DNA of 64,000 bases from Eledone cirrhosa (lineage: Eukaryota), in assembly GCA_964016885.1 (NCBI GenBank), contig OZ024740.1:344472001-344536000 (forward strand). The letters run 5' to 3'. Position numbers and translations under genes: made by a program. Below, in pieces: positions 1 to 64,000 of the stretch. The notes beneath the pieces are model-generated. The model was not told where the DNA came from. It made no database searches and saw only the letters and a list, made by a program, of their open reading frames with translations. How positions within the stretch are numbered: position 1 is the first letter of the stretch; every line of letters starts with the position of its first letter.

Positions 1-309
1 ATATATAGCGCATATATATATATATAGTGAGAGAGAGAGACAGAGAGGAGAGAGAGCAAGAAACAGATAGATAGATAGATAGTTGTGTGTGTGCTCATTT
101 ATTTTGGCTTAATAGAAAGAAAGAAAGAAAGGAGTCACAGTGTTCCTTGGCTTGAAACATCGTGTGCAAACATCCATCTTCATTGTTGAATGTGGGATAT
201 ATCCAGTCATTAGTTGCAATGGTATAGAGGACAAATCCTTCCGTATTAAAGGATTAATTGTAGAAATTGCATCGGCTCGATACAGTTTGTTTCAGTTGGA
301 AAGGGGGGA

Positions 310-830
<521 letters not shown>

Positions 831-1197
831 GAAGGTGGGTAGATATAAAGAGGAGATGTATAGAGAAAGAGAAAGAGAAAGAGAAAGAGAAAAAGAAAAC
901 GAGGAAAGAGAAGTAGAAGATGAAACAGGTGGAGGGGAAAGAAGATAATATTTAGTGGAAGGTGGTAGATCCCATGACACACAAACACGCATGCACATGC
1001 GCTCTGTCACACTCACACATATCAGTGTATGCTGAAAACGTCTGGGAAAAACTACGTTGAATTTAAATCATAAAATAGAGAAGGCAGAGATAAGTAGATA
1101 GATAGATACATTAATGGAGATATAGAAAGACAGCCAACAGACGGATAGATCAATGAAGGCATAGATGGACAGATAGAGAAAAAGTTAGAGAGAGACA

Positions 1198-1228
<31 letters not shown>

Positions 1229-1235
1229 CATATAT

Positions 1236-1343
<108 letters not shown>

Positions 1344-1371
1344 GTGCGTGGGTGTGTGTGGTTGTGTATTT

Positions 1372-1418
<47 letters not shown>

Positions 1419-1625
1419 AGCGATTGAGGGCTAGTTATATATATATATATACTGCGGCTCGCCTATCGGTCGCTGTCTTCAATTTGCAAAGCTGTCTAAA
1501 CGTAATGTTATAACTCTAAGGTAATATACCTTATTGAGTGCTTAGCTGCACATCCCGATTGCATTCGTTAGCTTCGCTGCACCCAGAGCTTCGATTATGC
1601 TGTACTAAATTGTGTATATATATAT

Positions 1626-2015
1626 AACCCACAATGGGATCTGATTCACCTGTTTTTTCTCCTTTTTTTCCCTTTCCTCTTTCTTCCTCTCTCATCACCC
1701 CCTTTCCCCCTTTGTTCTTCTTCCTCTTTTCCCTCTGTTCTCTCTTTTTTTCTCTCCCTTTTCTCATCTTTTCCTGCTGGCCTTTTGATTAAGAAAAGGC
1801 CTCGAGCGCACCCGATTGCTACAAATTTCCTGTAAATAAGCGCCGAAACATCTGGTTCGCGATTTTACAGCTGATGAAGGATTCTTTGTTCAATTTCTTC
1901 TTTTCCCTCTGTTCGCTCTTTTTTTCTCTCACTTTTCTCCTCTTGTTCCGTCCTAACTACCATCGTAAATCTTGATTTTTGTAACCACACAGCTCCTTTC
2001 GTTTCGTATGATTTT
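1626..2015 (+). mobile_element. Probable PLE pLTR-like element with degenerate hammerhead pieces
   Basis: Lies between TA runs; pyrimidine-rich; GGCC...CGCCGAAAC..GTT followed by CTGATGAAGG. Confidence 0.4.
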
Positions 2016-2044
2016 ATATATATGTATATATATATATGATTATA

Positions 2045-2094
<50 letters not shown>

Positions 2095-2101
2095 CATATA
2101 T

Positions 2102-2166
<65 letters not shown>

Positions 2167-2170
2167 ATAT

Positions 2171-2416
<246 letters not shown>

Positions 2417-2834
2417 TATAGGGGGGGGATTTCAGAAGGAAATGGTGATGAACAAGCAAGAATAAACAAATGAAAAAAAATTGATACCAAAATGTGTTGA
2501 GAGAAAAAAAAAAATTGAGGAAACAGACTTTGACTGTCGCAAATATATTCTAAATGAAAAAGCGTGAGACAAAAAGAGAGATATAGTGAATGAAACTGGA
2601 TGAATGATAGAGATACCGAAACATAAAGCGAGAGAAAAATGAAAAAAATGAGGTATCTTGGTATATACGTATTTATGTACGTTTGTATGTATATATTATG
2701 TATCTATGTATGTATGTTCGTATGTACATATGTATATATGTTTGTGTGTATGTAAGTATACATGTATGTTTATAAGTATGAATCTATCTCGTTCTCTCTC
2801 TCTAGATATGTGTGTGTGTGTGTATGTGTGCGTG

Positions 2835-2888
<54 letters not shown>

Positions 2889-2892
2889 TGTG

Positions 2893-2930
<38 letters not shown>

Positions 2931-3479
2931 TGCGTGCGTGTCTGTCTGTAGAGAATCAAAGAGAATATGAGAGAGGAAGAGAAAATGAACGAATGTAACT
3001 GTATAGGAAATATAGTGTGGTTACAATAGTGTGGAAAGACATAGTATCATGATACGGCAGAAGAGGGATTAGAATTTGAAAATCATACCACATTTAGCAG
3101 GAGAAAAAATGAAAAGCATTCAACGAGAGATAGAGAAAGCAACAAAACTGATTCATACAAAGTAAGAAGAGAGTGGACATAGTAAAACTATGAGACAGCT
3201 AAAATTGCAACAATGAAAGAGCACTGAGAGTAATGAGTGAAATAAGAGAATATGAAAAGTGCAAGAGGTGGTTTGATAGAGATTATAAGTAAACTCCCCG
3301 AACAGAATTTGAAATCAGATGACTTGAGAAATGATTACAAAAAACAAAGAAACAATTCTGAGTTCCTAGTGTTTAACCCTAGTTCAACCATAATTGAGTA
3401 GATCTATTTTGAAAAGAATTCAAGCTGTGATCATCTTGATTTTAGAGCTAAGTGTTGGATCTCCATTACTTGCAACGAG

Positions 3480-3700
3480 GATTGTTCCAGTTGTTTGAAC
3501 AATAGATCAGCCTGCTCCGGGTTGAATATATTATAGTCACATGTACGTTCAGGGAGATTCAGCTTAACAGGGTTAGGCCAGGCTGGTCATTTGAATTACA
3601 GTGGTACATCAAGAAACAATGTTTCTTGCTTAAAGACACACCTCACCATAAGGTTATTAGATTCATGATCGTGCGACCACGAGCCGAACCACTATCTGCT
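3480..3700 (-). mobile_element. Old SINE (family S3)
   Basis: CAGGGAGATTCAGC block shared with 42700-43020; TCTTGCTTAAAGACAC plus a tRNA-like head remnant. Confidence 0.55.
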
Positions 3701-4498
3701 ATGTGTCACATCTTCACTATGTCGGAATCTTCACTATGTCGGAATACATTAGTTGGTATAGCCTTTCCTTACTTCTGGGTATAATATACCATTATCCAAT
3801 TATATACTATTACCGACCTTATCATTGAGATATATAAGTTCCGATAAGGAAAGCTGCTGGTTATGTTTTATTTATGTTTTAAAAATCGTTATTTCTTCGT
3901 TACTTCAAAAGGACGTGTGGGTCTTGAAAGAATTTCTACCTCGGTAACTTGGCTTCATTGCAGTATTAAAGTTACAAACTTCCAGCTGTATCAGAGAGAT
4001 ATGTAAGGAGAGACGGTGAGCAAGACAGAGAAACGTTTAGTAAACTTACAAAAGTCTGTTTTTAATTAGCACACATTCAATCCTGGTGTGAAAAGGTAGG
4101 GCATGACATTTAAACAAAGGGTTTTCTTTCGATAGCAAGATATATATATCGATTTGACCCGATTTATCTGCTGTTAAAGGTTCATCTGTGATTATTTTCT
4201 AATAACGTGTTAGAAAAAAATACTAGTTTATAACTTTTATAGTATTCCCATACCCGAACACAACTATATAGTTTTCATAATGCTGCAACCATTTACGAAT
4301 TGAAATATTAAATTAATAGGGTTGATTCAGTTTTAAACTGGTGAGACCAGTACTCAATAGAGGACTCGATACTTGTGATTGTAGAGTATGGTTATATTAT
4401 AAAGTGTCGGGACTCGACGGCTGAGCTCTTGTCGTTTCAACAGCTAGTTTCCAGTGTCTAGAACTAGTTGCTGAAACAGCAAGAGCTCGACTATTTAT

Positions 4499-4563
<65 letters not shown>

Positions 4564-5575
4564 ATATACATATAAACACAGAGAGAGAGAGAGAGACCGA
4601 GAGAGAGAGAGAGTTAGAGAGGGGGGGTGGGTGATTGGTTCAGGGAGATAGATTGGTAGAAATATAGCATACAGGGATATTCTTCGATATAATTTTATTA
4701 AGGCAAAAATTCTATGATAGCTTCAGTCAAAAAGAGAAAGTGTGCGAAAATGAAACTGTGAGCGAGAAACCTACTGAAAGAAAAATATCTGGCTGAAAAA
4801 TTATGAAAGCTTGAGATACTAGGTGAAAGAGAAGAGGAAATGTACGTGTGTGGCTATTTTGTATCAGAGCGAGAAAAGAAATGCATGAGAGAGAATTATC
4901 ATTGCTTGTATGAACTCGCTTTCTCCTTTAAAAGCCTACTTAATATTAAATAAGGACGATATTAAATCAAAGAATTCCTTATTACAGTTTAGGATACAGC
5001 TAAAATTCCCAAGAGACGCTTCTTCGTTCCCTTTACCAAGTTAAATTATATCGCTGCCAGACTGTCGGCACCATTATATTTCGAATACCATGCCTCCGCA
5101 GGCTCAGCATATATAACCAGACTTATATACTCCTTCCTACCGCAACAATTCAAATGCCTGCAACAGAACACAATAACATAAACAGATACATACATACATA
5201 CATAAATATGTATATATATATGTATATACGTAAACACACACATACATATATGTATATAATGTTATATATATATATATATACATATGAGTGTACATATATT
5301 TAAATAGTTAAGTATACTTTAATCTCTAAGGATCACAATATCGTTACCCATAGGCGCCACCTTTAACCTTTGGTGGAGATAATCTAGTTAGTTACTGCTG
5401 TGTAGCTATGTAGACAGGCGACATTTCTTTTTCTATTTATTTCTTTCCATGCAAACATTAATAATTTCTTAATCTCCTGAGGTGAATACTCAAAGGCGGA
5501 ACAATAAATACATAACAACGTAGATTAATGGAAGGATGTATGTATGTATGTATGTATGTATGTATGTATGTTTTC

Positions 5576-5654
<79 letters not shown>

Positions 5655-5781
5655 GTATATGTGTATATATATTTGTATATATATATATATGTATATATAT
5701 ATGTATGTATATACATATATTTGTGTGTACATTTGTGTGAGTGTGTTCGTATATATAAAGATCTTTGTATATATGCTCACA

Positions 5782-5812
<31 letters not shown>

Positions 5813-5850
5813 TGATACACACATATACATACATACACATAAATACATAT

Positions 5851-5930
<80 letters not shown>

Positions 5931-6333
5931 AATAAACATACACTGAACATTTCAGTGTAAGTTTGGAACACATGTAATATCTTAACTTCAAGGTGATCTC
6001 ACTTCACCCACATTGCATCATAGATGTTTGCCATTATGTAAGTGTGTTTTAATTCTTGGATATTATACACATGTATGAGTATATGTGTGTATAGAAACCC
6101 ATCCTCGCTTATGCATATTTTCACATAGATACAAGTACTTATATTTATAGAGCTGACGTGCATACGTATGTGTATATGTATATTCAAGTCTACATGGATG
6201 CCTGTGCAAATACTTAGTCTGATAGAAGTGAAATTGATTACACACACACATACATATATATAAATATATTGGATTCGATTTTGAATATATAAATGTGTTT
6301 CTTTATTTCTCTCTCTCTCTCTCTCTCTCTATT

Positions 6334-6372
<39 letters not shown>

Positions 6373-7209
6373 CTGAGCACGTACGTATGTGTGTGTTTTG
6401 GCCTATATAGGATTCATGTATATATTGACACTGGGTGGGCAAACGTAGTTATCTGATTTGCAAATCATATCGCATGACTCTACATGTAAACTACGCATAG
6501 AAATGAATCATAGTTTAGTCTTAAGTTACATAAACATTACATTTTAAGAAACTGCTTCTCATAACGATTTAATGTTTGTTTATTTTTAGTATTTAAACGT
6601 TTCTGTATTATGAAGAACGTTCAGCTGGGATAACTTTTCAGAAGTGTGCATAAGTTTTAATAATTGTACAAGTATGTATATGCAGTTATAATGTTGTGTC
6701 CGCGAAAGAAAAAGGGGCGATGTTCACATAGGTTTTTCAATTACCTCTTTTATCTGTCGGGCACATCGTATGCCAGATGTAGACAGTAATTGACCTCATA
6801 ACGCACAAGGACTGTCAGAATACTTCAAATATTCTCGACCGACTCACAGACAAGCCCCTGCCCCTGGATTGGAGGTTCAAGTTTTGAGCCCCAATAATTT
6901 GACAAGCAAAGTTGACCTCGATGCTCTAACGGCTTTGAAATCATGTCTTGCATTCGATTCCTGGTGCAGACTCTCATAATGACACACTTTTTCTATTCAA
7001 TTCGAAGAGGCATTGCACATCGGAACGTACATAGACTGTTTAAGCTGCATATCTATTTCTTTATGGAGGGTTGCTCACCGGTTGTTTTAATTTAGTGGCG
7101 GTTTTTAATGTTAAGTTCCAATAATAACACTTCGAACCGTCAATCACAGAATGTTCCTCCCTATTTATTTTTATTTTCGTCTTCTGATTGTTCTGTTAAC
7201 CACAACGTG

Positions 7210-7765
7210 TCTCATGGGAAGACCGTCAGGCGAAAATATTCTTTTTTGAACTTTGTTTTCAGGTTCCGTACTGATGGGAGTGTGTTTAACTTGCAACGAC
7301 TGCTCACTCGCACCCCAAAATTGGAAGAGTTGATCCCGTACCTGCTGTTCGCAGACGACTGTGCCCGTCTGCCGCACACGAGGAAGATCTCATGATATCC
7401 GTCAGCAGCTTTGTTAGGGCATCCAATGACTTTGTCCTGACCGTCTGTTTCAGGAAAACTAAAGTCGTGTCCCTGATCCAATGAATGAAGAGTACTACCA
7501 ACGACGCTACCTCAGCAAAGCTCATTAACAACCACATTGCCTCAACACCCAACTCAAGTGCCAGCTGATCCAAGGCAATCTTGGTCACAGGGAATGGGAA
7601 CACGAGGTGGAAGATAGAGTGATATGGAGAGCGACCATCAAAACAGCTTCGGCCATCTTTTATGAGGGCAGGAATGTGGCAGCTGAAGACAAACCTCAAA
7701 GTAGAAAGTTTTTCGCCCTCCAACCACCAACTGACCAAGTACGCAGTTTCCCCAACTGTACCATT
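7210..7765 (+). mobile_element. RTE-clade LINE RT fragment (internally deleted)
   Basis: RTDGSVFNLQRL..LLFADDCA, RKTKV and EDRVIWRATIK, matching RTE/BovB RT and C-terminal motifs. Confidence 0.85.
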
Positions 7766-7884
7766 ATGGCAGTTGTTTTGTTAAAAGTATTTACTACAAG
7801 GATGTTGTCATATATATGCATTAATGAACACAACAAATCATTCTTTAACATTCCAAGTTTCCTTACTACATGAAAAATATTTAC

Positions 7885-8400
7885 TCCTCTGATACGTGAT
7901 CTTCCCTATGCAGATGATCATGATCTTCTTAGCTACTCGGAATAGAAAGTTCTACATTTTCTGGATTGCTTTTCGGCAGCGTATGGTGAGTTAGGACTGG
8001 CAATAAGCCTGAGAAGACTGGTGATGCACCCGGAAATCCACGTATTCCACCATCCATATCTTTCAAAGGAGAAACATTGAAGGTTATGTATAAGTTCATC
8101 TACCTGGGTAGTATTCTCTCCATAACTAGCACCCTTAACGACAATATCAGCTACTGGCTGTCTAGAGCTTCTGATACATTTGATAAGCTGGAGAAGCGCC
8201 TGGGCCACATTCAGATATCAGTGTGCGCACGAAAGTTGCCGTGTACCAAGCAGGTGTGCATCCTGCCTTGCTGTATGGATGTGAGAAATGAACTCTGGGC
8301 ATATCCAGCCAACAATTCTGGCGCTCCATCCTCAATATCTCATGCATGTCTCATACATCAGATACTGATGTGCTGCAGTAGATCAGTTTTCCAATCATCG
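7885..8400 (+). mobile_element. Second RTE-clade LINE RT fragment
   Basis: LIRDLPYADD, ELGLAIS, KFIYLGSILS, RASDTFDKLEKR, LLYGCE. Confidence 0.85.
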
Positions 8401-8419
8401 AGACTATAGCCATGACTAA

Positions 8420-9100
8420 CGCTTTTCATCCGTTTGTCACATTCCTTGGTTATACGCTTCTTGCTAAGAGTTCCATCGTAAGGTATATATTAGTCACATT
8501 TAGGACTATATCGAAGAAATTGTCACGCAATTAGTTGACTGTTACTGAAATCTCTCCTTCAACATGATCAATAAATATTTTACCTTGGGCAAAATACATC
8601 TTTATCTGTTTTTAGAATTTGGTAACCAGGTTTAACACTCATATTTGGGGGATATACTTGAGGGTTGTCAAAAAAAAGCAATGTGATAGGTTAGTGTTTC
8701 CTAAAAAAAAACCAAGTAATTTCCTGAAAGTATAAACAGCAACGCGGGGAGAGGGTCGTCTTGAAATATACCCTCATTATAGTGTATCGTATCATTCACA
8801 ATCGAATCACTGGCCGTATTTAACTTTAGAATGGTGGCTCATGATGCAGGCAGGCTGTCTTTGGCCCTGATGTGAAACAAAATTTGAATGTTTATTGTAA
8901 TTCAGCCAGCTTATGAACAATCATTTCTTATTCTGACACAACTTTGACATAGGAGTGTTGATGAGACGTTGTTCAGCACATACACACAATAATTTCCCTG
9001 CCAACTACTTATTCGGTTGTGAAGATCTTGTAACCATCACAATGTTACTAGAAGAATATATTCAGACAGACCATAAAAATAGTATACATAAGAATCTAGC
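8420..9100 (-). mobile_element. Decayed Tc1/mariner-like transposase
   Basis: Minus-strand remnants resemble FQQDGAP.H and P.SPD.TP motifs; heavily degenerate. Confidence 0.3.
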
Positions 9101-9345
9101 ATGAAATGTTTTAGCATTTTACCATGGGAGTATTTTTTCTTTTTAATATCAATTTCATTTTTGCCATCATCAACTATGTTGATTTATTTAAAATTTCTAT
9201 CGAGAACTTGTTAGGAAAAAAAACGCCATAATGTATCTCTAATAGAAAATCAGTTTCTTTGCACTAGTTTTCAACAGTCAAGAATTTTGCTGGTGCTTTC
9301 GTATCCTGACGCTTTGACTCACAGTATGAAATTGATTTTATATCC

Positions 9346-9665
9346 TTTTGCACAACACTTCTTTATGATTTCTTCTGCGCGCACAGAATAATACTCAAAT
9401 CGCTATTCCTCTCCTCCGATATTTTCACAAAAAGGATCTGTATCTTCCTGAGAAGCAGTCGTTGTGATTTTTCCTCATGTTGTCTTCCTATCCGTGTAAA
9501 CAGTTGGAGAAAGATATCAACAGTGTGTTACTTCTGAAAAAAATATTTGGATTTTTGCACAACACTTCTTTGTGATTTCTTCTGGGCACAAAGAATAATG
9601 CTCAAATCGCTATTCCTCTCCTCCGATATTTCCACAAAAAGGATCTGTATCTTCCTGAGAAGCAG
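9346..9665 (+). repeat. ~113-bp direct duplication (9346-9458 and 9553-9665)
   Basis: Near-identical TTTTGCACAACACTT...CCTGAGAAGCAG occurs twice. Confidence 0.9.
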
Positions 9666-10263
9666 AGAAAGAAATATGCCTTTATCCCTTCGGTTACTTT
9701 TATTTGCAGATTGATTAAACATATAGTCCGGGGAAATACATTGGCATATCAGTATTGGTTTTCTGAGTTAGATTGATATTGATCTGATAATCATTATCAT
9801 GTTCTTTATAAAGGATTTTATGCATTTTATCAACTAAATTTAATTCAGAACCTTATGGCAATATATAGAAAGAGCTTTATACGCTCATGCCATGAAGCTT
9901 TATTTATATATATATCATAAATATTCATAATGTTTTTCTTCAAATATATGATACAATTATATTTTATTAAATTCTGAATAGGATGGGTTAACTATAAAGA
10001 GATTCACATACTATGGAAAAATAATTACTGCTTGAATCACATTTTTCACTCTGTTTTTATACTGACCACCATGTGTCTTTTCAGATAACATTATGCATGA
10101 CCAAGGTGCATGAATAATAAAAGAAGGCCAATATATTGAGTACCTTGTATTGCTCTAAGATTCATCTAATTCTATTACATTTAGACTTTTGAGCGAGGTC
10201 CATCTATTGAGGGCACATAAATGATTTCACTTATATTTGCATTTACATAAACATACCCCCTCC

Positions 10264-10311
<48 letters not shown>

Positions 10312-10646
10312 GTATACACAAAAAGGCATGAAATTGCTGATTCTCTTTATTTTACCATTGCTAACGGGATATTCTGGATTCAAATTACAAGGATAATCTA
10401 TGATGCTTGGATGAACATAACAGAACGATCCCCTGAGGTAATTTCGCTTCTGCGCCATTGTTGAGACAAACACAAGCATAGGCAGACATGGACACACACA
10501 TATATACAAACACTAATACAAACACATACGCATACGGGCACATATATATTTATTCAATGAAAGGTTAAAAATCATTAATGAATGGGAAATTTATATATAC
10601 ATCAAACGTGATTCACAAAAGTTTTATACACACACACTCACCCCCC

Positions 10647-10677
<31 letters not shown>

Positions 10678-10727
10678 TTATGTCTCTCTCTCTCTTTCTC
10701 TCTTTATATATATATATATGTGTGTGT

Positions 10728-10815
<88 letters not shown>

Positions 10816-11355
10816 GTGTGCGGGTATCTGTATATGTAGAGATCTTTATGTTTGGATGAGTCATTATAAATCTTAGTTTGTTTAGAATTGTTTGCATAAC
10901 CCTATTTTCTCTATTATGTATATACTTTTTTTTTTCTATCAAATTATATTTTTGATCACCACAGACAGTAAAACTGATAGGCAAGTATATCCTTTAGTCG
11001 AAAAGATTTAATAGCAACATAAAAATAGAACTCTAACTATATCGATGCGTTTGAAAAATAAAATTTACATAAGGAATAATAGCAATACTTATATATAATC
11101 AAAACATATCTTATTCATATAATATTTTTCAATAACGGTGTTTACACAATGCCTCATATGAAATAAGCTTCTTTCAATTGCTCATAATTTATTCCGTTCT
11201 TGTTGTTTTTTAGGGAATTTTTGAGAGAAAAATACACATTAGAAAATGCGGAATAACAAAATTTCATAACTCTTCATCTACCCCAAGCCTATCTATTTAG
11301 GTTATATACTACTACTACTACTACTACTGCCAATACTTCTGCTGCTGCTGCTGCT

Positions 11356-11562
11356 AATAATGGTTTCTTAAAAAGGCACAAGGCCATCAATTTTGGGGAG
11401 GGGAAAGTCGATTAAATCGACCCCAGTGCATTACTGATGCTTTATTAAAAGGCAAAGCTATGCTCGGCAGAATTTGAACTCAGATCGTGAAGGGGTGTAG
11501 CTCTATGCTTCTAAGCATAGTGACCGATGTTCTACCAATACTGCTAAATCATCACCCTAATA

Positions 11563-11620
<58 letters not shown>

Positions 11621-11836
11621 TTTCTTATATAGGCACAAGGCCAGCAATTTTGGGGGAGGGGAAAATCGATTAAATCGACTCCAGTTCGTTACTGGTGTTT
11701 TATGTTATCGACTCCAAAAGGATGAAAGGCAAAGCTAATCTTGGTGGGATTTGAAATCAGTATGTACAGGGTCTTAACGCTATGTTGCGGAACATTGTGT
11801 CCGACGCTTTACTGATACTGTCAATTTACCACCCCA
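11356..11836 (-). mobile_element. Two older tandem S1-related SINEs separated by (AAT)n
   Basis: GGCACAAGGCCA.CAATTTTGGGG..TCGATTAAATCGAC.CCAG...AGGCAAAG..GATTTGAA.TCAG occurs twice. Confidence 0.85.
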
Positions 11837-12149
11837 ATATTAATAATAAATAAGTATTTTACGGTAGAACGTCAGTAAAATTGCTTTAGCGACAATTTTT
11901 TACATTTTATGTAACACGGTCCATGGCTCCAGAGCCTCACGAAACCGGGTTTGATTTACTCGGCTAACTAATTGCCTGAATTTCTTCCACTGTACAATAT
12001 ATTAATATTCTTGCTATATAAAGATAGTAAGTGGGAATTAATATGCTATATTTCTATCAGGCGAATCCATTAGGACAGTCTTCGGTCATGCAATATTTTA
12101 TGAATTTTGGTGGGAATAGAAATATCACAACGAAAATAAAACTGGAAAT

Positions 12150-13330
12150 AACGCCCGAAGATGTGGCAGTGACCCTGGAATTCCCAACACTCTACACACA
12201 ACCGTGAATTAATCATACACACCAAAGGCAATTGTTTTCCAGTTCTTGCTGCTAGCTTACATTGTTAGAGCAGCCAAGCCGATTTCGTCACTCATACCCA
12301 CATTCAAACCTGTTATATTTTCAACAATTCCAAATGCGTCCACAAAACAAATTCTTTTGTCATGGCAATAAGACACAAGAGAACTACCTGCTCTACCTTT
12401 CCAAAAGAATGTGATGGTTTTATGTTCTAGATAGACTTGCCTAATTTCTGATTCGCTTTGCACACGATAACAACTATTCAACAAAAACTTACAAATCAGC
12501 AGTATTCGGACGCTGGATATGTTCGTAGCTGACGCTTTCAGCACCCTATGCACATTTCAGGCATTTACCGTTGCTGCCCCTTTCAACACGGTCACGATTG
12601 TAGTACTTCAAAGCCAAGAAAATTTGGAAATTGCTCATAATTCTGAACCTTAATGCCCCCCAGAAGAGACTACTCATATTCTTCTCGTCGACGCTCAATA
12701 GTTGTCAGATCACAGTCGTTCATATTCACAACTAGCTTTCCATAGAGTATGAAGCTTTACATTGTACATAACATATGGTTCAGTTGGTAAATACTATACT
12801 CTCATGTTTCTCAATTAAAGAATCAAATTAGTTTCTACTTGAAACTCTTCTGGAAATGTACCAACAATTTGATGTCAAATATATGCGTCGCTAAGGTCTC
12901 GTAATATGTATTGTTAGACACAGCCCTTCTTTATCCCACAGCAGCGGCTTCAATATTACAACTTACTGAAGATACGAAAGAGGCTTTCATTAGCGATACT
13001 ATGGCTTAGTTTATCTATTGTAGTGATCCAGTATCTGGTGAGGCAAACAAATCGACTGAGCTGAGTTTAGCCATAGAGACCGATTGCCGACCATGTCGTA
13101 CAATTTAGGCTGATCTAAAGCGCTGAAATTACCAAAAGTGACAATGTAGATGCAGATAATTTCTAAGAAGTGTGGGGTGAAATGGCAGTCATCGTGGTCA
13201 AATCTGGCAGCAAGTGATAACATGACGAGGAAAGCCTTAGGCATAATATTTACTCTCTGTTATGAGCATATTTCTGTGTAGGAAATGTGCATTACATCCG
13301 CCTGGTGCGATTGCTATACAGGAGTTTAAA
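12150..13330 (-). mobile_element. Possible decayed Mutator-like (MULE/SWIM) transposase
   Basis: Coding-like composition. YRVQSESE...Y and G..G resemble the SWIM region; ERRREEY resembles RR.EWA. Confidence 0.35.
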
Positions 13331-13611
13331 AATAATAAACCGGCAGTTCAGATAAACGAAGCGGATATGGAAAACAAGTTCTGAATAAAATAGAAATCTA
13401 CTAGAGAGAAATAACAAAGGGAATAGAAAATACATAGAGACTAGCAAAGATAGTTGTCCTGGTTGTCACAGTATATCACTCGGAATTTAAATAATAATTG
13501 AATTTAGGGTACACATGTTTCTGGAATACTCAACCACTTGCACATTACTTACATAAGTTGGTTGTTATATCGACAGGCGAATGACAATAATTGACAGTAA
13601 CCAGCTTTCAG

Positions 13612-13672
<61 letters not shown>

Positions 13673-14358
13673 CATATATATATATATATATATACATACG
13701 TACATATCCCCATACATATATGTATATATGGGTACATGTGTATGTATCTCTACATATGTGTATGTACATATACTCCTATAGAAAGTTAAATTTGCTGAAT
13801 TTCAACGGATAATATATGCCTAAAGCTTCAAAATTGCAATTATATAGCAAGTTAGTTTTCTATCTAACACTATCCCCGGTCATTATTTTCAACAAAATGC
13901 GACAATTACCTTTTATGAGTCACTACTGATCTAAACGTTCCTATATATTCCTACTCTCTTATGTAGTAATTCTATATAGTATGTGATTCTTATTTGAAGA
14001 TTTCTTTTGTGTGCATGTTTTTCTCTATTCTTTTGCATACTTTTAGATAACTGAATCTTTTCAAGCATGCACAAACCTAGCTCTCCATAGTGTTTCTTTC
14101 CTCTTTTTTATTTTTAATCTTCCCCTTTTCTGTCTCTTTATATGTGTCCCTTTTTCTGTCATTCAGTTTTTGTAGTTATATATATTTTGCTCTATACATG
14201 TACATATGTATGGAGTCCTTGCCCCTGTCACCCACTCACACTCTGTTTCTATACAAACACACGCACTTACACACACACACACGCACACACACACGCACGT
14301 ACACACACATACACACATATATTTATATATATATATATACATACATATATATATACAT

Positions 14359-14394
<36 letters not shown>

Positions 14395-14476
14395 CTTTTT
14401 ACACACACATACTTAAGTATATGTGTGTGTATGTGGTGTGTTTATATATAACATTTCTCTTCCCTAAATTACTCAT

Positions 14477-14532
<56 letters not shown>

Positions 14533-15376
14533 GGATAATTTTCTTTTAATACATTGAATCGATTTATTATATGGTTTTATTATATTACTTAACGTCTATT
14601 TTACACATTTGGCCATATAAGTATTTACTTATTTTTATTATCTCTTGACTTGTTTTGTTAGCAATTTATGAAAAGGACATTTAATTTTTTTCCTCCCTTC
14701 ATGTCACTTACGCTTTTGTAAGAGTAACACTTAACACTATTTATTGATGGCGGGGATAGAAAATCGATTATTCTTTGAAAATTATGTTTTTATATTTTAT
14801 TTATATTTTTTATTTTTATAATTTACTTGCATTCACAAATCGAATTTCGTTTGAAGTTCTGCATCGCGGCTTATTACTAAGATTAAGTTTCATTGTCACT
14901 GTATACCTGTATTGTATGCATTGTTAATATTTTTCTAGATTTTTAAATTGTACACTTAGTTTAAAAGTCGAAGTAAATGTTGATAATATCTTCTGTAAGA
15001 GAGCCAAATGTATTCAGTACAATTACATACTTTAATACGGAATGATACATTTCATTAAAAAAAATATTTCGTCAAGCATTCTGTCGAAAGGTTTTCTTTC
15101 TTAGTGAGAAAATATATTTCTACAATATAGTTACATTTTTAGTGTTATTTTTGGTTTATATAAAATAGGTAAATTACAATGTTAAATAATGTAATTATAT
15201 ATGCGATATTTTCACCAACACTATATGAACAACAGAATTCATATTATGTACACAGAAACAAACGCACTCGCTCACACAGAAACATAGAGGCACGCATACA
15301 TAAGTACGTATGTATATGTGTATATCTGTATGTATGTATGTATGTATATGTGTGTGTGTATGTATGTAAAAAAACC

Positions 15377-15438
<62 letters not shown>

Positions 15439-18047
15439 CGCGTGTGTGAGTATGTGTGCATGAGTTTGTAAGTATACAAAGTGTGTTTGTGCTGTCTTCA
15501 CTGTCAAATCTATTTCATAAAAGGTTTACGATAGCCTTAATGTCACAATTTTAATGATAATATTGGTGACGATAACATACCTAGGTTGTTTGATAAAATA
15601 CATACGTTTCGTCTAACCCTAGCTTTAGAAACAATTGTTCTACTTTGAATTTGAGACTCGAGGTTTTTTATGTGTCTTCGGCTTTTTGGCTTCTAAACCT
15701 TTTCAAGTGTTTCTGTAATACAGTAACCTCCACGTTTTAAGATCCACATACCCATGAAGCTAATTCTTCATCGATACTGCACACTTCATTTAAAGCAGAT
15801 TCATGAGCGACTAAGAAGGGTAATTAATTTTATTAAATAGAACATTGTAGAAAAATTGAATCCTTTCAAACTCTCACAATAACATTTATAAACAGGTCTC
15901 TTCAGATTAGAGAAAAACAGTTGAGTGAAAATATATAATCCATTCTATATTTTTAATCAACTATCAAACTATTTGTTTGAACATTCAGTCAATGCTTAGA
16001 TTGAAGTTAATTTAATGTAATTACCTCTATTGTAACTCATGCTGGTATATGTTATTTAAAAGTCTCTATGGATTGTGTATGAAACAAATAAGAAATATTT
16101 TGAAAAACATACTTCCCTTTAAATCCCAGCTTTTTTATGTAAAGATCAAAACATAATTACGCTATGTTACACAATACCAGACTTATATATATAACGCAAT
16201 AAATATCCTGGTTATGTCTGTTATTGCTGCTGTTACTCTTATTATTTTTATTGTTTTCGCTTTCGTTGTATAGCTACAGTTCAATGTTGATCCAGAAGGC
16301 GTACGATTAAAAGGCTATTCAATCATGATCATTTCCTATTTTTGCCATGTGTAGCCACTTGTGGGTCCTCTCTCATTTAAGGTTTAGCTATTGATTCGAA
16401 CATATCAATTGAACAAGTATAAAAATCCCTTCACTTGTTGTCACTGCTATAAATTTTCTATACTAGGGTCACGTTATTTTAAATATATCAAAGATGGAAT
16501 AGAAAGTTGAAAATCAACCTTTACCAAACTGTAATATGATATACATATATGTTCGTTGAAATTCCAAATCTATCGACTGAGACTCGCAACATTATGGATC
16601 CAGTGTGTGTAACACAAAAACGAAAAGAGGTACATGCAAGTAGCTAGTTTACAGCACGTCAACCCGATGACAGCTATTGGATAGAATTATATCACAGGAT
16701 ATGCCAGTGACACATGCAGTGATACATGTCTTTCTCATATGCTTAACGTCATGGGAAATGCTATAAGCTTTTATTATGGCAACTTTAATGTATCAGAGAA
16801 AAAAAAAAGATAGGTTTCATATAATATTACTATTCATATATAAAGGAATTATATTTATAATTTGTATATCTATTATCTATTATGGTGGGAAAATGACAAT
16901 ATTTGATGGACAAAATTTGTCATTAAACTGGTAAATATATGTATTACTTTTTACGTATTGAATGAAATTCAATTCTCCGATTAGTTTTACGCAATACGTC
17001 ATTGTTAATCGGACATTTTAAATAAGAAGTAAATGTAAATTCATTATAACTAAAATTTGAAACAAAAAGCAATATCCAAGTTTCGACACACTTACATTAA
17101 AAAACTCAGTATAGTAGCACTCACCTTAAACTCAGTAAAATATCCCAAAATTGCAAAATATATATTTTTTACATAAGTGTAATATGCCTCTAATTAATCA
17201 ATCAGGTATTTGTTCTGAGGATAACTCAATATCCTACAATACAAGCTACCATTGAAGTAAGTCATGAGTCATAATTTCACCCCTTTCTTAACAAAATAGC
17301 TAGGCTCTTCTCTTGTGTTACTAAAATAGAAAAAAAAACAAAAACAAAAAAAAAAACGAGTGAAATAAGAATCAACTTAGTGTATGTTTTCCTTACGTGA
17401 AAGTTTTGAAATTTTTGAACTGGGAATATAATGCGATCACTAGATTATATCACTCGGAACGTAATACCCAGTTCAAAGGGGACTACATATTTAACAGAAT
17501 GTTAACACTAATATATGGATCTCGTACCATGTCAATTAGAGTTATATATAAAACTTAACATCGGATTGATTCAAAAAAGAAAATGAACGTACGTTACTAA
17601 GTTTTGATCCTATTACTATCTAACATTACTATCGCTCTATGGCTAAGGACATCGGGACACAAAGCTGAGACCGAAGGATATTTTTCATTACGTTACAATG
17701 CAAATGCATTCGCATAAGAAACCACAAAAGAAGCAGAATATTTGGAAGTTTTTGAAGAAACATTCACACTATTTCTAGCTGTCCAAAAATATAATATATC
17801 TTTGTGTATAGTAGAGATTTCTTATATTGGACTTTATGCTAGCATTATGTTATTTATAGAGAAAAGACATTGTAGAGATATACGTCGGAAATGGATTCAC
17901 GAAATGTCAACTTTGCTTTATTCCAATTTATATAGACAAGGAGATTAACGCAAATTGTCAAGTTGTTGTTGGCTAAACCTATATTGTGAGGTGATAAGGT
18001 ATCATTCGACCCATCTATCAGTCATAAAAGATGAATATATATATATA

Positions 18048-18206
18048 TAGGAGAAAGTATGACCCCGACGGCAGAGATCAAGCCGCCGAAACCACTTGAG
18101 CTCTGCCATCGGGGTCATACTTTCTCCTATTACCCACTCTACTACCCTAAGTATTGAGTACTCTGGTGCGTTATGGTCCATCTGGTTCCTTACCACAACT
18201 CGTTCG

Positions 18207-18210
<4 letters not shown>
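18048..18210 (+). mobile_element. Mini fold-back element, family B copy 2
   Basis: Arms 18048-18082/18095-18129 with spacer CCGCCGAAACCA; tail to 18210; in (TA)n. Confidence 0.8.
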
Positions 18211-18235
<25 letters not shown>

Positions 18236-18240
<5 letters not shown>

Positions 18241-18704
18241 AAAATATGGGGAGAAGAATACTGCATGGTTGCACATGGATAACATGTTATAAAATGAGTC
18301 CCTCATCAGTGATTTGCCAACGGTCATTGGTATTTCATTGCATTAAAAATCATATACCTCACGTTGGTGCAATAATAACTAAAATAAGTTATTAGGACAA
18401 TTAAAACGCGTAAAGCGAGTGAGACAAGTAAGCAACACAGGGGAAAGCTAACCGAAGATAGGAAGAAACACAAGCTACATAGTTATTCTATCAGTATAAG
18501 CTGGGTGAATATATGAGCGAGTAAGAAATAGACCTTTCGCGATGAATCCGATGCAAGAAAGAAGGAAAATCGTTTTCGCAGCGAACGGGGGAAGTGAGAA
18601 GGGGAGAAACAGTGAGTGAGTGAGTGGAAGTACGAGGAAGAGGTCAGTAGAGAGAAAGTGTTAACTGACATGACAGAGGGGACGAAAGAAAGTAAGAGAA
18701 ACAG

Positions 18705-18710
<6 letters not shown>
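18236..18710 (-). mobile_element. Probable PLE pLTR-like element, family C copy 1
   Basis: Reverse complement aligns loosely with 24540-25015 (e.g. GTTGG.A.ATCACTGATGA.GGACT, TGAAATACCAATGA); TA flanks. Confidence 0.55.
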
Positions 18711-18773
<63 letters not shown>

Positions 18774-18776
<3 letters not shown>

Positions 18777-19486
18777 TATCAAATGATTCTATGGACATAC
18801 TTTATATTATATTGCTCTGATTATTTAATTTATTAATTCTTCATTGAGCCACATCGTGAATGGTTGCCAAAACACATATATATCTGTGACTTTCTTTAGT
18901 TTGTGTATATGTAAATCTTTATATTTAATAATCTCCCATAAGGTGGAGATGCAATTTGGGCAATATTGGGCTGCGCTTTCTAGCAGCCAACCCACTCGCC
19001 GTAAGCAACCATTCACATTCTTTCTGACTTGACCACTGCCACGTCACAGTTCTTAGCCATTTTGAATTCGTGTTTGGCGGGGACCCCTTTAGAAAATAAT
19101 CTGTCCTAAAGAGTTTGTTTCCTGATGAGCTCGAAGCTCGAGATTTTATCCTTAATAGGATATATCAAAATGCGAACGAAACCCAAGGGTAGGGATATAA
19201 TCCTGGTATGTATAAGAGCATTTCTTCTAACTTTAATTTTATACCTAATAGTGTATGTTTGACCGTATATTTAATCGATTTCCACTTGCTGTTGAAATGT
19301 TGGGTAAATATTATATGGCGGCTGGCCGTGAAGAGATTGCTGTCGATTATTTATTTACTATTTCTTCATATGTGCCTTTTAATCTTATAGCCTGGTCTAA
19401 TTGATTTTTTGTGTGGTTAATTATGCTAATTGGGAGAGGAAATGGTGTATATATATTATCAAATGATTCTATGGACATACTTTATA
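18774..19486 (+). mobile_element. Solo PLE pseudo-LTR / retrozyme-like unit with 33-bp terminal direct repeats
   Basis: TATTATCAAATGATTCTATGGACATACTTTATA occurs at 18774-18806 and 19454-19486. (TA)n on both outer flanks. Internal hammerhead motif. Confidence 0.75.
19116..19197 (+). ncRNA. Type I hammerhead ribozyme motif
   Basis: Core CTGATGA 19122-19128. Stem II GCTCG/CGAAC with an internal TATCCT/AGGATA hairpin. GAAA 19178-19181. Stem III ACCC-AA-GGGT. GUA site 19189-19191. Stem I TGTTTC/GGGATA pairs with G-U wobbles. Confidence 0.75.
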
Positions 19487-19548
<62 letters not shown>

Positions 19549-19550
<2 letters not shown>

Positions 19551-20067
19551 TTTCTGAATTTGATTAGCAAGATTCTTTATCTGAAAACGTGTGTTGAAAC
19601 GGATATTGTTATACTTTGGGAGGGTCATGTTGCCAATAAGAAACACACGCACCATTTGCTTTCACTTCAATTTATTATAAATTTCCGGTTGGTTGGTTGG
19701 TTCCACAACCGATGGTTGTTCATATATTGTCAAGGTTCTTTCGTCACACATTATGTGACCTCTTCAGTGACTGGGGATTATTTACTTTTGTTTTGAGCCT
19801 CTCCTTTGTTTTGTCCTACGCCATCTTGTTTTTGTGTGTGTTGTGTGCTTAGTTTGCGCATGTGTTACATCAGGGTGTCTGTTTTTATTTGTTTATTTAT
19901 TTGTTTATTTACATGTTAGTAGTTAGATGTAAATAAACAAATAAATAAACAAATAAAAACACACACAGACCCCCGGATGTAACACATGCGCAAACTAAGC
20001 ACACAACACACAAAAACAAGATGGCGTAGGACAGTTTCTTATTTTTAACATCACCCTCCCAAAGTAT

Positions 20068-20075
<8 letters not shown>
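19549..20075 (-). mobile_element. Non-autonomous PLE pLTR fragment with fold-back, family A copy 1
   Basis: Inverted arms 19812-19914/19927-20033 and 19603-19631/20047-20075. Hammerhead motif present. Flanked by (TA)n. Homologous to 21255-21595. Confidence 0.8.
19729..19771 (-). ncRNA. Minimal type I hammerhead motif (cleavage triplet mutated)
   Basis: Minus strand reads GTCA-CTGAAGA-G-GTCACA-TAATG-TGTGAC-GAAA-GAAC-CT-TGAC. Confidence 0.65.
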
Positions 20076-20159
<84 letters not shown>

Positions 20160-20419
20160 AATGAAGAAATTATTCAATATCAAAACGTAGAGATAGAGAT
20201 GACCAAAGTTCTAATTCAAAAGAATATGATAATAATTTAAGGTTACGCCAGCAATTTATATTGAAATGTTAAAAATAAAAATATACTGTATAGTTAGCCA
20301 GTTGAATGTAGATTGGTTTTCTATATCTAAGTTCTAAGTCCAAACATTTCACGCGGAAAAACATAATATTGATCGTTCCAGGTTCGATAGATATTAATAA
20401 ACAAATTGGGATATTTGGA

Positions 20420-20810
20420 TTTAATCAGGTGATGAAACTTGTCCTACAAACACGTTGTAGTTCCATGAGTGCTCCCTCTATACTTCCAAGGAAATATATC
20501 TATTTGCTAATTATTGTAACAAGGTTTAAAGCGAGATTCAGCAAATGTTTTCAATTTCCTAATGTAAATTCATCTCATATCACAAGCGTTATGAGGAATC
20601 TTACACAATAATAATCTTGAAATTTACTTCGACTCATACCTATGTATCTAAATCTTTATAATATTTTTTATTATATTCATGAAATACTTAGATATGAAAT
20701 TCTTAGATAGGAAAAATATGCCATAAATGTGTCAGCTCTCAAGTTATACGCTTAGGGTTGATTCATATGTCAGTGACTAGAACATTATATTCCTTGCGAA
20801 CATAAAGAGC
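20420..20810 (+). mobile_element. Possible highly decayed GIY-YIG (Poseidon-like PLE) fragment
   Basis: Scattered motifs FKARF..., SSHI, C(Q)L and PCEHK, in the order expected for the Poseidon endonuclease C-terminus. Confidence 0.3.
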
Positions 20811-21095
20811 CAGCACAGAAAAAGATAAATATATGTATCTACTGATTTATGGATTAGTAATAATCACTATATAGATTGATATCAGCTGACAACACGGCCG
20901 ATGCCCTATGTATTCAATCCGGCTTAATAAACTTATCTTTATCCATTTATATGCACTTTTTCGTACATCGTCGACGACTCATTTTTTATGAATCTTAGTT
21001 AGTAGAATTGGTGTTACATATTAAGTATTCTCACAGATCCACACACACACCAACACACACATGTACATACATACATACATACATACATACATACA

Positions 21096-21188
<93 letters not shown>

Positions 21189-21254
21189 ATATATGTGTGT
21201 GTGGATCTGTGAGAATACTTAAATATGTAACACCAATATATATATATATATATT

Positions 21255-21587
21255 TCGTTTCTGAATTTGTTTAGCAAGATTCTTTATCTGAAAACGTGTG
21301 TTGAAACCGATATTGTTATACTTTGGGAGGGTCGTGTTGCCAATAACAAACACACGCACCAATAGCTTTTACTTCAATTTATTATAAATTAAATTTATAA
21401 ATTTCTGAATTCATAAATTTCCGGTTAGTTGGTTGGTGCCACAACCAGACGATTGGTCATATATTGTCAAAGTTCTTTCGTCACACATTATGTCACCTCT
21501 TCAGTGACTGGAGATTCTTTTCTTTGTTTTTGTGCCTCTCCTTGTTCTGTCTTACGCCATCTTGTTTTTGTGTGTCTGCCAAAGTAT

Positions 21588-21595
<8 letters not shown>
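21255..21595 (-). mobile_element. Non-autonomous PLE pLTR fragment, family A copy 2
   Basis: Aligns to 19549-19840. Ends in CCAAAGTATAACAATAT like copy 1. Flanked by (TA)n. Confidence 0.8.
21466..21508 (-). ncRNA. Minimal type I hammerhead motif
   Basis: Minus strand reads GTCA-CTGAAGA-G-GTGACA-TAATG-TGTGAC-GAAA-G-AA-CTT-TGAC: CUU triplet, 4-bp stem I, one mismatch in stem II. Confidence 0.7.
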
Positions 21596-21627
<32 letters not shown>

Positions 21628-21629
21628 GA

Positions 21630-21790
21630 ATATATAGCTTTCACAGTATTTTTGACTAAAGAAATTTTAGCCTGATAATGGGGTTTAGAACCCTCAGATA
21701 AATGGAAAAAGATGGGTATTGACGTACATGGGAGTCGAACCCACATGTTTGGTTATCGGGACGACTGCGCTACCATTACACTAACACATA
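21630..21790 (-). mobile_element. tRNA-derived SINE (family S2)
   Basis: A box TAGTGTAATGG, B box GGTTCGACTCC. Body shared with 57105-57250. Confidence 0.75.
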
Positions 21791-22390
21791 TAGTCGTCCT
21801 AATGGTCATCTCTAATAGTTTTTAAATTCTCTTCGACATATTTTATTGTTGAAAAATACTGTAATTAAACAAGAACAACAACAATAATAATAATAATAAT
21901 AAATTAATAGAATATACGCTGAACTAGTTTGTAAAATGAAATATATATGTAAAGAAAAAGAAGGAAATATAATTTTATATACATCTAAATATTGCTAAAA
22001 CATTACAAAAAACAACTTTTTAAATAAAGATTAGAAACAGGTTGCTTAAATTGTTGTTGCAGCCAATGAAATTGATAAACGAGAGCCGTACTATGATATT
22101 TGGTTATTCAGCGAATATACGATTTAATATGATTCACGTGGAAGGATCATGGTTAATCATCAACAAGACAAAGATAAATAATGCAAAACTACAGCAGAAT
22201 AAGTAGCAGTATGTATGACTAGCTGTAACAAAAGATGCCTACTTAAATTGATATCCGCACATTCACAAACATGCAAATAAACATGACTATAATCACACAA
22301 ATTTATATATTTTTTATTTTAATTTGTGTGTGTGTAATGAATATTTAAACTAAAACACAGCTTATATTAGAAGGTTTAAAGAGAAAATAA

Positions 22391-22578
22391 TTGTTTCTAC
22401 ATTTGGCACAAGGCCAGCAATTACCCAGTGTATTACTGGTACTTTATTTTATCGCGCCCGTAAGGATGAAAGGCAAAGTTAACCTCGGCGGGATTTGAAC
22501 TCAGAATGGTAAGGGCCGTAACTCTATTCGTCAAAGCATGGCGTCCGACCCTCTACCGATACTGCCAATCCACCGCCC
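22391..22578 (-). mobile_element. tRNA-derived SINE (family S1) with 16-bp TSD
   Basis: A box TGGCAGTATCGG, B box GAGTTCAAATCC. TSD TTTAAAGAGAAAATAA at 22375-22390 and 22579-22594. Confidence 0.92.
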
Positions 22579-23426
22579 TTTAAAGAGAAAATAATAATAA
22601 TTTACCAGGTTTTCTATTAGAAACCTTCATTCTAATGAGAATAACATGTAAACACGTTTTATTACTGCTCTCTACACAGAAGAACTGAAGTGATTACGCT
22701 TTTGTATTTCTAAGATATTTTTTATTCACATCGTCATATATATATGTTTATGAATCTGTATACTAAGGAGTGGTACTATAGCAACGCCACAGATGTCAAG
22801 CAGGGTGTAGAATATAACCGCAATAGTCATTATAATTAGTATGAAGCCCATACCTTTAGCATTGTGATTGATTATGTAAAGAAACTATTTATGTTAGAAC
22901 AGAGATTATATTAGAGTATGTAAGTTGAATATAATGTAGAAAATTATAGTCATTTATTTAATTAGATGCCTTCGTTTTGAAAAGAATGTAATAAAAAAAA
23001 TCTCCTATATTTCTATATACATAGGAAAACATGAGATATTAACTTTACACATTTCGGTATTTTTTCTCTCTGCTGGATAAGACAACAAACCATATGATTC
23101 TCTATACAAAAGACGTTTGCGTTTATAATGCAAAATGTCCAAATTCGGCTATATTAACCATTTAATTACATATTAAAACAACGGTGTATTTCCTCGAATA
23201 CATCATACATGTAACAGAATTTTACTTGTAACACTGGTTTGTTTTTCATCTCTTTATTATACTGTATTTCTACTTTATTCATCTTTTTAATTGACACTAA
23301 TATTTCTTTCAGTTCCTTTCACAAAATCTTAAAAACAGAGTATAGAAATCACAGAAAAGTAATTATTTGTTCTGCACAAGGCATGGAATCATACTGTATA
23401 ATTTTAATTTTGATTTTAAACGCACT

Positions 23427-23484
<58 letters not shown>

Positions 23485-23601
23485 AATATATATATAAGAA
23501 GTTAATATCCCCACAGGTACTAAGTACCCCTGGAAATATATAGGGTGTCTATGATACAGTGGTTGTTCTATGGTATTAATTTGACATACCAGAACTACAA
23601 A

Positions 23602-23997
23602 AATTGAGATAAGCGGAGCAAGCAAGATTCAAACAATTTTTTTAAATAAATTAAAAAATATAATTTAAATATTTACCTATTCCAATTGCTTTTACCGACG
23701 GTTTCACTTCACAAAAGATTGGAGATCCCTAGGGACTTCCAATGGAAAAGTTTAGATCATCAGAGAACATTTTCCTTTCCTATCGATCCTGTGCTAGATG
23801 GCAGATGGCAGATGTCCTAGGAAAGGAAAATGCTCTCTGATGATCTCTACTTTTCCATTGGAAGTCTCTAGGGATCTCCAATATTTTGTGAAGTGAAACC
23901 GTCGGTAAAAGCAATTGGAATAGGTAAATATTTAAATTATATTTTTTAATTTATTTAAAACATTTTTTGGAATCTAGCTTGCTTCGCTTATCTCAAT

Positions 23998-23998
<1 letters not shown>
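23602..23998. mobile_element. Fold-back PLE pLTR pair (~180-bp inverted arms), each arm with a hammerhead-like motif
   Basis: 23602-23782 is the reverse complement of 23818-23998. Right arm has CTGATGA 23837-23843, GAAA 23895-23898, ACCG-T-CGGT stem III and GUA 23905-23907. The whole unit (~23495-24000) lies between TA runs. Confidence 0.8.
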
Positions 23999-24065
<67 letters not shown>

Positions 24066-24539
24066 CGTGTGTCTGTGAGTGTATGTGTGTGTGTGTGTAT
24101 CTGTGCGTGTATGTATGTGAGTATGTGTGTGTGTGTGTATGTGTGTGTACAAGTGCCTTTACAAACGAAATAAAAAGGCAGTCAACTCATAATGTGGAAG
24201 CTGAAAAGTTTAGTATTAGTAGTTGATTTCTACGTGCAGTGGTTTCCTAAAGATAAACATATTTAACGTATCAAATGCGTTCCACATAATTATACCCTTT
24301 TCCTAAATGAAAGCGCTGGCAATGCACGGATATCTGAAACGGCTGGATTATTAGAGTGACAGGGTGAACACCAAGGAAGTGGAGAAGCAACAGAGGGTGG
24401 TCAAAGCCCAGATTGTGTGATGTCGGGCCAGATATCTCGGTCCCACTAGGCCCAATAGGGCAAGATAAAGGATGTGGTGGTGGCAACTTGCAACAGGAGT
24501 TAGTCCCTGGATTTTGGATATATACATATATATATATAT

Positions 24540-25015
24540 ATCACCCAACACGCCATCTTTTCATATTTTTCATATATATATTTTCCTCCGCTGTGACCCA
24601 TCTATTTCTTACTTACTGCTTCCCCTTTTCTCTGTATCTCTCACTTCCTTTTACCACCTCTACCAGTCACTCTCTCTGTTAGCCTCTTCTTCACTCACTC
24701 TCTGCTTCCTCCCGTTTGACCTGTGCGAAATTCTTTCCTCACTCACACTTCGACAAGGTCGGATGGTATTTATTCTCTCTCGTCTACGATTTCACAGAAC
24801 TTATGTTCATCGATTTCAGGGACTTGACTCCTTCTTCCTCACTTTTCGTTGTATTACCATCTTTGTTTGTTTACTGTCTCGCTCGTTCCCCCTATTTACG
24901 TGTCCCAACGACTTTCTTTAGCCGTTGCTCACACCAACCAGAGGTATATGGTCTTTGAAGCGATGAAATACCAATGAAGGTTGGAAGATCACTGATGAAG
25001 GACTAAATTTATTCA
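24540..25015 (+). mobile_element. Probable PLE pLTR-like element, family C copy 2
   Basis: Diverged homologue of 18236-18710; TA flanks. Confidence 0.55.
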
Positions 25016-25351
25016 TATATATATATATATATAAGTAAAAATTAGCGAGAATCGAATTTCAGCCCATGAATTAACGAGAATCACTTTCGAGTTGTGAGGC
25101 AAGCGCTCTATAATTCATATGAATTAGAGCTTAAAACTTACGTTAAAGGCCAAACACACTGAGATGGTGGTTAAACTAATCATCCACACAGCGAAGATTC
25201 GATCTCCTATTTCGCGTCAAACAGATATACAGATATAAAAATATATAAAAATATAAATGATATATATATAAATATATACAAATATATATATATATACACA
25301 ATTACACAACTCGCACACACACATACACACACACACACACACACACCCACC

Positions 25352-25390
<39 letters not shown>

Positions 25391-25826
25391 TCCTTTATTA
25401 TGTTACAATTTTCAGCCACTAGACCGGGCTCACGTGACAAACAAACACACAGAGTCACATTCATACATACATTCATATATACGTACATACATACAGAGAA
25501 AAATAGATGGGGGTGGACATAGAAGCGGGGTGAAGATTGAGATAGGTGGATAGATGGATGGGATTTAAATAGATAACGAAACAGTTGTACAGGTATATAG
25601 AAGGCAGTGATATACTTACTTTAGTTACATTGATATCAGTAATGTTCGATATATCTTGAAATACAAGAAAATAAATATTATAAAGAGCCGAGCAGATAAA
25701 TAATCAAGCATAAAGATAATTTCGGCGAATAAAAATTCCATTTCTCATAGTCAATTTAAATTCCGCATAAACACGCACATCGATAACAAATGTATAATTC
25801 TCATGCTATCTTGTAGAAATATACGT

Positions 25827-25901
<75 letters not shown>

Positions 25902-28329
25902 TACATATATACATGCATACATATCTACATACATGTATACATACATACATACATACTTACAAACGAACAAACATACCTACATGCATACATATATCCATAC
26001 ACACATATATATATATATACATTCATAATAAATGCACTCACAAATACATACATATATAAATACACGCGTTCATACATACATACATATATACATACACACG
26101 TACATATATACATACCCATATGCATACATACATACATAATAATACACTCACACATACATACATATATAAATGCATGCGTTCATACATACATGCATACACT
26201 CATACATTTATACATGCCCATATACATACAAACATACATATATACATACAATTATACATATATATATACATACGTACCCGCATGCATACATACATAAATG
26301 CATATATAGACGTATGCACACTTACTTATATGCGTAATATATACGCAATTTCATTTGCCATTATGTGCCCGTGTATGTTTGTGTATGTATCAGTTTGTGT
26401 GTATGACTCAACTTACTGATTTTTGCATACTTATTCAAATTATGTTCCGTTTCATCCTCAATTTTTATCTCTTTAATATACACTTTACCTATGTTGTTTC
26501 TACTTTATTGTGCGTAATTATTATGAGCCAATTAGACTACATGAAATTCACATTACAATTGGTAAATTTATTAAATCTTTTATACGCATATTTGGTAATG
26601 GAGTAAAAAGGTGTATATATGTATATCGATGTTTCATTACTTTATTGCCTGTAGTTTCGTGTTGTTCGGATATGCGCCAGGCAATACATAATGCGTGCAA
26701 CTCTTCGCAACACACTATAATTCAAGTTGGCATTGGTCAAATGGCAGATACTCGGTGGAATATGTTGTAAATTAAGAACTATCCTACTGATAGTCATCAA
26801 TGTATAACAACATAGTGAAACTCATTAGCTGTAGATTTGATTTAATAAGCCTTAGAAAGTATCATGAGAAATTACACGGATTCTTCCAGAACAATTTCAA
26901 AAGTCATCATATTATCCTCTTTACTCCTTTATTACAAGGAAATGGGAAAAGTGACATCATTGTCAAAATGTATCTGGAAACTCAGATATTTCATCTAAAT
27001 ACCTCTAACTGAGGGTTTCTACCTAAAGCCTCGAGACACCTAAAAGTCCTAGGTTTATTGAATTAAATTTATAACCAGTAAAATATAAAATGAACAAAGG
27101 ATATATTAATGATTAATGTCATAAATCTATATAAATGGTATAGGGGCCATGGAGTAAAGGAAGTATGGAAAACACTTTTTATTAATTTCAATTATTCTCA
27201 TATTTAGAGAAGGGAGGCAATTGTTAAGGACCACGAATGAAAATTGAATATCGTAAGAAAGTACGAATTAACTCAAAGTTAATTTACATGCTCGGTTGAT
27301 ATTAAGTCTAATTGTCTAATATTTTTTGAGTATTACTTTCTGCACATGACCATTTAACTCATTCATATAATATTATTCATTGACCAATTTTAGTTTCTCA
27401 TTAGTAAGTTATTTTCTGTATGTAAAAATCTTTTTTTGCCTTATCATGCAGGATTCAGTATACTAAACTATGTCGATGAAGACGACGAAACCGAAAAATA
27501 CTCGCAGTTTAACCTTGCCTACGAACACAACCAAATTTTATTTCACTTAAATATGCAAATTTACTTTGTGCAAATAATTCTAATTTCTTTGAATAAACGT
27601 CCACATTTTACTGAGAGTAACTAACAAGCATTTGGTTTTCCCCCGCTTATTTATCTTCAATTGAGAAGAACATTTGAATTAATAAATAATTGTTTGCGTA
27701 TGGCATTCAGTATATTACCATTTTATCTTACATACTTATTAGATTTACAGAACACACAAAATAGTTGCTTCTATTTTTTTACCGTTTATTTGAATTAGGA
27801 AACACAGCGCTTTTATTTTAACACTTTTATTTATTCTGGATGCTCTGAAACTAAATTTAAAGAAGAAGCTCCCTTCGAACGGAAATCTGATGGGATAGCT
27901 TGCAACAAATTGAATCCCTCTAAAAACACACCAAGAACCAGCTCATTATGGTAAACCAAGTGTCGGGTTGAATTTAACACCCAATAATTCATAAATCAAA
28001 GAACCGTAACAAATACCACAGGGAATCTCGCATGAAATAAGTCTGCTCTAGGAAGGTAATTTGTTTTATGGACTCCCAAAAATGTAAGGCAAAATCATCA
28101 TTAACTCACTGTGAAAACAGATACAACAAATACCGAAAGGCATATTATTCTAGTTTTGACAATTATAACAGAAAGTCAGGATTGGGTTGTTTTCCCAGAC
28201 TATAGTAGTCCAGCCAGCAAAACATTTGATCTGTAATATATTTTACAGCGTCAGTAGTATTTAATAATGTCACCCAGCCTGCTTATTGTCTTGCAAATGC
28301 AATCGAATTAATCATATAGAGACTATCTG

Positions 28330-28860
28330 ATATTTACATCTTCCGGATTACCTATATGAAGCAGCATTGTTCTTCATCCTTAATTTAGAAAGCTGATAAC
28401 CTGCTTATTACAATATTGGTCTCACGATCAAAAGGACGAGCTTCATTTCCTGCACTGGTTCTTGTGTGAGGGGCTTTATTTCACATTGATCAAGTTAAGC
28501 CTCTTCGAAATAAGTATCAGTAGCAGTTTGGGATCAATCTGTCAACGGATTGGTGTCCCATCTTGTAATCTCAGTCGCTTAACATCGCGTGAGACTAGAA
28601 TAAGCTCCAAACTGATGTGCGGTTAGGCTCTACACGTTCTGATTAGAATTGTAGCTACATTGAAAAGAAAAATCTTTAACATCAATAACAATTCTTATTA
28701 GAATTTCATTTGATGAAAAACATTGAATAGCCTTGCGCAAGGGGAAATGAGTCCTCGGTTTCGTATTTCTAAACTTCCACAATGGACCAGCGAATAGCTT
28801 TCATCAACAACTATATTATCTGAAGTGCTTACATGTGTATGATACATTAATCTTCACAGA
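28330..28860 (-). mobile_element. Decayed piggyBac-like transposase fragment
   Basis: NIVVDES motif followed by remnants of the P.K...GIK block. Confidence 0.4.
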
Positions 28861-28935
28861 GGAGGTATAATAAGACGTAAACATGTCTAGAGTGGTCACA
28901 GTACATACGAAAATTCAGAATCACTCTAATTACAT

Positions 28936-28982
<47 letters not shown>

Positions 28983-28986
<4 letters not shown>

Positions 28987-29044
28987 TATTGAGTACTTTG
29001 GTGCGTTATGGTCCATCTGGTTCCTTACCACATTTCCTTCGTTA
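28983..29044 (+). mobile_element. Family B tail-only fragment
   Basis: AAGTATTGAGTACTTTGGTGCGTTATGGTCCATCTGGTTCCTTACCAC is shared with the other copies; in (TA)n next to the large PLE. Confidence 0.8.
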
Positions 29045-29060
29045 TATATATATATATATA

Positions 29061-30500
29061 AGTAAAAAGGAAAAGATAATGCTGACAAATTTTTCCCAGT
29101 GAAAAATAGTTTAATTAGGAATGAGTATAAATTAGTAATAAGTATTGGTTAGTATTCAGTTTTGGTTTTAAGTTTTTGCCGGTTGTGTATTTCTAATGGT
29201 TTTCAAAAATAATTTTAAGATAGAGCGCTCGTGATGTTTGCTCTAATCTGGTCAGTTTTGGAAATTCTTCCTGTTTTATGTGAAAAAAGTGGCTCCAGAT
29301 GTATTAAGATTTGGTTGGTTGTTGAATGTCACGTGAATAAGTACTATAAATTTCGCGCCAATTCGTGTTGCAAAAATTCTTGTAGTCAAAACAATTTTGA
29401 TTGGTCGGTAGAGGTCACGTGAATGTTAAAAATTGATTTTAGCGCGAACTGGTTTGGCGCCAAATGTAGGTTTGTAGGAAGAGTGTCCTTTTTCGCTTGA
29501 GTTGCAGTCATGTTGAGAAGTCACTGAAAAACATATCTATTAAGACAAATATGTGTGTGGTGTGTGTGTGTGTGTAGTAAAGAGGTTCATTGTTGTGATA
29601 ATGGTCAGTAGGGATGTGTGTGTGAGTTGCAGTCATGTTGAAAGGTCAACAGTTCAGGTGTCTATTAAGACAAATATGTGTGTGTGTGTGTTTGTGAGTG
29701 TGTGTAGCAGAGTGGTTCGTGGTAGAGGGAATAAATCGGTCAGTAGGAATGTGAGTGTACGTGTGATGTGTGTGTGGTGGTGCATTTTAACATGTTGAAA
29801 CATATTGTTCAGCTCTTGTCTTATACGGAGAAGTGTGTGTGTGTGTGTGTGTGTGTGTCTGTTTGTGTGTGTTTGTGTGTGAGTGTGTGCATATCTGTTT
29901 GTATGTTAGTGTACACGTGTGTATGTGTGTGTGTATATGTGTGTGTGGATGGACCAGTATTTTTGTGATACTGGTAAAAATGGTGTACATTATTCGATAT
30001 TTTCAGTCATTTGCAAAAACGATTCTCTCAAAAGAACATCAAAAACATCAATAATAAATGAGGTGAAATGATGTATAGTACTGTCATAACACCAAGGTGT
30101 GTGTGAGTGTCCAGATTGTACGTACTGCAAGGAGAATTCATTAGGCCCTGCTGTAAGGGATACTTGTGTACACATATGTATGGGCCCATCAATGTGCAAT
30201 ACATGTGTGCGTATATGTATGTGTGTGTGTCGGCACGTTTATATATATAAACATCAAAATGTATGCAAATTTGTGTATATTTGTGTTGCACCATAGAACA
30301 TGTGTGTTTACGTATGTCATTGTGTTTATATGTGGATAGAAATGTATGTAGGATGTATGCTGATGTAGGTATGTATGTTGACGTGTGTATGTTGTGGGTT
30401 CGTCTTAGGGGGAAGTGTTTAGACGGGGTCCGTATTTGTTAATAAAGTGAGATTCCTTGCTGATGCGCTGGGTGTGGGTGGCATTATCTTTAAATTTGTA
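29061..30500 (-). repeat. Left (inverted) pseudo-LTR of the PLE, including the last ~30 codons of the endonuclease
   Basis: Reverse complement of 33996-35447, with substitutions and microsatellite length differences. Confidence 0.95.
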
Positions 30501-30593
30501 ATATGTCATTATCTTTAAATTTGTAATATATCACAACTCCTGTGTCACACCTCTATTTTTTTAAATATCATATCCCCACACGAGATACAGAAA

Positions 30594-31947
30594 ATGCCAA
30601 CAAAAACAGATACAACTCTTATCAACACAAATGAAGAGATTCTACAGGAACTCAAGAAAATTAACACCAACCTATCTGTGCTAGTCGACAAACTTGACTC
30701 CACAAATGAGGAAACCGTTACCGGATACAAACCCTCCGAAATCGGCGATAAACTTCAAAACCTTTGCGATACTATCCAAACTATGTTCACTATTACCAAC
30801 CCAGGAAAAACCAACGAAGAACCATGTGAGATTGATTCATACAAAATGAAAATTCGAAAAATCCCAAAATGGAACAAACCCCTCAGAGACAGAAAGTTCT
30901 CCTTTTGGAAGATGATACAAAATCACAACAAAGCGGAGATATATTAAAAATGGCTTAACTCAACCCCCTCTAACTCTCCCCCGTAAAATACAAATAAGGT
31001 CCATTCCAAATGAACCCGAGCCTCAAAGACACCTTAGGAAAAGAATGGCATTGGAAAAAATGAAGACAGAAATTGAACTTCTTAAATTGAGGGCCCAGAC
31101 AAATGAGGAAAAAATCAAAACCATCAATGAAGAAATCCTCCTTGAAATCAACAATAAGACTGAAGGCCCTAACGTAAAGAAGATCTCTAAATTATGGAAA
31201 GAGGACTGCAACAGAGAAGAGCTGAAATCCCTTCAACGCTGGGAAAAAAGTGCCGCTTGGTTCCTAAACTATGAATCGACTTTTCAAACGGATTACACCT
31301 CCAATAACCCGTTCATAAAAATAGGAAAACCCATAACCCAACCGCACAACAACTTCGCAAACTCCCCAGCTACTAACAAAAGAAGAAGGAAGCACCACAC
31401 CGAAGATGAACTTCCGAACCTCGCTTACATAAGAAGGAACAAAAACCCTATAAATCATCACCCCCAGAATGACATTTACAACTTTCCCCCTTCAAGGAAA
31501 TACCATACCAAATCACTCAACTACTACGCGGATGCCTCATCGTCAAACATAGGGAAAAGATACCACCACCATGATAGATGTAACAACTTCCTCGCTACAA
31601 GGGGACATCAAGGTAATTTCCATTTTCTCAACTCTCGCTTCCACAATACACAACAAACCCACACCGCACGATACAGCCAACAACGTAGGCCACCTATAAC
31701 ACCACAATCCAACATGGCACATAGAAACACACATCCATACTCGCAATATAGGAACACCCCATTCAATACACAACCACGAACCCGAACCACATTTTACAAC
31801 AACAAGGAATATAACAAACACAGGAGACCACTTAACATCAGCAGACAACCCCTCTACCCCAACCATTTTTTAGACACAGAACACAGATACAGGCAAACAA
31901 GACGGGAAGGAGAAACCGAGAGTAATAAAAATTATCAATCTAACTAG
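30594..31947 (+). pseudogene. PLE ORF1-like region (helical/coiled-coil N-part, basic low-complexity C-part), disrupted by a stop and frameshift near 30945-31020
   Basis: ORFs 30594-30947 and 31045-31947 are joined by a disrupted linker (KWLNSTP..LPRKIQIRSIPNEPEPQRHLRKRM). Heptad-like L/I/E/K spacing. Same A/C-rich strand bias as ORF2. Confidence 0.7.
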
Positions 31948-34091
31948 TGCAGAACCAACTCCCATCCTTATCAACTTACTCTCCAAATGTCTTAAATTCA
32001 CACCGACCCCCCTACGTCCTAACTACTATGAAATGAAGGAAGACATCACAGACTTCTGTAGAAAGTTACGACTCAGTGAAGAAATATTCGACCAGTACAA
32101 TGAGGATGAATCATTAGCCAGAAATAAAGGCAACTACACCCCATCACATCAAAAGGTAGAAATAAAATCCTGGACGAATTCTGTGAACACATCACAAACT
32201 TCCCTTACCAACACTTGCACAGACAAAAATACAAGCCAAACCTCAACAAGAAAGAATGGGAAGAATTAAATAGATTAAAAACCGACAGAACTATTACAAT
32301 TAAAGAGGCTGATAAAGGGAGTGCAGTAGTCCTAATGGAGACAGAATTCTATATCAACTTAGCACTCTCCACTTTGGAAAATGAAACATACTACGAAAAG
32401 GCTGAACACTACAATCAACAGAAAATTATAAGAAGCCTAAAAACTCTGATCAACCAATACAAAGAAGGACTCACTAACAAGGAATTCAGCTTCATCACAG
32501 ACTTCACAAGTAAATCCAACCTTTTCTACGGTATCCCTACAGTACATAAAAGCGAATTAATAAGTAAGGCATGCAAGGAAGCCACAGACATAATCATCAA
32601 TGTCCCCTCACCCAATGATCTCAAATTAAGACCTATAATAGCAGGCCCCGCTTGCGAAACCCACCGCCATAGCAACTTCATTGATACCCTTCTCAAGCCT
32701 TTTCTCAAATACATCAAAAGCTATATAAGGGACGACCTAGATATGCTCAATCACCTCCCTGATATACCGCTTACTGAACAAACCCTACTAGTGATGTTCG
32801 ATGTAGTCAACCTATACTCCAACATCCCCACAACCTAGGAATAGAAGCTATCCAATTCTGGCTGGATGAACTCCCACAACGCATCAAAAAAGAATTCGTG
32901 ATAGAAGGACTCAAATTTATCTTGGAAAACAATTACTTCCTTTTCAATAACAAATCCTAGAGGCAGAAATCTGGGAGGGCTATGGGAACGAAAACGGCCC
33001 CCACTTATGCCAACCTAGTCATGGGATACCTGGAAATCATCCTCTACACTAAAGTAGTAAACACATTTGGAAACACTCTCCACTTACACATAGAGAAGAA
33101 CTAGAAGCGATATCTGGATGACTGCTTCATCCTTTGGCACGAAAACATCGAGAAACTTAAAGAATTTCACACCCTTATAAATGGGATCAACACGAATATT
33201 AACTTTACTATGGAATACAGCCATCAACAACTCCCCTTCCTCGACATCCTCATTAAGATTCATGACAAAAAAATAAAAACAGACATATAATACAAGCCCA
33301 CAGACTCCAAGCAATATCTTCCTATCAATTATTGCCACCCTAGACACGTTAAAATTAATATTCCCTACAACTTAGCCAAGAGAATCTGTACTATAGTCTC
33401 CAATAAAAACACCTGTTACTTATGTCTACAAGAACTAAAGGACACACTCATAAGCAGGGACTACCCTGCATCACTAATTAACAATGGAATCCAACGTGCC
33501 CTAAAACTCAGTACCCAGGACCTTAGACACCATCCTCCAGAACATCCCTGTATTAAAAAAGGACCATAGAATGAACCAAATCCTTCGAACACACGATATC
33601 ATAAAGAGCAAAAGACAATCTAAGTCAATGAAAAACATCCTAACACATGCCAAAGTACTGCTAACCACAACAACGGAACCCACAGTAAAAAAATCGATAG
33701 ACCCAACTGTGGCATATGCATCAACCTAATAGAGGGTTCGGAATTCTATTTCAAAGAAGGACAACGTTTTATAGTAAAACTCAATTTCACATGCGCATCA
33801 AAAAATCTAATATATGTATTAATTTCCTCAAGTTGTCAAGAACAATACATAGGCCAGACTAAAAACAGCCTCCGCCAACGCATGACTGTCCATAGATCCC
33901 AAATTAAAATACGGGAATACAGAAAAATACCACTGAGTGAACACATTGATACGTGTGCCGCCCAAAATCCTCCCAACTTTAGAATCTTTCCCCTCTACAA
34001 ATTTAAAGATAAAGCAACCCACACCCAGCGCATCAGCAAGGAATCTCACTTTATTAACAAATACGGACCCCGTCTAAACACTTCTCCCTAA
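31874..34091 (+). pseudogene. PLE reverse transcriptase + Cys linker + GIY-YIG endonuclease, with several frameshifts and in-frame stops
   Basis: Motifs in order: IINLT..LLSKCLKFTPTP; IKEADKGSAVVLM; LRPIIAG; FDVVNLYSNIP; GRAMGTKTAPTYANL; RYLDDCF (YLDD 33111-33122); LPFLDILI; DRPNCGIC; NLIYVL..SCQEQYIGQT..LRQRMTVH..LSEH..KESHFI..PRLN. Confidence 0.93.
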
Positions 34092-34901
34092 GACGAACCC
34101 ACAACATACACACGTCAACATACATACCTACATCAGCATACATCCTACATACATTTCTATCCACATATAAACACAATGACATACGTAAACACACATGTCC
34201 TATGGTGCAACACAAATATACACAAATTTGCATACATTTTGATGTTTATAGATATAAACGTGCCGACACACACACATACACATACGCACACATGTATTGC
34301 ACATTGATGGGCACATACATATTTGTACACAAGTATCCCATACGGCATGGCCTAATTGATTCCCTTTGCAGTACGTACAATCTGGACACTCACACACCTT
34401 CGTGTTATGACAATACTATACATCATTTCACCCCTTTTATTATTGATGTTTTTCATGTTCTTTTGAGAGGATCGTTTTTGCAAATGACTGAAAATATCGA
34501 ATAATGTACACCATTTTTACCTGTATCACAAAAATACTGGTCCATCCACACACATATACACAGACATATACACACACACATACACACACACATACACACG
34601 CGTACCCTAACATACAAACATACATACACACACACACAGACACACTTCTCCGTATAAGACAAGAGCTGAAAAATATGTTTCAACATGTTAAAATATCACC
34701 CCCCCACACACACACACACCACGTACACACACATTCCTACTGACCGATTCATTCCCTCTACCACGAACCACTCAGGTACACACACACACACACACACACA
34801 CATATTTGTCTTAATAGACACTTGAAATGTTGACCTTTCAACATGAGTGCAACTCACACAAAAATCCCTACTGACCATTATCACAACAATGAACCTCTTT
34901 A

Positions 34902-34963
<62 letters not shown>

Positions 34964-35447
34964 TTGTCTTAATAGATATGTTTTTCAGTGACTTCTCAAC
35001 ATGACTGCAACTCAATCAAGCGAAAAAGGACACTCTTCGACAAACCTACATTTGGCGCCAAACCAGTTCGCGCTAAAATCAATTTTTAACATTCACGAGA
35101 CCTCTACCGACCAATCAAAATTGTTTTGACTACAGGAATTTTTGCAACACGAATTGTCGCGAAATTTATAGTACTTAATCACGTGACATTCAACAACCAA
35201 CCAAATTTTAATACCTCTGGAGCCACTTTTTTCACATAAAAACAGGAAGAATTTCCAAAACTGATTAGATAGAGCAAACATCACGGGCGCTCAAGATTAT
35301 TTTTGAAAAGCATTAGAAATGCGCAACCGGTAAAAACTTAAAACTAAAACTGAATACTAATCAATACTTATTACTAATTATTACTTATTCCTAATTAAAA
35401 TATTTTTAACTGGGAAAAATTTGTCAGATTTTCTTTTCCTTTTTACT
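33996..35447 (+). repeat. Right pseudo-LTR of the PLE
   Basis: Matches the left arm in inverted orientation; followed by a ~45 bp tail. Confidence 0.95.
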
Positions 35448-36080
35448 AATATATCACAAATCGTGTGTGACGCCTCTATTTTTTAAAAATATATATATAT
35501 GGGTGTGTGGGGCGGGGCGCGGGTGTTTGTGTGTGTCTGTGTCTTTGTGTGTGTGTGTATTTGTTTGTACCTGTGCACGAGTGTATGTGTTTGTATGTGT
35601 ATGTGCTTGAATAGAGAGTGAAAAGAAGAGGAGGAGAGGCAGCAAACATGTATGAGTGTTTATTTGTGTTTGTATGTTAGGGTACATTTGTTTTTAAATA
35701 TAGAATGTCTAAGTTAACGGACGCTGTTTTACATCTGTACATCATATTTTAGTACGAAATATTAAGAGGAAGCCGACAAACATCATTTAAGTTCCTGTCG
35801 TATCAGTGCCTAGCAGCTTTAGTTTAGTCAGTAGGCCGATTTCTTTCTGACGTGATATATAAGAGCTTTCAAAGACTTGGGAACATGGCCACATAGAGTG
35901 CAAGAGTTATGGTTGCGAGACAAGATAGCTGGTACTCGTGTGGTTTTTTTCAGTCCTCACTCTTGTTGTAGACGGCTAGATTCGAAAGATTTAATGTCAC
36001 TGTAATAGATCACTCTCCACTTCTTTCGTTCTAGAAACACCTGCTCAAAGATCTTAAAGGGTATGTTAACACACACACAA

Positions 36081-36115
<35 letters not shown>

Positions 36116-37013
36116 CGTATATATATATATATATATATATATATAAGCGTGAAACTAATAAGAGTTTATATTAATGCATTATCTTGTTTGTGTGTGTAAG
36201 TGAATCTGTGTATCTCTGTACGAATATATATGGATATATATATAGACATATAAATCTATATATACATACTTACACCCTACCCTAATACACACACAAACAC
36301 ACACATATATTTGTATGCATGTACAATGAAAAATGAAGGAACTAAACTAGAGAACAACACATGTGTGCAGAAAGTGACGCACACACAAACATATATAAAC
36401 GCACATATTGAGAGAAAAAGAAAGATAGAGAGATAAAGACAGATATATAAAGATAAAGCGGGAGGTTTAATAAAAAAAAATTAATATGACACAAAATGAA
36501 ATATATATATATTGCTAAACAAAAAATTGTAAAGCAAATATTTCTGAAAACAAAATGGTGAATAAACACGGAGAAAAATAAATAAATAGAAACCTGTAAA
36601 CTTACTTTCTCCTTTTGTATATACAAATACACGGATAGAAAAATGTTATAACATATCTGAATTAGATGTATTAATACTACCACATGTACGGTTATGTAAA
36701 TATACGTCTATGTATAATATATAATAGATCCCATCTGCCTAGTTATGTAAGTCTATGCATCTTTGCGGAAATAGTATAACAAGATTATTAAAGCGCTTCT
36801 GTATTAGCAAATCACCCCCTTACAAAATAATAATTATGTTATATAAGACCGATATTTAACATATAATCTTTTATATAATCGTAAGGTCTGTATATACACC
36901 CTGATGATAATATCCATTACATTTTTCCAAAGTAATATATACATTGATATGTATGTATATGTATGTATGCATTCATGCTTATATCTGCATGTATATATAT
37001 ATATATATTTATA

Positions 37014-37064
<51 letters not shown>

Positions 37065-37182
37065 ATAATAATAAATTTGAAGACTAAAATCCAAAGAGGG
37101 CTCGATAAGGATAAGTATATATCAAATATATAAGAACCGTAGAGCAAATATTTATTAAAATAACAGATTAATCTGTTATTTC

Positions 37183-37258
<76 letters not shown>

Positions 37259-38919
37259 AGGCCTGTTATAGACGTAACTGGTATACTTCTTTATTTTATT
37301 CGTATGTAACAGGTTGAGTCTTCTAAAAACCATATACGATTTACATACTAACAAAATAGAATAAGCTTAACATGACTGTTCGGCATGAATTCTATGTCCA
37401 CAATTCGCGTCTCCCATTTGTCATTCACAATGCATATGTCGACTCGTGTTTGTGTAAAATATATTTACAAGTATTTCACATATTTTCCTTCTCTTTCAGA
37501 AATATTTTATAATGATTCTTTTATAAGATTTAGATGAATCTCACTAGGAATTTCTTTCTGTTAAGGATTTTTTAAAAATGACAGTTTCGCAATTCCCATT
37601 GTGTCCAGTCCTACCATGCTGAAGCTCCTCCCTCTGTAATTCTTTCTTTACACACGTTCTATACCGTTTCATTGTAACACTTTAAGTGGAGCATTACAAG
37701 ATATATACAACCGGTCTCTGAAAGCTTGTGAAAATGAAAGGTCGTGACACTTTACTTCAGATGCACCCCCCCCCCCCCGCCCACACACACACACATACAA
37801 AAGATAAAAGTAAAATAAAATATAACAACACAGATGGAATCAGGAAATAAGAATTATGCAAGAAACAAATTACGAGACCTTGATCAACATCATCAAATAT
37901 TATACATATTAAAAATGCACGGAGCACCACAAACTAAACTAAGAACGAAATCTGGCAATAAACACCAACATTTTTAGCTATTTGAAGGGTAAAATACATT
38001 ACTACTAATACTAGACATGATTAACAGAATAACAATAAAATAAATAATACTATTGAGCAAAATTTTATATATAAATTGCTATTATTAAACTTTCATTTTC
38101 CTTTACAATTCGCAGTCTTGAACAATCGTAGCAGTTCCAAAAAAATATATTTTGTAAACATAACATTAAAATACTGCAATACAACATTTGCGGCCTAAGA
38201 ACGCCTTTATGTAAATAAACATTATCATCAGACATCTTTTCGAGGCGCAATTTTTATAACCACATCACAGTAGACTTCAAATCTACAATTAATCTTCGAT
38301 AAGATATGACAGACAAAGTCCGCTTTTGTCTAACACACACACATAAAAAAAAAATAGAATAAACAGTCACCTAGTACATATATACGACAAATGACACCTA
38401 AAAACTAATGAAGCACAAGAACATACTAATAATGTCTGCGAGGAGAAGAAAAAAAATGTAGTAAGTGAGAGGGGTATGATGAGAATATTTGTAACAATGT
38501 GATGTCTGCTAATAGCAAACAAGGGTCATGTGGAAGTATTAAGTGGCAGCTTGGACGGCATGTTAGCCAAAAGGGTTAGCAAGTTGACGGAGAGAATAAT
38601 CGCTAAGAATGTGTGGACAGGCAGAAGGAAAACAATTAGAGGAGAAAGAAAGAGAATGGGAATGAAATAAATAGAGAAAGAGATGAATAGATAGACTATA
38701 TATCTATAAACAGAGGTTTGAACACACCCATATTGTTTTTATTTTTCGCCCCTTTAGTAAGATGTTTAACGAACTGCCTATGTCGCATATCTTCGTTACA
38801 TAGATATATACATATGCAAAAGTGAGGCTCCTTAAATTTATTCTCCTTTACACTTTAATAGAATTACATTGTATATGCTATGCATACACATACACAAACT
38901 CGTGTACATGCACGCACAC

Positions 38920-38968
<49 letters not shown>

Positions 38969-38989
38969 CACACAAACAAACAGTCACAC

Positions 38990-39175
38990 ACTAGGTCAAC
39001 AATTTCTGAGTAGAGGAACGTCGATATTGATCCCAGTGGTGAACTGGTACTTTATTTCATCGACACCAGAAAGATGAAATGATATCGTAGGGATTTGAAC
39101 TCAGAACTTAAAAGGCGGTAACGAAATACTCCAATGTATTTCATTTGACGGGCTAACGATACTGTCGATACATAG
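38990..39175 (-). mobile_element. Older S1-related SINE
   Basis: CTGGTACTTTATTTCATCGAC..GATGAAA..GGATTTGAACTCAG. Confidence 0.75.
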
Positions 39176-39239
39176 GCCTTGCATAAATATATATGTATGT
39201 GTCTCAATTAAGATGAGCTGGTTATGTTGCTAGGATGTA

Positions 39240-39540
39240 AATTAAAAACTGCCCAAATTTCCCACGTATGGCCAACTTCATGTGGCAGTTCAAAACGTAT
39301 GAAGACGTCTTCTTAGATACAATGATGAGCTGAAGAATAATTCCAAGCTTATAGGGATACAAGCATCAGCATTTGAGAAGAATTTAAGCATCCAATTCAA
39401 ATTCATTCTAACAAGTGAACAAATTTCAATGGGAACGCACCAGGGTTGTCGAACACATGGCCATTGTACGAAAACCGCGTCGTATAATTCAGAAAAATTT
39501 CTGAAACACAATTCTATTCTTCGAGGTTTCGGCAATATTT
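39240..39540 (-). mobile_element. Decayed Tc1/mariner transposase fragment
   Basis: YPYKL...Q...RRL.F-like motif. Confidence 0.3.
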
Positions 39541-39719
39541 AACTTATCTGAACAATATAAAATAGAAGGCAATTTCTGTAAACTGTTTGATTTAGATATA
39601 TTGAATATGTTGAACTTAACAGTTTAGTGTTCCCTCACAAGTCCCGAATTTGTTTCATCATAAAATGCATAACTACACATATGATATTTTGTAAAGATAT
39701 CGTTGTTAATGGTGTAGAT

Positions 39720-39997
39720 CAGAAATGGGCAACCTGCGGCCCGCCAAGATTTCTGAATGGCTCGGTTAAATCACCTAAGTGAAATCTTTCTAATTAATTT
39801 TACCCCAACTTTTCAGTCGTAATTTATCTTTCCATCATTTTCACGATCGAGGAAAACAACATGTACAAAGTCTGAAGAAACAAATCAAAACAACCTGAGT
39901 TACTGCCCTTTTAAGAATATAAATTATCGCTTGAGGCCCGCCTGATGATGACCATATCCCATGCGACCCGCTTCTCTAAAAAGGTTGCCCATGCCTG
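39720..39997. mobile_element. hAT-family MITE (278 bp)
   Basis: TIRs CAGAAATGGGCAACCT / AGGTTGCCCATGCCTG. Perfect 8-bp TSD GTGTAGAT at 39712-39719 and 39998-40005. Confidence 0.92.
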
Positions 39998-40757
39998 GTG
40001 TAGATTATGATTATGCAAACGGAGTGTCCTAATTTATAGGAGATATATTATTGCATACTTCCATTCGATTTTGTTTTCATTACTTTAATTCGGCGAATGA
40101 AAATCATTTGAGATTCTAAAGACCATTCTTGATAGTTCCGATGGAATTTTGTTAGCCCCACTTACTTTTTTACAAGGATGAAAATTTGTTGGTTGTGTGG
40201 GGCGCATAATCTGAATAACATTACTATGAACTGCGAAATTTATTTATGTCATCATTTTAAGTTATAATATTCAAACACACAATCAATTATTACAAGTAGT
40301 GAATGTAATATTCTGATAGATTTTTTTATAGGCTTGGTAGTTGCGGTAGATTGGCGCATTCAGAATAGCCCGAGTGGTAGAGTTGCCACTGATTAATACG
40401 TGATTAAAAAGAAACACGGAATAAAACAGACATTCAGACACAGAAATGTACAGGCAGAGATATGCATGCGCGTGTAAGTTGACATACAATCATACACACA
40501 CATACAAGCACACATATACAGTTAGGCATTTATGAATACAACGTCTATTGGATTCACCAGGAGATATGAATACTTTGCGTTTATAAAAAGGAACGTGATA
40601 GATTTGATAACTTTGTCAACGATAAGACACACCACACACTCTCTCTCACAATACGGACATATATACATTACATACGCATACACATGTAAATACACCACAT
40701 ACACGCACTCACACACACACACATATATATATATAAATGTGTGTGTGTGTGTGTGTG

Positions 40758-40808
<51 letters not shown>

Positions 40809-41438
40809 ATTACACACATGTTAATACACATACACGTGTGTGTGTTTGAGTGTGTATAATCTTCAGCCACTCTCCACTCTTATTCTTAGATATTTAGGTT
40901 TTTGTTTTCTCGGCTCTCTCATGTTATCCTGCTATTGTTCTCGTCTCTTGCTGTACTCGTTTTCGTGCAATATTATTTCAATTATTCAACTTACACACTG
41001 GCTGTCAGTATATCTGTAGTCTTTCCACAAAAGGAATCCTGTCGATAACAGCGAATTTGGCGCCTCTTTAGCAAGCATTTCACTTGTGTTTCACTCTACA
41101 CCATCAACGGGTTATCAACTGGACAATATGTAGTGAGGTGGCGTGTGACGTCTTTAGTTCAACCCCTATGTTATCTTTATTATTGGATTACAACAGACTT
41201 CAGGACTACAAAAACCGATATATCTTAGTCTTTTCATCACACGGATATCGCATATACGTACACTCATGTTGAAGTAAATATACACACATATATAAAAACA
41301 TATTCATCCACACAATGAAATATACATACTAAGAAAACGCACGGAAACATTTCTGAGAATGTGCTAACATATCGGTAGATTTTAAATTCATACACACATA
41401 TACATTTCTCTGTGTCTGTATACACACACACACACACA

Positions 41439-41551
<113 letters not shown>

Positions 41552-41599
41552 AAATATATATAATATATATATATGTGTGTGTTTGTGTATATATATATA

Positions 41600-41667
<68 letters not shown>

Positions 41668-42189
41668 CTTCACTTTCAAATACACAATCCCTACACATTC
41701 ACAAACGCTTTCAAACACATATTCATTCATTCCGAAACTTTGACGAAGATACGGACAGTAAAACCACCATTATGATATCATAACAATATTGTTAAAAAGG
41801 TATTTATTTTAGAGATCATTCATTGGTGATATTATTGTCACAGTTGTCTTAGATTTTCTTATAATAATGGTTGGTGGTGTTGTTAGTGTGATTACTCTTG
41901 TTGCTGTCATGTCAGTCAGTGATATAATTGTTAAGGGAGAAGAAATATTTTGTTGAAGTATGGAAAAAATATTAATAAATAGAAAAAAAATTGCTTATTC
42001 ACTTGATAAGCTGAAAGAGTTTTCCTGAATATTGTCGCCTCTTTGTTTTCTGCTAGATATCTGATTAAAAACATGATTTTGTTACGTTTATTTCTATAGT
42101 TTATTTTATTTGATTTTTGAGATATTTATTTTTAAGTCGTTTTACTTCATTTTATATATATTTTTTAATCATTATTATGATATTACTAT

Positions 42190-42640
42190 TGCGTGTTTAT
42201 GAATTAGGTTTCCATAATATCGACGTTTCAATGTCACGGAACCCATTATTCGGGAGGAACAATCGTTGAATGACAGTAACTATGTCTGCGTTATATTATA
42301 TTCAGTTTATCTTGCCTCTGGTTGGCGTTCACGAAGAGTGTGGCATAATTGGAGAACTCGCGTTGGTGTTTAAAAATTTAATACAAAATGTGTTGTTTTT
42401 GAAAGTTGTGGATGGAGGTGTGTTTTGATATTAACTAGATATTATCTAGGGAGAAATCCCAGAGTGGAAATTATATAAATCACAGCATATACTGTTTCAT
42501 AACAGAAGCTTTCACGGATTTGATTGAATTTTAACACTTTATGAGAGAGCCTCAGCATGGTAACCTGACCTGATATATAAGAGACCCGATTTTCCGTAAA
42601 TAAAATCCTACACTCTTGAAGAAAATAGAAGTGACACATT
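42190..42640 (-). mobile_element. Decayed PLE 3' fragment (GIY-YIG remnant + hammerhead remnant)
   Basis: YISGQVTMLRL..V..NQIR resembles YIGQT..LR.R..VH..QI. Downstream on the minus strand: CCGAATAATG...CATTGAAACGTC (42218-42256). Confidence 0.45.
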
Positions 42641-42699
42641 GTATAATGTAGGCTTATGAAACATAAATATATAGAACCTGTGTCGGGTTCAACGATAAA

Positions 42700-43020
42700 T
42701 ATTCCAATTGGTTGATCAACGTAACAGCATACTAGATAAACTAACGTGTCAGTGGCTGAGCATTACACAGACACGTATCAGATTGACATAGGTCTCAGGG
42801 AGATTCAGCATGAGGCAGTGTATGACAATGCTGACTCTGAGCTCCAATTTCAACCCATCTGGTCGTTTTCAAAACAGTTTCCGTCTACCAAATACGACTG
42901 GGGATAATTGGTTTGACACGAGGCTATGCTGAAAGATACTTACTTGATCAATATGAAATAAAACACCTCAAATATGTCTGAGTGAACCCGAAAACTCGTG
43001 ATTGTCAAGTCACTTTCGTA
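42700..43020 (-). mobile_element. Old SINE(s) (family S3)
   Basis: AACGTGTCAGTGGCTGAGCA..CAGACACGT..CTCAGGGAGATTCAGC; a related fragment sits at ~13505-13580. Confidence 0.55.
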
Positions 43021-43599
43021 ATTATTCGAACCTGTCATCTCCAAAATTAGTTCTAGATAGATGGATGATCACAACTAGAATGCAGCTATCAGATATCTTT
43101 TCGATCAGAGTTGAATTTAAGTAAATAGCTACATCAGTAAAAATACTGTGTTCCTGGATGTTTTAGCGCAGCCCACCTTGCCACAAGCATTATGACGAGC
43201 GATCTGAGTTTTGGGGAGGGGGTGCAAATGAGATTTAGTTATGCTAACATTTTTAGGCATCCATGTGGGGAGAGCAGTGGTACACTTAGAACGGGCTACT
43301 TGGACATTCAAAGTGATGCAGAATGAGGTTGTCGCCTCCTGGTCAACATCATGTGACACATAAACTAGAAACATCTGCACACGAAATTGAAACTGTGGCT
43401 TCGAGTGTTATCTTCCAGCTGCCCCATTCGTTCACTTCCCAATGCTGCAGGCTTTGGTTAAATCTTAGAAAATGGTCGTTGACAATAGATTTTTTCTTTA
43501 GGACGAGTGTAGCCTACATAATACTAGCCTCGACACTTACGCTGGGGGAAGAAATAGACCAACCATATCAGACTGTTACACAGAATCTCACGGTTTAAA

Positions 43600-43830
43600 A
43601 AGCTTACGTCGGCGTATTTAGTTTCTAGATTAATGACCTAACAAGAATCATCTGCACAAGTTTGGCATCTCAGTTATCCTACTCTTAGCTAGGTTGCCAT
43701 CCCAGGCTGATGAGCCCATCCAAGTTATACCAGCGGGAAAAGGAGACGTCATAATAAGGTAGAAGATGCAGTTTCTCTTGTCATTCAGCCAGGAAAACCA
43801 CGGCTAGGTGGCATCTACTGCACAAGAAAG
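43600..43830 (-). mobile_element. Possible RTE 5' UTR fragment
   Basis: Minus strand GGGCTCATCAGCCTGGGATGGCAACCTAGCTAAGAGTAGGATAACT resembles an RTE 5' UTR motif as I recall it. Confidence 0.35.
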
Positions 43831-45679
43831 GGAGAAGTTACGTATTGTGCCCAAAGAGTATAAGGGTATACAATCCGGAGTTTTCCCTTTCGTATTTAAA
43901 TGTTTTAATTAGAAAAGTAAATTTTGTCGCGACTATGCACCAAATTGCATCAGACTTAATATTACCAGTATAATTAAGAGGGAAGCAGAAATAAGAAAGC
44001 TTTTGAAATAAGGAAACATTTTTACACCCTTTTAAGTGAAAAGTAATATTTGAAACTGCTTTTTGGTCGAAAGTAGGAAATAAGATAACATTTATTTCAT
44101 TTACTTTGTCGTTGAGAGCTATGTGGTTCTCAGCAAGATAAGTAGAAGGAAAGAGAGAGAAAAAGAGAAGGTGAGAGGGAGGGGTGGGAGAGAGATCGAG
44201 AGAGAGAGAGAAAATGGGAGAAAATGGGAGAAAATGGGAGAAATATAGGTGGTAACGACTCGAGTAAGAATGTTGTAATGATGATGATCCTGGGACAAAG
44301 GAAGTGTGCTGTAATGTTCGTCGTAGATACATATGTGACAATGGTGGTGCTGGTGATCCAAGGTGTAAGTTTGGTAATGGTGGTAACAGTGATAGTGTCG
44401 TTGATAGGAATTATGGTATGTGATAGGTATATTAGCTAAAGTCTCGACCGTTTGCTGCGGTAGTTATAGTGTTGGTAAAGGCGATAGTTTTGTCATTGTT
44501 GTTGAGATGATTATTGGTGGTATTTCGATTGTGGGGTTGAGTGGATACGGATGGTGGTAGTGTTGTTCGTGGTTAAAAATATAAAAAAAAACAAATATGG
44601 GGAATAGTGTGGCGAGGCCACGATGTGTATGGTGGGAGAGAGATGAGATGTGAGAGGGAGCATTAGAGGTATGTGTACAGGTAGGGGTTTAAGAGTTAGG
44701 CAGAAGATGACAGTTGTGAACTTGTCGGACTGGGGTGCGACGGAAGACTAGAAGGTGGGAGTCATGGTGAGTGGTGTCAGAGAATGTGTGAGGTGAGGAT
44801 GTGGAAGAAGGAGGTGTGACTTTGATAAGTTGGATAGATGTGTCGCTGGAAGTTAGTGTGAGGGTGGGGATTTCGGATGGAGGAAGAGGAGAAAGAGAAA
44901 AGATAAGACTTTACAAAAAAAAGGAAGAGGAGCTGAAGAATGGAGTAGTGGCTGTGAGGTAGGTTGGGGGATTGCTGTGGGAGTTATAGGATGGTGATGA
45001 GTGTAGTGATGGGGGTAAGTAGTTGTGAGTAATGGAAAGAAAGCGATAGCTGAGAATATGTTGATGAAGCAGTTACGGTTTCAAGGGGATGTCTGTGTTG
45101 TTGTTAGTGGTGGTGATTGTGGTGGTGACGGGAGGGAAAGAGGTTAAAGTGTGGCAGTTAGAGGAGATAAAACATTGCATGTCTCACAGTGTATGTGTGC
45201 ATCTATGTGTGTGCTTATGTGTTTTCGTATGTATGTTAGTATGTGTGTACGTGTGTGCTTGTATGATTGTCGTTTAAGAAGATTGTGGGTTGTATTTAGT
45301 TGGTTACTGAAATGAAAATTGTGCACATGATAGTTGTAAATGTTAATTGTATTAATAATTTTTTAATTATATTTCTTCAATGCCAAAGATTCCTTATAGA
45401 GGACAAGGACGAGAGATTCGCTCTATAAGCTTGGTTTGGGGTTTAGGGTTAGCAAGTTCACTTCAAAATCATGTGGTCGAACAACGATGTTGAGGATGTC
45501 TGATCTTACTTAATACCATATGAGTGGAAATTTGTAGAGGGAAACTGTATAGAAGTCCTGCAAATATATATGCCCATGACTGTATTTGGGCATGTGTTTG
45601 ATACAGATGAAGATCCCAGCGAGGTTCACTGGCCTTGGTCTCCGATCTGCTTCGAAGCTGGCTATACCCACCTAACTTT

Positions 45680-46400
45680 CTTCAATTTCTTTCAGACGTA
45701 CTCCTGTCAGCGAGGTTCTCAGGCAGATGGCCGAACCTGACCTGGCCCCAAAGGTCGAGAAGGCTCTGGTGAAGGCCTGTCTATTCCCCAGTATACAACA
45801 CCACCTTGAAAGCCCCAGCTTCGCTTCGCATTCATATAGTGACGCGTGACTCAATTAGCTGCCCTCTTCTTCAACCGTTCTTGATGACGAGTGCACTCGC
45901 ATCGGAGTGATCCAACGCCTCGATCTCCGAATGTGTGAGTCACATAAATGCTGTTGTAGGGCGGTCGTTGACAAGTTTGGCCTCCACCCACTGTCTTGCT
46001 GCCAGAGTGCAGGACCTTTACCCCGACATGCATCTCTCGACAACAACTTGAGCCAGCAGGCCTCGACCACGGAGACGGCAAGCGCCTGGGATGCCGCATG
46101 TAGTAACATGTTCTCCGCCTCTAGCATAGTCGATTCGGTTGCAAATCCCGGTACTGCGGCACGAAATGCAGAGGAAAGGAAGAAAAACAAATATCGGGGA
46201 TTGTCCGACCTCTTCCTCTCCACACAGTTCACCGTTCAGACCTCAGGCCTGCTCGGACCCCGTACTGCCTATAACCTCCGCAAGATTGGAACGTCAGCAG
46301 CTCGTCTTAGCAAGGAGCTTCGTGACGTGGGGTGGCTGTTGCAGCACTTGTGGCTGGCCATTGTCCACTGAATGCTTTTGTGGTCTTCTCCACGGGGCGC
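45680..46400 (+). mobile_element. CRE-clade non-LTR retrotransposon 3' fragment (CCHC knuckle + restriction-like endonuclease)
   Basis: C.C...VD..G.H.LSC..S.G...RH..L; WDA.C; G.AA..AE..K..KY..L; VQTSG.LG; LQ.L.LAI. The PD catalytic block is deleted. Confidence 0.85.
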
Positions 46401-49177
46401 AGCCCCAACACAGCTGTGCCCTAGGCGCAGAGCCCTTCACTTCCACCTCCCCTTTTCATCTGTGGCCCTAGAGACCTTGCTTTTCCACTCCTTTTTCTCT
46501 TATTTATGGCTTTCATAGTCGTTTCTTCTACTCTCCCATATAGCCGTATCTGCCCTTCCTTGACCCTTACCCATTTTTTCATTACTTAATTTTGCTTTTA
46601 TCTTTCACATATTTACTTACATGTGAGGTGAGTAGAAATTAACCATTGTTACAAATATTTGGTTGCCTTTAGAAAAAAGAGATTGGAGAGAGAGAAGGGG
46701 GGGGGGGGAGAGAAGAAAGAAAATGAGTAGAGAGAGATAGATTAGAGATTGAATAGAGAGAAGATTTTACATTGCTTTGAATTTCTTTCAACTTCAAATA
46801 CAAGAGTCCACTACCAGTTCATGAGGTCAAACCATGGAGATATGAAAGATATGGTCATTGTCTACTTACACCCACACACACACACGCACTCAAAAGCATA
46901 TCACCACGCATACACACACATAAATATATATACCTATGAAGCACCATTATTGACACAACTATACAAACACATATCCATACTTTCATACAGATGCCTACAT
47001 ATGACATCATATACGCCATCTACCCCTACATTCATTAACTGCTTTCGCTAAAAATTGATATTGGATAGATTTGCACAAAAGCGACATTAAATACATTGTT
47101 AAAACCATACACTCTAGATGTTTCAATTATTAGTATTTATTCCATACGCTGACGCGTATGTGTATATATGTGTGTGCGTGTGTGTGTATGTTCATATGCA
47201 TACATTTATATGTATGAGTATATAAATATAAACGTGCAAACACAGACGCGCTTACAAAAATACACACTCACAGATATACATTCACACAAACACACACATA
47301 CATTTACATATACATACACATATACTCACACACAGCGAAGTTTTCCCCACCCCCTCCTTCCACACACATACATTCAGGCAACAGGCGTAAAGAGAGCGGA
47401 GTAGTATGAGGTAGTCAAGCTACTCCTCTTTCTTTACGTGTTTTGACAGAATCGCAAAAATTTATATATAGATGTTAATAAACAGAACCCTTTCTTGCTC
47501 TGTTCTTGATTAGTTACAGGGGTCCTGTTTGAAGAGCGGGCCCTGTTTGGAGAGGGACAAATTTGTTTCTAGAAGGGTGGCCTGTTTGACGCATGGGCCG
47601 AGGGTATTTGCTCTCCCCCCACCCAAATCCTCTCTTGCTCCCGGATTTATTCCCCCTCTCCCCAAAATGGATGATCTATTAAGTCCCACTCGAAAACAAA
47701 AAAAAAAGAAAAGAAATGAGTTATCTTGTCCAGTCTTTTAGTGTTGTCGTAGAGGATGCCAACATACTTCGGTTAGAATTGTTATTTTACCGCTTAAATT
47801 ATTGTTAGTCACCCGTCGAAATATCAGCTAACCGTTCGACCCTTCATATCACACCATACCGTGATAACTAAGGATGGGACACATTAATATAGTCACACAT
47901 GCAAGGGTTGGATGTAGACCTTGGGGGACCCGGGACACTTCAGGTTTTTTGTGGGGGATGGGGTGGAGGGGTGCGCATAGACAAAGCATAGATTACACAG
48001 CAACCACTCATCCAATTTTACATTTCATGTTTAGCTTGGTGCAAATAATTGGAATTGAAGAAAGAATACAAACAGGTATTAAATTCAAACACAAGGCCAG
48101 CTGAGGGCACAAATCAGTTGCAACGGGATCGCTGGTGGGGCCTCCGCCGTAGGGGGCCCGTAACAATATCCCACCTTTGACACCTTTCCCATTAAATACC
48201 GACCCTCGATACATGTCACTAAAAAGAACGAAGGATCACAATGGGATTGCCTTTGATCATAGTTTTTCTCCATCAAGGATGACCTGGGGCTAAACAATTA
48301 TAACAATTCGCAGTCAGGTAGCCAACTGTAGGCCTGTAATCCAGCCAGCATATATAAGAGCAATTCACTCCACCTAACTTGTGAACGATCCATCCATCTA
48401 TCTAGTCAGTCAGAATGACAGCAAAACAGTCATCAAACCGGCTAAGAAGTCAGCCAGTCAGTACGACAGCCAGCAATCTAACCGAGTGATAGGCAACAAC
48501 AACACACCTCATCTTCACAGCGCTAGGGTGGGTGGGGAAGAAACAAAGAAAGCAAGAGAAAGACTATGCAAAATATGTATGGGGATGGTGGTGTGATTTT
48601 TGTGAAGGCGGTTGCGGTGGTGACAGCTGTGGTGGAGTGAGATGGTGTCGACTACGGTATATGAATGAAAGCATGAAAGGAAAGGGAACACAGGGATTTA
48701 TACTGAAAATATAGTAGTGTAGGTAGGTAGTGATGGGGATTAGGGAGTTGGGTGCTGTATTAACTGAGGGTGGTCAGGCGCAGGCTAGATGGCAGAAACA
48801 GTATATAGCTTAGAGGCTGTAAAAATAAAGCACACACTCTCTTATACTTTCATACACAAACTTACGGCAGACACCCCACGACGCACATATACAGACAAGG
48901 AGGGTTGTGGGGTGCTCTATGTCTAAAATATGAAAAAAAAAAAAAAAATGACAAGTCTGCCGAGAGAGGAGAGATAAGAGACCCAGTTAGAGGATGTTAG
49001 AAGTATAAATAGAAGAGTGTGAAGTGAAGACGAATAAGATAAAGGAGAGAAAAAAGAGAAACGTCATGGAGAGAGTGGGGAAGTAGAAGGGAGAGGGAAA
49101 GTAAAATTGAATATGGGGTGGATGAAAAAGAAGCAGCAATAGTAACAGCAGTAAAAATATTACTATTATTATTGATT

Positions 49178-49558
49178 GGCGGTGCATTGGCAGTATCGAT
49201 AGAGGGTCGGACGCCATGCTTTGAAGCATAGAGTTACGGCCCCCGCCATTCTAAGTTCAAATCCCGCCGAGGTTAACTTTGCCTTTCATCTTTACGGAGT
49301 CGACAAAATAAATACCAGTAATGCACGGCGATAATTGCTGGCCTTGTGCCAAAAGTAGAAACAATTATTTTTGATTGGCAGAATCAATAGAACGTCGGAC
49401 ACCAAGCTTTGCGGCATAGAGCTACAGTCCCTTACGAACTGAGTTCAAATCCCGCCGAGGTTAACGTTGCCTTTAATCCTTACGGGGTCGATAAGATAAA
49501 GTACCAGTAATGCACTGGTTAATTGCTGGCCTTGTGCCAAATGTAGAAACAATTATTC
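49178..49558 (+). mobile_element. Two tandem S1 SINEs (49178-49369, 49373-49558)
   Basis: Both carry GTTCAAATCCCGCCGAGGTTAAC..GCCTTT and the GGCCTTGTGCCAAA.GTAGAAACAATTATT end. Confidence 0.92.
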
Positions 49559-50595
49559 GTAGTAGTAGTAGTCATAGTTGTTGTTGTTGTAGCAGTATAA
49601 TACAAGAATAACAATAATGAAATATAGATGAGTTGTAGAGGATGATGAGGAGGGATAGAGCAGAAAATTTAGACAAATAATTGAAATTATGAGAAGCGTT
49701 GGATATATTATACAATCTGCAGAGAGGAGAGTTCCAGTTTACCAAAACCTATGTATTACTAGATGGTCCATTTAACCCTCTAGATGCGGAGAAAAAAAAT
49801 GAGAGTATACCACACATTCTTGAGTATTTCTGTTTATCTTGAATGATTGATTGTCATAGAATATACAAGCTACGGAGATGTATCCCGAAAAAAAAAATAC
49901 TCAGGTTCATTGAATTCAATAGAGTGGAGGTAACAAAAACATCACCAACGGCTTACATTACAGGTATCAGGTTACTGCAGCAAATGTGTATTGTACACAG
50001 TTTACTAGATAGACCGTTGAAGTTTTCTTAATTGTGGTTTTCCACCTCAATGGGTACATGAGAAACTAATATTCTGCGAATATGTGTCGTATGAGAAGAT
50101 CCTGTAGATCTCCTCATACGACACACCGTATGAGGAGATCTACAGGAAAAGAAAATGGTTTCAATAGTACGATTCTTAAAATAAAACTCTGGTGGCTTAG
50201 GGGACTAGCCACCGTACTCCAGTTAGACAAAAGCAAACCACCAGCTGGATGAAAGCGAGCTGAGAGATATGAGACGTACATGGGGTAAAACACGTTGAAT
50301 GGCATAGAGACGTCGAAGGCTTTTTTTCCAAATCATGAAATGTATTGATAATACTGAGATGTTTATGCAACATATTTATGGGTATGTGTTATTCGTGCCT
50401 CACCCAATGTTACAACGCAAGAGCATCCAACTCGACACTAATGGAGGTCCTGCAAATGTAAGGAGCAGACCTTTGCAAAACAAAACAAAACAAAAGTAAT
50501 ATGGCAATCAGAAAGAAACTTTACCCCATTTTGTAGAACATTTTCTACGATGATCTGCTAAAGAGAGAGGGTGAGGGAGAGAGATAGAGAGAGAG

Positions 50596-50680
<85 letters not shown>

Positions 50681-51194
50681 TGCATATATATATTTCGACA
50701 CTCGATCGACAAGATCCCAGACATCATTCACTTGCCGAGTGGGGTGGAGCTCATCAAATCGAACCAAGGAAACAATGTTTCCATTGGTGTTTCTACTTGC
50801 TGATAATATCTGTCTCTCGCAAATCCAGACAGAAGGAGCAACGTGGAATAAAATCCCTTGCTCAATGACATAACGCATCATCCGATATATATATCTCCTT
50901 ATAATATATAACCAGCAATTTCTCTGTCTGTCTGTCCGACAGTGGAAACACGTGCGCGCGTGCGAATGTTTTTTGCGCACGCGTAGAGAGAGAGTGAGAG
51001 TGAAAGAAAGAGACAGACTACGCGAGGGGGATAGCGGGAGGGAGAGAGGGAGAGAGAGAGAGAGAGTGAATAGACGCTAAAACACGTGCGCGCGTGCGAA
51101 TGTTTTTTGCGCACGCGTAGAGAGAGAGTGAGAGTGAAAGAAAGAGACAGACTACAAGAGGGGGATAGCGGGAGGGAGAGATGGGGAATTGAGG

Positions 51195-51357
51195 AGTGCT
51201 ACAGAAACATATATACATTTCTCTGTGTGTGTAATATATATATATATACACACACAGAAATATATATATAATTACACAGAAATATATATACATTTCTGTT
51301 TGTGTAATATATATATATATATACACACACAGAAATATATATACATTTCTGTGTGTG

Positions 51358-51404
<47 letters not shown>

Positions 51405-51414
51405 GAAATATTTA

Positions 51415-51466
<52 letters not shown>

Positions 51467-51602
51467 CAGAAATATATATATATTTCCGTGTGTGTGTATA
51501 TATATATATATTACACACACAGAAATGTATATATATTTCTGTGTGTATATATATATATATTACACACACAGAAATGTATATATATATACACAGAAATATA
51601 TA
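51195..51602. repeat. Minisatellite of palindromic ACACAGAAAT-(AT)n-ATTTCTGTGT units
   Basis: About 7 units separated by variable (TA)n; more units near 52170-52250. Confidence 0.85.
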
Positions 51603-51858
51603 TGCATCCCTTAGCTACTGTACTGTATCTGTTGCTATCTCTCTCTCTCTCTCTCTCCAGCTATCCCTCTTTTTTAGTCTGTCTGTTTCTCTCACTCTAA
51701 CTCTTTCTCTTTGTAACTCACTAACATTCCTCCCCTCTATCGCTGTGACAAATGGGGAGATGGAGGAGGGGAAAGAGGAGGAGGAGAGAGTCACTTCGTC
51801 ACTTCACCTCTGCCTTTCTTTCTCTCCCCTCTCACTCCCTCATTACGTACAGACATTA

Positions 51859-52051
51859 GGGCGGTGGATTGGCAGAATCTGTAGAGAGTCGGACACCATG
51901 CTTCATATCATGGAGTTACGTCCCTTTACGGTCTGAGTTCAAATACCGCCGAGGTTAACTTTGCCTTTCATCCTCACGGGGTCGATAAAATAAAGTACCA
52001 GTAATGTACTGGGTATTAGCTGGCCTTGTGCCAAAAGTAGAAACAATTATT
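51859..52051 (+). mobile_element. S1 SINE
   Basis: Full-length match to the other copies. Confidence 0.9.
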
Positions 52052-52203
52052 AGAAACATTGCTTCATTTTTACATATCTAAGCATTAGTAAAATAACTAA
52101 TAATTTCAAAAGTAATTTTTCAATTCCAATTGTTATGAACAGCAAAACATTAATAATAATTTTGTTCTAAGAAATATATATACATTTCTGTGTGTGTAAT
52201 ATT

Positions 52204-52234
<31 letters not shown>

Positions 52235-53399
52235 ACACACAGAAATATATGGGCATTTCTCTGTTTGTCTGTCTGTCTGTCCCTAAAACTCAAATGTAGG
52301 TGCTACAGAAATATTACCTTCCCCTTCTTTTCTCCACTTTGGTACTACGAAGAGAAACACTGTCGCTATAGAAACATTCCCTTCCCCTCTCCACTGACTT
52401 TGGTCACTGAGGTCGAGGGAATCGGTGGTTGCTATAGGGACACCTTGCACGAGCGAGAAGTAACCAGTTCGAAGCGGTTCTGACCTGACACCATGCCAAG
52501 GACCATTTGAAGAAGGTTGCCATTGAATTTGTGGTTGTTGCTGCTGATAATAAGGACCATTCGAAGAAGGTTGCTGCTGAATAGGTAATTTATTAATCAG
52601 ATTGCGCAGTTCCATAACCTCAGTCTGGAGCTGCGGGATTTGATTAATACGTTTGATTTGTTCAATTTCTCATCCAAATCTCAACAATATCAGTATATAC
52701 ACTAGATTTGCTAGCAGAAAACCGCCCACCGGGTGGTTTTCTGCTAGTCTATATCTATAAAAATGAAAATGTCTGTCTGTGTGTGTGTGTGTGTGTGTGT
52801 CTGATCCACAGCAACTGTTGATCCGCAAGGCCAATTTTCAATATTTCTTTTGTAATCAACCACAAATTTATCAGGACAGGCCGCCACGACATTGCGAATG
52901 ATCGACTCCCCCTTTATCCAGGTAAAATATCGATAAAACTCACTATAGATACGACATTGCACAGAAAAAATCTCTATATCTATAAAAATGAAAAAGAAAG
53001 AGTGAGAGTGAAAGAAACAGACAGACTAAAAGAGGGGGATAGCGGGAGAGAGAGAGAGAGATATATATAGAGAGAGAGCAACAGACGCTGTGTTTGATAC
53101 ATGGCAGTGGAAGAGGGGAAGGAAAGCTATAACTAATTAACATGTGTGCGTGTGTGTGTGCGTGAGCGCGCGTGTGTGTGTCTGTGCAGCGTTCCAGTAA
53201 GAGGTAAATCTATTAAGCGATGATAATACGTCGTTATGTGGACCGAGAAGAACAATTTCATGCAAAGACAAGGCCAAGTTTATGGTGTATATGGAGTCGT
53301 TAGACTAATATTCTATTTAAAATAACCGAATGATTTCCAGCCCCGGAGTTTAAGAATGATGTAAATAAAATTTAAACGAAAATGACAGAGGTTATTAAA

Positions 53400-53510
53400 A
53401 TAGTTGTTTCTACTTTTGGCACAAGGCCAGCAATTACGCAGTACATTACTGGTACTTCATTTTATCGACCCCGTAAGGATGAAAGGCAAAGATAACCTCG
53501 ACGGGATTTT
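53400..53510 (-). mobile_element. 5'-truncated S1 SINE
   Basis: 3' half only. Confidence 0.85.
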
Positions 53511-54055
53511 AACTTTGCCTTAAAATAGTAAAAGTAAATAGTGAAGATTTAGGCCAGTACATACGTATGCGCCGACGGACATACACATACATATATAGAC
53601 GCACACACACACACACACACACACGCTCGTGCGTGTATGTGTAAACCTTATGCATTTCTACAGTATTTTCACCAAACTTAAGACACAGGTTACTTATGTA
53701 CTCCGGATGGTCATGGGCACTTTTATTTTTCCAGATATTGATTATAGGGCATCCCGGCAGATAACACCCTTTAACCGGTTTCTTGGAAGCAGTGCAATGC
53801 AACAAAACGTCATAACTTGTGGAGTTCGCAACCGATTTCACAAAACTTAACACATGAGCTACGTTTGTTCTACATATGAATGTGAACTCTCACAATTGGC
53901 ACATATTGTGTAGGGGACTCCTGGTGGCAGGAACCCCCTTTTGGAAAAAACAGATGATTTTGTATAAATATAGTTTTCGAAGCAGCACTGAAGTATTGAC
54001 ATAAATGGTATACATAACTGCTATTTAAAACCCGAGCAACGCCGGGTACCTCTGC

Positions 54056-54162
<107 letters not shown>

Positions 54163-54508
54163 AAGAGAGATATAGAGAGAGAGAGAGAGATAGATGAACA
54201 AGGATGTAGAATAGTAATCCCGTTTCATCAAAATATGAACAAAGAAAGTAGTAGTTCATCTTCAATTATACATTGCAGTACGAATAATAAGTGTCTCATG
54301 GATATATTATCGCAATCGAAAGCAAAGTACAAACTCGGACAAGGAAAGAATTGAGGAGAGTACAGCTGAATAAACCTCCACTATATATCCTTCAGATATA
54401 AGTGATTCCATAGGATACTAGGATGTGCTAACATATAGTAGAGTGTTACATGACGACCATTTTAAAATGTTATATTAGTTATTGCAGTGGTAAATCAACT
54501 GGCACAAA

Positions 54509-54568
<60 letters not shown>

Positions 54569-54689
54569 TGCGTGTGCGCGCGCATGTATGTATTTATGTA
54601 CGTATGCATGTATGTACGTTTGTATGTATGCAGTTAGGTAGCTAGGTAGTATCATCAAAGAGGCGAAACAACTTATAGGAGTTGGCTTC

Positions 54690-55314
54690 ATGATCAGACT
54701 CCATCACATCTAAACATCCAACAAAACACAGTGACAGCATAGTGTCCATGCGCCTTCCTCCCCATGACTGTCAGCTTGTAACTCTTATCATCAACGGCCG
54801 AGCATTCAGGCAGGAATAGGTTATGAACTGTATTCTTATCCAAACCCTTTTCTTCTGCAATCATATTATCACTTGAACGGCGATCTTTCACCATCAATGC
54901 TTCACCTATTTCCACATTTTGTTTATTTGTTGACGAGATTCGCCTTCCAGAACGAGGTACATTGTCGATGCCCTCTTTCAAATCTTATGTCGCTTTAAAC
55001 ATGACTTCCCGATAGAGAAGCATCTATATAAGCTTGAGTTCAAAAATTAAATGTTTCTTTGGCAGATTTGTTGAATTTCGCAAAATTTGATCGCGTACAG
55101 ATGTTCGATATTTTCCTTCATCGTAAACGTGACATGTTATGAAGACGTCTGTACATAAACAGCAGTAAATCAGGATTGAATCAATAATCAAGTTGAGACA
55201 AGTATGTAGGTGCAACAAGGGTTATAAATAACACGACGTTATACATCAGAGAGGTGATGCTTTATCATGATTTACATTGGAAAATCAGTACTCTTAAATT
55301 TGGGACAAACCTCG
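54690..55314 (-). mobile_element. Mariner transposon, 5' part
   Basis: TA-CGAGGTTTGTCCCAAA TIR-like start at 55314. HTH-region motif PRSGR..SST...NV.....DRR....IA...G....TVH.L. Confidence 0.85.
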
Positions 55315-55400
55315 TATATATATTTATATATATATATAGAGAGAGAGAGAGAGAAAGAAATGATGGATTTGAAAGGTAGACAGATACATAGATATACATG

Positions 55401-55482
<82 letters not shown>

Positions 55483-55857
55483 TATATTACATGTATATAT
55501 TTATATGTATATACCCGTGTAGGTGTGCCTGTGTTTGTGCTTGAACTTTTCGTTGTCTGTGTGTCTGTGAGTATGACTTTATATTTGAGGAAGCAACTGA
55601 CATAGCTGCCAAGTATGGGAAAAGGTGTTTTGCTTCTGGCAATAAGTTCAGTCTCTGGGCAGCGAAACTCTATACTGATTGCCTAAGGCTTTACGCCCAA
55701 TTACATTTTATTATCATTATTTTTGTACATTCTATCTAGAATGCTTATGTTTTATTTCTATTCGCACGCGCATATATACACTTGCACACACATCTTTTAA
55801 GCTGTTTCATCATTCATGTATAGCCATCATTCTCTATGTATATATATACATATATGC

Positions 55858-55890
<33 letters not shown>

Positions 55891-55940
55891 GACATATATA
55901 TATATGTGTGTGTGTGTGTATATGTATATATGTATGTATG

Positions 55941-56011
<71 letters not shown>

Positions 56012-56856
56012 TTATATATGACTGATATGTTTTGTTTTTATCCGCGTGTAACTTTACTATTAATTACTACAGTAACGATACTCGCCCCTTCCTTAATATT
56101 AAATAACTGTTTACTTACCTGCTCATTACTTTCTCGCACATTCTCTCCCCCTTTTCTCTTTATTTGTATATATCCTTCTGCTCCCCCCACCTTACGTTCC
56201 GAGACATGCTCAGCTACTACACGCCAATTTTTGTCATCCCATTCTTTTCTTCAGCACCAGGCTTCGCAAGAGACAAGACATGTTTGTCTGTTCTCTTCTG
56301 CATTTACTCTTTTGGTAAAGTTTATATTCACCTCTTCTTGCATTACCATTTGCATCGTATCTGAAGTTGGTTTCAGTTGTAGGGCATGTAATTTCTTTTA
56401 AAGTCTAGTGTTCTCCATAGCTTTTTAATTGGTATTTAAACAGAAAATACAGAATACCGTTAAGGGTGAAAGCAGCGATTCTTTGATTAAACGTTAATCT
56501 GTTATTTTAATATATATATATATATATATATCGGGTAGTGTTTTTGATGCTCAGAGCGTGGGATTGGTCGAGTCCACGGCCTTTCCCCACTTAAAAAAAC
56601 CTTCAAAGCACAGGCATTGCTTGTTCAGGACATGTTACCAGTTTGTGTAGCTGGTGTAGCCACAAATTGCGTCAAACTCTTTTCTTCAAATTATTTCTCT
56701 CACTCTCCTCGACATTTCTATTTATCTCTCATTCTATCTGCTGAAGTATGACTACTCTCCGTTTTGTTAAAACCCTTTTCCTATTATAGGAAGCGTTATC
56801 CTTATATATCTTCATTGTACTGTATCTTTTGGGTGTGTTGCTTTTCGTTTGCCCTA

Positions 56857-56991
<135 letters not shown>

Positions 56992-57104
56992 TTTTCAATT
57001 TTTGTTTACAGACAGCGGAGAATTTGAAATAGATAGTGAAATTAGTGCCTCCGTTGTATTTTTGATTAAGTAAATTAGTCTAATAATTTGGAGGTATAAA
57101 AACC

Positions 57105-57250
57105 CACATGGTATCACAATGGCCATAGTAGCCAGAGATGTAAGTTCGTGTCCCATGTACGTCAATGCTCATTCATTTCTGTGGGTTTTTATAATTCCGA
57201 ATTATTAGGCTAATTTTCTTAGTCAAAAATACAACGGTGACACTATTTTC
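57105..57250 (+). mobile_element. S2 SINE, degenerate
   Basis: TCCCATGTACGTCAAT...AGGCTAATTTTCTTAGTCAAAAATAC is shared with 21630-21790. Confidence 0.7.
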
Positions 57251-57519
57251 ACTATCTAATATATACATACATATTAAGTGTGATATGAATAATTTTCACT
57301 ATGAAATGTGTTATAGTACATCGTCATTTATAAGCGAGAGTATTACTGAATTACACGCACATTCCCTTATATACACATACGTCTGCTCACAGCTTCGTAC
57401 TTACAAGCCAATACACACACTCTTTCACTTACATATACACACACATATCTTCATAGCTTCGAACGCACGTGTGATAACAAACACACACACAAATATATGC
57501 GCACACGTAGATCTCTATA

Positions 57520-57860
57520 TACAAAACGGTTTTTTTCTCTTTCAGATGGACGCGCTCCATCAACACCTTTTCAAAAAATCGTATATCATACACAAAACGC
57601 CAGCATCAATAGGTTTCCGAGAGATGGCAACATAAATGGACCTGTCATTTTTTATAAAACATTTTTTTTCCGTTTCCGGCCTGCCAGTCTCTTCAATCTT
57701 TCTATTTCTTCTTTAATTTGTCATTCTTTCTTCTGATGAAGAACAAGTGTCCGAAACGTTAAGATTCTTTTCCTACTATATCAAGCGCAAAACTAATTGT
57801 ATGTATTTTTGTTATTGTACCCTGTCGTTTGATTTGTTATTTCTGTTCACTTTTTGCACC
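57520..57860 (+). mobile_element. PLE pLTR fragment with minimal hammerhead at 57729-57764
   Basis: TCTT-CTGATGA-A-GAAC-AAGT-GTCC-GAAA-C-GTT-AAGA, with palindromic AACGTT stem III; pyrimidine-rich flanks. Confidence 0.6.
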
Positions 57861-57865
57861 ACGCA

Positions 57866-57910
<45 letters not shown>

Positions 57911-58058
57911 GTATAAAGAGAAAGAGATTTCCAGATTTGAGATAAGTAATTAGATAGATCAGTCTCCAGAATTTATTGTTCAAGACAGGAAAGGTAATGG
58001 AAGGAATTCGTTTATTATTGTGTGTATATGTGTGTGTTTGTGTGTATGTGTGTGCATG

Positions 58059-58144
<86 letters not shown>

Positions 58145-58498
58145 GTGGTTTACAGGGTTTTGAATACGAGGGTATATGTAGGTTTGACCTGTCGTTTCGT
58201 TTTATTTTTAGTTGCGTTTCATGTATTAAAACTTCATGTTTGTTAATAAACTCATATTCTATTGTTCCTCAATATGGTTTCTATTATTGAGCAATATTTA
58301 ATGTATTCATGTTTTTTTTTTATTATAGAATCATGAAATATCCTATCTACATATGCGATGAATTCGCAGTTTTAAAAATGTGGATAGACTGTCTCCCAGC
58401 GCTCTTAATTTAATCTCACTCAGATAAATTTTGTCCCTCATCCTTTCGAGTTCGATAAATTGAAGCCCAGGTTTGGGATCGATTCCAACCCCTTCTAT

Positions 58499-58564
<66 letters not shown>

Positions 58565-59568
58565 ATCGATCTATATATCTATCTATCTCTTTTGCACTTT
58601 CGCTCTCTCTAAATTTTTCTCAATGAAAAATATCGTTTGTCGTCAACCACATAATTATAAGGTGATATGTGTCACTAGATGTAAAATGCCTAAAATACGG
58701 TGCTTGTCACAAATGCCTCCTCGGCTTTTGGAACCATGGCCTGAAGAATGAATTGAATATGTCTTATATATATTTCTAACCTTTAAAGTTAACGGGTTAA
58801 CAAACATGTTACGCAAAATTAAGAACATATTCGAAGGACATATGCGCTGACAATAGAGAGGAAAAAAATGAAAAATGAAACTAGATCCTGATGGATAGAC
58901 TGATAGACAGTGATCAAAAGAGAAAATAGATGGAAACATAAGATGACAAATAAGAAAATTGAGATAATTTATATTCCTGACAACAATGTCGTTCTTATTA
59001 AGTATTTATTTTCTTGCTCAATTATATTCTCTTTAATAAGCGATAAAACAAAATATAATGTTTATAATGCTTATATGCTTATTCTACAAACTATCAAATC
59101 TATCTCTTTTCTCTACTTATCTATTTTTTTTTCTATTACTAAATTGCAAGCTATCAATTTTAAAATTGAGCTAAATATATGAACATATATATTTACTAAA
59201 ATTTAGGCATAGAGACAAACATACATAAATAAATATCGAAAATAAATGCATTGAAACCAGCTCGTATATGTAACTAGAAGAAGTATATATAATACAGTAC
59301 TCGTATAAACAATACTCTGGTGTTGTTATTGATTGTTCGCCTAATACTGATGGTATATTCCCAACAAAACTATAAATCCGTTCAGACTCAGAACATTTCA
59401 AACGATCATATTGGTACTACACCACCAAATATATATTGATTTCCAGATAAATTAACTATGGAGATATAAAAGATACAGAAGCAAAAACCAGCCCAAACAA
59501 AACAATGAGTGTGTTCTATTATTATTTCTGGCAATATTATAACAATATGACCCTCCCCAAATATAACA

Positions 59569-59610
<42 letters not shown>

Positions 59611-59794
59611 GAGAGAGAGAAAGAGAAAGAGATAGAAAGAGAGAAAGAGAAAGAGACAGATAGTTAGATAGATAGATAGAGAGAGAGAGAGAGACAGAGA
59701 TTAGAATTAGAACGTTTGCTCCGGCATAGCTGTAGACACGTGTATATACATCTCCATTTCTATATCCTCAAGTTAGCAAGAATTATTACCAATA

Positions 59795-59935
59795 ATATTG
59801 GAAAGTACTTGGCTTGTAGTTTTTTTAATCTGCCTCGGACGGATGAAGGGCTGCAAGTTTTTCGTAAAGGGACGTACCTCTATGCTGCGAAGCATCATGC
59901 CTGACGCACTACCGATACAGCCAATCCACCACCCT
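59795..59935 (-). mobile_element. Degenerate S1 SINE
   Basis: TACCGATACAGCCAATCCACCACC head (reverse complement). Confidence 0.65.
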
Positions 59936-60046
59936 ACTACTACTAATACTTTCTTTATAATTATTATTATTATTTCCTTTTTTAATTTTATTTAAAACGT
60001 TAAATCATTGCTATTATCAGAGAAATATATATCGATATTATTAATA

Positions 60047-60236
60047 TGGATTGGCAGTATCGGTAGGGGATCGGACGCCATGCTTTCCGACATAGAGTTA
60101 CGTCTCATCACGATCTGAGTTCAAATCCTGCCGAGGTAAACTTTGCCTTTCATCCTTACGGGGTCGATAAAATAAAGTACCAGTAATGCACTGGATAATT
60201 GCTGGCCTTGTGCCAAATGTAGAAACAATTATTATT
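60047..60236 (+). mobile_element. S1 SINE
   Basis: Near full-length match to the other copies. Confidence 0.9.
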
Positions 60237-60244
60237 AAATAGAT

Positions 60245-60346
60245 ATAGTAGTGGCAGCAGCAGCAGTAGTAGTAGTAGTAGTAGTAGTAATAATAATAAT
60301 ATTAGTGGTGGTGGTAGTAGTAGTAGTAGTGGTGGTGGTGGTGGTG

Positions 60347-60389
<43 letters not shown>

Positions 60390-60491
60390 CGGTAGTAGTA
60401 GTAGTAGTAGTAATAGTAATAGTAGTAGTAATAGTAGTGGTGGTGGTGGTGGTAGTAGTAGTAGTAGTAGTAATAGTAGTAGTAGTAATAA

Positions 60492-60539
<48 letters not shown>

Positions 60540-61260
60540 CCTTCATACTCTTGTCCTCTTTGGAATAAGAACTACCCCACTACTCCCACAATCACCATTG
60601 TAGTTATCGCCTCAGATACCTCACAACAGCACATCTATTATTATCAACATGATTTCCTTCTTCGTCACTAAGATCACCTTCATTACCCTCTTCAGCACTT
60701 CACCCTTCACATAATCATCTTCATTATCATAAACATCTCATCAGCATCATAGCCATCATAAATATCATCTAAACATCCACCACTACCAACATCACCATCA
60801 CAAACATAACCATCATCACAACTGTCACAAGCACCATCACCACCACCACAAACCATCACAATTTCCACCTCCTCCACGACCAGTACCACCACTAACACAA
60901 CCACATCCGCCATCACCACCACCACCACTACCACCAGCACCACCAACAGCAGCACCACTTCCACCAGCACCACAATCACCACCACCATAACGACCACCAT
61001 CGCCATAACCACTACCACCACCACCACCACCACCACTAACACAACCACATCGACCATCATCACCACCACAAGCATCAACACCACCAGCACCACCACCACT
61101 AACACAACCACATCCACCATCATCACCACCAACATCATCACCAGCACCAGCGTCACCACCACAACGACCACTACCAACAACAAAAACAACAACATAATCA
61201 ACAAGATCAAGAAATACAATTACAACTACAACAATAAAACCCTCATTACCATCATCTTCA
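60245..61260. repeat. (AGT/GGT)n tract followed by a degenerate (ACC)n tract
   Basis: Directly visible; sub-repeat ACCACCACTAACACAACCACATC occurs three times. Confidence 0.95.
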
Positions 61261-61457
61261 TCACCACCATTGCAATCATCAACTTCATCGTCATCTTCAT
61301 ATTCCATTGTTATTTTCATAAAAATATTAACGCTAGCCGAGGAATCAGGTTTATAAAGGAAGTGTATATAATATTCTTTCTGTATGTTCATATTCTCTTT
61401 CTTTGTCTTGTATTCAGTCTCTTTTTCACTTCCTCGATTGCTCTTTGTCTCTTCCTA

Positions 61458-61498
<41 letters not shown>

Positions 61499-62027
61499 AA
61501 CGGCCTGTTTTTCTTTCTTTCTCTTCTCTCTCGCTCTCTCAAAATATATTATATCACTCAATCTATTTAACTGCAGCTGCATTTGGCTTCGTCCTGTCAG
61601 TCAAGACATCTGCTCGTGATATGCAATGATAACATCCTTTTCTGAAATGATAGTCTCAGTGCCCAACCACATGCAGGTAAGTACGCTGTATTTTCCCCCT
61701 AAAGCTGGAGATTTGAGAGTGGTGAGGAGCCGAGAGCCGAGAGCCGAGAGCTGAGCACTGAGAGCTGAAAGAAGCCTTGCTCTATTCAGACAAGGACCAG
61801 CATCTTCCACAGCCCCCCCACACACACACACACAACACGCACTAACAGCATTACACAAAACCAACCCCATTTGTCCACACCAGCTACACCAGTACAACAA
61901 ACACCACGGCAAGCTTCAACCACCATCACCACCACAACGAAAATTACTAGATCTCTTGCAAGTGAAGGAGTCTTTACTTGATAAAAATAGCAGCATTATT
62001 ATTTAGAAATCATTATTATTTCAAATC

Positions 62028-62214
62028 GGTGGATTGGCAGTATCGGTAGAGGGTCGGACGCCATGCTTTGACGTATAGAGTTACGGCGCTTGCCATTCTG
62101 AATTCAAATCCCACCGAGGTTAACTTTGCCTTTCATCCTTACGGGGTCGATAAAATAAAGTACCAGTAATGCACTGGGTAATTGCTAGCCTTGTGCCAAA
62201 CGTAGAAACAATTG
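62028..62214 (+). mobile_element. S1 SINE with 12-bp TSD
   Basis: TSD TTATTTCAAATC at 62016-62027 and 62215-62226. Confidence 0.92.
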
Positions 62215-62701
62215 TTATTTCAAATCACATCTCTATTTTAGAACGAAAAAGACACGTTAGACTGTCGTTGTCATAAATATGTTCAAAAGATGGGATAGTC
62301 ACACCAGGAAAGCATTAAATCATATGGCTGTTCGGTCAGAGTTGACATGGAACTAAAGAACCAGAACAACGACAGCACCAACATCATTAATACCAACACT
62401 ACTACCACTAACTGAAGCATCACTACTACCATCCCTACAGTACCATCAGATATCATACGAGAAGGCCTCAATGTGAACACTTGATCTGCTAGACTATCAT
62501 ACAAATCTTGCTCTAATCACACCCTACCATCTTAAAAATAACACGGTGGGTAACATGGAAAGCCTTAGAACAGAGGTCTGTTCAATCAGGATTTACTTGG
62601 GCAAAATAATAACACCATTACCAACATTATCAACACCTCTAGCATTAACACCATCACAAACACAATAGCCACAATGAAAACATTACTATCACCACCACTA
62701 T

Positions 62702-62751
<50 letters not shown>

Positions 62752-63459
62752 CTATAACTACCAACATCATACCCATTATGAAAATCATCACTATCACAAA
62801 CAACATCAGTAACATTAGCATTTCTTACACGCCAACAGCGCCATGACCTACACCACAAACACTATTATAAACACTACTGTCACTACTAGTGTCAACATCC
62901 CCACTATTATCAATAACGCTCACCACCATTTCCAACAGTACCAAAACCACCGTCCCCACCACCACGATTAATATTACCACCAATAACAAATTAACACTAG
63001 CACCATTATCATCACTGTCCTTAACCACCATTGCCTTTAACGTCATGATTATAATTATAATCATGATAATGATCATTACGTTCATTATAGTTATAATCAT
63101 CATTACTAGAGTCAGGAAGAACAGCAGGGAAATAAATAAGCATGAAAAATAAAATTAAAATAAACATTAAATCACGCCAACAACATTTACAATAACAATA
63201 ATAACATCAACAACACCAACAATAATAGGAGAGAAGAATGAGTGAAAGGTGCATGCAGGACGCGGGAGGTTTAGAGTTAGAGCTGGCTAGATAGATGCAG
63301 GATGTAAGATATAGGATGTTGTAGCTCCTTGACACCAGATGGCATAGGCAATGAATGATCTTTCATTGAACTTGTCTACAGAAAGAACTCCAGGCTTCCC
63401 CGTCCGTCATCATCTCGAGTTGACATATTCCTTTTCCTTCTCGTATTTTTACCAACACC

Positions 63460-63826
63460 ACTAACAACAACAACAACAATAATAGCGACACAACTAGCAA
63501 CGCCACCACAACCAACTACTCCTCAACTTCCACCACCTCCATAAACACCACCACCACTACCACCACCACTACCACCACCACCAATAACAACAACAGCAAC
63601 AACAATAATAGCTGCACAACTAGCAACGCCACCACCACCACCAGCACCACCTTCACAACAACAACCAACATCATCATCATTGTCACCATCCCCATCAACT
63701 TCACCACCAGCTGCTGTATGGAAAATATCACAAAATACAACACTATCCTGAAAGGTAAAGCTTGGAAAACAAAACATGAAGATACGACTTATAACAACTG
63801 CAACTCTACTACTACTTCTGCTGCAG

Positions 63827-63873
<47 letters not shown>

Positions 63874-63913
63874 GCTACTGCTTCTCCTCCTGCTTCTCCT
63901 CCTGCTGCTGCTG

Positions 63914-63981
<68 letters not shown>

Positions 63982-64000
63982 GCTGCTGCTGCTCCTGCTG
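63460..64000. repeat. (ACC/AAC)n and (ACT)n/(GCT)n trinucleotide repeats
   Basis: Directly visible. Confidence 0.95.

Follow-up and report, generated by a model that had tools for sequence, protein, structure and literature searches.

The stretch of DNA analysed here (64,000 nucleotides of Eledone cirrhosa, hereafter the window) contains a Penelope-like element (PLE) whose 3' end occurs twice, once in its own orientation and once inverted ahead of the unit, and the locus raises the questions of how such a head-to-head layout is produced and how the element expresses its proteins. The element is a dead, decayed member of a high-copy family of Penelope-like retrotransposons of Neptune type, and a joint reading (two overlapping genes, a frameshifted Pol, and a head-to-head layout formed from two primed cDNAs) is considered probable.

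Layout and classification of the element

Self-BLAST of the window (the earlier note had proposed a self dot-plot) gave one long inverted match (29054-30500 against 35454-33996). The left arm is, as that note had described, an inverted copy of the 3' end starting inside the GIY-YIG coding sequence (29061-30500 versus 33996-35447, ~95% identity); local alignment of the arms comprised 1342 matches, 74 mismatches and 74 gap columns (94.8% over the aligned bases), the inner arm end at 33996 lying inside the GIY-YIG coding stretch. The left arm ends at a short terminus; the right arm is longer by a tail (35448 to ~35489), which can be aligned to 30525-30568. The restriction of this tail to the right end and its match to the unit start are as previously stated; its length, given earlier as 45 nt, is ~41 nt in the family. 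The features of the locus are as follows.

29043..29060, unstranded: left (TA)n target remnant (from sequence)
29061..30500, minus strand: inverted 5'-truncated copy of the element 3' end (GIY-YIG end and 3' UTR), its outer end being the short terminus
30482..30533, unstranded: 25-bp tandem duplication across the inner head-to-head junction (24-nt gap in the junction test)
30525..30568, plus strand: unit start, same sequence as the tail (from alignment)
30594..31947, plus strand: ORF1, interrupted here by two indels (1-nt insertion, 10-nt deletion)
31866..31872, plus strand: in-phase slippery heptamer T_TTT_TTA, candidate -1 frameshift site
31866..34091, plus strand: Pol (RT, Cys linker, C-terminal GIY-YIG), a 784-codon frame in intact copies
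33804..34076, plus strand: GIY-YIG endonuclease domain (Pfam PF01541, E 1.4e-7, amino acids 61-151 of the frame 33624-34091)
33996..35447, plus strand: right arm (pLTR region), consisting of the Pol end and a ~1.35-kb 3' UTR with CA microsatellites
35448..35489, plus strand: ~41-nt tail, right end only (from alignment and family termini)
35490..35500, unstranded: right (TA)n target remnant, five units (from sequence)

Relative to an intact natural copy, the coding region of the window copy carries 7 indels and 5.4% substitutions; its Pol contains stops and five further indels, one of them an 80-nt deletion. The assignment to an endonuclease-bearing (EN+) PLE of Neptune type, made in the earlier note, is borne out by an RT followed by a C-terminal GIY-YIG domain and a C-x4-C-x2-C linker. 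Pol matches Pfam RVT_1 (E 4.2e-7), and GLKF and DKG are invariant in the Pol alignment, in agreement with the GxKF/DKG motifs of PLEs (motif names from PMC8557442). In intact copies, a C-x2-C lies inside the GIY-YIG core with two His after it, as in CCHH endonucleases, and the partial tandems and inverted pLTRs with an optional 30-40 bp tail are those of PLEs. The endonuclease is C-terminal and not N-terminal as in Naiad, and two overlapping ORFs take the place of the single RT+EN ORF of canonical EN+ PLEs. The linker (CX2-5CxxC in Neptune) is whole in intact copies and conserved in the alignment, and the earlier reading of it as a Cys-rich marker holds for these relatives, but not for the window copy, where the first linker Cys was lost through an indel. 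The linker and C-terminal endonuclease fit Neptune or Nematis, and the spacer of 24 aa between CxxC and the Cys before GIY resembles the Neptune rows (~23-27 aa, against <10 in Nematis) in a by-eye reading of Fig. S2 of PMC8557442, which is not a stated criterion; Neptune itself is paraphyletic (PMC8557442). A search by sequence found no solved-structure relative of Pol. No Rfam hammerhead match was found in the element (all 15 Rfam rows lay below gathering scores), nor was one found by a strict minimal-core scan of five units, which variant cores (PMC4209133) would escape.

The 3.0-Gb genome was searched with a 236-aa piece of the RT, giving 8320 candidates, of which 150 were scored; all of these except the window itself are 92-94% identical. 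The 60 best-ranked of the 149 other scored copies were analysed, a sample biased to young copies because the best-ranked were chosen. The unit is ~4.8 kb long, and the copies show partial tandem repetition, an inverted 5'-truncated copy, or the two together. In 22 of the 60, Pol is open over all 784 codons at the same place (median distance 0.38%), and full-length ORF1 and Pol occur together in six. Collection of these copies and tabulation of their flanks, the check put forward in the earlier note, revealed the same pLTR/tail layout and (TA)n target in other copies. By its 3' UTR, the window copy falls in an older subfamily, of which 29 members stand 1.4-6.6% away from their column majority. 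Named relatives of Pol come from Octopus sinensis and Mytilus, and three further families were found in the same genome by searches with two database proteins.

The likeness to the Neptune group (Craig et al., 2021; PMC8557442) extends to the RT with C-terminal GIY-YIG and two Cys in its core, the CX2-5CxxC linker with a long spacer, and the partial tandems, inverted 5' copy, one-sided tail and microsatellite targets. The combination of inverted pLTR, tail and TA target is an already published PLE layout, inverted pLTRs with tails being documented elsewhere also (PMC3846280). The present family differs in its 1.35-kb microsatellite-rich 3' UTR, in the hammerhead result of the strict scan, and in having two ORFs with a slippery heptamer, as against the single ORF given in the abstract of PMC8557442.

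Two overlapping reading frames and a slippery heptamer

The earlier note had overlooked ORF1 and the two-ORF structure with its conserved heptamer. In intact copies, ORF1 runs for 436 aa from an ATG and the 784-codon Pol frame lies in the -1 frame, overlapping it by 70 nt, with T_TTT_TTA (U_UUU_UUA in the RNA) in phase within the overlap; Pol has no Met before residue 70, which lies beyond the conserved IINL..GLKF stretch. The same overlap is seen in three other host families, where the first Met of Pol stands at residues 163, 20 and 60-61. The heptamer is intact in 49 of the 51 copies covering it. Among 79 metagenomic loci, an ORF1 profile match was obtained in 15, the junction being covered in 14 of those; two overlapping ORFs occur in all four host families and in these 14 evaluable loci, and exact in-phase TTTTTTA in 15 of the resulting 18 ORF1-bearing elements (the other three have TTTTCTA, TTTTTTG and TTTCTTA). 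From codon use, the exact heptamer is expected in ~4%, and it was found at none of seven Phe-Leu pairs inside three Pol frames. At the protein level, the homologue set comprised the best 150 of 619 matching clusters and one other protein (151 in total, of which 79 are at least 330 aa long). The Phe-Leu pair encoded by the heptamer lies within the last 50 aa in 66 of these 79 (shuffles 7.1 +/- 2.5, maximum 17), as compared with 6/79 in each of two other windows along the proteins and 3/79 for Leu-Phe. Binomial values for such counts overstate significance, because related elements are not independent. Two Mytilus gene models (P0025 and P0027) give both readings of the heptamer site.

The sequences thus present an in-phase X_XXY_YYZ heptamer in an overlap with an open -1 frame, as in programmed -1 frameshifting, but not the downstream hairpin or pseudoknot: conserved RNA structure 3' of the heptamer was not found (z below -2.5 at 2 of 13 sites), the site of the window's own family was unstructured in the folding test, and in a simple pseudoknot search 3' of the heptamer none beat the shuffles. 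The heptamer of the HIV-1 gag-pol -1 frameshift is U_UUU_UUA. Retroviral gag-pol shares with the present family the heptamer, its phase and the order of structural gene followed by enzyme, and differs in that LTR, protease, integrase and a conserved downstream stem-loop are lacking here. On this comparative sequence evidence, Pol is probably a minor product, fused to ORF1 through -1 ribosomal frameshifting at the conserved U_UUU_UUA. Most ribosomes would stop after ORF1, giving an RNA-packaging protein, and a few would slip back by one base, giving Pol. More speculatively, the part of stimulator, elsewhere played by a pseudoknot, would fall to a ribosome that pauses on the ORF1 stop one ribosome length downstream. 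The ORF1 stop lies exactly 10 codons past Phe-Leu in 24 of the 66 homologues (the commonest distance) and closer in one. A queued ribosome sits ~10 codons behind a terminating one. Ribosome queuing at stops is described in bacteria, with no spacing given in the material covered (PMC7544508). In two metagenomic elements the stop lies 1 codon past Phe-Leu, a misfit with the queuing idea. That a widespread subgroup of EN+ PLEs follows a gag-pol-like strategy, with a helical ORF1 and a structure-free -1 frameshift stimulated by a ribosome queue, is put forward as a tentative and rather doubtful proposal.

Other ways of expressing Pol need to be weighed against frameshifting. It is quite unlikely that Pol is translated on its own, whether by reinitiation after termination or by internal entry of ribosomes, from an AUG or a near-cognate codon close to the ORF1 stop. 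A homologous position of the -1 frame holds ATG in family C and several database Pols, Val (GTG) in family B, and in families A and D an ATA overlapping the ORF1 stop. Codon 20 of Pol encodes Met in family C, and seven database Pol proteins start with a Met 9-12 residues ahead of the INL motif, so that independent initiation may occur in some families. Such initiation nevertheless leaves the exact in-phase heptamer 30-60 nt upstream unexplained; moreover, many relatives (8 of 14 rows) have a Met-free stretch from the heptamer to the GLKF motif, and the ORF1 stop of families B and C does not overlap the ATG/GTG codon. A reading of Phe-Leu as simply a C-terminal motif of the ORF1 protein, with no other link between the two ORFs, is most improbable: the pair does have preferred neighbours (mostly His, Ser, Arg or Pro before it, and then Gly, Glu or Asp), but a protein motif would permit any Phe and Leu codons, and TTT TTA preceded by T is used in 15 of 18 elements.

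Splicing, with TTTTTTAG as the 3' acceptor and Pol made from an RNA lacking most of ORF1, is also very unlikely. Introns are possible in PLEs (PMC8557442), a G directly follows all 15 exact heptamers (a C does so in one family-D copy), and one variant element has an acceptor-like site, TTTTCTACAG. An acceptor, however, needs no fixed phase of the T-run in ORF1, whereas 66 of 79 homologues keep Phe-Leu in frame, and in 19 of the 66 no AG is possible after it because the next residue cannot begin with G. None of the in-frame GT sites in ORF1 of families A, B and C (7, 7 and 6 sites) reads GTRAG, the best being GTATAA, and the forward copy starts at the AG in none of 33 mapped insertions. Contigs of unknown kind from four of five runs contain three low-depth joints, none at the heptamer, which says nothing on splicing.

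ORF1 has a helical N-terminal region of ~250 aa, in which the domain is predicted to fold as six helices (pLDDT 88). Its first 256 aa match 619 clusters (at 50% identity) with E <=0.001, and none of the best 150 of these exceeds 541 aa. The remaining 181 aa are low-complexity and rich in Asn, Arg, Pro and His (31 basic and 8 acidic residues), and the position and composition of the protein suggest a role in RNA packaging. No Pfam family was found for ORF1, and Foldseek gave no match at E 0.001 against the PDB and viral models; the best VIA-align Z was 8.8 (rmsd 6.5, 124 aligned), among generic helical bundles, and the dimer prediction scored 0.02. In a quick, midpoint-rooted tree of 58 Pol rows (40 of 83 loci dropped; unnamed relatives only), all 17 ORF1-bearing rows fall in one 39-row branch with SH-aLRT 100. 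The 16 loci outside this branch gave no ORF1 match; in many distant loci the N-terminus is instead a long extension that contains Met. Most other rows within the branch are without upstream DNA, and three (L125, L126 and L128) also lack an ORF1 match. Shuffling of the ORF1 label gave 14.9 changes against 13 on the tree (83 of 500 as low), a test that carries no information, because 'no' mixes true absence with missing upstream DNA.

A published figure legend mentions PLEs with a frameshifted ORF1, presumably Athena/Terminon. The legend (Fig. 1 of PMC8557442, and the preprint) reads 'ORF1 separated by a frameshift with a pseudoknot', the clade being unnamed. These elements resemble the present family in having a coiled-coil-type ORF1 upstream of the RT and joined to it by a frameshift; two-ORF PLEs are stated to be without endonuclease (PMC6431247), whereas the present family has one and no conserved pseudoknot was found in it. 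EN+ PLEs are described and annotated with one ORF, as in the parts covered of PMC8557442, PMC11167929, PMC4209133 and PMC6515669. The killifish Neptune repeat.CL27 (PMC12602865) likewise has an extra upstream ORF, of unknown kind, but there the two ORFs (420 and 2004 nt) do not overlap and the part covered makes no mention of a frameshift. Esterases occur in Neptune-like PLEs (PMC5408684), and the parts covered of PMC13282606, bioRxiv 10.64898/2026.07.22.740005 and PMC5718144 hold nothing further on these questions. No description of ribosomal frameshifting in EN+ PLEs was found in the literature search. As a variant among EN+ PLEs, the slippery junction between two ORFs is likely new, with some lesser chance of a prior description. 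If true, a conserved subgroup with ORF1 and a -1 frameshift would alter protein prediction and expression of EN+ PLEs (Pol expression for biochemistry is affected because Pol alone is without a start codon); it would also bring in a large protein family so far without annotation, and offer a natural system in which to study frameshifting without RNA structure.

Termini, target site and the inverted arm

The free ends of family copies lie at two exact points 41 nt apart. The next 20 nt consist of at least 70% TA/AT dinucleotides at 81 of 86 classified ends and the remaining five begin ATAT, a count made without a genome background in DNA where TA arrays are common (90 in the window). A short end is paired with a tailed end in 30 of the 31 insertions with both outer ends classified (21 short-left/tail-right, 9 tail-left/short-right); two short ends, which run counter to the origin of the arms preferred below, occur in one. 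Measured along the unit, the inverted arm ends internally >100 nt from where the forward copy begins in 31 of 33 insertions, with a junction overlap of 0-6 bp in 21 of the 33, and the tail is carried by the inverted arm alone in seven copies (L041, L051, L052, L071, L072, L082 and L089).

In the window, the arms carry 48 and 40 private changes, with 6 shared and 8 in variable columns. Both arms belong to one subfamily, in agreement with the single insertion event proposed in the earlier note, and these changes fit what would be expected from one old event. An origin of the two arms from two templates was not borne out: subfamily-linked differences are few and run in both directions, and most subfamily-linked sites are shared.

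The head-to-head layout probably represents two separately primed cDNAs (twin priming), to judge from the ends and junctions. Both strands of a (TA)n tract would be nicked by the endonuclease, and the 3' ends so exposed would each serve as primer for reverse transcription from one of two start sites internal to a tandem-array RNA, the template for both cDNAs; these would then meet at unrelated truncation points and join via 0-6 bp of microhomology. Twin priming fits what is reported of Poseidon_Ac of Anolis, in which both strands are extended and reverse transcription is initiated internally, at two sites (Frangieh et al., 2024; PMC11167929). That element, too, has AT-rich targets and two reverse-transcription start sites that define the tail, its nicking and extension of both strands having been shown in vitro; it differs in having a single ORF and a hammerhead and in being without the Cys linker, and a strict pairing of one short with one tailed end is not counted in the part covered (PMC11167929). 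No PLE-focused paper using the term 'twin priming' was found in the literature search.

The earlier note had favoured fold-back or template switching within a single cDNA, which is now considered unlikely as the source of the inverted arm. The arms of six young copies are 95-99.8% identical, those of the window share a subfamily, and self-priming has been inferred from junction palindromes (PMC3846280), all of which are in keeping with copying from one cDNA. Against it, each outer end is a precise 3' terminus lying in (TA)n, the inner ends are unrelated in the 31 of 33 insertions noted above, and the tail of the inverted arm in the seven copies was not copied from the forward copy, because the latter has none. 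Fold-back could not provide the arm with sequence that the forward copy is without, so that two primings would explain these copies better, and pure fold-back is largely refuted.

The earlier note had further suggested that this family or its relatives could supply the RT and endonuclease for the many small TA modules of the window. These modules show no homology to the ends of the four related families (A to D; best E 0.013), so that a derivation from these families was rejected and the idea of such a driver is left without sequence support; trans-mobilisation without shared sequence may take place.

The pairing of short with tailed ends in 30 of 31 insertions is a genomic rule for any model of PLE integration to explain. 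Given the young subfamily, in which 22 of 60 copies have an open Pol at a median of 0.4% apart, both the frameshift subgroup and the pairing rule are testable.

Two-ORF families in Eledone and ORF1-RT linkage in bivalves

Besides the family of the main element (family A), the Eledone cirrhosa genome harbours three more two-ORF PLE families (B, C and D; loci L091-L107), which likewise terminate in (TA)n. The ORF1/Pol frames span 409/775 aa and 427/777 aa in two of these, while the third (family D) is degraded; the tail measures ~60 nt in family B and 37 nt in family C. Furthermore, three Mytilus gene models (P0008, P0025 and P0027) join ORF1-like sequence to a PLE RT, showing that ORF1-RT linkage occurs in bivalves as well.

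Divergence and contig depth at the 3' end of family A

Compared with the 60 fetched copies (L031-L090), the 3' UTR of the window element (34090-35447) is ~67-82% identical in most cases, while the ORFs retain 91-95%. Since the 3' UTRs thus diverge far more between subfamilies than the ORFs, these sequence comparisons suggest rapid 3' UTR turnover or exchange. In two runs, summed contig depth across the pLTR end and tail of one copy (L067:4100-4241) was ~30-400 times as high as over the body of the element, an excess which may reflect many short insertions of ends only, or neighbouring TA repeats.

Other repeats in the window

Modules and palindrome at TA arrays:
2172-2289, 18050-18207 and 28985-29042: ~60-bp repeated module, sited between TA arrays
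19529-21636: TA-flanked head-to-head module, separate from the main element
23602-23998: 397-bp palindrome (90%), one end at a TA array

The ~60-bp module, also present in many fetched loci, is fused to a ~60-80-bp hairpin in two instances and abuts a family-A end in one (L080). In the head-to-head module, one arm (19529-19839) is an inverted match of 21236-21575, and an inner palindrome (19812-20033) and a minimal-hammerhead-like core (minus strand) are present. This module has no homology to PLE families A-D and probably represents the end of a different PLE family.

Dispersed ~190-bp SINE-like repeat:
22384-22579
49178-49557
51857-52052
53395-53514
60047-60236
62027-62219

tRNA gene calling across the 64-kb window returned none; one instance of the SINE-like repeat is a tandem pair.
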